NCBI GenBank assembly: GCA_963808235.1
Contig: CAWEEQ010000004.1
Coordinates: forward strand, 192,001-256,000
Length of the DNA stretch: 64,000 nucleotides
Origin: an uncultured delta proteobacterium
GTDB lineage: Bacteria > Desulfobacterota > Binatia > Binatales > Binataceae
Reading direction: 5' to 3'
A program made the position numbers and the translations under genes. This document shows positions 1 through 64,000 of the stretch, piece by piece; the first letter of the stretch is position 1, and each line of letters starts with the position of its first letter. The notes beneath the pieces were generated by a model. The model did no database searches. It was given only the letters and a program-made list of their open reading frames with translations, and had not been told where the DNA came from.

Positions 1-692
1 CGGAGGCTGCGCACTATTGCGCGCTGTGGTTTGCGTTCGCGGTCGCGGTCGATATCTATAGTTACGTAGTAGCTACTCTTGGAATGCCGATGTGCGATGT
101 CCAGTTTGCGCGGATGGACGCGGCACTGGGATTCAACTGGGTCGCGGCGTTTCATTGGATCAAGTCGTCGAGTTGGATACTTCGATACCTACTTTCACAT
201 GCGTACAATAGTATATTCATCCAGGTCTTCGCCTCGATTGGCTATTTTGCATTGATCAAGCGCAGCGACCGAAATCGGGAACTGCTGTGGATTGGAATAC
301 TGTCGGCATTGATTGCCACCTCTCTGGCAGGGCTCTTTCCGGCGCTTGGTCCTTACACGAAAGGCGATATGCCGGCGTGGTCCGCGGTACTGCTGACGAT
401 ACGCAACGGCAGTTTGACCAAGCTCGCACTGGCTGACCTGACCGGGATCGTGGCGTTTCCTTCATTCCACACAGTACTGGCTATTCTACTGACGTATGTT
501 CATCGTCCACCGCTGCGCAGCTTTGTGCCGGTGGCAATTCTGAATGTACTAATGCTAGTGGCTATTCCATTTGCGGGGCATCATTACTTAGTCGACGAGA
601 TAGCAGGCGCCGCCGTCGTAGCTATTTCGATCGCGATAGTGCAAGTGGCGATGCGGCCGCGAAGTCTTGCCACGACTCTCCGTCCGGCGTAG
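1..692 (+). CDS. PAP2/AUR1-like membrane phosphatase/phosphotransferase, 5'-truncated by the window edge
   Basis: Frame is open from position 3 (EAAHYCALW...LGMP); motifs FPALGP, AFPSFH and GHHYLVD; paralog of 728-1609. Confidence 0.85.
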   Translation, partial: EAAHYCALWFAFAVAVDIYSYVVATLGMPMCDVQFARMDAALGFNWVAAFHWIKSSSWILRYLLSHAYNSIFIQVFASIGYFALIKRSDRNRELLWIGILSALIATSLAGLFPALGPYTKGDMPAWSAVLLTIRNGSLTKLALADLTGIVAFPSFHTVLAILLTYVHRPPLRSFVPVAILNVLMLVAIPFAGHHYLVDEIAGAAVVAISIAIVQVAMRPRSLATTLRPA

Positions 693-727
693 CGCTCTGA
701 TTTGACCAGCCCCGACTCGACGAAATT

Positions 728-1609
728 TTAGCCCGTCACCGCATCGCGTACGCTCGCTGTCCTTGCCGCGGTTTGCGCGGGCGCTTTCCTTCCCATCGCG
801 GCTCTGACAATTGCGATACACATCGCGGCCACCACGGCGCCGGAGATCATGTCGACCAGGTAGTGATGCCCCGCAGAAGGGATCGCAATCAGCATCAGCC
901 CATCGAGGATCGCGACCGGGACGAACGAACGCGACGGCGGGCGATGCACATAAATGAAAACAATAGCGAGCACCGTGTGGAACGATGGAAAGGTGATGAT
1001 TCCGTTGAGGCCGTTGACTGGAAAACGCAGCGCACTATGAGTCCGCAAGCTCATCATCACAACGATGTCGCTGGTCGGGTGCCCGTAAAAGTGCACGTAC
1101 GGGCCGACGGCCGGAAGCAAAGCTGAAAAAAACGCGGTGACAATCACCGACAGCATCGCGATCCATATCATCTCGGCGTTCCGCCCGGTTTGCTCGGTAT
1201 GCGCAAAGTAAAGAATCGATCCGACAATCTGGGGCAGGAAAGTGTCGTACACGAGAAAGAGCGGGACTTCGAGCACGCGATGCGCGCCGATAAATCTTGA
1301 CCACGCCAGCCAGTGGAAGCCCAGCATCGCGTCGAGCGCAAGGAATTGAGTATCGCGCAGCGGCATCCCAAGTGTCGCGCAGAGATAAGTGAGAATCGCG
1401 GCGGCGGCGGAAAATGCCATCCACAACGCAGTGTAGTTGCCGGCGTCGGACAACCTGCGATTGTATTTGGAATAGCGAAAACCGATCGCGAGCAGAAAGG
1501 TCAGGATGCAAACATCCAGGAACCAGCCGACGAACGCCACTCCCGCATGGACAGCCCAAATCCAGTCGAGGGCGCCGATTACCAGGGTCAGCACCCATGC
1601 CCATCGCAA
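728..1609 (-). CDS. PAP2/AUR1-like membrane phosphatase/phosphotransferase
   Basis: LPAVGP, TFPSFH and GHHYLVD motifs; several TM segments. Confidence 0.85.
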   Translation of the reverse strand: MRWAWVLTLVIGALDWIWAVHAGVAFVGWFLDVCILTFLLAIGFRYSKYNRRLSDAGNYTALWMAFSAAAAILTYLCATLGMPLRDTQFLALDAMLGFHWLAWSRFIGAHRVLEVPLFLVYDTFLPQIVGSILYFAHTEQTGRNAEMIWIAMLSVIVTAFFSALLPAVGPYVHFYGHPTSDIVVMMSLRTHSALRFPVNGLNGIITFPSFHTVLAIVFIYVHRPPSRSFVPVAILDGLMLIAIPSAGHHYLVDMISGAVVAAMCIAIVRAAMGRKAPAQTAARTASVRDAVTG

Positions 1610-1692
1610 GTTAGCGCGATAGTCGCCCGTTTCGATCAGCCCCCTCCTCAGCCCTTGGCGATCACCTCAATAGCAGTCACGGCGGACAGCGT

Positions 1693-2070
1693 TCAACTTC
1701 GGGACTCGAACTGAATCTGATCGCCTACCTGCGTAGTTGCGCCATCGGCTGCGCCTGCCGGAAGCTCGAGCGCCTTGCGCGCTCCGAACACGACCGACGA
1801 CACCCGCCATGGCTTCAGGCTGCGATTGATCTTGATGACCTTGTCGCCGCGACCAAGGAACACGATGTCGATCGCAAAGCGCATGAAGAACATGTGCATC
1901 CACATCACGGGCATGAACCGCCCATTTTCGAACAGCATGCCACTGCCCGGCTCGAGACCGTCACGTCCGAGCAAGCCGCGACTCTGACCGCTGAGGCCGC
2001 CCGCGTCCTCGACCCGCTCGCATAACACGGTGCCTCGCGTCTGATTCAACGCCCGCATGAGGTTCGTCAT
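1693..2070 (-). CDS. DUF192 family protein
   Basis: RGLLGR...GMLF...HMFFMRFAIDIVFL...ALELPAG pattern. Confidence 0.85.
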   Translation of the reverse strand: MTNLMRALNQTRGTVLCERVEDAGGLSGQSRGLLGRDGLEPGSGMLFENGRFMPVMWMHMFFMRFAIDIVFLGRGDKVIKINRSLKPWRVSSVVFGARKALELPAGAADGATTQVGDQIQFESRS

Positions 2071-2154
2071 AGTACTGCGGTGCTGTCCTTTTCCATCGCC
2101 TGGTCGCGGGGGCTGTCTCCCTACATCATCATGTAATAAAATCGCCTTGGTTTC

Positions 2155-2859
2155 ATGGGATACATTCCGATATTTCTCGACGTGACTGGCCGGCGCTGTG
2201 TGGTGGTCGGCGGCGGCGAGATTGCCGCGCGCAAGGTCGAGTCGCTCCTTGCGGCGGGCGCCGAGGTCGCTATCGTTAGCCCTGTTCTGTCGGCGCCATC
2301 ATTAATTGCAATCGTGGACCGGGGTTTGGCTACCCATATCGCCCGTGCGTATCACCGCGGCGATATTGCTGGATGCGCGCTCGCATACGCGGCGACCGAT
2401 GACGAGGACCTTCATCGCTCGCTCGCGGTCGAGGCGCGCGCGCTCGGTATCCCGCTCAACGTGGTCGATGTGCCGGAGTTGTGCAGCTTCATCGCGCCGG
2501 CGGTGGTCAAGCGGGGCGCGCTTCAAATCGCGATTTCGACCGGGGGTGCGTCGCCGGCCTTTGCGGCGCGGCTGCGGCGCGAACTCGAAAAACAATTCGG
2601 CATCGAATATGGAATCGCGCTCAAGGTGATGCGCGCGGCGCGCCGGCGATTGCATGGTGAAGAAATCGATCCAGTCGATCGCATGAGCCGCTTGAAGGAC
2701 CTCGCTGAGTCTCGGCTCCTCGAGGCGATTGCCGCTCACGACCCGGCCGAACTGGACAGGATACTCGTCGAGCACCTGGGCGAGGGCGTCGGCCTGGCGG
2801 CACTCGGACTCGATGCGGCCGCGCTCGGGATTGCGATTGCGCCCGAAGTTCGTCATTAG
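2155..2859 (+). CDS. Precorrin-2 dehydrogenase/sirohydrochlorin ferrochelatase (CysG N-terminal/Met8/SirC type)
   Basis: VVGGGEIAARK Rossmann motif, AATDD, NVVD..CSF, ISTGGASP. Confidence 0.92.
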   Translation: MGYIPIFLDVTGRRCVVVGGGEIAARKVESLLAAGAEVAIVSPVLSAPSLIAIVDRGLATHIARAYHRGDIAGCALAYAATDDEDLHRSLAVEARALGIPLNVVDVPELCSFIAPAVVKRGALQIAISTGGASPAFAARLRRELEKQFGIEYGIALKVMRAARRRLHGEEIDPVDRMSRLKDLAESRLLEAIAAHDPAELDRILVEHLGEGVGLAALGLDAAALGIAIAPEVRH

Positions 2860-2877
2860 ACCAGATTAGATCTTCCG

Positions 2878-3705
2878 ATGGACACTCTTTGGCTATTACC
2901 GGCGCTTGCTTGTTACGCGCTCTCGGCGGCGCTTTTTATATTCGATCGGATGCTCGGACGGACCCGCGCGACCGGTTACGCCGTTGCGATGCTGGGCGCG
3001 GGCGCCATCTTTCATGCCTTCGATTTGACTGCACGCGGTCTGCAAGCCGGAAATATCCCGGTCACCAACTTTGCGCAGGCGCTATCGTTCCTGGCGTGGC
3101 TGACCGCGCTTGCGGGACTCCTGATGATCGTGCGCCTGCAGATGGCGGTGATTGGCGCATTCGTGGCTCCTGCAGTCACCCTCGCACTCGGCAGTGCGTC
3201 GCTCACGATGACCAGCGGGCGGCTGAAGCTCCCCGCGACGCTGCAGAGCGTATGGCTGCCGATTCACGTCACGCTCGCGATCCTCGGCTACACCATGTTC
3301 GTGCTGGCGGCGAGTGTGAGTATCGTTTACCTGGCGTATGAATCGCGGCTCAAATCCAAACGAGCGCTCGCACCCGGAATCGAAGGCGCGCCGAGCCTCG
3401 AAAAACTCGACCGAATCAACTATCACCTGCTCGGATGGGGATTCATGATGCTGAGTCTCGCGATCGTGAGCGGTGCAATCTGGGCCGACGCGACGTGGGG
3501 GCATTTCTGGTCGTGGGAGCCCAAAGAATCGTGGTCGCTGGTGATCTGGATACTTTACGCGGGCCTGCTCGAATCGCGCCTGACCGTGGGATGGCGCGGG
3601 CGGCGCGCAGCCGCGTTGACGATCGTGCTGTTCAGCGTGTTGGTTGGCTCGTTCGTGGGCGTTAACCTGATTTTTCCGGGCAAGCACGGCGGCAGCTTCG
3701 GCTAG
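2878..3705 (+). CDS. ccsA: Cytochrome c biogenesis CcsA/CcsB (HemX-like) membrane protein
   Basis: WWD domain GAIWADATWGHFWSWEPKE; conserved His residues; located in hem operon. Confidence 0.88.
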   Translation: MDTLWLLPALACYALSAALFIFDRMLGRTRATGYAVAMLGAGAIFHAFDLTARGLQAGNIPVTNFAQALSFLAWLTALAGLLMIVRLQMAVIGAFVAPAVTLALGSASLTMTSGRLKLPATLQSVWLPIHVTLAILGYTMFVLAASVSIVYLAYESRLKSKRALAPGIEGAPSLEKLDRINYHLLGWGFMMLSLAIVSGAIWADATWGHFWSWEPKESWSLVIWILYAGLLESRLTVGWRGRRAAALTIVLFSVLVGSFVGVNLIFPGKHGGSFG

Positions 3706-3711
3706 GCGAAA

Positions 3712-5046
3712 ATGGATCAGACGCTTTTTATCATCGGCATAAACCATCGCACAGCCGCGGTCGCGGTTCGTGAACGGTTGGCGTACGCCGAAGATGAAAT
3801 CGTCGCTGCGATCGCGCGCCTTACCGCGGCGGCGCCGGCGGTCGCGGAGGCCGCGCTGATCTCGACCTGCAATCGGGTCGAAGTGATGGGAGTGGCTGCG
3901 GATCCGGCGCGAGCCGCCGAGGAGACGCTCAAGTTCCTGGCGGAGGATCGTAGCATCGAACAGACGGTCTTCAACGATGCGGTCTACAGTTTCGCCGGAC
4001 GCGAGGCGGCGCGTCACATGTTCCGCGTCGGCGCGAGTCTCGATTCGATGGTCGTCGGCGAGCCGCAAATCCTCGGACAACTGAAGCTCGCGTATGCGCA
4101 GGCGTCCGAGGCGCGCACGGTCGGCCTGGTGCTGCATCGTGCTTTCCACAAGGCCTTTACGGTTGCCAAGCGCGTTCGCAAGGGGACGCTTATCGGACAC
4201 GGCTCGGTGTCGGTCAGCAGCGCGGCGGTCAGCCTTGCGGGACAGATTTTCGACACCTTGAAAGACAAGACCGTGATGCTGATGGGTGCGGGCAAGATGG
4301 CGGAGTTGACCGCGCGGCAGCTGAGCGCGCTCGGAATCGAGTCGCTGCTGATAACCTCGCGAACTTTCGATCGCGCGGTCGCGCTCGCTCGCGAGCTTGG
4401 CGGAACCGCGGTGCCGTACGAGAACTACAAGCCGTATCTGAAAATGGTCGACGTGCTGATCGGATCGGTCTCGTCGACGCGGCCGGTGCTGGGGCCCGAC
4501 GATTTCGAAACGGTGGTTCGCGAGCGTCGCTACCGGCCGATGTTTCTGATCGACATGGGCGTGCCGCGCAATTTTGACGAGCGGCTGAACGCGATGCAGA
4601 ACGTTTATTTGTACGACATCGACGATCTCGGCGCGCTGGTGAATCGCTCGCTCGGCGATCGCGAACGCGAAGCCGAAAAGGCCGAGCAGATCGTCGAGCT
4701 CGAACTCGAATCGTTTCTGAAATGGCTCGACGGCCTCGACCTGACGCCGACCATCAAGGACATACGCTACAGTATCGAGCGGCTGCGCGACGTCGAGATG
4801 GGGCGGCATCGCGGATGGCTGGCGCAACTCGAGCCGGCCGAGCGCGAGCGGGTGGAGTTGCTGACTCGAGGGCTGACCAACAAATTGTTGCATCGCATTT
4901 TGTCCGGGCTTAAGCAGCGCGACGACCAAACGCTCGACGCGGCCTTTGCCGCCGAAGTCGCGCGCCGCTTGCTGGGCGCGGAGTCCGACGCGCAAGACGC
5001 GGAACTCGATGACGCCGATGGCGACGAAGAAGACGACGTTGAGTAG
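3712..5046 (+). CDS. hemA: Glutamyl-tRNA reductase
   Basis: STCNRVE, SLDSMVVGEPQILGQ, GAGKM, DMGVPRN motifs. Confidence 0.97.
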   Translation: MDQTLFIIGINHRTAAVAVRERLAYAEDEIVAAIARLTAAAPAVAEAALISTCNRVEVMGVAADPARAAEETLKFLAEDRSIEQTVFNDAVYSFAGREAARHMFRVGASLDSMVVGEPQILGQLKLAYAQASEARTVGLVLHRAFHKAFTVAKRVRKGTLIGHGSVSVSSAAVSLAGQIFDTLKDKTVMLMGAGKMAELTARQLSALGIESLLITSRTFDRAVALARELGGTAVPYENYKPYLKMVDVLIGSVSSTRPVLGPDDFETVVRERRYRPMFLIDMGVPRNFDERLNAMQNVYLYDIDDLGALVNRSLGDREREAEKAEQIVELELESFLKWLDGLDLTPTIKDIRYSIERLRDVEMGRHRGWLAQLEPAERERVELLTRGLTNKLLHRILSGLKQRDDQTLDAAFAAEVARRLLGAESDAQDAELDDADGDEEDDVE

Positions 5047-5087
5047 GCCCGCGGCGCGCGCAAACGCTGATGGCAATCTGAACGCGG

Positions 5088-7628
5088 ATGGCGCTCCTGC
5101 CAAAGCATAAAATCAAAATTGGTTCGCGACCGAGCAAGCTCGCGTTGGCTCAGGCGGCGATCGTGCGCGCCCGGCTGTCGGCGCAGATTCCGGGAGTCGA
5201 AATCGAAATTGTCGAGATTCGCACCAGCGGCGACAAGCTGACCACCCCGTCGCTCGCGCAAATCGGCGGCAAGGGACTCTTTATCAAAGAACTCGAACAG
5301 GCTCTCGCAGAGCGACAAATCGATATCGCGGTTCATTCGATGAAGGATCTTCCCGCCGTCCTCGCACCTCAATTCCGCGTGAGGTGCGTGGTGGAGCGCG
5401 AGAATACCGCCGACGTGCTGGTGACGCGCGACGGCGCCGCGCTCGCGGACCTGCCGGCGGGCACGAAGCTCGGGACCTCGTCGTCGCGTCGCCGCTTCCA
5501 GGCTCTTCGCGTGAATCGTGGACTCGAAATTGTACCGTTGCGCGGCAACGTCGATACGCGGCTCGGGCGCGTCGCCGACGGGAGCCTCGATGCGATCATA
5601 GTTGCGATGGCGGGATTGAAACGCCTCGGACGCATCGGCGATGTGAAGTTCGTCGAGCTTGATGCGCGCGATTTCATTCCCTCCGGTGCGCAGGGCGCTC
5701 TCGCGATCGAGACGCTCGCCGATCGAAGCGCCGGCGGGGCGAAGGAGATAGATGATGCGCTCGACGCGATCAACGATACGCGCGCATTTTACGAGACCGC
5801 GGCCGAGCGTGCGTTCCTGGCTGCAATCGACGCGTCGTGCACGACGCCGGTCGGAGTGCGGGCGACCGTCGATTCGACGACGCTCGCGATGCGCGCAATC
5901 CTGTTCAGCCCCGACGGCGCACGCGAACTCTCCGAATCGATCGAAGGTCCGCCCAATCTAAAACTTGGCACCTCGTCTGCGGAGAGCATCGGGAAAAAAC
6001 TCGCAGAAAAAATGCTCGCGCGCGGCGCGGCCGCGATGCTTCGACCCTTGATGAAGGCGCGGGGCAGGCGGGAGCATCGGGACGGAGATGAGCGCCAGGG
6101 CAAGGTTATCCTGGTCGGCGCTGGTCCTGGCGCACCAGACCTGATTGCGATTCGCGGCGCCGACGCTCTCAGCCGCGCCGACGTTGTGATCTACGACTAT
6201 CTGGTGAGCCCCGAATTGCTGCGCCTGGCGCCGCGGAACGCAGAGCTGATTTACGCGGGCAAGAAAGGCGGCTCGGACAAGGCGATCGAGCAATCGGAAT
6301 TGAACGCGATGCTGATCGCACACGCGCGCAAGGGGCGGCGCGTGATTCGGCTCAAGGGCGGCGACCCGTTTATTTTCGGCCGCGGCGGCGAGGAAGCGGA
6401 AGCGCTCGCCCGCGCGAAAGTGAAATTCGAAGTCGTGCCCGGAGTCACGTCGGCAATCGCGGGGCCGGCGTTCGCCGGAATTCCGCTGACGCATCGCGAG
6501 CACGGTTCATTCGTGGCGTTTGTCACCGGCCATGAAGACGAGCGCAAAGGCGGCCAGTCGGCAATCCCGTGGAAGCATCTTGCGGCGGCTGCGAAGGATC
6601 GCGGCACGATCGTAATCTTGATGGCGACGGCGCGGATGCGGGCGACGCTACAACGGTTAAGCGACGCGGGGCTGCCGCAAGAGACTCCGGCTGCGGCAGT
6701 AGAATGGGCGACCACCGCGGCGCAGCGAACAGTGCTCGCGACGTTGGGCACCCTTGCCGACGCATGCGAGCGCGACAGCGTCGGTGCGCCGGCGGTGCTC
6801 GTGGTCGGAGAGTGCGCGGGCCTGCGCGAGCATCTCAAATGGGCCGAGAAGATGCCGCTGTTCGGCCGAACGATAGTGGTTACCCGGGCGCGTGGTGCAA
6901 GTTCCGACTTCGCGACGGATCTGCGGCGGCTCGGCGCCGACGCAATCGAATTCCCGACGATCGAGATGGCGCCGCCGAAAAGTTTCGCGGCGCTCGACAA
7001 GGCGATCGCGCAGCTGGATTCGTTCGACTGGATAATTTTCACCAGCGCAAGCGGGGTCGAAAGTTTCCTCGAGCGGCTTAAGTCGCTCGGCCGCGATATT
7101 CGCAGCCTCGGCCGTGCTTCGATCGCCGCGATCGGGCCCGCAACCGCCTCGCGGCTACAAGACTATGCGCTCCGAGTCGCGGCGGTTCCGGACGAGTATC
7201 GCGCGGAGGCGATTATTTCCGCGATCGGCGCGAAGCGGATTAGCGGCAAGCGTTTTCTGATTCCGCGCGCCGAAGTCGCGCGTGAAATACTGCCTGAGAC
7301 GCTGCGTGCGAAAGGCGCCAAACAGGTCGAGGTCGCGCCCGCGTATCGAACCGTCAAGCCCCGGCGCGCGCATGTCGAGCGAATGCGCGAATTGATCGCG
7401 GCGGGCGCAATCGACCTGGTGACGTTCACCAGTTCGAGCACGGTTACGAACTTTTGCGACCTGCTCGGCGAATCGGCGAAGGGACTCAAGGCGGCGGCGA
7501 TCGGCCCGATAACTTCGGCGACTGCGGCCGAGCGCGGATTCGAGGTGGTCGTCAGGCCCGATGAATATACGATTCCCGCTCTGACCGAGGCGATTTGCGA
7601 GTTTTTCGCACGCCCGCCGAAATCGTGA
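5088..7628 (+). CDS. hemC: Single ORF: porphobilinogen deaminase + uroporphyrinogen-III methyltransferase + uroporphyrinogen-III synthase (HemC-CobA-HemD)
   Basis: HemC motifs GSRPSKLALAQ, GGKGLF, VHSMKD, RGNVDTRL; CobA motifs LVGAGPG, RLKGGDPFIFGRGGEE; HemD motifs VTRAR, FTSASGV, FTSSSTV. The fusion junction near 6040-6100 may be an indel artefact. Confidence 0.9.
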   Translation: MALLPKHKIKIGSRPSKLALAQAAIVRARLSAQIPGVEIEIVEIRTSGDKLTTPSLAQIGGKGLFIKELEQALAERQIDIAVHSMKDLPAVLAPQFRVRCVVERENTADVLVTRDGAALADLPAGTKLGTSSSRRRFQALRVNRGLEIVPLRGNVDTRLGRVADGSLDAIIVAMAGLKRLGRIGDVKFVELDARDFIPSGAQGALAIETLADRSAGGAKEIDDALDAINDTRAFYETAAERAFLAAIDASCTTPVGVRATVDSTTLAMRAILFSPDGARELSESIEGPPNLKLGTSSAESIGKKLAEKMLARGAAAMLRPLMKARGRREHRDGDERQGKVILVGAGPGAPDLIAIRGADALSRADVVIYDYLVSPELLRLAPRNAELIYAGKKGGSDKAIEQSELNAMLIAHARKGRRVIRLKGGDPFIFGRGGEEAEALARAKVKFEVVPGVTSAIAGPAFAGIPLTHREHGSFVAFVTGHEDERKGGQSAIPWKHLAAAAKDRGTIVILMATARMRATLQRLSDAGLPQETPAAAVEWATTAAQRTVLATLGTLADACERDSVGAPAVLVVGECAGLREHLKWAEKMPLFGRTIVVTRARGASSDFATDLRRLGADAIEFPTIEMAPPKSFAALDKAIAQLDSFDWIIFTSASGVESFLERLKSLGRDIRSLGRASIAAIGPATASRLQDYALRVAAVPDEYRAEAIISAIGAKRISGKRFLIPRAEVAREILPETLRAKGAKQVEVAPAYRTVKPRRAHVERMRELIAAGAIDLVTFTSSSTVTNFCDLLGESAKGLKAAAIGPITSATAAERGFEVVVRPDEYTIPALTEAICEFFARPPKS

Positions 7629-7684
7629 TGTCGCGGGGCTTCTCCGCCGCGTGCATAGCTATATAATCCACGACGAGAACTGCG

Positions 7685-8659
7685 ATGGCATTTCCAATCA
7701 ATCGACCGCGGCGGCTTAGGCGGACCGAGACGATTCGACGCATGGTCCGCGAGACGCGGCTTGCGCCCGACGACTTGATCCTGCCGATGTTCGTGTGCGC
7801 GGGGCGCGGCGTGAAGAAGCCGGTCGAGTCGATGCCGGGGGTCGCGCAGATGTCGGTGGACAATATCGTCGCTGAGGCGCGCGAAACCTGGGCCGCGGGG
7901 GTGCCGGCGGTCATCCTGTTCGGAATTCCCGAACGCAAGGACGCGACCGGCAGCGAGGCGTGGAACGACAACGGCGAGGTGCAGCGCGCGATTCGCGAGA
8001 TCAAGGAACGCGTGCCCGGGATGGCCGTGATCACCGACGTCTGCATGTGCGAGTACACCGACCACGGCCACTGCGGCGCGGTCGTCGGCAGTGACGTCGA
8101 CAACGACGCGACCCTCGAGCTGCTCGTGCGCGAGGCGCTTTCGCATGCCCGCGCGGGCGCGGACATCGTCGCGCCGTCGGACATGATGGACGGTCGAGTC
8201 GGCGCGATTCGCACCGCGCTCGACGGCAACGGCTTCAGCCAGGTCGCGATCATGGCGTACTCGGCGAAGTTCGCGTCGGCATTTTACGGGCCGTTTCGCG
8301 AGGCGGCTGAGTCCGCGCCGAAATTCGGCGACCGCCGTTCCTACCAGATGGATCCGCCCAACGGCGACGAAGCGATGCGCGAGGTCGCCCTCGACCTCGA
8401 CGAAGGCGCCGACATCGTGATGGTTAAGCCGGCGCTGCCGTATCTCGATCTGATCTGGCGCGTGAAGCACGAATTCAACGCGCCGGTCGCCGCATACAAT
8501 GTGTCGGGCGAGTACTCGATGATCCGCGCCGCGGGTATCAACGGATGGATCGACGAGGAACGCGCCACGATGGAAGTGCTGACTTCGATCAAGCGCGCCG
8601 GCGCCGATCTGATCCTCACCTACTTCGCCAAAGACGTCGCTCGCAAACTGCGCGGCTGA
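7685..8659 (+). CDS. hemB: Porphobilinogen synthase (delta-aminolevulinate dehydratase)
   Basis: [46 protein letters not shown]. Confidence 0.97.
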
Positions 8660-8663
8660 ACGA

Positions 8664-9425
8664 TTAAGACTTCGGCTTGAGGTGCGCTTCGTAGTACGGG
8701 CGCATCGAGCGCAACGCGCGCATCTGATGGTACGCGAGCTCGTCGTCGGGGTAGCGATGCTCGGGGCCGAGCACGCATCCGGCGCGCGCGTGGCATCGCG
8801 GGGTGCAATCCGCCTCGACTTCGACGCGATGAGTCAGGCATTTCGGAATGTCCCATCCTGCTTCGATGCTCACCGCGCCGGCCGGACACGCAGGGATGCA
8901 GGTGCGCGCGGTGCATCGCGGACAAGGATCGAAGCCGAGCGCCTCGCCGGGCGAATCGATCTCATCGTCGATCAGAATAGCGGCGCGAAACGCGATCCAC
9001 GGTCCATAAACCGGATGCACCGTGACGCCGAGGATACTCGGACCGGCGATGCCAGCGATTTTCCCGAGCTCGATAAAATTGAGCGTGCGATTGCCGCTCA
9101 TGAAGGGGTACACAATCGTGAATCGAGCAGCCGCAGCGTGCAGCGCTGCGCCGACGTCGCGCTCGACCACTTCGCGAGTGAAGTCGTCGAGCGGATTCTC
9201 ACGATTCCACCATCCGGGATTGCGCGCCGCGTGAGCGTTGAGCGCATTCCATAGCGCGCCACCGCCGTTGCCGATTACTACAATCGAGCGCGCGCGCGGA
9301 TCGATCGGCGCAGCGCGCGAAACTTCGGCGACCGCGTGGTCGTAACGCTCGAGCGGCGTCGCCGCAACCAGGTTGAGGCCGTGCGGCGCGGCGGCGTCGC
9401 GAACGGTTTGCAGAATCGACGGCAC
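8664..9425 (-). CDS. Cobalamin-binding-like Fe-S protein (QueG/RdhA/CblC-like fold)
   Basis: HPVYGPWIAFRAAIL motif followed by CxxC-xxx-CxxxCP and further C-terminal Cys residues. Confidence 0.55.
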   Translation of the reverse strand: MPSILQTVRDAAAPHGLNLVAATPLERYDHAVAEVSRAAPIDPRARSIVVIGNGGGALWNALNAHAARNPGWWNRENPLDDFTREVVERDVGAALHAAAARFTIVYPFMSGNRTLNFIELGKIAGIAGPSILGVTVHPVYGPWIAFRAAILIDDEIDSPGEALGFDPCPRCTARTCIPACPAGAVSIEAGWDIPKCLTHRVEVEADCTPRCHARAGCVLGPEHRYPDDELAYHQMRALRSMRPYYEAHLKPKS

Positions 9426-9435
9426 TCGAGAATCT

Positions 9436-10782
9436 CTACGGCAACGCGATCGAGAAGATCACTCCATTGTTACATTTGCCGCCCGCTTCGGTCATCCCGT
9501 AGAGCGTATTGTTCACCAGGATCACGTCGTCAACCGGATTGGCGCCGTCTGAATTGCCGCCCTGGAAATCGTGAACTCGCGCGTAGCCGGTGCCGTCGGT
9601 ATTGATCTGAAAAACTGTGCCCAGGCCCTTCGATCCACCCGCGCGGGTAGTGCCGTAAAGCGTGCTGCCATCGAGCAGCAGCGATCCAAACGGGTTCTCG
9701 CCGTCGTTGGTGCTGCCGCCAAAGCTGTGCATCACGGTGAATCTCATTTTGCTGACATTGAACGAAAAAATGATTCCCGCCCCATTCTGACCGCCGGCGG
9801 TGGTCAAGCCGAACAGCTTTGTTCCGGATTGCACCAACGTGCCGTGGTCGGGACTCGCGCCGTCACCGTTGGACATGCAGCCGGGTTCCGCGCCATGCGG
9901 GCAAGTGAAGGTGTGAAGCGTGGCGAGTGTACCGGAGCACATGGTTAGAGGTGAGCAGGTCCCCAGTTTGAAGGAATACACGATCCCCACGTTGTGTTTG
10001 CCGCCGGTCTGAGTCATGCCGTAAAGGATGGCGCCGGTCGGGTCGAAAATCGGCTGGCCGTGCGGATCGGAGCCGCCCTTTATTCCGCCGAACGAATGAA
10101 GCCGTATGTAGCTGCTGGTCGATGGATCGAACGAGAAGATGGTGCCGTTGCCGACCGGGCCGTTTATATGGCCGCCCTCCGAGGTCATGCCGAACAACAC
10201 GCCGCCACCGCTCAGCGCGAAGGTGCTGGCCGGCATATCGCCGTTGTTCTTCAGCGCGCTTTTGTCGAAAGAGTATAGCTCCGAATATCCGGTTCCGTCG
10301 TCATTGATGCTGAAGATGGTCCCGTTATCGTGCTGCCCGCCGATGAGCGTCGTCCCGTACAAGACAGAGCCGTTGAGCGTCATCGCGTTATGCAAAGGCT
10401 CGCTGCCGTCGGGTTTGGTGCCGGTGAAAAGATGATCGATTGTGTAGCCCGATCCGTTCGGGGCGACATGAAAAATGATACCGTCCCCGTTGCCCTTCGT
10501 TGTCGTGGTGAAGGTGCGTCCGAACAGGAACCCGTTGGCGAAGGTCAGCGATCCTTTCGGGTCCGCGCCGTCGAGATTCGAGCAGGTGGTGTTGGAGCTC
10601 GAGCCGAATCCGAAAGTGTAGACCAGGCTGTCCGCAACAGTCGTGGGCTGCTCGATCGTTGCGGGTTCATCGGAATGCGCGATTGCAGGCGCAATCAGGG
10701 CGACGATCGTGAACGCGAGCGTCGCGGCCAGCGCCGGCAAACATTTACGACAAATAGTCAAGTAAAAACTCATAGGCATCAT
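9436..10782 (-). CDS. Secreted beta-propeller repeat protein (GloVer-type tandem repeats)
   Basis: Signal peptide, then about 7 repeats of DGxxPxxxL..LYGxTxxGG..GxIF; likely start near 10782 rather than 11685, which overlaps other genes. Confidence 0.8.
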   Translation of the reverse strand: MMPMSFYLTICRKCLPALAATLAFTIVALIAPAIAHSDEPATIEQPTTVADSLVYTFGFGSSSNTTCSNLDGADPKGSLTFANGFLFGRTFTTTTKGNGDGIIFHVAPNGSGYTIDHLFTGTKPDGSEPLHNAMTLNGSVLYGTTLIGGQHDNGTIFSINDDGTGYSELYSFDKSALKNNGDMPASTFALSGGGVLFGMTSEGGHINGPVGNGTIFSFDPSTSSYIRLHSFGGIKGGSDPHGQPIFDPTGAILYGMTQTGGKHNVGIVYSFKLGTCSPLTMCSGTLATLHTFTCPHGAEPGCMSNGDGASPDHGTLVQSGTKLFGLTTAGGQNGAGIIFSFNVSKMRFTVMHSFGGSTNDGENPFGSLLLDGSTLYGTTRAGGSKGLGTVFQINTDGTGYARVHDFQGGNSDGANPVDDVILVNNTLYGMTEAGGKCNNGVIFSIALP

Positions 10783-10847
10783 TGTCCACGTTTCTCGCAC
10801 CGACTGCATCAAGCTCGCGTGATTTTTCACATATTTGTCACCGAGGT

Positions 10848-11258
10848 TTACGCGATTTTGTAGGTAACTAACGCGTCGGCGACCAGCGCGCCCGAATCGT
10901 CGACGATCTCTACGCTCAAGCTCGCAATTCGTTTGCCTTTGCGGCGCACCCTCGCGCGCGCGAGCAGGTCGGACTCCGTCGCGAAGCCGGCGTAGTTCAC
11001 GGTCATCGAGACTGTGGCGCTGCGCGTTGTCTCGCTGAGACTCCAAACTGCGGCGCACGCCGCCATATCCGCCAGCGTTGCGATCGCACCGCCGTGGACC
11101 GGCGCCTTCGGTCCTCCCTCGTTTAGGAGGCGCAAGTTGAACGGCATCCGCACCACAGCGTCGCCGTTTGCTGCGGACTCGATCTTGAGGCCAAGCGCGG
11201 TGGAGAAGGGTGCGCTTTCGATTGCGTCGAGGAGGGCGCGGCGATCTGGTGTAGACAT
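10848..11258 (-). CDS. PaaI family thioesterase
   Basis: VHGGAIATLAD hotdog motif. Confidence 0.9.
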   Translation of the reverse strand: MSTPDRRALLDAIESAPFSTALGLKIESAANGDAVVRMPFNLRLLNEGGPKAPVHGGAIATLADMAACAAVWSLSETTRSATVSMTVNYAGFATESDLLARARVRRKGKRIASLSVEIVDDSGALVADALVTYKIA

Positions 11259-11264
11259 CGCGGG

Positions 11265-11741
11265 TTATCTCCGTCTCGATTTCGACGCCGCCAGCTTGAG
11301 TGCGAGCGACACCGCCTGCACCGGATTGTCGGCGCGGTTCAATCCGTCGATCTCGGGCCACGAGTCGAGCGCGACAATCGGCTTGCCGAATTTTTTCGCG
11401 AAGCCAATCTCCGCGAGCGTGCCGCCCTCGCCGGGCAGCGCGATTACCGCGTCGGCGCTCGCGACGATAACGGCGTTGCGAGCCTCGCCGATGCCGGTCG
11501 CGATCGCGAATTCGATGTGCCGGTTCGCCGCGCCCCGGTCGTAGCCGGGCAGGATGCCGATCGTATGCCCACCTATTTTGCGGGCGCCCGCCGCCGCGTA
11601 TTCCATCACGCCCGTGCGTCCGCCATTCAGCAGCACTGCGCCGCGCCGTGCGATCTCGCACCCCACTTCGAAGGCGAGCCTGCAAATCGCGCGAGGAGCG
11701 TCGCCCGCGCCGATAACTGCCACGACGCGTCGCACCTTCAT
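11265..11741 (-). CDS. TIGR00725/LOG-like nucleotide-binding protein
   Basis: GGRTGVME, IGILPG, ARNAVIV, GEGGTLAEI. Confidence 0.88.
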   Translation of the reverse strand: MKVRRVVAVIGAGDAPRAICRLAFEVGCEIARRGAVLLNGGRTGVMEYAAAGARKIGGHTIGILPGYDRGAANRHIEFAIATGIGEARNAVIVASADAVIALPGEGGTLAEIGFAKKFGKPIVALDSWPEIDGLNRADNPVQAVSLALKLAASKSRRR

Positions 11742-11748
11742 CGCGACA

Positions 11749-12513
11749 TCACTCGCGCAGACCGATTCGCGCTGGAAGTTCCGCGAGGTCGCCGATCACG
11801 ATGTCAGGCGCCGGAATTCCTTCCGGCAGTTCGCGATCGCGCCTGCGAATCCACGCGCAATGCATCCCGACTCCCTTGGCGCCCAGCACGTCGTCGTGCG
11901 GAGTATCGCCGACGAACAGTATGTCCGCGGGCTCCAGCTGCATCAGCTGGAGAATTCTTTTGAAGATGAGCGGGTTGGGTTTTCGATATCCGGTATCGGC
12001 CGAGATGATTACGGCGTCGAACAGGTCGCGAATCCCGGTATCCTTCATGATCAGATGGCCGGTTTCGGAATCGTCGAAGTTCGAGATGAGTCCGATCCGC
12101 AAGTGCTTCGCGATTTTTTTCATCGCCTCGATTCTCGTGGCCGGCGCCTTGGTGACTTCGCGAACGCGACTCATGTGAGTCTTGCGCAGATTTTCGGCTA
12201 GCGGCGCTGTTTCATTGTCGTCAAGCCCGAGCTTCCTGAGCGTACGGACGAATCGCTCGAGGCAGGTCACCTCCATCGCGTCGCCGCCGGCACGCTCGGT
12301 GGAAATCTCGTTGAAGACGGCAGCGTGCGCGGTCATGAAACTCTCGCGGTCGAACCGATCCCCGAGCGCCGTCTCGAGCGCGGGAAACAGCAGCGGCATC
12401 GTGCTGCGAAACTCGTGGCCGCGCCATTCGACCATTGGCAGCCCTTCGGGATTCCAGTTAACCAGCGTGTCGAATAGATCGATTACGACCGCTTTGTACC
12501 GAGGCTCACCCAC
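11749..12513 (-). CDS. HAD-superfamily hydrolase
   Basis: DLFDTL, ISN, KPNP, FVGD..DDVLGA. Confidence 0.9.
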   Translation of the reverse strand: MGEPRYKAVVIDLFDTLVNWNPEGLPMVEWRGHEFRSTMPLLFPALETALGDRFDRESFMTAHAAVFNEISTERAGGDAMEVTCLERFVRTLRKLGLDDNETAPLAENLRKTHMSRVREVTKAPATRIEAMKKIAKHLRIGLISNFDDSETGHLIMKDTGIRDLFDAVIISADTGYRKPNPLIFKRILQLMQLEPADILFVGDTPHDDVLGAKGVGMHCAWIRRRDRELPEGIPAPDIVIGDLAELPARIGLRE

Positions 12514-12976
12514 GCGGCGTCAACGCTCCCGACGTGCCGACCACCGCCGCGAGGTTCAACAGCAGCACCGCGCCGTTGAGCATCACCGACATCCGATGCA
12601 GCCGGTCGAACTCGGCTTTGCGCACCGGATCGGGATTCGCTTCCTCGGTGACGGTGCGAATCGCCTCGACTCGCGGGCGAATAATGGCGCCCGCATAGAC
12701 GGTCAGCCCGAGCGCGATTGCGAGCGCCAGCGTCGTGCCGCCCCACCATAGTCGCGGCGTGCGCACTGCCGTGATGTATATCGCCATCACCAGGCTCACG
12801 GAGCCCGCGATGTACCCGAGCAGGTAGTACTGCGGAAAGAGCGCTCGGATCGCCAGCCCGGCTTCCGGGCGCGGCAAGCTCGCGAACACGATTCGAGTCG
12901 TGAAGAAGGAGAAGAAAACGATCCCGCCGAGCCAGCAGGCGAGGGCGACCAGGTAAACGGACAATATTATCAACAT
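12506..12976 (-). CDS. DUF4149 (TMEM205-like) membrane protein
   Basis: 4 TM segments; LFPQYY and FDRLHRMSVMLN motifs. Confidence 0.8.
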   Translation of the reverse strand: MLIILSVYLVALACWLGGIVFFSFFTTRIVFASLPRPEAGLAIRALFPQYYLLGYIAGSVSLVMAIYITAVRTPRLWWGGTTLALAIALGLTVYAGAIIRPRVEAIRTVTEEANPDPVRKAEFDRLHRMSVMLNGAVLLLNLAAVVGTSGALTPRG

Positions 12977-13027
12977 TATTTTTCTATCGCGAAAAAATTG
13001 CGCCGCGGTCTCGAGCAGAGTTGCGCG

Positions 13028-13453
13028 CTAGTTGAGCCAGGGCTTGGACGTGCCGGGCAGCGGTTGACGTTCCGCGAAGCCGGCGTCGACGCTATGCCAT
13101 GCGATCACGCGCGACTCTCCGAACTGCCAGCATAGAAAAACGACTTCGTCGCCGGCATCGTACGGAAAGTCGATCAATCCCTGGTCGATATCCTTGAGGA
13201 TGCATCCGAATGATTCGATTTGCCCAGCCGCCTCCGCCATGTTGTTGGTGAACGATCGCAACTCCGGATACTGCCCGACGATCTCGCTGAACTCCGCGTG
13301 CAGAATCGACGGATCGGCGACCGACAACTCCTCGACCCGCGCGCGCAGCGAGGTCGCCTGCATCTGGATCTGACGCATTAGAATTTCCAGGCGCGGAATC
13401 AGCTCGTTGGCTTCTTCCTCGCTGAATAGCTTATCGAATCTAATATTAGGCAA
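13028..13453 (-). CDS. DUF2203 family protein
   Basis: FSEEEANELIP; KDIDQGLIDFP..FLCWQFGE..WH..GFAERQP. Confidence 0.88.
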   Translation of the reverse strand: MPNIRFDKLFSEEEANELIPRLEILMRQIQMQATSLRARVEELSVADPSILHAEFSEIVGQYPELRSFTNNMAEAAGQIESFGCILKDIDQGLIDFPYDAGDEVVFLCWQFGESRVIAWHSVDAGFAERQPLPGTSKPWLN

Positions 13454-13607
13454 CGTTTTCTCGTAAGTGGCGCCACCCGCCGACCGTGATTACCTTCTGC
13501 TAAGATGGTTACCTTGTCTGCATCGCCACCATATATTACGGTGAATTTTGGGTTGTGTGGAAGCGGGGGATGCGCGGGGTTTCCCTCCCGACGAGGTTCG
13601 GATTCCT

Positions 13608-16037
<2,430 letters not shown>

Positions 16038-16169
16038 CCCACGGTCCCCTCCAAAGGGCTGGGTTTGGAGACTAAACGGAGGGATGGACGCTCCCCGCTT
16101 ACTTAATCTCTCAGAAATGCACGGCCACACTTCTACCTAAGCGGAAAGGATTAAGGGTTTAGCGGGTCG

Positions 16170-17627
16170 GTGAAAATCGCGATTGTTGCCGCCGAAGCGG
16201 CGCCCCATGCCAAAGCCGGAGGGCTTGCCGATGTGATCGGTGCGCTGCCCGGCGCGCTCAAGGCCATCGGACAGGAGCCCGCGCTGATCGTGCCGGGCTA
16301 CGCGTCGATCCTCGGCAGCATCGAGGCGGTCCCGGTCGCGCGCAACCGGTCGATCCGGATGGGCAACCAGGTCGAGCGTTTTTCTGTCCTCGGTGCCGTC
16401 GATCCTCACGGCGTCCCGATGTACCTGATCGAGCATCCGGGATTTTTCGCGCGCGCCGAAATCTACGGCGAACGCGGCAAGGATTATCCCGACAATCTGA
16501 AACGCTTCGTCTTCTTCAGCCGCGCCGCCGCGATGGCCGCGGCCGAGATAGTCCGCCCCGACGTGATGCATGCGCACGATTGGCACGCCGCCGGTGTGCC
16601 GATCGCGATCCGCGCCGACGCGAGCTTGCGCGACAAGTTCAAGGACACGCTCTCGATCTTCACGATTCACAACCTCGCCTTCCAGGGAATCGGCAAGCGT
16701 GAAGACTTCGGGCTGCTCGGCATCGACGCGTCGTACAATTCGGTCGACTACCTGGAATTTTACGGTCACCTGAATCTGATGAAGGGTGCGCTTGTGCTCG
16801 CTGACGGCGCGTCCACTGTGAGTCCGACCTACGCGCGCGAAGTGACCACCGACCCCGAGCTTGGCTTCGGACTCGAAGGCGTGCTGCGCGACAAGGGCGA
16901 TCGCTTTACCGGAATTCTAAACGGCGCCGACTACGAGCAATGGGATCCGGCCATCGACGGCGAAATCGCGGCGCGATACTCGGCTCGAAATCCCGAAGGT
17001 AAGCGGCGATGCACGAGAGCGCTGCGCGAATTGCTGAAGCTGCCCGATCGCAATGACTGCCCGATTGTTGGGATGGTCACGCGGATGACCGCGCAGAAGG
17101 GCGTCGACCTGCTGATGGAGGCTCTGGAAGCCGTGATGCGGCTCGACTTGCAGCTGGTCATGCTGGCGAGCGGCGATCCCGCACTCGAGAAGTTTTTCAA
17201 AGATGCACAGGCGCGATTTCCCCAAAAACTTCGGGTCATCGTTGAGTTCAACGATTCGCTCGCGCATCGCATCCAGGCCGGTAGCGACGCGTTCCTGATG
17301 CCGTCGCGATTCGAGCCGTGCGGACTAACGCAAATGTATGCGCTCCGCTACGGCAGCGCCCCGGTTGTGCGCGCGACCGGAGGTCTCCGCGATACAGTCA
17401 GCGAATTCGACGCCGCAAAGGGAACCGGCAACGGTTTTGTGTTCGAGAAATTCGCCACGGGCGAAATGGTCGCGGCGCTCACTCGCATGACCGCGACCTT
17501 CCGCAATCGCAACGCATGGCAGCGCCTGATGGCCAATTGCTTTGCCTCGGACTTTTCATGGGAGCATGCCGCGCGCCAATACGCCGATTGGTTTTCAAAG
17601 CTCCGCAAAGAGCGCGCGCTCAGCTAG
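16170..17627 (+). CDS. glgA: Glycogen synthase
   Basis: KAGGLADV, HAHDWH, TIHNLAFQG, PSRFEPCGL, TGGLRDTV. Confidence 0.95.
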   Translation: MKIAIVAAEAAPHAKAGGLADVIGALPGALKAIGQEPALIVPGYASILGSIEAVPVARNRSIRMGNQVERFSVLGAVDPHGVPMYLIEHPGFFARAEIYGERGKDYPDNLKRFVFFSRAAAMAAAEIVRPDVMHAHDWHAAGVPIAIRADASLRDKFKDTLSIFTIHNLAFQGIGKREDFGLLGIDASYNSVDYLEFYGHLNLMKGALVLADGASTVSPTYAREVTTDPELGFGLEGVLRDKGDRFTGILNGADYEQWDPAIDGEIAARYSARNPEGKRRCTRALRELLKLPDRNDCPIVGMVTRMTAQKGVDLLMEALEAVMRLDLQLVMLASGDPALEKFFKDAQARFPQKLRVIVEFNDSLAHRIQAGSDAFLMPSRFEPCGLTQMYALRYGSAPVVRATGGLRDTVSEFDAAKGTGNGFVFEKFATGEMVAALTRMTATFRNRNAWQRLMANCFASDFSWEHAARQYADWFSKLRKERALS

Positions 17628-17636
17628 AATCCGGCC

Positions 17637-18266
17637 GTGGCCCTTTCGCATCATCACTACCTCGTTTACGGCGACGGCTCCTGTATCGGTAATCCCGGCC
17701 CCGGCGGATGGGGAGTCGTGCTCACCGATCCCGACGGCGGCGTTGCTGAACTAAACGGCCACGATCCGAAGACGACCAACAACCGGATGGAACTGACCGC
17801 CGCGATCGAGGGCCTGCGTGCGACTCCGCCCGAGTCTCACGTGCTGCTCCGCAGCGACAGCCAGTACGTAGTGAAAACGATCACCGACGGATGGAAGCGC
17901 AAAGCCAACCAGGATCTGTGGCTGCTCCTCGACGCGGAACTCGATGCGCGCAACGTCAGATTCGAATGGGTGCGCGGGCACGACACCGATCCGATAAACA
18001 ATCGTGCCGACGAACTCGCCCTCATGGGTGCGCATGGCAAGCTGCTCGCCGACGGCGCATCGCCAAAAAAGGCGCCCGCAAGACGCCCGTCCGCCAGCCG
18101 AACTGCGCGCGCGCGCGCCGAAGAATCAGCGCGACTGGCAGCGATGCTTGAGGATCGCGAATCGATTAAGGATTGTGCCGGATGCGGCGCCAGTTTCGTA
18201 AGCGCGCATGCCGGCGACAACTATTGCTCGCAAGCCCGCTGCCAGCTAAAAGCACGCGTCCGCTAG
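17637..18266 (+). CDS. rnhA: Ribonuclease HI with C-terminal Cys4 extension
   Basis: DGSCIGNPGPGGWG, TTNNRMEL, SDSQYV, NQDLW, WVRGH, NNRADELA; tail CAGC...CSQARC. Confidence 0.9.
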   Translation: MALSHHHYLVYGDGSCIGNPGPGGWGVVLTDPDGGVAELNGHDPKTTNNRMELTAAIEGLRATPPESHVLLRSDSQYVVKTITDGWKRKANQDLWLLLDAELDARNVRFEWVRGHDTDPINNRADELALMGAHGKLLADGASPKKAPARRPSASRTARARAEESARLAAMLEDRESIKDCAGCGASFVSAHAGDNYCSQARCQLKARVR

Positions 18267-18272
18267 TCGCCG

Positions 18273-19043
18273 CTACCAGATCGTCGGGATCAGCGCGTCG
18301 GTCTCGCGCATGTACGCTTCGTACTCTTCGCCGAAACGCTCGAGCATCGCGGCGTCCTCGTCGCGCATCCGCCGATAACAGAAAATCGCACCGATGATGA
18401 AGGTCGCCATCGCGGTTACCGGCGCGCCATACACCAGCGGCCATGACAGCGTCACCAGGAATGTTCCCGCGTAAATCGGATGGCGAATGTAGCGGTAGAA
18501 GCCGCGCTTCACCGGCACTGTGTCCTCGGGATTGCGGCCGGAAGTGAAAAATCCAAGTTGAATTCGCGCGCCCAGCGCCAGCCACATCCCGCACAATTCC
18601 AGCAACAGGCCAAGAGCGCTGAGCCATTGCGGCGCGAGGCCGCCATAAACGTAGGTGCGCTCGAAGGGCGCCGCCGCGAACATCGCGAGCAACGGCAGTT
18701 GCACCCAAATCCGCCGGACCAGTTCCTCGCGCGCAGGCAGGTCGTCCGTATCCTCGCGCACCAGCAAATCGGAAAAGCGAAATCCCGCATACGCCACCAC
18801 GTATGCGAAGACGTAGCGATGCTCGACGAAGTAGGCGGTGATCCCGAGCCCCAAAGCGATCGCGCCGATCACCGCGACCAGAAAAATCGCGGCCTCCGCA
18901 AGGCGCATCGCAAGGCTGCGAATAAAATGCGGCTGCGTAATCTTCACGGCGACGTTGCTCGGGATCGCCGGATTCGGCAGCTTCAATCCGCCAGTCGGTT
19001 TGCGCGGCGGCGGCGGTGCCTCGATGTTCATTTCACTCGCCAT
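18273..19043 (-). CDS. Isoprenylcysteine carboxyl methyltransferase (ICMT/PEMT) family membrane protein
   Basis: GFYRYIRHPIYAG and E..ML.RFGEEYEAY motifs. Confidence 0.85.
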   Translation of the reverse strand: MASEMNIEAPPPPRKPTGGLKLPNPAIPSNVAVKITQPHFIRSLAMRLAEAAIFLVAVIGAIALGLGITAYFVEHRYVFAYVVAYAGFRFSDLLVREDTDDLPAREELVRRIWVQLPLLAMFAAAPFERTYVYGGLAPQWLSALGLLLELCGMWLALGARIQLGFFTSGRNPEDTVPVKRGFYRYIRHPIYAGTFLVTLSWPLVYGAPVTAMATFIIGAIFCYRRMRDEDAAMLERFGEEYEAYMRETDALIPTIW

Positions 19044-19310
19044 CTGAATTTAGATGCCACTGTTGCAGATGATTTGATTTTGTCAAAGCGCACTCGCTGG
19101 CAACTGACCTGCCGCAAAATAGCTGCATCGATAGCACTGCTCTAGTTTCGCGAATCAAGAAATTTAACGCGAATCGCAGGTTTGCCCGACTTTAGTCTCG
19201 CAATATGCGATCATAAATAAGTCTTTAGAATTCAAGCTTTTTTCATTTGTTTCGATTTTGTTACGACTACCTAGCGATCCGAATCCTTGTATAATCGCGA
19301 GTTTTTCTCG

Positions 19311-19326
19311 TGGCACAGCCATTGCT
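19311..19326 (+). promoter_or_regulatory. Sigma54 (-24/-12) promoter
   Basis: TGGCACAGCCATTGCT matches TGGCAC-N5-TTGCW; AT-rich region upstream; lies just 5' of an SD-bearing ORF. Confidence 0.8.
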
Positions 19327-19363
19327 TTAGCAGGCATAGCAACTAAGCCGGGAGGCAAAGAAA

Positions 19364-19537
19364 ATGAACGCAACAATCAACGAAGCAAGACTGACCGGAT
19401 TCACCAAGACCACCGAGACCGAAGCATCCGAGGGAACCCGCTATGCGCAGAACAGCCTGCTGAGCGAACTGCCCGGCCTGGTGTTCGGCGTGATCACACT
19501 CGGATACATCGTCAGCTCTTTGCTGGCCTTGGCCTGA
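19364..19537 (+). CDS. Small membrane protein, 57 aa (paralog 1; not in the ORF track)
   Basis: MNATINEARLTGFTKTTETEASEGTRYAQNSLLSELPGLVFGVITLGYIVSSLLALA; SD GGGAGG; C-terminal TM helix. Confidence 0.8.
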   Translation: MNATINEARLTGFTKTTETEASEGTRYAQNSLLSELPGLVFGVITLGYIVSSLLALA

Positions 19538-19570
19538 AAACAGCAAACGAATTTTTTGGGAGGCACTCAA

Positions 19571-19744
19571 ATGAACGCAACTATTAACGAAGCAAGGCTC
19601 GCCGGAATCGGCACGGTTGTTGAGGAATCGAGCAACGAAATGCGTGCAGCGCAGTACAACATTCTGAACGAAGCGCCGGTCGCGATTTTCGGAATCATCA
19701 CCGTCTTCTACATCGTGAGCTCGTTGTTCGCGCTGGTGCACTAG
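19571..19744 (+). CDS. Small membrane protein, 57 aa (paralog 2)
   Basis: MNATINEARLAGIGTVVEESSNEMRAAQYNILNEAPVAIFGIITVFYIVSSLFALVH; SD GGGAGG; same length as paralog 1. Confidence 0.8.
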   Translation: MNATINEARLAGIGTVVEESSNEMRAAQYNILNEAPVAIFGIITVFYIVSSLFALVH

Positions 19745-20361
19745 ACGATGTTGTCCGGCGGAGCCGAAATCGCAACTGTGACTGGACGCCGGGTTAGCTC
19801 GGGCGCAGCGATATCGGCCCGCGCGGAGATGCGCGCGGCACTCACAGGCTCGACGACAGCTCGCGCGACCATCGTGAGCGATACCCAAATCACCGCCGCT
19901 GCCAGCAAGATCGTAAACCACGCCATCGCGCGTATTCGGCGCAGCATCGAGTTTATCTTCGCCACGGTAAACGCCTCGCCATCGCCGTGCGCGGCCACCT
20001 CTTCCTGGCGTCCTATCCTGAATGCCAGTCCGAACGTGATGTAGGTCTGGATGAAGATGAGCGCAAAGGCCAGCCCCAGCTTGAGTTCGAGTGGGCCGCC
20101 GATCCGCGCGAAGTAGTCGAACTTCATCGACGCTTTCAAGTCCGTCAGGCGCATCGCGCCCGTAATCACAATAATTCCCAGCACTCCGATCGTGAACGGG
20201 TTGTAGAACTTGAACCCGGCGATCAGGCTCGCGCGGCGCGCCGCCTCGTTCGGCGCAGTCTCCGCGGCGGGTATCAGCATGTAGATGACCGCGAACTGCG
20301 CGCCGACATACGCGGCCATCGCGCATAGATGCAGCCAGATGAGGACTTCGCCGCCGATCAT
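19741..20361 (-). CDS. CopD/DUF4149-like multi-TM membrane protein
   Basis: WLHL..AYVG, ITGA, LELKL pattern; 4 TM segments; start set at MIGGEV. Confidence 0.65.
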   Translation of the reverse strand: MIGGEVLIWLHLCAMAAYVGAQFAVIYMLIPAAETAPNEAARRASLIAGFKFYNPFTIGVLGIIVITGAMRLTDLKASMKFDYFARIGGPLELKLGLAFALIFIQTYITFGLAFRIGRQEEVAAHGDGEAFTVAKINSMLRRIRAMAWFTILLAAAVIWVSLTMVARAVVEPVSAARISARADIAAPELTRRPVTVAISAPPDNIV

Positions 20362-20404
20362 CGGATCCGACGGCCTGTGTTCCTGTTGAGGTTCGAACGC
20401 TTGT

Positions 20405-21763
20405 TCAAATGACCGGGTCGAAGTCCAGTGCGCCGCTGCGAGCAAGTCGCGAGTACCAGTGCCCGCTTTCTTTCACCGTACGAGCTTGGGTCTCGAAGTC
20501 GCAGTACACGATTCCGAAGCGCTGCTGGAATCCCTCGGCCCATTCGAAGTTGTCGGTGAATGTCCACAGAAAGTAGCCGCGCACGTCGGCGCCGGCCTGG
20601 ATCGCCTTTCCCACCTCGAAAATAAATCTGCGCAGAAAGCTGACCCGCCGCTGGTCGTTGACCTTGCCGTCGGGACCTGGCTTGTCGCCGTAGGAGCATC
20701 CATTCTCGGTGACGTAGATCGGGATGCCACCGAAGTCCTTCGTGATGCGCAAGATCATATCGGAAAGCGCCGGCGGATAAACTTCCCATCCGAACTCGGT
20801 GACCTCTTCGCCGCCGGCGCGGACCTGCTTGACCCCCATGTTGTGATCCTGCGGATCGTGCGCGACGACTGCGCGCGTGTAGAGATTGATCCCGATAAAG
20901 TCGAGCGGCGCCTTAATCGTCTCCATGTCGCCGGCGCGAATCTCCACGTGATCCTCGACCGATCCTCTCACGTACGCCTCCGGATACCTGCCGTGAACCA
21001 CCGGGTCGAGGAACCACAGGTTGTAAAATCGATGCCATCGCTCGGCCGCCGCACGATCCTCGAGTGAGCCTGTCCGCGGATGCACCGGCGACATGCTAAA
21101 CGCGGTGCCTACTGCATCGGGCTTGTTCTTGGATTCGCGGATCGCCTTGATCGCCATGCCCTGCGCAAGGTTGACAGTATGCGTCGCCTTGATCGCGTTG
21201 GCGGGATCGCGCCGGCCCGGCGCATGACTTCCCACCAGGTAGCCGAGGATCGTGAAAATCCACGGCTCGTTGAATGCCATCCAATGTTTCACGCGATCGC
21301 CAAGTGAATCGGCAACCACTGCTGCGTAATCGCGGAAGTACTCGGCCAGGTCACGATTCGGCCATCCGCCGGCGTCTTCGAGCGGCTGCGGGAGGTCCCA
21401 ATGATAAAGCGTCACCCACGGTTGGATGTTGCGGCGGAGCATCGCGTCGACGACGCGGCTGTAGAAGTCGAGTCCCTTCTGATTAATGCTGCCTTTGCCG
21501 AGCGGCATGATGCGCGGCCATGAGAGCGAGATTCGCGCCGCGTTCAGACCGAGGTCGGCCATCAGCGCGATGTCGTCGTCGTAGCGATGGTAGAAATCGC
21601 AAGCGACGTCGCCGCTGTTGCCGTTCTTTATTTTCCCGGGCGTGTGCGAGAAGCGATCCCAGATTGATTCGCCCTTGCCGTCCTCGTTCCAGCCGCCCTC
21701 GATCTGATAGGACGCGCTGGCAGTGCCCCACAAAAATCCCTTCGGAAAACTAGTCGCCGCCAT
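20405..21763 (-). CDS. GH1 beta-glucosidase
   Basis: FLWGTASASYQIEG, TLYHWDLP, FNEP and TENG catalytic motifs, DNFEW..GF..RFG. Confidence 0.95.
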   Translation of the reverse strand: MAATSFPKGFLWGTASASYQIEGGWNEDGKGESIWDRFSHTPGKIKNGNSGDVACDFYHRYDDDIALMADLGLNAARISLSWPRIMPLGKGSINQKGLDFYSRVVDAMLRRNIQPWVTLYHWDLPQPLEDAGGWPNRDLAEYFRDYAAVVADSLGDRVKHWMAFNEPWIFTILGYLVGSHAPGRRDPANAIKATHTVNLAQGMAIKAIRESKNKPDAVGTAFSMSPVHPRTGSLEDRAAAERWHRFYNLWFLDPVVHGRYPEAYVRGSVEDHVEIRAGDMETIKAPLDFIGINLYTRAVVAHDPQDHNMGVKQVRAGGEEVTEFGWEVYPPALSDMILRITKDFGGIPIYVTENGCSYGDKPGPDGKVNDQRRVSFLRRFIFEVGKAIQAGADVRGYFLWTFTDNFEWAEGFQQRFGIVYCDFETQARTVKESGHWYSRLARSGALDFDPVI

Positions 21764-21838
21764 AGGCCGGTTTGTTAGCACAGCAATAAAAAATAGGCGA
21801 CCCCGCTTGATTCTTATGTGAGTGCAAACCGCGCGAGC

Positions 21839-22273
21839 TCAATCGTTTGGCACTGCGGCCTGCCGGATTGAGTTGAGAACGAATATGAAATGCTGATGAG
21901 ACGATACGTTAGCGAGCAAGCTCACCTGCTTCAGGAGCTTTAGCTCGGCGCGTGTTACGCGGTGACGCCTGATAAGTGCCCTATCTGAGGCAAACCGCTT
22001 CCACGAATCGGTGGCTTTCGTCGAGCCAGGCTCTGCTTGAGTGCCGACCAGGTACTTTGATTCCGGGTGACAGAGAAAGAGCAATTCGCGCCGATCGAGT
22101 CCGAGCGCATCGGCAATCCGTCCCACCAGCGAAAGCGAAGGTCTCCGCTTACCGGTTTCGATATAAGCGATATGGCTGGCCTGAACGCCGATCTGTTTAC
22201 CGAGTTCACGCTGGGTCATCCCGAGTTCCCGGCGCGCTTGTTTCAACATTCCGCGGAGCGTCTTCCCGCTCAT
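21839..22273 (-). CDS. XRE-family HTH transcriptional regulator with C-terminal extension
   Basis: LKQARRELGMTQRELGKQIGVQASHIAYIETGKRRPS; ATGA overlap with the upstream peptidase gene. Confidence 0.92.
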   Translation of the reverse strand: MSGKTLRGMLKQARRELGMTQRELGKQIGVQASHIAYIETGKRRPSLSLVGRIADALGLDRRELLFLCHPESKYLVGTQAEPGSTKATDSWKRFASDRALIRRHRVTRAELKLLKQVSLLANVSSHQHFIFVLNSIRQAAVPND

Positions 22274-23076
22274 ATTCCGTACTCGCTAAGTAGTGCCGCG
22301 CGCAGTTTCGCCGTGTGAATCATACCTGCCACAACCTGCAAGTTTTCGGCCGCCCCGACTTGCGCTTCGAAATCGAAGCCCAGGCCGGAACACAGGTGAC
22401 GCTTCGCCCTCGGAACTAGCTGCAATATATCCGCATCCGCATCTCTTTTTTGAGAGCCATTGAAGAGCCGTTCCGCGACTGTTTTTGGATATCCTCCCAA
22501 CGCCAATACGATATCTGCAACCAGTTCCTCCGGATCGCTCAGATGATTCAGGTAATTATCGGCGGACGACATATTCAGCCGCTCGCCATGGCCGCCAAAA
22601 ATATCATGGGTGAGATGATGTCCCATCTCGTGCCAGAACGCGGCCGCGACTAGCACCCGGTGATGTACCGTATTGACGCATATGACCGGCTTTTTCAGTA
22701 GTCTTCCGCCGCCGTCGTTGACGTAGAACCCCCGCAGCGTACGACCCTCTCGGCCTTCGAACGTTCCGAGCTGCAACACCGCGCCGAAGCTCGCCGCAGT
22801 CTCGGTCAACCGAGCCAGGTCGGTTTCTCCGAACAGCCGCTGATTCAGCTCCGGCAGGAAGTGCCGCAACTCCGAAATGATTCCTTGAAGTTGGGGCCGG
22901 TCGAAGTGGCTCTGCAATGCCGCGGGATAATCGACTCGAGAAAAAGACGAAAAGTCTTCGCAAGCACGGTCGGCCGTTCGCTGCTCGGCTCGTGATTGCG
23001 AGCGATTCACGATCTCGCGGATCAGTCCTTCGAGCGGATCGGGTTCTCTGTCTTGCGCCACCGTTGGCCACCCCAA
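22270..23076 (-). CDS. ImmA/IrrE-family (M78-like) zinc metallopeptidase
   Basis: RGFY...ICVN...FWHEMGHH (HExxH) followed by EELVAD; the true start may be the GTG at 23061. Confidence 0.8.
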   Translation of the reverse strand: MGWPTVAQDREPDPLEGLIREIVNRSQSRAEQRTADRACEDFSSFSRVDYPAALQSHFDRPQLQGIISELRHFLPELNQRLFGETDLARLTETAASFGAVLQLGTFEGREGRTLRGFYVNDGGGRLLKKPVICVNTVHHRVLVAAAFWHEMGHHLTHDIFGGHGERLNMSSADNYLNHLSDPEELVADIVLALGGYPKTVAERLFNGSQKRDADADILQLVPRAKRHLCSGLGFDFEAQVGAAENLQVVAGMIHTAKLRAALLSEYGI

Positions 23077-23473
23077 ATTGAGGCCATGCTAATCGCGCCG
23101 ACCGTGGGTTAGCAAGCGCAACAACTACCGCGACTGGGGCGCCGCTGTAAAAAGTAGCCAATTCATACAAATAGCGTTTTGTGGGGGGACCACGGCACAG
23201 CTAAGAGTCTAGTAATTTTCACAAAAAGTGATCCAAGTGTTCACGTCGACCATCGCACGCGCGACAAGCTCTTTTGAGCGTGCGGGCGATCCCCTCCGAC
23301 CGCTCTCTTACCCTCCGAAACCACCCTACGAAATCGTTTCCGCCGGAAACCTGAGATGGGGTGCCTCGTTCGGCAGACCGCCGGCTCGCACCCAGCGCGC
23401 ACCGCCGCGCGTCGCCGTACTCAAGCGACCGCGGTTCGAAGGTCGATAAACGAAGAAAAAACAGGAGAGTCCA

Positions 23474-24199
23474 ATGGAACTGCGTCAACTGACAACTGAT
23501 CATGAGCGGCAAATCTTCGCGGAATGTCTTTCCAAGGCCAGGGCCACGGCTGGATACGGCTTCAGAGAGACCGCGCGCTCGCGGCTCGGAAGGGCGCATC
23601 TCACGTTCGGAAATGTCTATGCGATTTTTGAAAACGAAGGCGACCCGTCCGAGCGGATGGCGGGAGGTTTCATCGTACACGATCTCGCCACCCTTCCCCA
23701 GAGTTTCGCGCAGCCGGACCTGAGTTATCTGCCCCCAAAGTCGGTCATCGAAGGCAGCGAGCTATGGGCGCTTACCAGGGGAGCTGCCGGGGTTGCGAAG
23801 CGAATAGCACCCGCGATCGCCGGTCTTCTACAGGCGAAGGCGGTCGTCCTCTATCCATTCATCAAGCCGTTCGATCTGACCGCACCTCACGCTCAACTCG
23901 GCTTCGTCAATGCCTGCGATCCGATCCAATACCACTTTTGCGAGACCCTCGAGGGAGAAGATCTTTGGGTCCAACCGATGGTTCTGCAGGGCGAGAAACT
24001 CGACGAGTACATCCGGCGCGGATTTGATTACCTCCTCGGCGGCCAGCGCGATCGTCACGTCCTGCGCTTCGATGCGTCTCTCGCGACGACACGTCCGGCG
24101 GCTATCGAGCCTGCGGTCGCTGAAAGAGAAGTGGCCAAGAGTTCGGTTGTCTCCTCGCACGGAGCGGGAGACGAGCGCAACGGTGCGGCGTCGATGTAA
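23474..24199 (+). CDS. Hypothetical protein, GNAT/acyl-synthase (LuxI/FeeM-like) fold suspected
   Basis: SD AGGAGA; VIEGSELW resembles the xxElSRf strand of LuxI/FeeM enzymes; LGF motif-B-like segment. Fold is inferred. Confidence 0.55.
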   Translation: MELRQLTTDHERQIFAECLSKARATAGYGFRETARSRLGRAHLTFGNVYAIFENEGDPSERMAGGFIVHDLATLPQSFAQPDLSYLPPKSVIEGSELWALTRGAAGVAKRIAPAIAGLLQAKAVVLYPFIKPFDLTAPHAQLGFVNACDPIQYHFCETLEGEDLWVQPMVLQGEKLDEYIRRGFDYLLGGQRDRHVLRFDASLATTRPAAIEPAVAEREVAKSSVVSSHGAGDERNGAASM

Positions 24200-24230
24200 G
24201 CGACCGGCACGGGGTTCTCGAAAATCTTGG

Positions 24231-24246
24231 GCGGACTTAAGTCCGC
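24231..24246. promoter_or_regulatory. Perfect 16-bp palindrome, candidate operator or hairpin
   Basis: GCGGACTTAAGTCCGC is its own reverse complement; intergenic. Confidence 0.45.
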
Positions 24247-24290
24247 TCCTAAAAGTTCCGCGATCCACGATCGCGGAAGGAGTCATACGA

Positions 24291-25250
24291 ATGAATATCG
24301 ACAATCAGGTTGTCCAAGCGGGCGGGACGAGCCCGCAATTGGAGGAGCTGTACGCAACGATTCCCAAGTGGCGGAACCTGCTCGCGGCGGTCAAAGCCGG
24401 CGAGACTGAATTCATGGACGTGCTCGCCAGGATGGGACTCCTCGAGAAGTTCGGTCTATCCACCAGCGCGGTCCATGCGTACCAGGAAATAGAGATTCAC
24501 GCCTTCATTCTGGGAATCGTCTCTGACGACCGATGGGAAGAGATCCAGGCGAAGTCGTTCCTGACCTACGCCTCGCACTGGATCGACGATTTCTTCGATA
24601 GTCCCGGCAAAGTTGGCGATCCCGCACAGTTGATGGCCGATCGAGGCGATATCCGCCACGCGCTTGCCAACATGGGTCCGGTCGGCCAGGTCGGATTTGC
24701 GATGGCGAACCGCGTGCCGCATCCGGAGGCGGTCTACAAAAGCCTGCATCGGATGCTTTATGGAGGCCTGGTGCAGCGATCGCTCGACTATGCGAACCGT
24801 CATACCCTGGTCAAGGAATACCAGACCGTCGCGACGGAGTTCGTCGATTCAGGGCTGGCCCGGCAAATCCTGCAACTGCAACCGCAAGCCTACTGGACCA
24901 CCAACAAAACCGTCCAGGAATTGCTCAACGCCGCCGAGCCGGAGCTCGACTTCAATACTTCGGAGTTGTGGAATCTGGTCTACGCTCCCGCCATCTATTA
25001 CCAGGATCTCGATGAAGAGCGGGCGCGTGGAGAGTCGAACTTTGAAGAGGAAGAGGCCCCGAGGATGAGCGAGATGCTGAAAATGATCCGGCTCGGAGCA
25101 CGGTACCTTGCGCAGACCGGCAAGAAGGGAAGTCTGCAGACTGCGCAGCTACGTTTCGCCGCGCTCGCACTCCCCAACCTGCCGGACCAGATCGTGAGCG
25201 AGTACCGGGTCCTATGGGAAAGACGCGGCGAGGCCGTCTGTTCGGATTAA
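24291..25250 (+). CDS. Class-I isoprenoid synthase/prenyltransferase-fold protein, 319 aa
   Basis: SD AAGGAG; WIDDFFD (DDxxD), YWTTNKT (KT motif), YYQDLDEERARG (second acidic motif); appears all-helical. Confidence 0.65.
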   Translation: MNIDNQVVQAGGTSPQLEELYATIPKWRNLLAAVKAGETEFMDVLARMGLLEKFGLSTSAVHAYQEIEIHAFILGIVSDDRWEEIQAKSFLTYASHWIDDFFDSPGKVGDPAQLMADRGDIRHALANMGPVGQVGFAMANRVPHPEAVYKSLHRMLYGGLVQRSLDYANRHTLVKEYQTVATEFVDSGLARQILQLQPQAYWTTNKTVQELLNAAEPELDFNTSELWNLVYAPAIYYQDLDEERARGESNFEEEEAPRMSEMLKMIRLGARYLAQTGKKGSLQTAQLRFAALALPNLPDQIVSEYRVLWERRGEAVCSD

Positions 25251-25266
25251 TTCGAGGTTCCGGCTC

Positions 25267-25317
25267 ATGAGGTCAATCGTGATCCGGAACAAGGAGGCTT
25301 CTATGCAACACGTTTGA
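25267..25317 (+). CDS. Candidate micro-ORF MRSIVIRNKEASMQHV, with inner start at 25303 giving MQHV
   Basis: GAGGT 8 nt before ATG 25267; perfect AAGGAGG 5 nt before ATG 25303; shared TGA at 25315-25317. Confidence 0.35.
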   Translation: MRSIVIRNKEASMQHV

Positions 25318-25331
25318 CCACCAGAATGCCC

Positions 25332-25360
25332 GCGCGGCGCCTCGAACGAAGGCGCCGCGC
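25332..25360 (+). terminator. GC-rich hairpin without a U-tract; candidate terminator or stabiliser
   Basis: GCGCGGCGCCT-N7-AGGCGCCGCGC. Confidence 0.5.
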
Positions 25361-25463
25361 CGGCTCGGATTCATCTTAAGTCGCGATTTCGTATCGCGAC
25401 ACTGGTTGTGATCTCGCGCGTGAGTCGCTGCATCCCGTACCGATGCCGGATGGCTCAGCGTGA

Positions 25464-25485
25464 TTTGCTTCCAGCCAGCGCTCGG
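25464..25485. repeat. 22-bp direct repeat, copy B (duplicate of the trxB 3' end)
   Basis: TTTGCTTCCAGCCAGCGCTCGG, identical to 25967-25988. Confidence 0.85.
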
Positions 25486-25506
25486 TGCGCTGCGGTAAAC
25501 CCCGCG

Positions 25507-25929
25507 TTAGTTTGCCGAGGCCACGACGATACAGAGCAATGCCAGGAGTAGCGCTACAGGCCCGTTCTGAAACCGCTCCGAACTGCTCGACGAGACGAAG
25601 TTAGCTAGTGCGCTCAGCGCCATCACGCCGGCGAGCGTCCACGTCCCCCAACGCAAGATGCCGAACCGATCGGTCGAAGCCCAATAGCGCGCGCGGCCGA
25701 GGACGATGATAGCGCCGGCGACGAGCAGACCGGCCGCGAACCCGCTAGCGACTCTGAGCGCCACGTTGAGATGGTCGTGACTGCCGCCGCCCCAGGCGCC
25801 GGAGAGTCCCCAAGAGCCGCCAAGCGCCCAGAAAATTTCGAATGTCGCAACTACGATAAAGGCGGTTGCGACCACCGCCGCAGCGAAGCGAGTCGCTCGT
25901 GTAGCGATCATAACGCGGCGGAGCTTCAT
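25507..25929 (-). CDS. DUF3995-like membrane protein
   Basis: FWALGGSWG..AWGG and N..S.S..ER motifs; 4 TM segments. Confidence 0.7.
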   Translation of the reverse strand: MKLRRVMIATRATRFAAAVVATAFIVVATFEIFWALGGSWGLSGAWGGGSHDHLNVALRVASGFAAGLLVAGAIIVLGRARYWASTDRFGILRWGTWTLAGVMALSALANFVSSSSSERFQNGPVALLLALLCIVVASAN

Positions 25930-25956
25930 GCGCGATATCGCGCGACCCGTTGGATG

Positions 25957-26895
25957 CTATTCGCCCTTTGCTTCCAGCCAGCGCTCGGCGTCGATTGCCG
26001 CCATGCATCCCGTGCCCGCCGCGGTGACTGCCTGCCGATATACGCTGTCGGCGACGTCGCCGGCGGCGAACACGCCGTCGATATTGGTGTAGGTCGACCC
26101 GGCGCGCACCCGCAAATATCCGACTTCGTCCATGTCGAGCTGGCCCTTGAAGATCGCGGTATTCGGCTGATGCCCGATCGCGACGAACACCGCGTCGGTC
26201 TTCTGGTCGGTGATTTTCCCGGTCTTCAGATTTTTCAACTTGACGCCGCTCACGCCCAGTTTGGGATCGCCGATGATTTCTTCGATCGCGGAATCCCAGA
26301 TGAACGCGATCTTGGGATTCTTGCGCGCGCGATCCTGCATGATCTTCGACGCGCGCAGCGTGTCGCGGCGATGCACGATCGTCACCTTGGTGCAGAAGCG
26401 GGTCAGGAAGGTCGCTTCTTCCATCGCGGTGTCGCCGCCGCCGATCACAAGCGCTTCCTTCTCCTTAAAGAATGCGCCGTCGCAGGTCGCGCATGCGCTC
26501 ACCCCGTAACCCATCAGGCGCTTTTCCGATTCGATTCCGAGCAGCTTCGCCGACGCTCCGGTTGAAATGATCAGCGACTCGGCCTTGACGACTTTTCCGT
26601 CGGCGACCACCTCGAACGGCCTGGCCTTCAGGCGCGCTTCGGTCACCTCGCCGGCTAGAAAACGGGTGCCGAAGCGAGTCACCTGGCGGCGGAACACGTC
26701 CATCATCTCGGGTCCCTGCACGCCATGCTCGAAGCCCGGATAGTTCTCGACCTCGGTAGTGATGGTGAGCTGTCCACCCGGCTCGTTGCCCTCGATCAGC
26801 AGCGGACTCAAGTTTGCGCGCGCGGTATAGAGCGCGGCAGTCAGTCCGGCGGGACCGGAACCCAGAATCACGACCTTGTTGATTTCGTCAGCCAT
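25957..26895 (-). CDS. trxB: Thioredoxin reductase
   Basis: [41 protein letters not shown]. Confidence 0.97.
25967..25988. repeat. 22-bp direct repeat, copy A (within the trxB 3' end)
   Basis: Identical to 25464-25485. Confidence 0.85.
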
Positions 26896-27009
26896 AAGAC
26901 CTGTGTGCGGAGTTTATTAAGTTGTTGCTCTAAACATTTCTTGGCGGTTAGGTTCCAACATTTTATTGTATATGTTGAGGCGGTCAACGTAAGCTCATAT
27001 TCCCGACCA

Positions 27010-27549
27010 ATGGCGCGCAAGAAACAACCTTCATCGCGGAGCGCCGCCAGCGCGCGACTGACGCATCTCGACGGGCGCGGGCGAATCCGCATGGTCGATG
27101 TCGGCGAGAAGCCGGTCACGCGGCGCGAGGCGATCGCGCGCGGGCAAGTGCGGATGGCCCCGGCGACTCTCGACGCGATCGTCGGCGGCAAACTCAAGAA
27201 GGGCGAGGCGCTCGCGGCGGCGCGAATCGCGGGAATCATGGCGGCCAAGCGCACTCATGAGCTGATCCCGCTCTGTCATCAGATTCCGCTCGAAGTGGTC
27301 GAAGTCGAATTCAGGCCCGATCGCGCGGCCTCGACGCTCGAGATCCAGGCCCGCGCCGTCACCGACGCGCGCACCGGCGTCGAGATGGAAGCGATGGTCG
27401 CGGTGAGCGCGGCGGCGCTGACCATTTACGACATGGCAAAGGCCATCGATCGCGCGATGGAAATCGGCGCGATTCGGCTGGTCGCGAAACGGGGCGGCCG
27501 CAGCGGCGATTTTTCCCGTGCGGGCGAGCCGCAATGGCCGTCGGAGTGA
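27010..27549 (+). CDS. moaC: Cyclic pyranopterin monophosphate synthase
   Basis: [32 protein letters not shown]; start set at ATG 27010. Confidence 0.95.
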
Positions 27550-28731
27550 GCGCGCCGCTTGCTCGGATAATCCTCAAGCGTGGCAGGGAAGGTCCGGTCC
27601 GCGGAGGCAATCCGTGGATTTTCTCGCAGGCAATCGCGCGGATTGAGCCGGCTGCGATCGAGCCAGGCGCGATCGTCGCGGTGCACGACGACGGGGGCGC
27701 GCTGCTCGGAATGGGTTACTGCAATCCCGCCACCACTATCGCGGTGCGGATGCTCGCGTGGGGTGAGACTCCGGTAATCGAGGAATTGGTTGCGCGCCGG
27801 CTAAAGAGCGCGCTCGAACTTCGGCGCAAATTCGTTCGCCCCGACACCGACGCATATCGGCTGCTCAACGGTGACGGTGACGGGCTGTCAGGCGTGGTCG
27901 TCGATCGATTCGGCGACGTGCTCGTCGTGCAGTTGCTCACCGCCGGAGCGGATCGGATGCGCGAGACTCTGGTCGAGGCGCTCTCCGAATTGCTCCATCC
28001 GCGCGCGATCATCGAACGCAGTCATGGCGCGGTGCGAAAGCAGGAGGGCCTCGACGATCGCATCGGGATTCTCGCCGGCGAGCCGGTTACGGAAACGCTC
28101 GCGACGGAAAACGGAATTCGAATCCACATCGATTTCGAGCACGGACAGAAGACCGGCTACTTCCTCGATCAGCGCGACAATCGCGCACTGGCGGGTACGA
28201 TGGCAGTCGGAGCGCGAGTGCTCGACGCGTGTTGCTACCAGGGCGGATTCGCGCTCGCGGCGCTCGCGTCGAGTGCGAAGCATGTCGTCGCGGTGGATAC
28301 CTCGGCACGAGCGCTCGAGTGGGCGCGGCGAAACGTCGAACTGAACGGACATCCGCGAGACGACAGTCGAGTTCGTTCATGGCGAGGCCGGCCCTTTCAT
28401 GGCCGAAACCCCCAATCGTTTCGATCTGATTGTCCTCGATCCTCCGCCGCTCGCCCGAAGCCGTGGCGATGCCGAGCGCGCCGGCCGCCTCTACGTCGAA
28501 CTCAACGCGGTTGCGATGCGCGCGCTCGCACCGGGCGGGCGCCTGATGACGTTTTCATGCTCGACGCATTTCCGCGCCGACGACTTTGTGCGCGCGGTCA
28601 GATTCGCGCAGACAAATGCGGGCCGCAATCTCCGCCTCCTCGCGCATCTTGGCCCCGGCCCCGATCATCCGGTGCTGCTCGGCCATTCCGAAGGCGAATA
28701 CCTGACCGGTCTGTTGCTGGCGGAACTATAG
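27534..28731 (+). pseudogene. rlmI: RlmI-family rRNA m5C methyltransferase, frameshifted near 28355 (possible assembly error)
   Basis: PUA domain and GQKTGYFLDQR in the first frame; TVEFVHGEA..FDLIVLDPP..FSCS..DHP..GEYL continues in another frame. Confidence 0.85.
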
Positions 28732-28821
28732 AACCGCCTCGCGCGATGCCTAAATAAACGGCTTGCTAAGCTCGCGGCTTTGCTTGAGTATAGAGCAAAT
28801 TTTCCCCCGGGATCTGATGGA

Positions 28822-29955
28822 ATGGAGCGAAACTTCCGCGCAAATCGCATAATCAAGACGCTGTTTATTGTCGTCGCGTTAGGAACGGCCGCCTGTCATC
28901 GCGAAGTCGCGTTGCCGCCCTTGCCGCTGCGCAACGTAACGCTGACGGACAAGTTCTTCGACGTATGGCCGACCAGCCCCACGCGCGCATTCATCGTTGG
29001 CGATCGCGGCAAGGTGCTGCTGACCGAAGACGGCGGCCGTCATTTCAAGCGCATCGACATCGGCACCAATCTGGGCATCTTCGGAATTCAGATGGCCGAC
29101 GATCAAAACGGATTCCTGTGCGGACAGGACGGACTCGTGATGCGCACACGCGACGGCGGCAAGACCTGGGAGCGGCTCAACTCGCGCACGCATCTGTTCA
29201 TCTTCGGACTCGCATTTCCAGATCGCCTGCACGGCTTCCTGGTCGGCGATCGCGCGCTCGTGCTCAGCACGACTGACGGCGGCGAGAGTTTCACCAAGCG
29301 CCAGTTGCAGCACCTCTTCCCGCCGGAAATCGCGGATTACGCCCTCCTCTACGAGGAACCGAAGCTCTACGGCGCGAGCTTCCTCGACGCCGATCACGGA
29401 TGGGTAGTCGGCGAGTTGGGAAGAATCTGGGCGACCGACAACGGCGGCAAAAGCTGGAATGAGCAGCAGCAATCGCTCGTCCCGCAATGGAAGCGGGCGC
29501 TTGGAGCCGGCGATGACCCGCGCTTTGCGGAATTTCTGCTGCCCACGTTTTTCGGCGTATCGTTTCGCGATTCAAAACATGGCGCAGCGTGCGGACTCGA
29601 AGGATGGGTGGTGCAGACCGATGACGGCGGCAAGACCTGGGCGTTCGCGCATCAGGCGGACAAACCCGGAGGCCCTCCAGATACGCTGGTGCCTGGAGCG
29701 CCGCAAATTCCCGCGCGAGATCCGCTGTTCTCAGTCGATCTGTTTGGCGGCACTCAGGGGATGACGACCGGATACGGCACCGTGCAGCGCCTCCAGCAAA
29801 ACGGCACCTGGGCGCACGACCCGGCCGTGCCTGACCTTCCGTTCCCGCTCAGCCAGGTGCGGTTTTTCGACGCAATGCACGGCTGGATCGTCGGCTACGG
29901 CACGATCCTTTACACCGAGGATGGCGGCAAAACCTGGCGCTTCTGCCAGGGCTGA
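28822..29955 (+). CDS. YCF48/BNR (Asp-box) beta-propeller lipoprotein
   Basis: Lipobox-like LGTAAC; repeated TxDGGxTW Asp-boxes. Confidence 0.88.
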   Translation: MERNFRANRIIKTLFIVVALGTAACHREVALPPLPLRNVTLTDKFFDVWPTSPTRAFIVGDRGKVLLTEDGGRHFKRIDIGTNLGIFGIQMADDQNGFLCGQDGLVMRTRDGGKTWERLNSRTHLFIFGLAFPDRLHGFLVGDRALVLSTTDGGESFTKRQLQHLFPPEIADYALLYEEPKLYGASFLDADHGWVVGELGRIWATDNGGKSWNEQQQSLVPQWKRALGAGDDPRFAEFLLPTFFGVSFRDSKHGAACGLEGWVVQTDDGGKTWAFAHQADKPGGPPDTLVPGAPQIPARDPLFSVDLFGGTQGMTTGYGTVQRLQQNGTWAHDPAVPDLPFPLSQVRFFDAMHGWIVGYGTILYTEDGGKTWRFCQG

Positions 29956-29994
29956 TCGCAACCGCGCGCGAGACGAGTAACTTCGGAGAACGCA

Positions 29995-32385
29995 ATGACC
30001 TGGTATCGATTTGGCGAGTGGATTCTGCGCCGGCGCTTCCTGGTGTTGGGCATCGTCGGCGTGCTGACCGCCTTCTTCGCCTACTTCGCGGCGCAAACCC
30101 AGCTCGTCACCAGTTTCGGCGAACTGCTTCCGCAAGATCATCCCTTCATCAAGATCGCGCACAAGTACGATCAATATTTCGGCAGCGTCAACAACGTCAC
30201 CGTCATGATCGAGGCCAAGGAAGGCACGATCTACACGACCCCGATCATCGAGAAGATCGTCCAGATGACGCGCGACCTGGACGTGGTTTATGGCATCCAG
30301 CACGGCTCAGTGCGCTCGATGGCGACGGCCAGCTATTTTCGCCCGCTCGCAGGCGGCGTGATCCTGAACACTCCGATTTTGCCCAATGGCGAAATTCCGA
30401 AAACTGCCAGCGCCCTCGATGAGCTGAAGAGCAACGTCCACAAAAATCCCGGCGTCGTCTTCGGGCAATTCGTCTCGCTCGACGACAAGGCCGCGGTAAT
30501 CGTGGGCAGCTTCCTCGAGACCCGGCTCGACTACACGCGCATCTTCAATGAAGTTCGAAAACTGGTCGTCGATCCCGAGCGCGACGCGACGGTGCACATC
30601 TACTACGGCGGTCAGCCGATTCTGTACGGATGGGTCTATCACTACACGCCGGAATTTCTCTGGATCTTCGTCGCGACCGTGCTCGCCGTCTGGATCCTGC
30701 TCTACCTGTATTTCCGCGACTGGCGCGGCGCGCTGCGGCCGACCATCTCCGGCGTCATCTGCGCCATCTGGGGCCTTGGCTTTATTCGATTGCTCGGCTT
30801 CGGCCTCGATCCACTGGTGCTGGTCATTCCATTTTTGATCACCGCGCGCGCGGTCAGCCACTCGGTGCAGATGCACGATCGGTACTACGAAGAGTTCTAC
30901 CGCTTGCGCAACAAGGAAGAAGCGATCCTGTCGTCGTTCTCCGAACTGTTCGTACCTTCACTCTCGGGAATCCTGACCGACGCATTCGGAGTGCTGGTGA
31001 TCCTGCTGGTGCCGGTGTTGTTCCTGCAGAAACTCGCCATCACCGCGAGCTTCTGGATCGCCGCGATCATCGTGAGCGAGCTGATCCTGAATCCGATCGT
31101 TTACTACTACCTGGAGCCGCCGCGGATCGATGTGATCGAGAAACGCGAGCACGGCTTCTTCAAGCGGATGCTGACCTCGCTCGCGAAACCGATGCTCGAG
31201 AGCACCGGCCGCAAGGTGACGTTTGTAGCCACGCTCGCGGTAATCGCGTTGTGCGCGTTTTTCTGGTCGGGACTGAAGGTGGGAGATCCGTCGTCTGATT
31301 CGCCGATCCTCTGGCCCAATTCCGCCTACAACCGCTCGATGGCTGCGATCCAGAGCGAGTTCGGCGCGATCGAACAGTTCGTCGTCGTCGCGGAGATTGC
31401 CAAGCGCGAGTCACTCAACGATCCGAAGCTGTACCACGTGATGGACGAATACGAGCGCTACATGGAGCGCGATCCGGCGGTCGGGCGAACCTTTTCGGTC
31501 GCGGATCTGTTGTCCAACGGCGGCTTCGCTCTCCAGGAGTTCCAGCCGAAGTGGAACGTGCTTCCGACCACCGCGCGCGGGACCGGACAGTTGCTCGGCG
31601 GATTGCTCGCGGGCGCGTCACCGCTCTCGACCGCTTACATCATCACCCCGCGCCGCGACGCCACCCAGATGACCGTGTACTCCAAGGATCGTGAGGGCGA
31701 GAACGTGCAGCGAATCGTGATGCGCACGCAGAATTTCTTCGCCGAACCGAAACATCAAGTGCCGGGCGTCCGTTTCTCGCTCGCCGCGGGGATCATCGGA
31801 GAGCTGGCCGCCGCCAACCAGGAGATCATCGACAACGACCTGCTGCTCAACGTGCTCGCCTTCGCCACCATCTATATAATTGTACTCATTACCTATCGTT
31901 CGTTCATGGCGGGGCTATATCTGCTATTCCCGCTCGCACTAGCCAATGCGGCCATCAATGCATACATGGGCGCGCATGATATCGGGATCAATATAAATAC
32001 TCTGCCGGTAGTAACTGTCGGCGTTGGATTCGGCATTGACTATTCTATTTATATAGTAAGTCGAATTATTGAGGAGCTTGCGCTCGGCCACGACCTGAAA
32101 GACAGTACCTATACCGCGCTTATCACCTCGGGCAAGGCGGTCGCCTTCACCGCGCTGACCCTGGTTGCGTCGGTGCTGTTCTGGTACTGGTCGAGCATCC
32201 GCTTCGACGCCGAGATGGGCCTGCTGCTGGCGGTCTGGATGTTCGTCTCGATGCTTGGCGCGATGACTATTCTCCCCGTGCTGATCGTTACTTTCGATCC
32301 TGCTTTCATCCGGCGCGAGCGGGATCGCGTGATCGCATCGAGGCGTCCCGATCTCGAGAGCCGCACGGTGGCAGCTTCTTCCTAG
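29995..32385 (+). CDS. MMPL/RND-family transporter
   Basis: Two 1+5 TM halves with large soluble loops; GVGFGIDYSIY motif. Confidence 0.9.
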   Translation: MTWYRFGEWILRRRFLVLGIVGVLTAFFAYFAAQTQLVTSFGELLPQDHPFIKIAHKYDQYFGSVNNVTVMIEAKEGTIYTTPIIEKIVQMTRDLDVVYGIQHGSVRSMATASYFRPLAGGVILNTPILPNGEIPKTASALDELKSNVHKNPGVVFGQFVSLDDKAAVIVGSFLETRLDYTRIFNEVRKLVVDPERDATVHIYYGGQPILYGWVYHYTPEFLWIFVATVLAVWILLYLYFRDWRGALRPTISGVICAIWGLGFIRLLGFGLDPLVLVIPFLITARAVSHSVQMHDRYYEEFYRLRNKEEAILSSFSELFVPSLSGILTDAFGVLVILLVPVLFLQKLAITASFWIAAIIVSELILNPIVYYYLEPPRIDVIEKREHGFFKRMLTSLAKPMLESTGRKVTFVATLAVIALCAFFWSGLKVGDPSSDSPILWPNSAYNRSMAAIQSEFGAIEQFVVVAEIAKRESLNDPKLYHVMDEYERYMERDPAVGRTFSVADLLSNGGFALQEFQPKWNVLPTTARGTGQLLGGLLAGASPLSTAYIITPRRDATQMTVYSKDREGENVQRIVMRTQNFFAEPKHQVPGVRFSLAAGIIGELAAANQEIIDNDLLLNVLAFATIYIIVLITYRSFMAGLYLLFPLALANAAINAYMGAHDIGININTLPVVTVGVGFGIDYSIYIVSRIIEELALGHDLKDSTYTALITSGKAVAFTALTLVASVLFWYWSSIRFDAEMGLLLAVWMFVSMLGAMTILPVLIVTFDPAFIRRERDRVIASRRPDLESRTVAASS

Positions 32386-32422
32386 CAACGGGTCGAGTGG
32401 CTAATCTCGTCCCGTGCCTCAA

Positions 32423-32807
32423 ATGAAACTCGAGCGCCTGGATCATTTCGGCATCGAAGTAGCGGACCTGGTCGCGCGCGGAGAACTTCTACACCGGCGT
32501 GCTCGGACTGCGCGTCGCTGCTCGCCTCGGCGACCAGGTGCTGCTCGATTGCGGCGGCCAGAACCTCGCCCTGTTCGAAGTACCGCGCCCCGCGCTCGAC
32601 GCTGCCGCGCGCAATTCGATCATTTCGCATCCGCTCGGCCGCGGTCATCATGCATTCGCGGTGAGTCGCGACGATTTCGTGGGCGCGCGCGAGCGCCTGG
32701 CTGAGGCCGGCGTCGAGAGCGCGCCGCCGATCGATTGGGGCGATCACGATTGCATCTACTTTCTCGATCCCGACGGCAATCTGCTCGAGATGGTGTGCTA
32801 CCGCTGA
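32423..32807 (+). pseudogene. VOC/glyoxalase family protein, frameshifted near 32472
   Basis: MKLERLDHFGIEVADL, then in a shifted frame RAENFYTGVLGL...HHAFAV...YFLDPDGNLLE. Confidence 0.85.
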
Positions 32808-32817
32808 ACCCGGGCTG

Positions 32818-33771
32818 ATGACGAACTCCGGACCCATCATCGACGCGCAGAATCTCCGCAAGCAGTATGGCGACCGGGTCGTCGTTGACGGCGTGTCGAT
32901 TTCCGTTAACGCGGGCGAAGTCGTTGGTTTGCTTGGTCCCAACGGCGCGGGAAAGACCACCACGCTCTCGATGTTATCGGGCGTGATTGCGCCGGACTCG
33001 GGACGGGTGTCGATCGCCGGCTACGATCTCGCCGCGGCGCCGGTCAAGGCGCGCAGCAAGCTCGGGTTGGTGCCGCAATCGCTCGCGCTGTATCCGACCC
33101 TTAGCGCGCTCGAAAATCTTTTGTTCTTCGGCCGCATGCAGGGACTGTCATCGCGCGACGCTTTGGATCGCGCGCGCGGCCTGCTCGATGAGGTTGGACT
33201 GGGCGATCGCAGCGACGATCTGGTGGGCGAGTTTTCCGGCGGAATGAAGCGCCGCCTCAATCTCGCCTGCGGGATGCTTCATTTTCCGGCCGCGATTATG
33301 CTCGATGAGCCCACTGTCGGCGTCGATCCGCAATCGCGCGGACGAATCTTCGCCGTGATCGAGGCAGCCTCGCAGAGCGGCGGCGCGATCCTCTACAGCA
33401 CGCACTACATGGAAGAAGCGGAACGGCTATGCAACCGGATCGTCCTGATCGATCACGGCAAGATAGTAGCGCAAGGTACCGACGCCGAATTGATCGCGCT
33501 GGCCGGCAACGAGCCGCGCCTTGAAATCGTCACCAAAAAAGCGCTGCCCCCCGGATGGTCCAACGGAATCGCCGGCGTCAACGAACTCCCGTGGGTGGTG
33601 CTCGACGAATATGCGGCGGCGCTCACCCTCGCCACGATCGACCAGGTCCCCGACGTGATCCGCCGCGCCGGCGAAGTCGGCGACGAGGTCGTCGAATTCC
33701 ACGTCCATCGGCCCAACCTCCAGGACGCTTTTCTGAAACTCACCGGGCACGCCTTGCGCGACGCGCGATGA
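32818..33771 (+). CDS. ABC-2 type transporter ATP-binding protein
   Basis: GPNGAGKTT, FSGGMKRR, MLDEPTVGVDP, STHYMEEAE. Confidence 0.95.
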   Translation: MTNSGPIIDAQNLRKQYGDRVVVDGVSISVNAGEVVGLLGPNGAGKTTTLSMLSGVIAPDSGRVSIAGYDLAAAPVKARSKLGLVPQSLALYPTLSALENLLFFGRMQGLSSRDALDRARGLLDEVGLGDRSDDLVGEFSGGMKRRLNLACGMLHFPAAIMLDEPTVGVDPQSRGRIFAVIEAASQSGGAILYSTHYMEEAERLCNRIVLIDHGKIVAQGTDAELIALAGNEPRLEIVTKKALPPGWSNGIAGVNELPWVVLDEYAAALTLATIDQVPDVIRRAGEVGDEVVEFHVHRPNLQDAFLKLTGHALRDAR

Positions 33772-33816
33772 GCAATATGGTACAACCGCGCGCGGCAATA
33801 CGTTGCCGCTGAGACG

Positions 33817-35544
33817 ATGATGCTCCGCGCGGTATGGCTGACAATTGGCAAGGAGTTCCTGCTCATCCGCCGCGACCGGGTGGGCTTGTTCATGCTGATC
33901 CTTGCGCCCATCGCGGTGATCGCGGCGGCCGGATTCTCGCTGGCGAAAATTTACGGCGGACGGACCGCGTCGCCCGGAGGTTACGCCATCGCGGTTGTCG
34001 ACGAAGATCGCGGCGCTGTCGCGCGCGCGATTCTCGACGCGATCGGCCGTCAGTCCAACCTCGTGGTGGTTCATTCTGTCGATCGCGCCGACGCCGAAAA
34101 CCTCGTTCGCAAGCGCAAGCTCGCGGTGGTCGGAATCGTCATCCCGAAGGCGACTACCGATGCGATCGAACACGGGAAGCCGGCGCGGCTCATCCTCTAT
34201 ACCGATCCGGTCAAATACCTGCAGACCATCAAGGTCGAGCTCATGATTGCGGATCTGTGCCGGGTTGTCACCGCCGGCGCTGCCGATCAGGCGCGAAAAC
34301 AGGCGCTCGAACAGAGCCGCGGCATTAAGGATCAAATCGACCAGGCCCGCGCGTCGGCCGAGCATGCTCGCGATCAAGCATCGCGCCTGTCACGTGAGGC
34401 GGCGTCATCGCAGGCCGCGGTCGAGGCAAAATTGCGCAAGCAGATCGAGTCCGCACTGAACGCCGCTCGCGATCGCACCCGGGCTGCACTCGGTGCCGAG
34501 TTGGATCGTGTCCAGCACAAGTTGGACGCAGACGCCGCCGCCCGCGAGGTCAAGCTGAACGAGCTCAAGGATTTTCTCAGTCGCCTCGATGCCGCTCACG
34601 TTCAATTCGAAAACTGGTTTGCTCAATTGAAATCGCTTGCAGGGAGCCGCGCCGCGAACATTCCGCCACCACCGAGCATCCCCAATTTGCCGGCTGATCT
34701 CGATCTCAGCGCGCTCAACGCCGCGCCGGTCGGCGAACTCCGCGACGCCAGGCGCGATCTCGATAGCGCGCTCAAGAGTCAGCCGGTCGATATCAATCTG
34801 CCGCAGATGCCCGCGATGCCGAAAATTCCGGCCGTGGACATTCCGCATATGCCGGCGTTCGATTCCAATCTCGCGATACCCGGAACCCTCGGATATACCG
34901 AAGTCGATCTGAACGGCAACGAAATCGGCACCGGCAGCGGTTTCAACGCGTTCGATCTCCAGGTGCCCGGCTTCGCAGTGACTTTTCTTCTGATCGGAAT
35001 GTTGATGGGCGTGTCGCTGGCGTTGATCGACGAGCACGATTGGGGAACTCTCGAACGCCTGCGCTCCGGATCGGCGCCGCTGTGGACTACCCTCACTGGA
35101 AAGCTGCTCGCGCGATTCGTGGTCGGCTTCATCCAGATGATCGTGTTGCTCGCGGCGGGATGGGTGTTGTTCGGAATTTCACTCGGACGCACGCCGGCGG
35201 CACTGCTGATGCCCGCGGCGGCAATCGCGTTCGCGGGCGCCGCCTTCGGCCTCATCGTGGCCGGAATCGGACGTACCCGCGACGCCGTACTCCCAGTGGG
35301 CGCGATCGTGATAATGACGATGGCGGCAATCGGGGGATGCTGGTGGCCAATCGATTTCGAACCGGTCCGGATGCAACAGGTGGCGCTCGCGTTGCCGACG
35401 ACCTGGGCGATGCGCGCGTTCAACGATCTGATGATTCGCAATCTCGCGGCGTCGGCCGCGCTGATCCCCACGGCCGTGAATTTTGGATTTGGTATCCTCT
35501 ACACGATTGTCGGCGTCGCGATTGCCCGCCGCCGCTTCGGATGA
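33817..35544 (+). CDS. ABC-2 permease with a long coiled-coil/Pro-rich extracytoplasmic insertion
   Basis: KEF..RDR N-terminus, GTLERL, GGCWWPI, LPTTWA. Confidence 0.88.
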   Translation: MMLRAVWLTIGKEFLLIRRDRVGLFMLILAPIAVIAAAGFSLAKIYGGRTASPGGYAIAVVDEDRGAVARAILDAIGRQSNLVVVHSVDRADAENLVRKRKLAVVGIVIPKATTDAIEHGKPARLILYTDPVKYLQTIKVELMIADLCRVVTAGAADQARKQALEQSRGIKDQIDQARASAEHARDQASRLSREAASSQAAVEAKLRKQIESALNAARDRTRAALGAELDRVQHKLDADAAAREVKLNELKDFLSRLDAAHVQFENWFAQLKSLAGSRAANIPPPPSIPNLPADLDLSALNAAPVGELRDARRDLDSALKSQPVDINLPQMPAMPKIPAVDIPHMPAFDSNLAIPGTLGYTEVDLNGNEIGTGSGFNAFDLQVPGFAVTFLLIGMLMGVSLALIDEHDWGTLERLRSGSAPLWTTLTGKLLARFVVGFIQMIVLLAAGWVLFGISLGRTPAALLMPAAAIAFAGAAFGLIVAGIGRTRDAVLPVGAIVIMTMAAIGGCWWPIDFEPVRMQQVALALPTTWAMRAFNDLMIRNLAASAALIPTAVNFGFGILYTIVGVAIARRRFG

Positions 35545-35640
35545 TCGCGCTAGCAATTCGGATGATCGCGTTCACCAACTCGCCGAGCAAGGAGCAATTT
35601 TCCATTGAAGACTTCCGCAACTGAATTTCGCCAACCCCTG

Positions 35641-36264
35641 ATGCGCGCGCTTCTTCTGTTCCTTGCCGCACTGGCGCCGATATTTATTGCCCCGCGCGTT
35701 GCGAGCGCGGAACATTTGCACCTGAAGATCGATCCCGATCGAAGCACCGTCAGCGCCGCCGTTGCGGAGCCCGCGGCATGGATTCGCGGCACTGCGACCG
35801 GGATGTTTCATATCGTCGACGGCGAAATAAGCGGCGATCTCACAAACATCCAGGGCACTGGAAAGGTGAGGGTGCTGATCGACGCAACCAGTTATCACAG
35901 CGATAGCGTATCGCGCGATCGCGCCGTCACCGGGACTGCACTCGAGTCCGACAAATATCCGACTATCGGATTCCAAAGTAACACCGTCGTCGGCGTCGTC
36001 TTGAGCAGGCCCTACGAAGGCACCGCGATCGTCAATGGCTTCCTTACCCTGCACGGCGAAACGCATCCGATGACGTTGCCGATTCACGCCGTCCTCGCCA
36101 CCGACGGCACCTTCGTGGGTGACGGCGAAGTGAAGTTCAAGTATGACGATTTCGGGGTGCGTGTTCCCGGCGTATTGTTCGGCGCGATCCTCGCCGGCGA
36201 CGAGGTGACCGTGCGCTACCACATCGTCGCAGTCAACGCCGGGCCGCCGGCCCAGGGTAAGTAG
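35641..36264 (+). CDS. YceI-family (isoprenoid/lipid-binding) exported protein
   Basis: Signal peptide; IDPDRSTV, RD..L..KYPTI.F, G.LTLHGET, DFGV. Confidence 0.85.
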   Translation: MRALLLFLAALAPIFIAPRVASAEHLHLKIDPDRSTVSAAVAEPAAWIRGTATGMFHIVDGEISGDLTNIQGTGKVRVLIDATSYHSDSVSRDRAVTGTALESDKYPTIGFQSNTVVGVVLSRPYEGTAIVNGFLTLHGETHPMTLPIHAVLATDGTFVGDGEVKFKYDDFGVRVPGVLFGAILAGDEVTVRYHIVAVNAGPPAQGK

Positions 36265-36269
36265 CAGCC

Positions 36270-37193
36270 ATGCCGGATCTGACGATTTTTTCTCCGAAGA
36301 ACGCAAAGATGCCGGCGGCGGTCGCCGCGCTCGCAGCCGCCATAGAAGCCGATGGCGGCACTGCGATGGCGGCGTACCAGGAGCCGATCGGCGACCACTG
36401 GCAACTGTTCGCGATGCTCCCGATTGCGCTCGTGCAGCCGACCCCGTACCAGCGCGACCTATCGCCGGCGCATCTGAAGCGAATGATCGAAGTGATGAAG
36501 AAGATCGATCGCTTCACCGAGCCGATCGTGGTTGTGCGCTCCGCGAACCTCTACTGGACTCCCAATGGAAACCATCGCCGCGCCGCGGCGGTGAAGTCCG
36601 GCGCCAAGATGATTCCCGCAATTGTGATTCCCGAGCCTGAGGTCGCATTTCAAATCCTCGCGCTGAACACCGAGAAAGCGCACAACCTCCGCGACAAGGC
36701 GCTCGAAGTAATCAGGATGTATCGCGCCCGCCTCGAAGAGCATCCGAAAACGAACGAAAAAGATTTCGCATTCGAGTTCGAGCGAGCCCACTTCATCACC
36801 CTCGGCGTCCTCTACGAAAAGAAGCCGCGCTTTTCCGGCGGCGTTTACGCGCCGCTGCTGAGCCGCGTCGATGGATTTCTGAACAAGCCGCTCAAAGATG
36901 CTATCGATGAGCGCGTCGAGCGCGCCGAGCAGGTGGAACGCGCCGATGAATTGGTGGTCGAACTCGTCATCAAGGGCAAGAAGCGCGGCCTGATGCATCC
37001 CTATTTGAAGAACTTCATCATCGCGCGCTCCAATCCGCTCTCCCGCGCGCGCAAAAACCTGCCAAGCTGCAAGTCAGCGCTATCGAGCCTGGTCAAGGCG
37101 CTCGAGGAATTCGATCTCGGCAAAATTCACTTCGGCCAAATCCGCGACGCCGCCCAAATAGCAGCCGCCACTTCTGTCGCAGAGCCCAGCTGA
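36270..37193 (+). CDS. ParB/Srx N-terminal domain protein (orphan)
   Basis: PYQRDL and NGNHRR (ParB box II-like), ALNTE. Confidence 0.8.
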   Translation: MPDLTIFSPKNAKMPAAVAALAAAIEADGGTAMAAYQEPIGDHWQLFAMLPIALVQPTPYQRDLSPAHLKRMIEVMKKIDRFTEPIVVVRSANLYWTPNGNHRRAAAVKSGAKMIPAIVIPEPEVAFQILALNTEKAHNLRDKALEVIRMYRARLEEHPKTNEKDFAFEFERAHFITLGVLYEKKPRFSGGVYAPLLSRVDGFLNKPLKDAIDERVERAEQVERADELVVELVIKGKKRGLMHPYLKNFIIARSNPLSRARKNLPSCKSALSSLVKALEEFDLGKIHFGQIRDAAQIAAATSVAEPS

Positions 37194-37198
37194 GAGAT

Positions 37199-38845
37199 TT
37201 ACGCGGCGGCGGGAGCCTGCGCGAGTTCGAAGGCGCCCAGCTCGAGTCCGTCGTTCGAGCGCAGCACAATCTTGGTCGAGAGCCGCTGCTCCAGCGTCTC
37301 GAGGTCTTTCGCGCCGTGATCGTACAGGTAGCGCGCAACTTCCGGATTGAGCTTGACGATCAGCATCTCGCCGGCCGAACGGCGAACCGCCTCGCGCTGA
37401 ACGCCGCGCAGCACCTCGGCGGCCATCGTCGGCACCGACTTGACCACTCGACGCCCTTCGCATCGCGGACAGTTGTCGGTCAGCAGTTTCTCCAAACTCT
37501 CGCGCGTGCGCTTGCGCGTCATCTGCACCAGCCCGAGTTCCGAAATCTTGAGCGCCGAGGTGCGCGCCTTGTCGCGCTTGAGTGCCATCGCGAGCGCGTC
37601 GCTGACTTTCTTGCGATCGCCCTCGCGCGCCATGTCGATGAAATCGACAATAATAATTCCGCCTATATTGCGGAGTCTCAGTTGATTAACTACTTCCTCT
37701 ACTGCTTCGAGGTTGGTCTTTAGTACAGTGTCGTCCTGGCTCCGCTTGCCGACGAAGCGGCCGGTATTAACATCGATAGCAGTTAGTGCCTCCGCCTGAT
37801 CGAAAACCAGGTAGCCACCCGACTTGAGCCACACCTTGCGATCGAGTGCGCGTTCGATTTGCGGTTCTATATTAAAGCGATCGAATAGCGGCTCGTTGTC
37901 GTCATGAAGCATCACCCGCGCGCGCAAGCGCGGCATGTAGTTCTGCACGAACTGCACGATTCGGCCGTAGGTAGTCGGATCGTCGCACCAGAGCTTGTCC
38001 ACCTCGCTGGAAAACATGTCGCGCACGATTCGCAACGCGACGTCGAGGTCGCTGTAGAGAATCGACGCGGGCGGCATGCTCTCATTCTTGCGCAGGATCG
38101 AGGCCCACAGCTTGGTCAGGAACGCGACGTCGCGCTGGATCTCGCGACGGCTCACTCCCTCGCACGCGGTGCGCACGATGAATCCGCCCTGCGCCGGCCG
38201 CAGCTCGCTGACGTCCGCACGCAGGCGCGCGCGTTCCTCGGCACTCGCGATCCGCCGCGACACCCCGATGTGATTGCTGGTCGGCGTGAACACCAGATGC
38301 CGCCCCGGCAGCGAGATCGAGGACGTCAGCCGCGCGCCCTTGGTGCCCATCGGCTCCTTGGCGATCTGAACGATTATTTCCTGCCCGCGCCGGAGCTGCT
38401 GCTCGATCGGCAGACGGCTCCGCTGCGGTTGTTGCCGCCGTCCGCGCCCGCGACGCCGCCCGCGTGGTCGCGGTTGCGGACTTCCGTCGCCGTCCGACGC
38501 GCTTGCCGCTTCGTCCACTGCTTGGACATCCGCATCCGCGAACTCGCTGTCACCGACCGGCTCCGTCTCGACATCTTCTTCGCCGAGCACTTCCGCAACC
38601 GTGCTGAGCGCCGAAATCCCATCCTGGAAATCCGAGACGTGCAGGAAGCCCGCCTTCTCGAGCCCGATATCCACGAACGCCGCCTGCATCCCGGGCAGCA
38701 CCCGCGTAACTTTTCCCTTGTAGATATTTCCCGCGAGCCCGACTTGCCGGTTCCGCTCGAGGTAAAATTCGGCGAGCTGATTATCTTCGAGCAGCGCCAC
38801 CCGCACCTCCAGTGCGGAAGCGTTAATTGCGATTTCTCGTTTCAC
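37199..38845 (-). CDS. rng: Ribonuclease G/E family
   Basis: GNIYKGKVTRVLPGMQAAFVDIG, KEPMGTKGARLT, IDVNTG, GGIIIVDFIDM, CPRCEG. Confidence 0.95.
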   Translation of the reverse strand: MKREIAINASALEVRVALLEDNQLAEFYLERNRQVGLAGNIYKGKVTRVLPGMQAAFVDIGLEKAGFLHVSDFQDGISALSTVAEVLGEEDVETEPVGDSEFADADVQAVDEAASASDGDGSPQPRPRGRRRGRGRRQQPQRSRLPIEQQLRRGQEIIVQIAKEPMGTKGARLTSSISLPGRHLVFTPTSNHIGVSRRIASAEERARLRADVSELRPAQGGFIVRTACEGVSRREIQRDVAFLTKLWASILRKNESMPPASILYSDLDVALRIVRDMFSSEVDKLWCDDPTTYGRIVQFVQNYMPRLRARVMLHDDNEPLFDRFNIEPQIERALDRKVWLKSGGYLVFDQAEALTAIDVNTGRFVGKRSQDDTVLKTNLEAVEEVVNQLRLRNIGGIIIVDFIDMAREGDRKKVSDALAMALKRDKARTSALKISELGLVQMTRKRTRESLEKLLTDNCPRCEGRRVVKSVPTMAAEVLRGVQREAVRRSAGEMLIVKLNPEVARYLYDHGAKDLETLEQRLSTKIVLRSNDGLELGAFELAQAPAAA

Positions 38846-39083
38846 AGATCGAACTCTCTATTGAAGCGGACTCGATCGAAGCAGACTTGCCGCTTGATTC
38901 GACGCGACCAAAATCATCGCGCGATGCTGGTACATCGTTTTATCCTCTGCGTCGAACACTTGCGCTGGATCATACGAGGCACGCCCGACCACCGCAAGCA
39001 AGCGCGATTAGCGCGGCCAATAATAGGCTTTTAATCAACGGTACCTTGACTTGCCATCCTTGGGCCGGTACTCGTCATGGGTA

Positions 39084-39731
39084 ATGTCTGCTGCAGCCGA
39101 AATGGTTGCGCCCAGTCTCCCGGGAGCGGGCCTGCTCAACAGCAAGGTCCTGGTCCTCAATCGCTCTTACCTCCCGGTTCACGTTACGTCGGTCAAACGA
39201 GCGTTTGCGCTGCTTTATCAGGGCGTTGCGAAGGCCGTCGACGAGCAGTATCACACCTTCGACTTCGACAGCTGGCGCGATCTCTCGATCGAAGTTCAGC
39301 ATGAGCGCCTCGGTATCGTCGACGGATTCATCCGCGTCCCCCGCGTCCTCCTGCTGACCGCCTACGAGCGTGTACCCAAACGCCACGTGCGGTTTTCGCG
39401 CTTCAACATCTTCGCGCGCGACGGCAACACCTGCCAGTACTGCCACAAGCGTTTGCCCCGCACCGAGCTCAACCTCGATCACGTCATTCCCCGCTCGCGC
39501 GGCGGGATGTCCACCTGGGAGAACATCGTCTGCAGCTGCCATCACTGCAATCGCCGCAAGGGTGGCCGCACCCCCGACGAGGCCGGGATGCATCTCTTCC
39601 GCCGGCCCCGACGCCCCGAATGGACCCCATTTTCGTCCGAGATGTTCAGCCTCCGGCGCTACCGCGAGTGGATGCCGTATCTGTCCCAGGTCGACAGCGC
39701 CTACTGGAACACGGAGCTGATCCAGGACTGA
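39084..39731 (+). CDS. HNH endonuclease (McrA-like, with N-terminal VLVLN domain)
   Basis: VLVLNRSY; RDGNTCQYC..LDHVIPRSRGG..WENIVCSCHHCNRRKG. Confidence 0.92.
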   Translation: MSAAAEMVAPSLPGAGLLNSKVLVLNRSYLPVHVTSVKRAFALLYQGVAKAVDEQYHTFDFDSWRDLSIEVQHERLGIVDGFIRVPRVLLLTAYERVPKRHVRFSRFNIFARDGNTCQYCHKRLPRTELNLDHVIPRSRGGMSTWENIVCSCHHCNRRKGGRTPDEAGMHLFRRPRRPEWTPFSSEMFSLRRYREWMPYLSQVDSAYWNTELIQD

Positions 39732-39767
39732 CCGAAGCTGTCTGCCAATTCGCAGGCTGCGGGCAGG

Positions 39768-40046
39768 TCAGTGGGGAGCGGGTGGTGGTGGTCCAGCCAG
39801 CAGTGCGCTCACAAACAGCGGAAACGTGACGCCGAAATAGAAACACTTGATCGGACTATCATCTTGCCACAGCGCTGAGAATCCACCGCCGGCGGCAACA
39901 TAAATGGCCGTCGCGATCGCATATACCAGCCACGAACTCGGCAGCACCACCGGGGAATCGTGCGCTAGCTTGTACCAACGTATTATTTCTGGCGAGGCGG
40001 CACCGAGCGCTCCGAAGGCAAACCGCTGTTTTCCGGAAAGAGCCAC
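39768..40046 (-). CDS. Small hypothetical membrane protein (3 TM)
   Basis: 92 aa with hydrophobic segments; GALGAASPE motif. Confidence 0.6.
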   Translation of the reverse strand: MALSGKQRFAFGALGAASPEIIRWYKLAHDSPVVLPSSWLVYAIATAIYVAAGGGFSALWQDDSPIKCFYFGVTFPLFVSALLAGPPPPAPH

Positions 40047-40056
40047 CGAAAAGGAA

Positions 40057-40227
40057 TCAGAACAGCGAAGAAATGTATGTCTTAAGCGGATTACCCAGGG
40101 ACGCTGGAGACAGTTCCACCAAGGCGTACACGATCACCACGAACACCACCAGCAACGCGACCGGCCTCCACAGCTTGTGCAGAAGAAGGTCAGTCCTAAT
40201 CAACTCTATGGAACTATGTGCATTCAT
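40057..40227 (-). CDS. Small single-TM protein, 56 aa (not in the ORF track)
   Basis: MNAHSSIELIRTDLLLHKLWRPVALLVVFVVIVYALVELSPASLGNPLKTYISSLF; ends 10 nt before the next ORF. Confidence 0.5.
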   Translation of the reverse strand: MNAHSSIELIRTDLLLHKLWRPVALLVVFVVIVYALVELSPASLGNPLKTYISSLF

Positions 40228-40437
40228 CAGGATTGCTCAGCCAGTCCTTGAGACATCTGCTCACTTGGAGTTTAGGGGACTCGGATGCCGAAATCCAGAG
40301 ATCGATCGACGCTCGCCCTACATTGTGGTGGGGTTACATCCGCGCCAAGATACGATATGTTGTGTGTGGTATTGACCCTTTGAGGGTTGATTGGGATAGT
40401 TTCCCAAGGTGGATGGTGCGGTGGAGGCGAGGGCAGC

Positions 40438-43400
40438 ATGCGTCTTAAGAGCCTTGAACTACTAGGCTTCAAGTCATTTCTCGATTCGACCACGATTGGC
40501 TTTGCGCCCGGGATGACCGCCGTAGTCGGTCCCAACGGATGCGGTAAATCCAACGTCGTCGACGCTATCCGATGGGTCCTCGGCGAGCAGGCGCCGACCC
40601 GTCTTCGCGGCAAGAGCATCGAGGATCTCATCTACGCCGGCAACGACTCCAATCCCGCCGCCGGAATGTGCGAGGTCTCGCTCATTCTCGAGGCTGAAGA
40701 AGGAAGCCTGCTCCCCGAGCCCTACTCAGTGCTGAGCGAAGTCGCAGTCACGCGCCGCGCCTATCGCTCCGGCGAATCGGAATATCTGCTCAACAAGATT
40801 CCCTGCCGCCTGAAGGACATCACGGAGTTCTTCATGGCCGCGCAAATTCATAGCCGCGGATACTCGCTCGTCGAGCAGGGCCGCATCGAGGAAATAATCC
40901 AGGCCAAGCCGCACGAGCTGCGCACCCTCGTCGAGGAAGCCGCCGGCCTCTCGCTCTTCAAGGGCCGCCGCGAGATGAGCGAGCGCAAGCTCGAACGCGT
41001 CAAGGAAAATCTCGCCCGCGTCGACGACGTGGTCAGAGAAATCGAGCGCCAGCTCAACTTCGCCCGCCGCCAGGCAAAGAAGGCCGAGACTTACAAAGTT
41101 GTCAAAGCGGAACTCGGCGAGCTCGAACGCTTCGCTGCGTCGCGCCGCCTTATCGATCAGCGCGAGGAATTGGCGCTTCAGACCGGTCGCGACGCGGAGC
41201 TTAAGGCCTCGCTCGAAAATGCTCGCGCGGACTCCTCCTCGATGCGCGAGGATGTCGACCATGCCGCGTCCACGGCCCAATCGTCACGCTCGGAGCTGGG
41301 CGGCGCGGAGCGCGAACTCGAAAACCTGCACTCCGGCGCGACCCAGCGCGCGCGAACTCGTGAATTCATGGAACGGCGGCTCGGCGCGATTTCAGAGCTC
41401 GAGCCAAATCTGCGCGCCCGCTTGGCGGAGCTCGAATCCAAGTCGACTATCGCGCGCGCAAGTCGTGCCGAGGCCGGCGCTGCGCTATCGCGCGAGATCG
41501 CGGCCGGCGGTGGCGACGCCGACGCGGCATTGAAGGAAATCTCTTCTCGCAATGAGGTCGCGCAAAAGGAACTCAAGAATGCCGAGCGCCTCGGTGAGGA
41601 ATCCAAAGACGAACTTTCAGACATAGTTCGCGAGGCCGCGGTTATCCGCGGACGTCTCGGCGATCTCGCCGGCGAGCGTGCCGAACTCGAGAATCGTCTC
41701 GGTGCAACCGCGACCGACACCCCCGCGCTGATGGAAACTTTGCGCGCTGCGACCGAATCGATGCGCGCGGCCGAGGAAGAACTCGAAGCCTGCCGCAATA
41801 CGGCCACGGACTCCGACGCCGCGCGGCGCACAGCCGCCGAGCATGAGATCGAAGCGCGCACCGCACTCGAACATCTTACCGCGCGGATAAACTCGCTGCG
41901 CGGTGTCCTCGGCGCGCGCAAGGAGGCGGTTGCGAATCATTCGCCCGATGGCGCGGCGCCACGGCTCCGCACCGTCCTCGAATCCCTCAATGGCGATCGT
42001 CCCGCCACCGATCCCGCAATTCTGAACCAGGTCGTACACGCGCCGATCCCGCTGGCGCCGGCTCTGAAAGCCGTGCTCGGCGATCAGATGGAGGCGGTGA
42101 TCGTCGAGTCTCCGGATTTCGCGCTGCGCGCGATCGAAATCCTGAAGGAGAACCGCGCCGGGCGGCTGAGCTTTGTGAATGAACCCGCCCCGGGCCTCGC
42201 GCCGCATCCCGCGATCGAAGCGCCCGGTATCTGTGGCCGCCTGCTCGACATGCTCGAGGTCGAGCCCCGCTTCGCGCCGGTAGCCGAAGTGATGCTTGGT
42301 CACGTGATGCTCGCCGACGATCTCCACGCAGCGCTGGCGGCCTCGAACTTGAACGGCCACGGCACGGTCTTCGTAACGCGCGAGGGCGACCTCGTATGGC
42401 CGGGCAGAATGATCACTGGCGGCAGCTCCGATGAAGGCCGCCCCGCGATCGATCCCGCCACCCTGGAGACCGAGATGCTCGCGCTGGCGCGCGCCGAAGA
42501 CGAGCATCGCGAGCGGATCGCGCACTTCGCGTCGATTCGCGCCGAGCGCGAGCGGGCGGACCAGGAACTCGAACAAGCTCGCACTCGTGCTCGCGACGCC
42601 GAGCGAATCGCCAACGAGCGTCGCACCGCGCTCGCCCGCGCGGAACAGGCAGTCGCGCTCGCCGACGCCAGCGGCGGCGCTTCGCGCCGCCGGCTCGGCG
42701 AAATCGCGGAACTGCTCGGCGCGTCGAACGCGCGCCTCGAAGAACTCGCGATGTCCGAACAAGGCGCGCGTGCGCGCCTCGCCGGCATCGTCGCCCAGCT
42801 CGCCGCACTCCGCAGTGCGGCGGAAGAAGTCGGCGCCGCGATGCTCGACGCCGCCTCCAAGGCCGAGGCGCGCAAAGCGCATCTAGGCGCGCTCGAGAGC
42901 GAACTCGCTCACACCCGGCGTGAGGCGAGCAGCCTCGAAGCCCAGTTCGACGAGCATCGCGCTACGCTTGAACGCGCGCTCGTCGAGCGCTCCGAGTTCG
43001 AGCGCGAACTCGAAAATCTTTCCGCGCAGGACTCCGCCGCGAAAATCCGCGAAGCCGGCCTCGAAGCGGAACTCAATCGGCTCACCGCCGAATGTGAATC
43101 CTGCGAGCATGCGCTCGAAGCGCGCCGCGCCGAATATAAGGCGGCTCAGGAGCGGCTGACGGCTCTGGAAGCCGACGCGATGGAATGCGGCCTCAAACGC
43201 GAGCGCGCTCGCGCGCTCAGCGAAGAGATGGCCCGCGCATTCATCGAAAAATTCGGCGCCGAGTTCGACACGATGGCAGTCGAGATAATTCCTGCCCTCG
43301 ACGGCCGCGACGCCGCTCAGGACGATGCGCGCATCATAGAGCTGCGCGCCAAGATGGAACGAATCGGCGAGGTGAATCTCGCCGCCGAAAGCGAAGTGAA

Positions 43401-43965
43401 CGAGCTCGAGGAACGCGCCGGCGTGTTGACTGCCGAGCGCACCGACTTGCAAAGCGCGCTCGACGATCTGACCAAGACGATCACCCACTTGAATCGCGAG
43501 GCGCGAAAACGCTTCGCCGAGACCTTCGAAGGCGCGGCCAAAAACTTTGCCGAGCTCTTCCCCAAACTTCTGCGCGGCGGCAAGGGACGCCTCGAACTAA
43601 CCGACGCCGGCGACGTGCTCGAGGCGGGCGTCAACGTGCTCGTTCAGCCGCCCGGCAAAAAGGTCAAGGAGATCGGTCTCCTCTCCGGCGGCGAAAAAGC
43701 GCTCTCCGCGATGGCGCTCATCTTCTCGCTGTTCCTGCTCAACCCAAGTCCGTTCTGCGTGATGGACGAAGTAGACGCCCCGCTCGACGAGTTCAGCCTC
43801 GCCGCCTTCACCACCCTGATGTCCGAGCTGAAAGCCCGCTCGCAATTCATCGTGATCACCCACAACCAGCGCACGATGCAGCGCGCCGACCAAATCCACG
43901 GCATAACAATGGACCGCCCCGGCGTGTCGCGAATCATCTCCCTGAAAATCCCCGAAGCCGCCTGA
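40438..43965 (+). CDS. smc: Chromosome segregation protein SMC
   Basis: GFKSF, GPNGCGKSN, hinge domain, LSGGEK, MDEVDAPLD, ITHN. Confidence 0.96.
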   Translation: MRLKSLELLGFKSFLDSTTIGFAPGMTAVVGPNGCGKSNVVDAIRWVLGEQAPTRLRGKSIEDLIYAGNDSNPAAGMCEVSLILEAEEGSLLPEPYSVLSEVAVTRRAYRSGESEYLLNKIPCRLKDITEFFMAAQIHSRGYSLVEQGRIEEIIQAKPHELRTLVEEAAGLSLFKGRREMSERKLERVKENLARVDDVVREIERQLNFARRQAKKAETYKVVKAELGELERFAASRRLIDQREELALQTGRDAELKASLENARADSSSMREDVDHAASTAQSSRSELGGAERELENLHSGATQRARTREFMERRLGAISELEPNLRARLAELESKSTIARASRAEAGAALSREIAAGGGDADAALKEISSRNEVAQKELKNAERLGEESKDELSDIVREAAVIRGRLGDLAGERAELENRLGATATDTPALMETLRAATESMRAAEEELEACRNTATDSDAARRTAAEHEIEARTALEHLTARINSLRGVLGARKEAVANHSPDGAAPRLRTVLESLNGDRPATDPAILNQVVHAPIPLAPALKAVLGDQMEAVIVESPDFALRAIEILKENRAGRLSFVNEPAPGLAPHPAIEAPGICGRLLDMLEVEPRFAPVAEVMLGHVMLADDLHAALAASNLNGHGTVFVTREGDLVWPGRMITGGSSDEGRPAIDPATLETEMLALARAEDEHRERIAHFASIRAERERADQELEQARTRARDAERIANERRTALARAEQAVALADASGGASRRRLGEIAELLGASNARLEELAMSEQGARARLAGIVAQLAALRSAAEEVGAAMLDAASKAEARKAHLGALESELAHTRREASSLEAQFDEHRATLERALVERSEFERELENLSAQDSAAKIREAGLEAELNRLTAECESCEHALEARRAEYKAAQERLTALEADAMECGLKRERARALSEEMARAFIEKFGAEFDTMAVEIIPALDGRDAAQDDARIIELRAKMERIGEVNLAAESEVNELEERAGVLTAERTDLQSALDDLTKTITHLNREARKRFAETFEGAAKNFAELFPKLLRGGKGRLELTDAGDVLEAGVNVLVQPPGKKVKEIGLLSGGEKALSAMALIFSLFLLNPSPFCVMDEVDAPLDEFSLAAFTTLMSELKARSQFIVITHNQRTMQRADQIHGITMDRPGVSRIISLKIPEAA

Positions 43966-43989
43966 CCCGAAATCTTGCCCGTCTTAAAT

Positions 43990-44024
43990 CCCTCTCCTTG
44001 TCCAAGGAGAGGGTTAGGGAGAGG
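43990..44024. repeat. REP-like palindromic element
   Basis: CCCTCTCCTTG-TC-CAAGGAGAGGG-TTAGGGAGAGG, resembling the CCCTCTCC/GGAGAGGG/GGGxGAGG type of extragenic repeat. Confidence 0.6.
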
Positions 44025-44168
44025 TTTCACGCTCGATACCGCATCTTGCCGGACGTTGAAGCTCACCCAGCAAAGCACTCCGCAAGTACTTTCTTGAAGT
44101 AGATCGCGCATCATTTTGTCGTGCAGTCGCTCACTGCAAGTCATCCACAGTGATAGACTAGATTGTCA

Positions 44169-44241
44169 GGGCCGGTAGCTCAGTTGGATAGAGCGAGTGT
44201 CTCGAAAACTCTGGTCGCGGGTTCGAGTCCCGCCCGGCCCG
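44169..44241 (+). tRNA. Atypical or pseudo tRNA: Arg-type body, anticodon loop CTCGAAA (reads CGA; probably a slipped CTTCGAA = Arg TCG); no encoded CCA
   Basis: Acceptor GGGCCGG/CCGGCCC, D-arm GCTC/GAGC with A20, T-arm GCGGG-TTCGAGT-CCCGC, anticodon stem with one mismatch. Confidence 0.7.
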
Positions 44242-44426
44242 TTTGACCTGCGCAGCGCTAAGCCGTATCCTGAATCTATCGAGACACTCGCATCTGCTGA
44301 GCGAAGGGATTCGTTCCTGCGCCAGAGGTGATCAGAGGGTAAGAGGCCGGGCAAACGTTCCCGGCCTTTTGCTTTCCGGCGCTTCCCAGCGCCGCTTCTC
44401 GATGGATATGCTCGCTCCACGGTAGA

Positions 44427-44981
44427 ATGATGAAGAAAACCATTGTCGTCACAAAATTGGACGCGGCAAAGCGGCAGCTGGAAATGGCGATCCGACTCTA
44501 CTTCCGCGAAGAAGATCCGGTTTCGATCCACACGCTGGTTTGCGCCGCATACAACGTTATTCGCGATGTTACCAAGCAGCAGGGCGGGTCGCCGATGCTC
44601 ATAAAGGATGAGCTCATAGAGGTATACGTAAGGCCAGGGCACGAGCGAGAGGCCCGTAATGTGTTGAACGCTGCCGAGAACTTCTTCAAGCATGCAGATC
44701 GAGATCAGTTAGGGACAATTGAGTTCGATCCAGACGCGTCTGCGTTCATTATTTGGGACGCAGCACGTGGATACTTCAGAATCACGGGAGAGTGGACGCC
44801 ATTGTTTCAGGTGTTCAACCTGTGGTTTATAGCGGCGAATGAGAAAATCATTAAGCCGGAATTTAAAGAGAAGCTTGCCGGGCCGGCGCGAGCAGCAAGA
44901 AGCGTCGGCAGAGCCGACTTTTTCGAGATGATGCTTCCAGTGCTCATGAGAACAGGGACTGGTCGGCAGGAGGAGAAATAG
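44427..44981 (+). CDS. Hypothetical protein, possibly HEPN-like
   Basis: AKRQLEMAIRLYF..SIHTL..AA; ENFFKHAD resembles a HEPN RxxxxH-type motif; atypical codon usage. Confidence 0.6.
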   Translation: MMKKTIVVTKLDAAKRQLEMAIRLYFREEDPVSIHTLVCAAYNVIRDVTKQQGGSPMLIKDELIEVYVRPGHEREARNVLNAAENFFKHADRDQLGTIEFDPDASAFIIWDAARGYFRITGEWTPLFQVFNLWFIAANEKIIKPEFKEKLAGPARAARSVGRADFFEMMLPVLMRTGTGRQEEK

Positions 44982-45033
44982 GCGACGAGAAATGCGAAGA
45001 GACAGGTGACGGGTTCAACATAGGTTGCCGGAC

Positions 45034-45315
45034 TCAGCCTGAAGGCTTAACGCAATCGTAGATCGCCCGATTGCCTTCCATGTGCGTGAACCGCGCCGAT
45101 TTGCCGTACTGCGCGCAATGCTTGTCCGCTAAGGGCAACGCGTCCATTTCGTTCCATACGTTTGAAACGGTTACATACGACTCGTTGCCGACAACGCGTT
45201 GGCCGAACAATCCTAGAGGGTAGATCTGCGTGTCTCCGCCGATGGCGCATCCGACGAGACCAAATCCCGCGAGCGCGAGAGCAGTAACCCTAATCGAAAT
45301 AAAATATGCTGGCAT
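45034..45315 (-). CDS. Hypothetical lipoprotein
   Basis: Lipobox LVGC; A.KHCAQYGK and YDC motifs. Confidence 0.7.
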   Translation of the reverse strand: MPAYFISIRVTALALAGFGLVGCAIGGDTQIYPLGLFGQRVVGNESYVTVSNVWNEMDALPLADKHCAQYGKSARFTHMEGNRAIYDCVKPSG

Positions 45316-45329
45316 CGCTAGCTTTCATC

Positions 45330-45920
45330 TTAGTCGAACACCCAACCCATTGTGCCCATGACCATCATGGTTGCCTTCACCGTCACGCCGATTATCAGCC
45401 GCACGTCCGAATCGTTGCTAGACGGACTTGCAAGCAAACGCTCGCTGCGAATGTTAAAGGCGGTAATCAAGGAGTCGTCCTCTAACAAACACAACATGGG
45501 CGTTTCTTTCTCTGTTGGTTGAAAAGTCGCCGGTATTTCCGCGTCTGTCTTTGGAATACGGAGACCGTCGAACAATGTCAGGATTCGGTTATCCAAGTCG
45601 CCGCGTTTCTCGAACAAAGAACCAGGTGACTGACGCCTGAGAAAAAGAATGTCCAGTTCACAAACGAGATGAAGATGATCGTTAACGAGCGGAATGAACT
45701 CAAGATTCCGGCAGGTATGGGGTGGCAGCAAGCGCTGCCCGCTAAAGGCTCCAACTCTCAGCTTGAGATCCTTCTCGAACTCGCCCGCCAGGTAGGGATG
45801 GATCGCGATCAGTTCTCGGATCTGTGGGTGAAACACTCGTCGTAGCTTCATTTTTTCGGGAACGCGAGTTTCGTTTGCTGCTGACGGCAACGATCCGTCG
45901 TAGGTCAGAGTAAATTTCAT
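45330..45920 (-). CDS. RusA-like nuclease-fold protein
   Basis: GDLDNRILTLFDGL and LLEDDSLI resemble RusA DxDN..D / DD motifs; the usual catalytic Lys position is Leu. Confidence 0.6.
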   Translation of the reverse strand: MKFTLTYDGSLPSAANETRVPEKMKLRRVFHPQIRELIAIHPYLAGEFEKDLKLRVGAFSGQRLLPPHTCRNLEFIPLVNDHLHLVCELDILFLRRQSPGSLFEKRGDLDNRILTLFDGLRIPKTDAEIPATFQPTEKETPMLCLLEDDSLITAFNIRSERLLASPSSNDSDVRLIIGVTVKATMMVMGTMGWVFD

Positions 45921-45996
45921 GCACTTTACCGGATGATTCAGGTCTTGGCCGACGAGCGCCGCGCCGCTTTTCTTTTGGTCAAAATCGCGCGCGCAA

Positions 45997-46845
45997 CTAA
46001 ATCAAACTGTAGCCACTCCCCTTGCGATCGAAACCAATCCCAACTCCCTTCTTGATGATGCCGTATTGCTTCAACAACGTCTGACTGTACGTCACCAGCC
46101 CAGTCACCTTGTCGAGCGGTTCGGTCGCGAGGATCAGCGCCGACTGCGCCATCCACTCGACCGGCTCTCCAGTCGGATCGTCCGGCCCCGTCACCAGATG
46201 ATGATGCACGGTGCCGGGAGTCGCGACCACTTGCGACGGCGATACGCACGTCACCGAGATATTGTCGTCGTACACTTCCTCCGCGAGGCCTTGCGTAAAC
46301 CGCTCGAGCGCCGCCTTCTCCGCGCCGTAGCAAACCCCGCCGCGAAATACGGTGGCCGCTTTGTAAGGTCCGCGGCCCGGTCCAATCGCCGCGCCCGACG
46401 AGATATTCACGATCGATCCCGATTTCCGCGGGATCATGTCCTGCAACACCAGATGACTCAAAATGAACGGCCCGTGCAGATTCACCGCAAACGAGCGCAT
46501 CCATCGCTTGGGCGGAAAATCTTTCACCGGGATGAAGTAAGTGAGCGCCGCGTTGTTCACCAGCACGTCAACCGGCCCGTAGAGCTTGCGCGTGTCAGCG
46601 ACCAGCTTCTCGCAGTCGGTCTCGGCCGAAACATCGCAAGTGATCGCAGTCGCCTCGCCGCCGGCCTTCCTGATTCCGGCAACGGTAGTCTCGAGCGATC
46701 CTTCCAGCGGATGCTCCCCCTCCTTGAGCGTCCGCGCCGAGCAGACAACCTTCGCCCCTTCCTTCGCAAACAACTCAGCAATCGCCTTGCCAATCCCGCG
46801 ACTAGCGCCCGTCACAATCGCAACTTTCCCTTGCAGCTTGCCCAT
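45997..46845 (-). CDS. SDR family oxidoreductase
   Basis: TGASRGIG, VNNAA, YGAEK. Confidence 0.92.
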   Translation of the reverse strand: MGKLQGKVAIVTGASRGIGKAIAELFAKEGAKVVCSARTLKEGEHPLEGSLETTVAGIRKAGGEATAITCDVSAETDCEKLVADTRKLYGPVDVLVNNAALTYFIPVKDFPPKRWMRSFAVNLHGPFILSHLVLQDMIPRKSGSIVNISSGAAIGPGRGPYKAATVFRGGVCYGAEKAALERFTQGLAEEVYDDNISVTCVSPSQVVATPGTVHHHLVTGPDDPTGEPVEWMAQSALILATEPLDKVTGLVTYSQTLLKQYGIIKKGVGIGFDRKGSGYSLI

Positions 46846-47333
46846 CTCCAGATCTCCCTAGTTGATGAGTCCGCGTGATTTTACGATCGCAGACCCACAT
46901 TTCTTATATCCACATCGACACACACTCGGCCACCGCCAATCGTCGCGCGCCCCGTGATGAACGCGCCGAACACGTCATCTCTCTCCCCCCAACCCCTTCG
47001 AACAGGCGCTCCGCGCCGCATCTTCATTCCTCATTCCTCACTCAGGTGCAGGGGCATGGCCCCTGCCCAAGGAAGCGTGAAACCCGGGTGGGTTTCACAT
47101 TAAATAAAGTTCCGCTCTCTCTCGCCTTTTCCCGCATCCTCATAAGCGCCGGTAATCCACCGGATCGCCACAAAAGTTCAGGGATGAACAGTTCATCCTT
47201 ACCGATGCCAAAAATCTGTGGGATTCTTACGATAGCGGTAGTTTCCGACGCCCGCCCTGACTGTTATTCTCTCAAGCGACTGCAGCTCTGGATTCTCTTA
47301 CTGTATTTTTAACTTTCAACTGAATTTTCGATC

Positions 47334-48578
47334 ATGCATCCCTTGGACATCGCACTTTCACTGCTAATCGCCGCCGGCGCCGGCTCGGCCCTGGTCTTCA
47401 TCGGCGTGCTGATGCAATGGAGCCTGCGCAAGGCCCGCCCCGCGCCAGAGCGCGTCGAGACCGCCGAAATTGCCGCGGCTCCCACGCAAGCCGCACCCGA
47501 GCAAGCCCGAACCGAGTTAGTCGAGGAAGCGCCGCAGGCCGCCGATTCGGCAAGCGTCGGCAAGGCGGATTACGACGCCGATCTGGCAAGAGCCGGCAAG
47601 GCGGCCGAAACTCTCCCTCCGCCCGAAATCGCAAAATCGCCGGTCAGGATTGGGCTTGGACTGCGCAAGACGCGGGAGAATTTTCTCGGCCGAATCAGGG
47701 CCGCGCTGACCGGCAGCGCAAAGATCGACGAGATTTACGAAGGCCTCGAAGAAGCGCTGATCGCGGCCGACGTCGGAGTCGAGGCGAGCATGAAGATTGC
47801 CGCCGCGGTGCGCGCCAAGCTCGGCAACGACAGCCGTCCCGACGCGATTCGCGACGCGCTCAAAGCCGAGATCGCCGCGATTCTGGCCGCGGCGGATCGC
47901 GCACCCGCCGATCCCGGCGATGCGCCGATGGTGATCATGCTGGTCGGAGTCAACGGCGCCGGCAAAACCACCACGCTCGCGAAACTCGCCGCCCGCCTCA
48001 AAGAGGAGCGCGGCAGCGTGATCGTCGCGGCGGCGGATACCTTTCGCGCCGCCGCTATCGAGCAGCTCGAGGTATGGTGCGAGCGCGCCGGCGCCGACGT
48101 GATCAAACAATCGCAAGGCAGCGACCCCGCCGCGGTAGCCTTCGACGCGGTCAAAGCCGCGGTCGCACGCAAAGCCGGCACGCTGCTGATCGACACCGCC
48201 GGCCGCCTGCAGACCAAGGTCAATCTGATGGAGGAATTGAAGAAGATCGCGCGGGTGATCGCACGCGAACTCCCGGGCGCGCCGCATGAGACCTGGCTCG
48301 TACTGGACGCGAATACCGGTCAGAATGCACTCAGCCAGGCCAAGATTTTCGGCGACGCGGTGCCGCTTACCGGCGTGGTCCTCGCGAAACTCGACAGCAC
48401 GGCGAAGGGCGGCGTGGTCGTTGGTATCGCGGAGCGGCTCAAGATTCCGGTGCGATTTGTCGGGCTGGGCGAGGAGCTCGGCGACTTGCGCGAGTTCGAC
48501 GGCCAGGAATTTGTGGAGGCGCTGTTTGCAACTGACGACGCAGGAGAGCAGAGTGCCAGCGGTTCTTATGCAGCTTGA
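47334..48578 (+). CDS. ftsY: SRP receptor FtsY with N-terminal TM anchor
   Basis: GVNGAGKTTT, DTFRAAA, DTAGRL, AKLDSTAKGG, GLGE. Confidence 0.96.
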   Translation: MHPLDIALSLLIAAGAGSALVFIGVLMQWSLRKARPAPERVETAEIAAAPTQAAPEQARTELVEEAPQAADSASVGKADYDADLARAGKAAETLPPPEIAKSPVRIGLGLRKTRENFLGRIRAALTGSAKIDEIYEGLEEALIAADVGVEASMKIAAAVRAKLGNDSRPDAIRDALKAEIAAILAAADRAPADPGDAPMVIMLVGVNGAGKTTTLAKLAARLKEERGSVIVAAADTFRAAAIEQLEVWCERAGADVIKQSQGSDPAAVAFDAVKAAVARKAGTLLIDTAGRLQTKVNLMEELKKIARVIARELPGAPHETWLVLDANTGQNALSQAKIFGDAVPLTGVVLAKLDSTAKGGVVVGIAERLKIPVRFVGLGEELGDLREFDGQEFVEALFATDDAGEQSASGSYAA

Positions 48579-48625
48579 CAGGGCAGTTTATCCAAAATTA
48601 AATCAAAGGTAGAAGTTTCTCATTC

Positions 48626-48874
48626 ATGGCGACAGATGTCCTAAAGCAACTAGACGAGCGAATTCAGGCTTCGGTGGCGCGTATTCAGCAATTGCGCAAG
48701 GAAAATGAACAACTCGCGCTGAAACTCGCGGAATCCGAAAAACGATATGCTGAGGCGGCCGGCCAGGTTAAACAGTTGAACACCGAGCGCCAACAGCATG
48801 AGAACGAGCGCAACGACGTTCGGACCCGGATAGAAAAGATTCTGTCGCGCTTCGAAGGGATCGATCTTGGTTGA
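48626..48874 (+). CDS. zapB: ZapB-like coiled-coil cell division protein
   Basis: 82-aa heptad coiled coil directly upstream of zapA. Confidence 0.65.
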   Translation: MATDVLKQLDERIQASVARIQQLRKENEQLALKLAESEKRYAEAAGQVKQLNTERQQHENERNDVRTRIEKILSRFEGIDLG

Positions 48875-49148
48875 AGTGAAGGGCATCAGCGTCCAAATCA
48901 TGGGCCAAAGCCTGGTCGTCGCCAGCGATGCCGGCGATGAGTGGGTCAGATCCGTGGCTGAGACCGTGGATGAGAAAATCAAGGATATCCGCGCCGGGAC
49001 CCAGACGGTCAATTCCGTGAATCTGGCAATCCTGGCTGCGTTAAATTTCGCCGACGAGCTCGAACGCCTCCGCCATGAGCATCAGGAGCTGGTGGATCGA
49101 ATCGCGGCGATGAATAAACGGCTGTCCGCGGCTATCGACGGCGAGTGA
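48867..49148 (+). CDS. zapA: Cell division protein ZapA
   Basis: V.IMGQ..VA..VDEKI..AILAALNFADE. Confidence 0.9.
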   Translation: MVEVKGISVQIMGQSLVVASDAGDEWVRSVAETVDEKIKDIRAGTQTVNSVNLAILAALNFADELERLRHEHQELVDRIAAMNKRLSAAIDGE

Positions 49149-49202
49149 CTTGTGAATCGTCGTCGAATCAGCGCGCGGCATCCGAGAGGTGGACCGATTT
49201 CT

Positions 49203-49407
49203 GACGGGGGCGGGAATTTTGGATCTCGAAAGTGGCCTAACGCGGTGCTTACTATCATGAGGCCCGTGCGATATTTTTCAACCGCATCAAAGGCGAATGG
49301 CCGCGAGCAGAATTGCTTTGCGGATACAGGCCGGCTGTCAGCCGGCTCGAGAACGACAAGCGCACGCGTCGGCGAGCGTTTAATGAGTAGTTGATCCCGC
49401 TCCCGCC
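49203..49407 (+). ncRNA. ssrS: 6S RNA (approximate ends)
   Basis: Conserved zapA-ssrS-ygfA synteny; long rod-like pairing: CGGGGGCGGGA with TCCCGCTCCCG, TACTATCAT with ATGAGTA, CGTGCG with CGCACG. Confidence 0.65.
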
Positions 49408-50136
49408 ATGGCAAGGACTGTGGCGGACGAAAAGAAAAACTTACGCGCTGTCTTAAGCGAGTGCCGCGAAGCGCTCGTACATGAATGCGCAGACGCGTGG
49501 TCGCAAATCGTTCAGCGCCGATTGATCGAGAGCGAATTCTACCGCGCCGCCTCCGCGATTGTTCTGTACGCCGCCAAGGGCCATGAAGTTTCCACCGACA
49601 TCATTCTCGCTGATTCGCTAAGCGCCGGCCGCGCGGTTTTCTATCCGCGAATCGAAACGGAAACGGGCACGATCGTTGCCCGGCGGGTTCGCGATCGCGC
49701 CGAGCTTCGCCCCGGCGCCTATGGAATTCTCGAGCCGCCGGAGTTGGCCGACGCGCTCGAGGCAGCATCGTTCAAACAAATCGTCGTATGTGTTCCCGGC
49801 GTGGCTTTCGGTCTCGAAGGCCAGCGCCTTGGTCGTGGCGGGGGCTACTATGATCGTTTCATCGCCCGAATCGGCGATGACGCGATCAGCGTGGGACTCG
49901 CCTATTCGTTCCAGCTGCTCGATCGAATTCCGGAAGCGGGGCACGATCGGCGGCTCAAATTCATTCTGACCGAATCCGCACTCCATCGCGCCTGCGATGC
50001 GCCACAGCTGGGCGATGAGAGGCGGACTAAGGAGGTACACCCGGGTGGCATTAATTACCGCAATCCTGGGATTCATAGTTGGTGGCGCGGTCTTATACTT
50101 TTGGGGGATAACGAACCAGCGCAAGGACGCCGTTAA
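49408..50136 (+). CDS. ygfA: 5-formyltetrahydrofolate cyclo-ligase
   Basis: YGILEP, VPGVAF..RLGRGGGYYDRF, HDR; start may be GTG 49420; C-tail overlaps rny. Confidence 0.92.
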   Translation: MARTVADEKKNLRAVLSECREALVHECADAWSQIVQRRLIESEFYRAASAIVLYAAKGHEVSTDIILADSLSAGRAVFYPRIETETGTIVARRVRDRAELRPGAYGILEPPELADALEAASFKQIVVCVPGVAFGLEGQRLGRGGGYYDRFIARIGDDAISVGLAYSFQLLDRIPEAGHDRRLKFILTESALHRACDAPQLGDERRTKEVHPGGINYRNPGIHSWWRGLILLGDNEPAQGRR

Positions 50137-51604
50137 CCTGGAGGCCGCGCATGCTGAGGCCGAAGAAACAACCAAGGAGGCTCGAACTCGAAGCGAACTA
50201 TTAGTCAAGGAGGCCGAACTAAAGGCCAAGGACCTGGTCGTCGGCGCGCGCGCCGATGCCGAACGCGAAATGCGCGATCGCAGGCGCGAAATAACTGCGA
50301 TCGAACAAAAACTCGAAGCGCGCGAGGAGACTTTCGAAAAACGGCAAGAGGCATTCGAACGGCGCGAGGCCGACCTCAACCGCCGCGATCAGAGTCTGCG
50401 CTCGCGTGAGAAAAATCTCGGCGAAAAAGAAGAACAGCATCAGGCGCTGATCGACGAGGCTCGCACCAAGCTCGAAGCGGTCGCCGGGCTGACTCGCGAA
50501 GAGGCCAAGCGCTCGCTGATGGACGAGATGATCGGACAGGCGCGCACCGACGCCGCCAAGCATATCCGGATCGTCGAAGAAGAGGCGCGCGAGGAGGCCG
50601 ATCGCCGCGCGAAGAGGGTCGTCGCGATCGCAATCGAGCGCTTGGCGGGCGAGTTCGTCGCCGAGCGCACCGTCTCGGTCCTCGCGTTGCCCAACGATGA
50701 GATGAAGGGGCGGATTATCGGCCGCGAGGGCCGCAACATCCGCGCGATCGAAGCTGCCACCGGCGTCGATATCATTATCGACGACACTCCCGAGGCCGTG
50801 GTTATTTCATGCCACAATCCGATTCGTCGCGAGATCGCACGAGTTGCCCTCGAACAGCTGATCTCGGACGGCCGGATTCATCCCGGACGTATCGAGGAAG
50901 TCGTGCGCAAAGCCGAGCAGCAGGTCGAGGAATCGATTCGCGAGGCCGGACAGCGCGCGATCATCGAGGTCGGTGTGCATGGAATCCATCCTGAGCTGGT
51001 CAAGCTGCTCGGGATGCTCAAGTACCGTTACAGCTACGCGCAGAACGTGCTGATGCATTCGATCGAAGCGGCGTTCATCTGCGGTGCGATGGCGGCCGAG
51101 CTTGGGCTGAACGAGAAGCAGGCGCGCCGTGCGGCCCTGCTGCACGATATCGGCAAGGCGCTGACCCATGAAGTCGAGGGATCTCACGCGCTCATCGGCG
51201 GCGAGATCGCGCGCAAGTACGGCGAGTCGGCGAAGATTGTGAACGCGATCGCGGCGCATCATGAGGAAGTCAAAGCCGAGACGATTCTCGCGCCGCTGGT
51301 CGATGCCGCCGACGCGCTCTCGGGCGCGCGGCCGGGCGCCCGGCGCGAAGTGCTGGAGAGCTACGTCAAGCGGCTCGAGGATCTCGAGACGATCGCGAAG
51401 TCGTTCAAGGGCGTCGAGAAATGCTTCGCGGTGCAGGCCGGACGCGAGATGCGCGTGATCGTCGAGCCGAACCAGGTGTCGGACGAAGACACCTCGATGC
51501 TGGCGCGGGAAGTAGCGCGCAAAATCGAGGCGGACATGACGTATCCGGGGCAGATCCGGGTCACCGTCATCAGAGAGACGCGCGCGACCGAACTCGCGAA
51601 ATAA
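50045..51604 (+). CDS. rny: Ribonuclease Y
   Basis: SD AAGGAGGT before GTG 50045; N-terminal TM, coiled coil, KH (MKGRIIGREGRNIR), HD (LLHDIGK). Confidence 0.97.
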   Translation: MALITAILGFIVGGAVLYFWGITNQRKDAVNLEAAHAEAEETTKEARTRSELLVKEAELKAKDLVVGARADAEREMRDRRREITAIEQKLEAREETFEKRQEAFERREADLNRRDQSLRSREKNLGEKEEQHQALIDEARTKLEAVAGLTREEAKRSLMDEMIGQARTDAAKHIRIVEEEAREEADRRAKRVVAIAIERLAGEFVAERTVSVLALPNDEMKGRIIGREGRNIRAIEAATGVDIIIDDTPEAVVISCHNPIRREIARVALEQLISDGRIHPGRIEEVVRKAEQQVEESIREAGQRAIIEVGVHGIHPELVKLLGMLKYRYSYAQNVLMHSIEAAFICGAMAAELGLNEKQARRAALLHDIGKALTHEVEGSHALIGGEIARKYGESAKIVNAIAAHHEEVKAETILAPLVDAADALSGARPGARREVLESYVKRLEDLETIAKSFKGVEKCFAVQAGREMRVIVEPNQVSDEDTSMLAREVARKIEADMTYPGQIRVTVIRETRATELAK

Positions 51605-51622
51605 CTGTTGCGCAATTCGAAG

Positions 51623-51662
51623 CGAAGGCCCGATCGCAAAAGCGATCGGGCCTTCGTGCTTT
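51623..51662 (+). terminator. Rho-independent terminator after rny
   Basis: CGAAGGCCCGATCGC-AAAA-GCGATCGGGCCTTCG followed by TGCTTT. Confidence 0.8.
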
Positions 51663-51696
51663 AACGTGACGCTTCGGTTACTTTTCTTGTGTCGCG

Positions 51697-52251
51697 ATGT
51701 TTGAAGCCGAACGGATCGCCGGGACTGATTATGAACCAAGTCGGCTGCGCGAGTATCTCCGGCCGCCATTTCGTAGATTCGAACTCCTGACGCCGATGAG
51801 CCCGGCGCATGCTGCGCGGGTTCTTCAGGAGATCGTCGAGCCGCCGAGGAAGTGGGGGTGGCCGACTTCCACCAGGCGCGGATATTTTGAGGGCAGGGTG
51901 GCCGGCAGCCGCTTCAAAATAAATCGAGTCATGAAGCGTCCGAGCTCGTTCATGCCGATAATCGAAGGGAACTTCCGGCGCGACGGGTTGGGAACCGTCG
52001 TGACTCTGAACATGCGGATGGTGTGGCCGGTAGTGCCTGTCTGGTTCGGCATAATTGTTTTTCTGTTCTGGAATTCCGTGACTGCCGACTCGCTCGTGGC
52101 GCAGTCGTTTGGCGCGCGATTGTTGCTGCTCGGAATGACGCTGTTCATATATCTGGTGGCGACGGTGTCTTTCGCTGCCGAAGTGCGAGTCGCGATGAAG
52201 CGCTTGATGGAGCTTCTGCCCTCCGGCAGCTTTACCGCCGATCGAGGCTGA
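51697..52251 (+). CDS. Hypothetical membrane protein
   Basis: Soluble N-domain plus two C-terminal TM helices. Confidence 0.7.
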   Translation: MFEAERIAGTDYEPSRLREYLRPPFRRFELLTPMSPAHAARVLQEIVEPPRKWGWPTSTRRGYFEGRVAGSRFKINRVMKRPSSFMPIIEGNFRRDGLGTVVTLNMRMVWPVVPVWFGIIVFLFWNSVTADSLVAQSFGARLLLLGMTLFIYLVATVSFAAEVRVAMKRLMELLPSGSFTADRG

Positions 52252-52268
52252 AGGTATGATCGCTCGCG

Positions 52269-52808
52269 ATGCCGACGACGCGGGAAGTTCTCGAGGCTAC
52301 GATCGCTCTGGAAAAACAGAGCATGGCGCTGTATGCGCGCTTCGCGAAGTTGTTCGCGAGCGATACCGCGTTGCAGGATTTCTGGTTCGGGATGGCGCGT
52401 GACGAGGCCCGTCACGTCGGCGCGCTCGATCTGGTGACCACGGTGCTCGACCAGGAAGGGATGCTCGACAAGCCCAGCCCCATCTCGCTCGAAGACGCGA
52501 CGATCATTCGGTTGCGCACGTTGCTGGAAAAATCGCAGCGGGATGCGGTCCCAGGGATCGCGCTCGAACGCGCACTCCAGATCGCGCTCGAAGTCGAGGA
52601 GACCGAGCTCGAAGATCTGGTGTCCGACTTGCTCAAGGCGTTGCAGGCGCCCGACGAATATGAGCGATGCCTGCGCCTGCTGATCCACGACCTCGGTGAA
52701 CTCAGCTACATGATCGAACGTCATTCGCAGGATCCGGCGCTGCTCTCGCGATGCGACGCGCTGGTGAATCGGCACGCCGAAACGCTGCGCCATACCTCGG
52801 TTAGATAG
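52269..52808 (+). CDS. Ferritin-like/rubrerythrin-type protein
   Basis: LE...Y...MARDEARH (ExxH) helical-bundle pattern. Confidence 0.7.
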   Translation: MPTTREVLEATIALEKQSMALYARFAKLFASDTALQDFWFGMARDEARHVGALDLVTTVLDQEGMLDKPSPISLEDATIIRLRTLLEKSQRDAVPGIALERALQIALEVEETELEDLVSDLLKALQAPDEYERCLRLLIHDLGELSYMIERHSQDPALLSRCDALVNRHAETLRHTSVR

Positions 52809-52856
52809 AGCGAGGTGGCGCGGGCGATGGGCGTTGGTTATATTTGAGCGCTGCGC

Positions 52857-52932
52857 TGAGGAGTGGCCAAATTGGTAAGGCACCTGACTCTGGATCAGGC
52901 GATTGCAGGTTCGAGTCCTGCCTCCTCAGCCA
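52857..52932 (+). tRNA. tRNA-Gln(CTG)
   Basis: Cloverleaf TGAGGAG/CTCCTCA, anticodon loop CTCTGGA, encoded CCA. Confidence 0.96.
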
Positions 52933-52968
52933 CCGATTCTCCCCCGCTGGGAAGCGGGGCGCGACGAC

Positions 52969-53043
52969 GGTCCCATCGTCTAGTGGTTAGGACACCGGCC
53001 TCTCACGTCGGGAACGCGGGTTCGACTCCCGCTGGGATCACCA
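52969..53043 (+). tRNA. tRNA-Glu(CTC)
   Basis: Cloverleaf GGTCCCA/TGGGATC, anticodon loop CTCTCAC, encoded CCA. Confidence 0.96.
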
Positions 53044-53049
53044 ATCAAG

Positions 53050-53655
53050 CTACTTCGACTCGATGATCAGTTCCTCGACGTCGCGCAGGCGATCTTTGCC
53101 GAAGAAGATCTCGTCGCCGACGTAGAAAGTTGGTGAGCCGAAGGTGCCGCGCTCGACTGAGCGCTGCGTGTTCGCGATCAGTTTATCTTTGACCGGTTGC
53201 GATTCGATCAGTTCCAGGATTTTCGCTTTCGGGAGTCCGGCTTCGTCGAGCGCCGCGCGGAACACGTCGGGGTCATCCATCTTTTTTGGGTCGGCCCACA
53301 TGTTCCGGTACATTTCGTCGACGTAACGCTCGAACACGCCGAGTGACTGCGCAGCGATCGCCCCGCGCATCATCATGAGAGTGTTCACCGGAAAAAATGG
53401 ATTGCTTTTGTAGCGGGTGATCTTATGCCGGCGTACGAAGCGGGCCGTTTCGAGCCGTTCGTACTCGGGCTTGTTTTTGATGCCCGCAAGGCTCTGCGCC
53501 GGCGAGCGATTGTTGGTCGCCTTGAAAACGCCGCCCAGCAGCACCGGCACGTATTCGAACTTCACGCCGGTGCGTTTTTCAATTTCAGGAATGACGAGGT
53601 GGCTCAGATACGCATTGGGACTGCCGAAGTCGAAGTGAAATTCTACTTTGATCAT
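53050..53655 (-). CDS. 2-hydroxychromene-2-carboxylate isomerase/GST-kappa (DsbA-like)
   Basis: FDFGSPNAYL, PVLLGGVFK, GTFGSPTF..FFGKDRL. Confidence 0.9.
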   Translation of the reverse strand: MIKVEFHFDFGSPNAYLSHLVIPEIEKRTGVKFEYVPVLLGGVFKATNNRSPAQSLAGIKNKPEYERLETARFVRRHKITRYKSNPFFPVNTLMMMRGAIAAQSLGVFERYVDEMYRNMWADPKKMDDPDVFRAALDEAGLPKAKILELIESQPVKDKLIANTQRSVERGTFGSPTFYVGDEIFFGKDRLRDVEELIIESK

Positions 53656-53659
53656 TGCG

Positions 53660-54403
53660 TCACCATTTCTCGCCGAAGGGACGAATCTCCTGCTCGAACG
53701 TCCACGCATCGCGCGGCTGCTGGTATAGTTGCCAGTACGACTCGGCGACCGCCGCCGGCCTCATGAGGCGTGCGACATCGAGGTTCTTCATCGCCTGGTC
53801 GCCTTCGCGTTCGCGGATTCGATCGCGCACCCATGCAGTATCCACGCCCGCATCGATCACCAGATGAGCGACGTGGATATTTTTCGGTCCCAGTTCCCTC
53901 GCGGCGCTTTGCGCGACCGCACGGAGTCCGAATTTCGCGGCCGCAAACGCCGCGTATCCGACTCCGCCGCGCAGACTGGCCGTGGCGCCGGTAAAGAAAA
54001 TAGATCCGCGGCCGCGCGGAAGCATCAGGCGCGCGGCCTCCCGCCCCGCGATGAATCCGGAGTAACAGGCCATCTCCCAGACTTTGCGGAACACGCGATC
54101 GGTCGTCTCGAGCAGTGGGAAATTGACGTTTGCGCCGACGTTGAAGACGCAGACCTCGAGCGGCGCCTGCTGGTCGGCCTCTCGCAGAAAAGCGGTGAGG
54201 TCGTCTTCCTTACGTGCGTCGAGCGCGCGCGCAAAGATTCGGCCGCCACTTGCCTCGACCTCCGCGACCAACGGCGCGAGCTTGTCGCCCTGGCGTCGTC
54301 CGGCGAAAACGGTAAAACCCTCGGCCGCAAATTTTTTTGCGATCGCCGCGCCGATGTAGTCACCAGCTCCGATCACTGCCGCGGTGGCATTTCTGTCTTG
54401 CAA
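53660..54403 (-). CDS. Atypical SDR (FxxxK)
   Basis: GAGDYIG, TGATASLRG, FAAAKF, HVAHLVID, RPFGEKW. Confidence 0.9.
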   Translation of the reverse strand: MQDRNATAAVIGAGDYIGAAIAKKFAAEGFTVFAGRRQGDKLAPLVAEVEASGGRIFARALDARKEDDLTAFLREADQQAPLEVCVFNVGANVNFPLLETTDRVFRKVWEMACYSGFIAGREAARLMLPRGRGSIFFTGATASLRGGVGYAAFAAAKFGLRAVAQSAARELGPKNIHVAHLVIDAGVDTAWVRDRIREREGDQAMKNLDVARLMRPAAVAESYWQLYQQPRDAWTFEQEIRPFGEKW

Positions 54404-54415
54404 GGGTGATTCTCC

Positions 54416-55021
54416 TTAGGCGCGAACTTTGACGCGGCGGCTTCTTCTTGAAGCAGAAGTAACCCGCCGGGCGGTGGTTTTCAGAATTTGATTAGAGAGG
54501 GTCTGGTCGCTGACTGCGCGGGCGAGAATCATTGCGCCGACCATCGAAACGAATGCCGAGATCGCGTCCTCTTTGCTGCACGAAGGATCGTCTTCACGCA
54601 TCAGCTCAGTCAGGAATTCGAGCGAGTTCTTTAACTCCCGGGTGAACGAATCGCGAACGGGTCGCGGCTGTCGGGCGATTTCGCTGCCGAGCGCTGCAAC
54701 GACGCATCCCTGGCCGGCTGAATCGCGATGCGCGATCGAAAGGTATTGAGCGACGATGTTGGGAAACACTTTCTTTCGCCGGTTGCGCGCCGCGAGTGTT
54801 TGCCAAAGGTGTTTTGATTTCGCGAGTGCGAGACCGACCGCCTCGGCCGCGATGATCTGCTTCGATCCGAACTGGCTATATACGGCGCCGTGAGTAAGGC
54901 CCGCCTCTTCGGTAATCGAGTCGACGCCGGTCGCGCCGATTCCGTGTTCGCGGAACAAGCGAGCGGCTGCTTTCAGGATCTGATGGCGGTTCTCCGCCGC
55001 TTTTTCTTTCGATACGCGCAT
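54416..55021 (-). CDS. TetR/AcrR family regulator
   Basis: ILKAAARLFREHG..AGLTHGAVYSQFGSK; GC motif in the C-domain. Confidence 0.93.
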   Translation of the reverse strand: MRVSKEKAAENRHQILKAAARLFREHGIGATGVDSITEEAGLTHGAVYSQFGSKQIIAAEAVGLALAKSKHLWQTLAARNRRKKVFPNIVAQYLSIAHRDSAGQGCVVAALGSEIARQPRPVRDSFTRELKNSLEFLTELMREDDPSCSKEDAISAFVSMVGAMILARAVSDQTLSNQILKTTARRVTSASRRSRRVKVRA

Positions 55022-55045
55022 TCAGCGCTCCGTTTCTTTCCAGAC

Positions 55046-55098
55046 TTGACACATTTGATTACGAGCGCCATTAATATGCCAAACATGACGGGCGCTAT
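55046..55098. promoter_or_regulatory. Divergent promoter with two candidate TetR operators
   Basis: TTGACA at 55046; related boxes ATTACGAGCGCCAT (55058-55071) and ATGACGGGCGCTAT (55085-55098). Confidence 0.55.
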
Positions 55099-55156
55099 CA
55101 ATAGGCGGAACTTTGATGTTTCCTGATTGATCGCAGCGCCGGACAGGTGAAACGCG

Positions 55157-55879
55157 ATGGCGTCTAAAGAAGAAAAAAAAGTAGCGGTCGTGGTGGGCGT
55201 CGGCGCCGGTCTCGGCGCGGCGCTGGCGGTGCGCTTCGCCGCGGGCTACAAGGTCGCGCTCATCGCGAGGAGCGCCGAGGTTAGCGGCAAGGTTGCCGAC
55301 GAGATCAAATCCTCCGGCGGCGTTGCGCTTCCAATCCAAAGCGACGCTACGATTGAAGCGGAGATCGCCGGCGCGCATCAACGAATCAATCGCGAACTCG
55401 GTCCGATCGAAGTTTTGATCTACAACGGCGGCCGGCGTCCGATGGGACGCCTGATGGAAACGACTCCCCAGGTGTTCGAGGAGACCTGGCGATTGCATAC
55501 GCTGGGCGCGTTTCTGTGGGCGCGGCAGGTCGTGCCGGAGATGCTCTCACGCGCCAGTGGCACGATTCTGATCACAGGTGCGATCGCGGGTACCCGGCCG
55601 TGGCCAAACTCCGCGGCGTTCGCTCCGGCCAAGTTCGCGGTGCGAGGACTCAGTGAAGTGATGGCGCGCGATCTTCATCCGCAGGGGATCCACGTCGCGT
55701 ACGTCAATGTCGACGGCGGCATCGATATGCCTCTGCTCAGAAAATTCCTGCCCAACGCAAAAGACGAAGATCTGCTCAAGCCGTCCGCAATCGCCGACGC
55801 GTTCTGGTACCTCGCGCATCAGGACAGGAGCGTGTGGAGCAATCATCTCGATGTAAGGCCGTTCAAGGAAAAATTCTAG
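55157..55879 (+). CDS. Atypical SDR (FxxxK)
   Basis: GVGAGLG, FAPAKF, HVAYVNVDG, RPFKEKF. Confidence 0.9.
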   Translation: MASKEEKKVAVVVGVGAGLGAALAVRFAAGYKVALIARSAEVSGKVADEIKSSGGVALPIQSDATIEAEIAGAHQRINRELGPIEVLIYNGGRRPMGRLMETTPQVFEETWRLHTLGAFLWARQVVPEMLSRASGTILITGAIAGTRPWPNSAAFAPAKFAVRGLSEVMARDLHPQGIHVAYVNVDGGIDMPLLRKFLPNAKDEDLLKPSAIADAFWYLAHQDRSVWSNHLDVRPFKEKF

Positions 55880-55901
55880 CCCGCGCGCGACGAGTATATT
55901 C

Positions 55902-56547
55902 ATGACGCATGATTTGACGCTCTGGGGTGTCGGGACCAGCCGCACGCTGCGCCCTCATTGGATGCTGCTCGAACTCGGCCTCGAGTATGAATTTCATCCG
56001 ATTGGATCGCGCACCGGCGAGACCCTTACCGAAGAGTTCATGCGGCTCAATCCGCGGCATAAGATTCCGGTCCTGCGCCATGGATCTTTCGTGTTGACCG
56101 AGAGCGCGGCGATTATTCAGTACCTTGGTGAAAGTTTTTCCAATCCAAATTCGATCGAGGCGCCTCGGGACGCCGAGAGCCGCGCGGCATTGAATGAGTG
56201 GTGCTATTTTATCGCGACTGAGCTCGACGCGGCTTCGCTCTACGTGATGCGACGCCATATTGGCCTCGAGCACATCTACGGCGCGGCGCCAAAGGCCGTC
56301 GAGTCCGCGCGGAGCTACTTTATAGAGAACGTTGAAGCGATGGCTCCGCGGGTCGCGAGATCGGGCCGGTATCTTATGGGTGATCGGTTCAGCATCGCCG
56401 ATATTCTTATGATGACTTGTCTTGGAGTGGGCGATCTTTGAACGAATCCCGCTGTCTGAGCCGTTGCACGAATATCGTTCGCGTGTGGCGCTGCGGCCTG
56501 CGTATCAGAAAGCGCTCGAACGAAATTTTCCGGCTCGGCAACCTTGA
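55902..56547 (+). pseudogene. Glutathione S-transferase, frameshifted near 56422
   Basis: LNPRHKIPVL, LTESAAI, FSIADI; the shifted frame continues EWAIFERIPLSEPLHEYRSRVALRPAYQKA, a typical GST C-terminus. Confidence 0.88.
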
Positions 56548-56577
56548 CCCGAGCGGCTTAACTTAAGGAGTAAGGAA

Positions 56578-57777
56578 ATGCCGGGAGCGCTTGCTGGAGT
56601 GCGCGTACTCGATCTGACGACGATGGTCGCCGGGCCGGTCGCAACAATGATGCTTGCCGATCAGGGTGCCGAGGTAATCAAGGTCGAATCTCCGCGTGGC
56701 GATCTGATGCGTCACTTCAGCTACGGCCGCACCGGGATGGGCGCATCATTCCTGTGCTGCAACCGCAACAAGCGCTCGATTGCCGTCGATCTCAAGACTG
56801 CCGATGGCCTCGAGATCGTTAAGAAGCTGATCGCTACCGCGGCGGTTTTCGCGCACAACTTCCGGCCCGGGACTGCCGAGCGCATCGGCCTCGGCGAAGA
56901 GACGGTGCGAAGTATTCGCCACGACATCATCTACGTTTCGATATGTGGGTACGGAGAGACGGGCCCGTACGCCAATCAGCGCGCCTACGATCCGGTGATT
57001 CAGGCGATGTCGGGGCTCGCGGATATTCAGCGTGAGCGAGATACCGGGCGTCCACGGATGGTGCGAACGATCATCGCCGATTACACCACCGCGCTGACTG
57101 CGGCCCAGGCGATGACCGCGGCGCTTTTCGCGCGCGAGCGTTCCGGCGAAGGACAGCACGTGCGAATCGCGATGCTCGACGCGATGATCTCCTATCTCTG
57201 GCCCGAAGCGATGCCGAGCATGACCTTCGTCGGCAACGAAACCGATCCCTCCGACGGCGAGGTCGGCCCCGACCTGGTATTCGCGACTCAGGATCGATAC
57301 ATCACGGCGGGCGCGCTGTCGGACGACGAATGGGCGGGGATGTGCCGGGCGCTCAATCGGCAGGATCTCATCGACGATCCGCGCTTCAAGACTACCCGCG
57401 ATCGAGCCGTGAACGCTGTCCTGCGCCGGGAGATCACGAGTGCCGAGCTCGAGAAATGGCGCGCGAACGAAATCCTGCCGCGCCTGCTCGAAAACGATGT
57501 ACCGTCCGCCCCGGTCTTGAGCCGTTTTGAACTGTTGCAGGACGAGCAGGTCCGCGCGAATCACATCCTCGAAGAGTTTGAGAGCGCGACGCTCGGAAAA
57601 GTGCGGATGCCACGCCCGGCGGCTCAATTCGATCGCACCCCGGCCGAAGTCCGTGCGATGGCGCCTCAGCTCGGCGCGGATAACGGCGCCATATTGAGCG
57701 AGTTGGGATATGGCGCCGGCGATATTGCGCGCCTCGAAAACGCTCGCGTCGTGCGGAGTCAACCCACCAAAGTCTGA
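56578..57777 (+). CDS. CaiB/BaiF family III CoA-transferase
   Basis: VLDLT..AGP..LADQGAEVIKVE, NRNKRS, NFRPG, AYDPVIQAMSG. Confidence 0.93.
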   Translation: MPGALAGVRVLDLTTMVAGPVATMMLADQGAEVIKVESPRGDLMRHFSYGRTGMGASFLCCNRNKRSIAVDLKTADGLEIVKKLIATAAVFAHNFRPGTAERIGLGEETVRSIRHDIIYVSICGYGETGPYANQRAYDPVIQAMSGLADIQRERDTGRPRMVRTIIADYTTALTAAQAMTAALFARERSGEGQHVRIAMLDAMISYLWPEAMPSMTFVGNETDPSDGEVGPDLVFATQDRYITAGALSDDEWAGMCRALNRQDLIDDPRFKTTRDRAVNAVLRREITSAELEKWRANEILPRLLENDVPSAPVLSRFELLQDEQVRANHILEEFESATLGKVRMPRPAAQFDRTPAEVRAMAPQLGADNGAILSELGYGAGDIARLENARVVRSQPTKV

Positions 57778-57792
57778 GCAAGGGACCTGACG

Positions 57793-58500
57793 ATGGAAAA
57801 AAAGAATCCCGTTGCACTTGTGACTGGCGTCGGTCCCGGAACCGGCGCTGCGATCGCGCGGCGTTTCTCGCGCGGAGGGTACGCGGTTGCGATGCTCGCG
57901 CGAAATCGCGAGCGCCTCGCCGCGCTCCAGCGGGAGATCCCGAACTCGCACGCATATCCCTGCGATGTCACCGACGAAGCGCAACTCGACGCCACCCTTG
58001 AGGCGATTCGCGCCGAACTCAGCGCACCCAAGGTGCTGATCCACAACGCGGTCGGCGGCGCGTTCGGAAACTTCCTGGAAATCGATCCTAAAGTCCTCAA
58101 TCAAAACTTCCAGGTGAATACGATGGCGTTGCTGTACCTCGCGCGGCGACTCGCGCCGGCGATGGTCGCGGCAGGCGAGGGCGCGATCATTGCCAGCGGC
58201 AACACCTCGGCGCTTCGCGGCAAGGCGAGCTTTGCCGGCTTCGCGCCGACCAAGGCCGCGCAGAGGATTCTCGCCGAGTCGATCGCGCGCGAGCTTGGAC
58301 CCAAGGGCGTGCATGTCGCTTACGTGCTGATCGACGCGGTCATCGATCTCGAGTGGACGCGAAAGCGATTCGCCGATGCTCCGAACGAATTCTTCATCAC
58401 GCCCGCCGCGATCGCCGACGAAATCTGGCACGTCGCGCATCAGGATCGATGCGCGTGGTCGTTCAACGTCGAGGTCAGGCCGTTTCGCGAGACCTGGTGA
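57793..58500 (+). CDS. Atypical SDR (FxxxK)
   Basis: TGVGPGTG, GNTSALRG, FAPTKAA, RPFRETW. Confidence 0.9.
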   Translation: MEKKNPVALVTGVGPGTGAAIARRFSRGGYAVAMLARNRERLAALQREIPNSHAYPCDVTDEAQLDATLEAIRAELSAPKVLIHNAVGGAFGNFLEIDPKVLNQNFQVNTMALLYLARRLAPAMVAAGEGAIIASGNTSALRGKASFAGFAPTKAAQRILAESIARELGPKGVHVAYVLIDAVIDLEWTRKRFADAPNEFFITPAAIADEIWHVAHQDRCAWSFNVEVRPFRETW

Positions 58501-58509
58501 AGGTGAGTC

Positions 58510-59298
58510 ATGAGCGACCTGCGAATTTTTTCTTACTTGCCCAACCCGCGCATTTGGAAAGCGACCATCGCCGGGCGTCTATCTGGTGTCGAGGTTGAGG
58601 TACGAGGAAGCTCGCCGAAGGAGCTTCAATCATGGTTGTGGGACTTTGACGCACGGCCGCTCTCAGACAGCGAGCGAGCATCTCCCGCGGATACCAGGAC
58701 CGGCAAAGTCGGCTTCACCGGAACTCTTCACAAGACCGATGCGTTCATGACGGCGCATCCGTTTGGCACTGTCCCCGCCGCTTTCAGTCCCGACGGCAAG
58801 ACCGGCATTTTCGAATCGAACAGCATCATGCGAGCGGTTGCCCGCCTCGGTGAAGATCGATTTCCACTTTACGGCCGCGATGCCTACGAAGCGTCGCGGA
58901 TAGACAGCTTTCTCGACGCGAGCCTGGTGTTCGCGCGCGATTCGCAGATCTACCTGCTGTCGTTGATCAGTGGAACTCTTTCCTCCGAGATTCACGATAG
59001 AGCGCGCGACGCATTCACGGTCTACGCGGCCGGCATCGACCAGGCGCTCTCGCCTGACCGCAAGTTTATCGTTGGCGAGAACATAACGATCGCGGATATC
59101 TGCTTTGTTGCAGAGCTGAGTCTATTCTTCAACGAAAAATTGAGAACGCAGGAGCTCGAGCGGAAAGGACTCAAACCGATTCTGCATCTCGCAGTCGATG
59201 CTGAGTTTCCGCGCGCTTTCGCGCACTTTTCCAGATTGAGCAAACACCCGGCGTTCGCGCCCGACGTCGAGCCGTATCTCAAAAAGTTCAATCGCTGA
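58510..59298 (+). CDS. Glutathione S-transferase-like protein
   Basis: PFGTVPA, IFESNSI, TIADIC motifs. Confidence 0.8.
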   Translation: MSDLRIFSYLPNPRIWKATIAGRLSGVEVEVRGSSPKELQSWLWDFDARPLSDSERASPADTRTGKVGFTGTLHKTDAFMTAHPFGTVPAAFSPDGKTGIFESNSIMRAVARLGEDRFPLYGRDAYEASRIDSFLDASLVFARDSQIYLLSLISGTLSSEIHDRARDAFTVYAAGIDQALSPDRKFIVGENITIADICFVAELSLFFNEKLRTQELERKGLKPILHLAVDAEFPRAFAHFSRLSKHPAFAPDVEPYLKKFNR

Positions 59299-59324
59299 AA
59301 GAGATCGCGGCGAACGCGAGCGAT

Positions 59325-61055
59325 TCAGGATCGCTTCGATGCGAGTCCGACCCGGCCCATATAACTGCGGATGAAATCAGGCTGGATCGGTTTCACCAGG
59401 TAGTCATCGCATCCCGCTTCTATGGATCGACGCCGATGCTGTGCCTCTCCAAATCCGCTCAATGCTACGATAAACAGGTTCTTGAGGGTCGTCTCTGCCC
59501 GAATTCGGCGCGCCACCTCGTTTCCATCGATCCCCGGCAAGCCGATGTCGAGCAGCACGACCTCCGGCTTGAACGTCAGCAGCATCGCGAGCGCGACAAT
59601 TCCATCCTGCGCGATACTCACCTTGTGACCATCCATCGCCAGAAGCGATCCCAGGCCTTCGGCGACGTCGGCGTTATCTTCGACCAGAAGAATGCGCCGG
59701 CCGACGGCCGGCTCCGACGATTCAGCCGTCGCGTGCGGTCGATCTTCGATCGAAGGCTTCGCAGCGATCGGCAAGCGAACCGTAAACAGACTGCCCTGAC
59801 CAGCGCCCGCGCTGACGACGCCGACGGTGCCCCCGTGCAGGTCGGCGAGAGTCCGCACCAGGGCCAAACCCATGCCGAGACCTCGGGAGGAAGTCATTTG
59901 CGGTCCGTGCAGCTGGGTGAATAGTTCGAAGATGTTGTCTATCTGATCCTTCGGAATTCCGATTCCGGTGTCGCGAATGCCGATACTGATGCGGTCGTGC
60001 TCGAGTTTCGCAGCAATCGAGATTTCACCGCTGGTGGGCGTATATTTTGCGGCGTTGTCGAGCAGGTTCGATAACAATTGAGCGATTCGCACCGGGTCTG
60101 CCTCGAGGATAATGGGCTCGGGGGGGCACTCTATCGATAGCCGATGTTTGCGACGCTCGATCTGCGTGCGAGTGGTCTCCACCGCGTGATCGATCACGGC
60201 GCGGAGTTCGACCTGCTCCTTGTGCAGCGTCAATTTGCCGTGCTCGATTCGCGACAGATCGATAAGGTCGTCGACCATTCGGCTCAGATGCTGCGACTGC
60301 CGCGCCACGACATCGACCGCATGCATTGCTTCGGGATGTTTGGCGCCGAGCTTGATGTACAAGAGCTCGTTGGCGTTGACGATCGCGGCCAGAGGGTTTC
60401 TCAACTCGTGGCCAAGCATCGCGACGAACTCATCTTTATTTCGACTCGATTCAGCCTCGGCCTTGTATGCCTTCCACAATTGCCAACCGGAAGCGGCGAA
60501 GTGTGCGAGGGTGCGAACCACGCGCTCATCTTCACTGTCGAATTTTCGTTCATAGTTGTGCGCGACGATCCACACCGTTCCGACCGGTTTGCCATGATGT
60601 TGAAACGGGACCACGAGCGCCTCCACCAACCTCGGCTCGGACAAGAGAGCAGGAAAACGGCGGTCGGCAAGATACATCAACTGGGTCGAGTTCCGATCGA
60701 TACATACGCCGGATGGGCTCGCCCGACGCGGCATCGTGTCGTTGCGCCGCGATGACAACACTCCTGCCAGCGACTCCCAGCGGAAGACCTCGCCCTCCAG
60801 AATGCTGATTCCGGCGCTGCCGGCTTGGCACAGCTCGAGCGCCATCTCGACCAGCCTTTGCAGCATGTTGCGCGGATTCTCGGTCATCTCGGTTGCCAGC
60901 ACCGCCAAGGCCAGATCCTCAGCCTCGTAGTTAGGAGGCCGATGGGGACGAGAGCGCAGTTCGGAACGGATATCGATCTCCTCCAGCGTCGCCAGGTTCG
61001 GCGGTGGTCGGATCTGAGGCCGCGCCGATTCGTGCGGGATGCCTCTATGACTCAT
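59325..61055 (-). CDS. Hybrid sensor histidine kinase (GAF-HisKA-HATPase-REC)
   Basis: GHELRNPL, NLLDNAAKYT, DTGIGI, GLGMGL, LVEDN..LLDIGLP..KP. Confidence 0.93.
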   Translation of the reverse strand: MSHRGIPHESARPQIRPPPNLATLEEIDIRSELRSRPHRPPNYEAEDLALAVLATEMTENPRNMLQRLVEMALELCQAGSAGISILEGEVFRWESLAGVLSSRRNDTMPRRASPSGVCIDRNSTQLMYLADRRFPALLSEPRLVEALVVPFQHHGKPVGTVWIVAHNYERKFDSEDERVVRTLAHFAASGWQLWKAYKAEAESSRNKDEFVAMLGHELRNPLAAIVNANELLYIKLGAKHPEAMHAVDVVARQSQHLSRMVDDLIDLSRIEHGKLTLHKEQVELRAVIDHAVETTRTQIERRKHRLSIECPPEPIILEADPVRIAQLLSNLLDNAAKYTPTSGEISIAAKLEHDRISIGIRDTGIGIPKDQIDNIFELFTQLHGPQMTSSRGLGMGLALVRTLADLHGGTVGVVSAGAGQGSLFTVRLPIAAKPSIEDRPHATAESSEPAVGRRILLVEDNADVAEGLGSLLAMDGHKVSIAQDGIVALAMLLTFKPEVVLLDIGLPGIDGNEVARRIRAETTLKNLFIVALSGFGEAQHRRRSIEAGCDDYLVKPIQPDFIRSYMGRVGLASKRS

Positions 61056-61563
61056 CTCAAAACTCCGTCGCGATCCCGTTCCGAATCCGAAGGGAACGTT
61101 TCAAGCGCTAAGGGGTCGGTAACTATCGTAGGGCAACATAAACACGGCACGACTCGTACCAAAGGTGGAGATTAATTTCGAAGAAGTTTTCGCTTGGTGC
61201 GTCAGAACGACTAAATAGCCCCGGTTGACGCTTAAAGTACATGTGGCCAACGACAGAAGTTGTTCTTTGCGGGACATTATTGCGGTGCTGTGATTGTGCC
61301 CAAGGATCTAAGTTTTGTCAGAATAACTATCCGGGGCCGGACGTATGTCTGTAAGCCGGTAAAAAAGAATCATCACGATTTCCCGGTGACGTCTGAAATC
61401 ATGCAGATTCAACGGTGTAAAAAGGTCTTGAAATTGCATCTTATCTATTCAGGAAATCGCGTTTGAAATGCGAGCTAATAAGGGTTGGCGCCGGGATTCG
61501 GCGCTTGGGGGTAGTAACCAGTAAACCGTAAAGAACTCCGGCAGCTAACTTGGGAGGTACCTC

Positions 61564-62088
61564 ATGTTCAGCTTCACACGCACGGCCAGTTTCGCAACCA
61601 TGCTCGGCGCGATCGCGTTTGCGAGTCCTTCGTTTGCGGCCTCGGGCGATCTCTCTGGGCCAAATCCAGCTCGGGAAATGATTGCGCAGGCTTCTCCATC
61701 TGAAGGGGCAGGCGCCGTATCGGCGGCATCCACCGACAGCGAATCTCCTGTCGAGGCGCATATCAAGGAACTGCATCGGAAACTTCACATCACGGCTGCG
61801 CAAGATGCTCAGTGGGGTGCTCTTACCCAGGTGATGCGCGACAACGCGAAGGCCATGGTGGACCTCCAGAAGCAACGGGCGCAGGACGTGAAGTCGAGTA
61901 ACGCCGTCGAGGTCGTCAAGTCGTACGAGTCGGTGATCGAAGCGCACGAGGAAGGGATGAAGAAATTCGTGCCAGCCTTCGAGGCTCTCTACAACAGCAT
62001 GTCTGACGAGCAGAAGAAGTCCGCCGACGCTTTGTTCCGCAGCCGCGCACGCGCCGCCGCGAAAAAGGAAACCAAAGCGAATCAGTAA
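61564..62088 (+). CDS. Spy/CpxP (LTXXQ) family periplasmic protein
   Basis: SD GGAGG; signal peptide; ITAAQ..W and LY..MSDEQKK.AD. Confidence 0.8.
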   Translation: MFSFTRTASFATMLGAIAFASPSFAASGDLSGPNPAREMIAQASPSEGAGAVSAASTDSESPVEAHIKELHRKLHITAAQDAQWGALTQVMRDNAKAMVDLQKQRAQDVKSSNAVEVVKSYESVIEAHEEGMKKFVPAFEALYNSMSDEQKKSADALFRSRARAAAKKETKANQ

Positions 62089-62140
62089 ACTGAACCGGCA
62101 GAGTGAATAGATAAAACTGGAGTCGCTCCGACGCTGGAGA

Positions 62141-62485
62141 ATGACCATGGAAGCAGCCTTTAAGACGGGAAAGAAAGTGCGCTCAAGAATCGGCAGGATC
62201 GCGGCGGCGGTCGGACTCGCTCTGATGATATGCAGTGTAGCGGCAGGTCCGGCGCGAGCGGACGATCATGACAGAGGTCGCGGTCATGACGATCGAGGGC
62301 ATCACGATGATCACGATCGCGGCTGGGGCGGAGGCACTGTCTACGTCGCACCCGGACCGTATTACGCCCCTGACCCGGACTACTATGCCGCGCCGGAGCC
62401 CTATGAATACTATCCGCCGGAGCCCCAGCCGGATTACTATCCGCCGCCGCCACCTGAGGGAATCAACCTCTTTTTCGGCCGCTAG
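62141..62485 (+). CDS. Small secreted His/Asp- and Pro/Tyr-rich protein
   Basis: Signal peptide ending PARA, DDHDRGRGH repeats, YYAP repeats. Confidence 0.7.
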   Translation: MTMEAAFKTGKKVRSRIGRIAAAVGLALMICSVAAGPARADDHDRGRGHDDRGHHDDHDRGWGGGTVYVAPGPYYAPDPDYYAAPEPYEYYPPEPQPDYYPPPPPEGINLFFGR

Positions 62486-62724
62486 CATCGGGTCAAAAGG
62501 TCAATTGGAGCCGGCAATTCCGGCCGACGGACCTGTGTTCTTGAGAGAACAAGTTGTTGATGATTGAAACTGGCTGATAGGTGCGGTGGCCAGCCCCCTA
62601 TCCACAGGACGGAAAATAGCGTACATTACAGTCTAACGCTCGGATTGTTCCATTCTCCAAGCTTGGGAATAAGCCCAGGTCTTCGGTACGAGAGCTTCCC
62701 GGCACATACTTACGGAGGGCAAAA

Positions 62725-63057
62725 ATGCCCAGCAAATTGTACGTAGGCAATCTGGCCTACTCGGTATCCAACAGCGATCTGGAAGAACTGTTTTCACAAG
62801 CAGGCCAGGTCCAAAGTGTCGCAGTAATCACGGATAAATTTTCCGGCCAATCGAAGGGCTTCGGCTTCGTCGAGATGGCGAATGCGGAAGATGCTTCCAA
62901 GGCGATACAGACCCTGAATGACACGGATCTGAAGGGGAGAAATATCAAGGTTAGCGAGGCCAAGCCCCGCGAATCGAGCTTCGGCGGCGGCGGTGGCGGT
63001 GGCAACCGGCGCGGCGGTGGCGACAATCGCGGCGGCGGAGGCGGCGGCCGCTGGTAA
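62725..63057 (+). CDS. RRM RNA-binding protein with Gly-rich tail
   Basis: RNP2 LYVGNL, RNP1 KGFGFVEM. Confidence 0.95.
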   Translation: MPSKLYVGNLAYSVSNSDLEELFSQAGQVQSVAVITDKFSGQSKGFGFVEMANAEDASKAIQTLNDTDLKGRNIKVSEAKPRESSFGGGGGGGNRRGGGDNRGGGGGGRW

Positions 63058-63070
63058 ATTGATCGAAACT

Positions 63071-63100
63071 GGGCGGGCCCACGCGGCCCGCTCAGTTGTT
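63071..63100 (+). terminator. Candidate terminator
   Basis: GGGCGGGCC-CACGC-GGCCCGCTC followed by AGTTGTT. Confidence 0.5.
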
Positions 63101-63247
63101 TCAGGGGCTCGCTTACCGATCGAGTTCGATTTACTTCGACTAGTTCGATTGGTTCGCGTCCCTCTGGCACTTTCAGCTTTTTGGTCTATCTGCACTTCGG
63201 TTCGGAGAGCAGGCAGGTAAGCGTCAAAGACATAAGCAGGAGGCCCG

Positions 63248-63571
63248 GTGCCCAGAATATATGTAGGAAATCTCGCTGAATCAGTAACGCGTGATGATCT
63301 GCGGGCGCTTTTCTCCAAAGTAGGACGAGTCGGGGGCGCGTTGGTGATCACCGACAAAGCTACCGGCCGATCCCGGGGCTTCGGCTTCGTTGAGATGGTC
63401 GAGGTCGAAGACGCGATCAACGCCGCGGTTTATTTCAGCGGTACGGAGCTGGAAGGCCGCAAGATCCTGATCGATCCATATCGTCCGCAGGAGCCGGGCG
63501 CGCAGAAATATCGCGGCGAACGTAAACGGCGTCCGCGCGTCAAGCGCTCGAGCAGCAACGGCACGGCGTAG
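63248..63571 (+). CDS. Second RRM RNA-binding protein with basic tail
   Basis: IYVGNL, RGFGFVEM; SD AGGAGG. Confidence 0.9.
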   Translation: MPRIYVGNLAESVTRDDLRALFSKVGRVGGALVITDKATGRSRGFGFVEMVEVEDAINAAVYFSGTELEGRKILIDPYRPQEPGAQKYRGERKRRPRVKRSSSNGTA

Positions 63572-63637
63572 CGCAAACAATTTGCGGAGCCGACGAGCGG
63601 ACCCGCCGATGAAACAGTTTCGAGCAGGAGACCATAG

Positions 63638-63928
63638 ATGCAGGTGGAAGCGTTGGCGCCGTGGAGAACGCATGACTGGAAAGTTCGCACTATAGAATCA
63701 ATTGCTCCGGGAGGCGGCTCGCGGCTGGCCTTCACCTGCAGAAGTTGCGGCAGGATTTTCAACCAGACGACGATCAATAGCCGGACCTGGGCGGTCGACG
63801 CGCTTGGGGTCGCGCTATCCGACGGCGTCACCATCCGATGGCTCGCTGAAAGTTGCCTGCGCAAGCCTACCGATGGCGACGAAGACGATCGCAAACAATT
63901 CAAGAACGGACCTGTGCTGCAAAGCTGA
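63638..63928 (+). CDS. Small hypothetical protein with His/CxxC (possible Zn site)
   Basis: SD AGGAG; HDW...CRSC...C. Confidence 0.6.
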   Translation: MQVEALAPWRTHDWKVRTIESIAPGGGSRLAFTCRSCGRIFNQTTINSRTWAVDALGVALSDGVTIRWLAESCLRKPTDGDEDDRKQFKNGPVLQS

Positions 63929-64000
63929 AATCCGGCCGCCCGGTATGCCTTTCGCCTGGCTCGGCGATGAAACAAATCAACCGATAATTCGTCTGTATCG

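Follow-up and report, generated by a model that had tools for sequence, protein, structure and literature searches.

A four-codon open reading frame with a perfect Shine-Dalgarno sequence at the 3' end of an accessory acyltransferase/prenyltransferase-fold operon: a candidate translated minigene

The DNA analyzed in this study, referred to as the window, was a stretch of 64,000 nucleotides from an uncultured delta proteobacterium (GenBank assembly GCA_963808235.1, contig CAWEEQ010000004.1). It contains a pair of genes on the - strand that diverge from two genes on the + strand, which are named A and B here. The features of these four genes and of the region between them are as follows.

21839..22273, - strand: gene for an XRE-family HTH regulator, the first of the divergent pair (Pfam HTH_3, E 1.7e-15)
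22270..23076, - strand: gene for an HExGHH metallopeptidase-like protein, weakly ImmA/IrrE (M78)-like, with a 4-nt overlap with the HTH gene
23077..23473, + strand: divergent promoter region and long 5' leader of gene A, from a 12-locus alignment
23474..24199, + strand: gene A, 241 aa, predicted GNAT-fold acyltransferase (FeeM/AHL-synthase-like), no Pfam family
24291..25250, + strand: gene B, 319 aa, predicted class I terpenoid synthase/prenyltransferase alpha-fold, with invariant D99 D100 x x D103

The residues H149, E150, G152, H153, and H154 of the HExGHH protein were invariant across 19 homologs, of which 7 weakly matched PF06114 (Peptidase_M78/IrrE; best E 4.4e-4) and 12 matched Peptidase_M50B (best E 0.0019). 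The HExGHH protein of the window itself had no match in Pfam, and a profile search of PDB sequences with it returned weak and unrelated matches only. In the homologous loci, tblastn gave 47 HSP rows for the XRE regulator and 56 for the HExGHH protein, which are numbers of rows and not of loci. The conserved blocks in the region of 23077-23473 were a TTGACA-like box, a GCGCNCC(T/G)CC motif, and a GGAG SD. Rfam had nothing for positions 23000-23520 at E up to 10.

Neither A nor B matched any Pfam or NCBIfam family, and nothing was found when their sequence profiles were searched against the PDB. The AF2 models built on 35-sequence alignments were confident, with pLDDT values of 81.5 for A and 88 for B. 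Foldseek matched the model of A to 165 PDB chains at E <= 0.001. Those among the matches listed belonged to the GNAT superfamily and included the N-acyl amino acid synthase FeeM (2g0b, TMq 0.50), AHL synthases, and N-terminal acetyltransferases. Similarly, the ESM atlas led from A to FeeM/GNAT clusters. The enzyme folds proposed earlier by a model from the letters of the DNA, referred to as the sequence-only reading, are thus supported by the structure predictions at the level of fold, i.e., GNAT for A and terpenoid synthase/prenyltransferase with an invariant DDxxD for B.

Hundreds of A and B homologs were found, all of which were labeled hypothetical; the few named ones came from Binataceae/Binatales MAGs. 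In 67 of the 83 loci fetched, A immediately preceded B, and the remaining 16 were mostly contigs that started in or just before B or distant relatives (43-49% identity). The genes past B were not conserved among the homologous loci. Moreover, searches for B gave no match in 24 genomes of the same genus (0/24) or in the other genomes of the class that were searched (0/16). As judged from these comparisons, XRE, HExGHH, A, and B form an accessory cassette of four genes that ends, on the 3' side, right after the region described below. Because it is accessory and its context differs in every locus, the cassette appears to move; no convincing terminal repeats of it were found. The same genome also contains two paralogous HExxH + GNAT modules, in which a fatty-acid-desaturase-like gene replaces B. 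This combination of GNAT and desaturase-like genes points to lipid or small-molecule chemistry. The neighbors were XRE, the HExxH protein, DUF3995, and TrxR, and no transporter, protease, or P450 was found among the 6 neighboring proteins scanned with Pfam. In related loci, a trp leader, MNRCTIGKAWADWRWN, followed by trpE/G, adjoins the cassette. This XRE/HExxH/GNAT/terpenoid-synthase-fold cassette is widespread in Binatia, is uncharacterized, and merits a study of its own.

The stop codon TAA of gene B is at 25248-50 (+ strand), and the minigene region is directly downstream of it. The features of this region are listed below, in which L042 and L052 are two homologous loci.

25257..25290, + strand: hairpin 1, directly 5' of the Shine-Dalgarno sequence, with pairs 25257-63/25284-90 and 25265-70/25277-82
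25291..25297, + strand: Shine-Dalgarno sequence (SD) AAGGAGG, 5 nt to ATG; AGGAGG 6/6 identical in L042 and L052
25303..25317, + strand: four-codon minigene ATG CAA CAC GTT TGA (MQHV); orthologs MQYI in L042 and MKYA in L052
25318..25327, + strand: conserved spacer C-CACCAGAAT from stop codon to hairpin, 10 nt (12 nt in L042 and 11 nt in L052)
25328..25364, + strand: GC-rich hairpin of the terminator type in the A-B operon, specific to the cassette and variable at its apex
25365..25376, + strand: conserved 3' flank (T/A)CGRATTCAT, 10/12 identical to L042 and 8/12 to L052
25380..25400, no strand given: third hairpin GTCGCGAT-TTCGT-ATCGCGAC, from folding; partly kept in L042 and absent in L052

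The 3' end of the 16S rRNA of the same genome is GGATCACCTCCTTTCT. AAGGAGG is complementary to it and is thus a perfect 7-bp SD. The layout AAGGAGG-N5-ATG CAA CAC GTT TGA at 25291-25317 given by the sequence-only reading was exact base for base. An upstream ATG with its own GAGGT, also claimed by that reading, is present at 25267-69 and 25254-58, respectively, and the two ATGs (25267 and 25303) share a frame that yields the 16-aa peptide MRSIVIRNKEASMQHV. The GC-rich hairpin begins 10 nt 3' of the TGA of the minigene. The next gene in the window, at 25507-25929, is convergent and weakly matches DUF3995 in Pfam. Gene prediction programs do not detect four-codon frames such as this one, which are mostly regarded as noise.

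A count over both strands of the genome (4.59 Mb) gave 123 AGGAGG-N4-8-ATG sites. The frames that followed were at least 60 codons long at 93 of these sites and at most 10 codons long at 9, two of the nine being one repeated sequence. With 123 sites genome-wide and 9 with short frames, an AGGAGG-N4-8-ATG is rare in any given 250-nt spacer. With frames of at least 60 codons at 93 of the 123 sites, the pattern strongly predicts real starts in its own genome, and the minigene is more than chance. The intergenic DNA had no second copy in its own genome except for short matches to the GC hairpin. For instance, the related motif GGCGCGGC...GCCGCGCC matched 4 times in the genome, compared with 8 and 6 times for the controls, and none of the 4 matches was the cassette hairpin. 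Thus, the hairpin is no genome-wide repeat. A repeat or REP element was dismissed, as there were no further copies in the genome and the hairpin motif was below the controls. In addition, a five-codon frame with an SD at G000:C4:635651 (MRYIF) was rejected; it formed the end of a longer open frame, and no P450 was located near it.

The stop codon of B could be located in 70 loci, and the pattern AGGAGG-N5-ATG-three codons-TGA was found at the same offset in two of them. In L042, whose B is 85% identical to that of the window, the frame reads ATG CAA TAC ATT TGA (MQYI), and in L052, whose B is 66% identical, it reads ATG AAG TAC GCT TGA (MKYA). When an nhmmer profile of the element was searched, the only full-length matches were L042 and L052 (E 4.7e-49 and 1.5e-39, respectively), and all further matches were restricted to the hairpin part. 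Among the 59 assessable loci, which have at least 100 nt past B, the minigene was present in 2 and missing in 57. Its absence from 57 of 59 homologous cassettes indicates that the minigene is dispensable for the operon. A six-way alignment with L011, L015, and L047 showed spacers of similar length that were unrelated, and a deletion of the minigene in these three loci was therefore rejected.

A fourth variant, in which MQHV was unchanged, was found in a 595-nt contig of a public soil run, X1. Over 24900-25382, X1 had 26 other letters and 13 gap letters, and the end of B was riddled with changes; throughout 25282-25330, X1 was identical to the window. Another run contig, X3, covers 25161-25320 with zero differences. 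The minigene was thus without indels in both public-run contigs that cover it, X1 and X3, and an indel, for which the sequence-only reading had advised a check of raw reads, did not appear. The cover by the other runs was limited to 24900-25083 for X2 and none for X4, and 25383-25403 were almost uncovered; no RNA run was listed for the stretch. The arrangement SD-N5-ATG-9 nt-TGA was kept in each close relative with readable DNA, namely, L042, L052, and X1. The closest relatives of B at the protein level, P0002 (88%), P0003 (87%), P0004 (87%), and P0005 (83%), are outside this set. The sequence-only reading had called for conservation of the SD together with an MxHx-stop frame among homologous loci. 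The SD, ATG, and TGA were indeed kept in L042, L052, and X1; the histidine was not kept in L042 (MQYI) and L052 (MKYA), and 57 of 59 loci were without the frame.

Searches of other genomes did not identify additional carriers. The exact pattern in 165 genomes of the family and a looser pattern in 401 genomes of the class matched the own genome alone, a DNA search of the 401 class genomes matched the GC hairpin and nothing else, and the viral contigs contained neither a match to the pattern nor a relative of B. What lies downstream differed among the carriers: a convergent DUF3995-like gene in the window, a convergent frame that by eye appears to be the C-terminus of an alcohol dehydrogenase in L042, and an unrelated + strand gene ~245 nt off in L052. 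A free tree search of B did not group L052 with the window and L042. When a clade of the three was imposed, the lnL was higher (+6.13) and the tree was not rejected (p-AU 0.60). A single origin of the minigene is thus consistent with the data, given that the constrained tree was better in lnL and not rejected.

All three hairpins around the minigene that the sequence-only reading had drawn were real, with the GC hairpin extending over 25328-64 instead of 25332-60. The arms of the GC hairpin, 25328-42 and 25350-64, were 93% complementary. Of the 59 loci with at least 100 nt downstream of B, 47 had the base of this hairpin, GCGCGGC...GCCGCGC, within 160 nt past the B stop when at most 1 mismatch per arm was allowed. 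The inner stems of the cassette hairpin differed and co-varied among the loci, and its apex contained indels in L042, L052, and X1. By these comparisons, the GC hairpin is part of the cassette. It had no U-tract and was absent from the list of a simple terminator scan; we infer a role as terminator. Hairpin 1 was variable, with substitutions and a 1-nt deletion across X1 and L042, and could not be aligned in L052. The third hairpin may be the terminator of the DUF3995 gene that runs convergently at 25507-25929.

The fold of the 271-nt intergenic RNA was better than those of 200 out of 200 shuffled sequences for the + strand (z = -5.2) as well as for the - strand (z = -3.5). In the MFE fold, the SD was unpaired and located between hairpin 1 and the remainder. 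The best Rfam match in 24800-26000 had an E of 0.16 and was far under the gathering score. No consistent alternative structure that could serve as an antiterminator was common to the window, L042, and L052. Moreover, when the RNAs were truncated ahead of the 3' arm, the pairing was different in each locus, and two of the three were no better than shuffled sequences.

The identities between the window and L052 varied substantially along the region. In the sliding comparison, they were 47-50% over the final 45 nt of B, 57-64% over 25251-25295, 75-86% over 25296-25373, and 35-44% past 25374. The core block, which ranges from the SD to 12 nt beyond the hairpin, was 80% identical (66/82). At the fourfold-degenerate sites of B, the identity was 44.7% (n=103; random ~0.34-0.38). 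Given this difference and the lower identities of the flanks, the core block is an island of constraint. The 27-nt module from SD to TGA required 9 substitutions on the tree ((window, L042), L052). All 9 were in the 15 free positions, and the 12 positions that make up AGGAGG, ATG, and TGA had none (P = 0.005; P = 0.048 when the SD was left out of the count). These 12 positions had been fixed by the sequence-only reading before any relative was compared. The four sequences provide about two deep comparisons that are independent of each other, and the statistics rest on the 9 substitutions.

No indel was found from SD to TGA in the four sequences; the indels were in hairpin 1, right after TGAC, and at the hairpin apex. 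The distance from stop codon to hairpin was maintained, at 10 nt in the window, 12 nt in L042, and 11 nt in L052. Codons 2-4 of the window and L052 were identical at 5 of 9 nt, with all three residues changed (MQHV vs MKYA), and the changes were mostly at codon positions 1 and 2. This divergence is neutral-like, with a very small n. Beyond the translation signals, TTGAC, i.e., the TGA with the T before it and the C after it, and ACCAGRATGCC were invariant in the element. The invariant TTGAC could be a nucleotide-level signal unrelated to translation. On the evidence of these substitutions, the initiation and termination signals and their geometry are constrained and the peptide is not. The pattern provides comparative evidence, from few sequences, that the translation signals are selected and the codons are not.

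Several other readings of the region were rejected. The 16-aa peptide MRSIVIRNKEASMQHV, which the sequence-only reading had offered as an alternative product, is not maintained in any of the three relatives, where stop codons interrupt the frame early: it reads ATG GGG TCG TAA in L042, has no ATG at that place in L052 (GTG...TAA), and reads ATG AGG TCA CCG TAA in X1 as a result of a 1-nt deletion. Read-through of the TGA into a longer frame was rejected, as the indels of 2 nt in L042 and 1 nt in L052 break that frame. No -10-like hexamer was found 17 nt downstream of TTGAC(A) and the promoter scan was empty there, which argues against a -35 box. The 3' SD could pair with the CCTCC motif of the A leader over 5 bp only, and this motif reads CCGCC in the window, so that such a pairing was dropped as well.

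The explanation that we favor, to which we give somewhat less than an even chance, is that the A-B operon ends with a translated minigene that acts in cis, on which a ribosome would be parked by the terminator and thereby tune termination or stability. The frame is smaller than the footprint of one ribosome and stops one footprint edge short of the hairpin, so that a ribosome initiating at the minigene would come to rest right at the 5' base of the hairpin, and it would probably re-initiate there repeatedly. The selected function would be the act of translation or the occupancy by the ribosome, not the peptide. The likely effect would be on the termination efficiency of the A-B message, the stability of its 3' end, or both; alternatively, the minigene may act on a short hairpin-SD-ORF-hairpin transcript. 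The suggestion by the sequence-only reading of a regulatory micro-ORF in a structured RNA fits the invariant SD, ATG, TGA, and spacing and the free codons. If the parking of a ribosome does tune termination or 3'-end stability, the minigene would provide an expression element that is small and portable.

A conserved RNA or DNA element that is not translated, in which the four-codon frame is incidental, is a less likely but serious rival. Such an element might be a small RNA derived from the 3' UTR, an SD-like stabilizer that binds 30S, or a site for protein binding or processing. It would explain why the conservation (80%) goes beyond the signals of the ORF and extends from the SD through the hairpin to 12 nt past it, and why TTGAC and ACCAGRATGCC are invariant without a coding reason. 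The strong structure of the region (z = -5.2), and two possible compensatory pairs (U25313-A25325 to C-G in L052 and CGGA/TCCG to CGAA/TTCG) also speak for it, and the test of ATG and TGA beyond the SD is marginal (P = 0.048). However, the 12 positions of SD, start, and stop and the 5-nt spacing remained invariant when their 15 neighbors took 9 substitutions (P = 0.005). Nor was there an Rfam match at E < 0.1 or a consensus structure around the SD common to the three loci, and the helices proposed are 4 bp long. It is doubtful that the block has no function and was either exchanged recently between lineages or is the decaying start of a lost third gene. The block is carried by three loci and one run contig only, the cassette is accessory (B in 0/24 genomes of the same genus) with a context that differs in every locus, and the free tree search separates L052 from the window and L042, all of which would suit this explanation. 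However, a recent exchange needs breakpoints tightly around an island of ~85 nt, with 47-50% identity upstream and 35-44% downstream. A gene remnant would not retain SD, ATG, TGA, and their spacing during the drift of the codons. Moreover, no relative has a longer gene that starts there, and the downstream ORF of the neighboring clade is an unrelated trp leader located after the hairpin.

It is distinctly improbable that the tetrapeptide M-[QK]-[HY]-[VIA] itself is the product, as a signal peptide or as a substrate that is acylated by A, prenylated by B, or both. The modification would then be, with the same slim chance, on His/Tyr or on the N-terminus of a peptide overproduced from a mini-message stabilized by hairpins. 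If true, this precursor would be shorter than the 5-aa precursors of biarylitides. Although A-B was found in 67 of 83 loci, the minigene was found in only 2 of the 59 assessable ones; since most A-B loci have no minigene, A and B enzymes that are 50-70% identical elsewhere work without it. The neutral-like drift of the codons, by which each residue except Met changes, also argues against a peptide product, as do the paralogous GNAT + desaturase-like modules, which suggest lipid or small-molecule chemistry, and the absence of a transporter, protease, or P450 among the neighbors scanned. The minimal RiPP-like substrate proposed by the sequence-only reading is thus unlikely, given the 2 of 59 loci with a minigene and the variation of all three non-Met residues. 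The translated cis-acting minigene remains our favored explanation, and it can be compared with several known systems.

ComX peptides are roughly 50-70 aa long and have a modified Trp, and comP and comA are found alongside their genes. Similar to comX, which follows comQ, the minigene is a small ORF directly after a gene for an enzyme with an isoprenoid synthase fold. The analogy to comQ-comX drawn by the sequence-only reading fails, as there is no Trp, no comP or comA, and no co-conservation. The precursor gene of biarylitides, bytA, is 18 bp long and encodes 5 aa (PMC13417212, PMC12951456), and these 5-aa precursors are described as the smallest RiPP precursors reported. Similar to bytA as it is described there, the minigene is a minimal, unannotated ORF that adjoins a gene for a candidate tailoring enzyme and has an aromatic residue or His in its core. 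Different from the biarylitide loci described, which have a P450 partner and a conserved core, the locus here has no P450 and a variable core, and the ORF is mostly absent. Among the traits of a biarylitide-type locus, a short SD-preceded ORF beside enzymes was thus found, whereas co-conservation, a conserved core, and a P450 partner were not.

Leader-peptide attenuators precede the genes that they control and use alternative antiterminator pairings. Similar to a trpL-type attenuator, the minigene is a short, putatively translated ORF ahead of a terminator-like hairpin. Different from such attenuators, however, the next gene here is convergent or unrelated, and no common alternative pairing was found. 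The three loci have three different downstream contexts, and no alternative pairing was common to them, which does not fit attenuation.

The minigenes of lambda bar are few-codon, SD-bearing mini-ORFs in leaders that act in cis through translation. The two-codon minigene mg2 of axe-txe is also cis-acting, possibly via protection of the mRNA (PMC8708949). The minigene of the window resembles mg2, according to that account, as an SD-bearing mini-ORF of a few codons that would act in cis through its translation. The account places mg2 in a leader upstream of the regulated cistron, where frame and distance matter, whereas here the terminator-like hairpin alone is conserved downstream.

Another likeness in arrangement is to mccA of microcin C in E. 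coli, in which a ribosome on the 7-codon ORF induces adjacent intrinsic termination and the RNA is very stable (PMC4231749). As described for mccA, a very short SD-bearing ORF is followed at once by a hairpin of the terminator type, and this ORF-terminator arrangement was found in all 3 loci, where the hairpin comes 10-12 nt after the TGA of the minigene. However, mccA as described has 7 codons and opens its operon at the 5' end, whereas the minigene has 4 codons and is located at the 3' end, after the enzyme genes. Also in that description, the mccA product is a conserved substrate of MccB, whereas here the peptide is variable and there is neither an MccB-like gene nor a conserved downstream gene. 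A location 5' of biosynthetic genes with read-through into them was not found at the three loci, at which the downstream genes are convergent or unrelated. As these loci share no consistent antiterminator structure, an mcc-like switch was not demonstrated. In addition, reiterative translation without ribosome release has been described for very short ORFs (PMC6495379), which is how a ribosome might be kept at the minigene. The location of the minigene is unusual as well: the literature searched yielded no description of one at an operon's 3' end, right next to the terminator, and the mechanism is therefore argued by analogy only. By this analogy, the minigene is a positional variation on a known type of element. 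If the favored explanation is true, the logic of mccA and axe-txe would extend to 3' UTRs.

The conserved accessory cassette in the window consists of four genes. A gene for an XRE helix-turn-helix protein and an overlapping gene for an HExGHH peptidase-like protein are divergent from gene A, encoding a GNAT-fold protein, and gene B, encoding a protein with the terpenoid synthase fold. The features discussed here are as follows.

Window 21839-25400: conserved accessory four-gene cassette.
Window 23077-23473 (400 nt): control region between the divergent gene pairs, with the long leader of gene A.
Region L112 of the window's own genome, 2415-2954 (G000:C1:154414-154953): truncated second copy of gene B.

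Dozens of Binatia-like loci from MAGs and metagenomes carry the four-gene cassette, and their genomic contexts vary. None was found among 24 genomes of the same genus.

Alignment of 12 loci revealed conserved blocks in the control region between the divergent gene pairs. These are GTTAGCAAG, which is close to the start of the peptidase-like gene, the promoter-like box GATATTGACAAAAAGTG and a GCGCNCC(T/G)CC motif, which resembles an anti-SD and is positioned ~70 nt 5' of the GGAG of gene A. A search of 23000-23520 against Rfam returned no match. This region may be a cis-regulatory leader of gene A.

The same genome also contains two paralogous modules, L110 (G000:C4:982500-991500) and L111 (G000:C4:3480500-3489500). 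In both of them, an HExxH protein is divergent from an A-like GNAT (38-45% identical), and the position 3' of the GNAT gene, where the cassette has gene B, is occupied by a fatty-acid-desaturase-like membrane protein, a label given from His-box motifs recognized by eye. The copy in L110 is apparently broken into two frames. In addition, the second copy of B in L112 matches residues 21-105 at 82% identity. The match ends at the DDFFD motif, beyond which the sequence is unrelated, and this copy is probably what remains of a gene.

The final ~25 codons of gene B (25178-25243) are hypervariable. A 595-nt contig of a relative from a public soil run is ~92% identical to the window overall, and differs within this stretch by 16 substitutions and two 1-nt indels that compensate each other; the non-coding DNA that follows shows no difference over 49 nt. 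Downstream of gene B, UUCGAG (25251-25256) is able to pair with CUCGGA (25365-25370), and such a helix would enclose hairpin 1 (25257-25290), the minigene (25303-25317) and the terminator-like hairpin (25328-25364). In the homologous locus L042 both sides are altered to UUCGUG and CACGGA with pairing retained. The relative's contig carries A25255>C with the partner side unaltered, and in homologous locus L052 the pairing of 25251-25256 with 25365-25370 does not fit.

In a neighboring clade, the cassette sits 5' of trpE/trpG (L014; also L016, L017, L021, and L036). At those loci (about 4990-5232 in L014), the hairpin of B is followed on its 3' side by TTGACA-17 nt-GATACT and then by the short ORF MNRCTIGKAWADWRWN, which has three Trp codons. 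This arrangement has the appearance of a trp attenuator with its leader peptide, here in Binatia.
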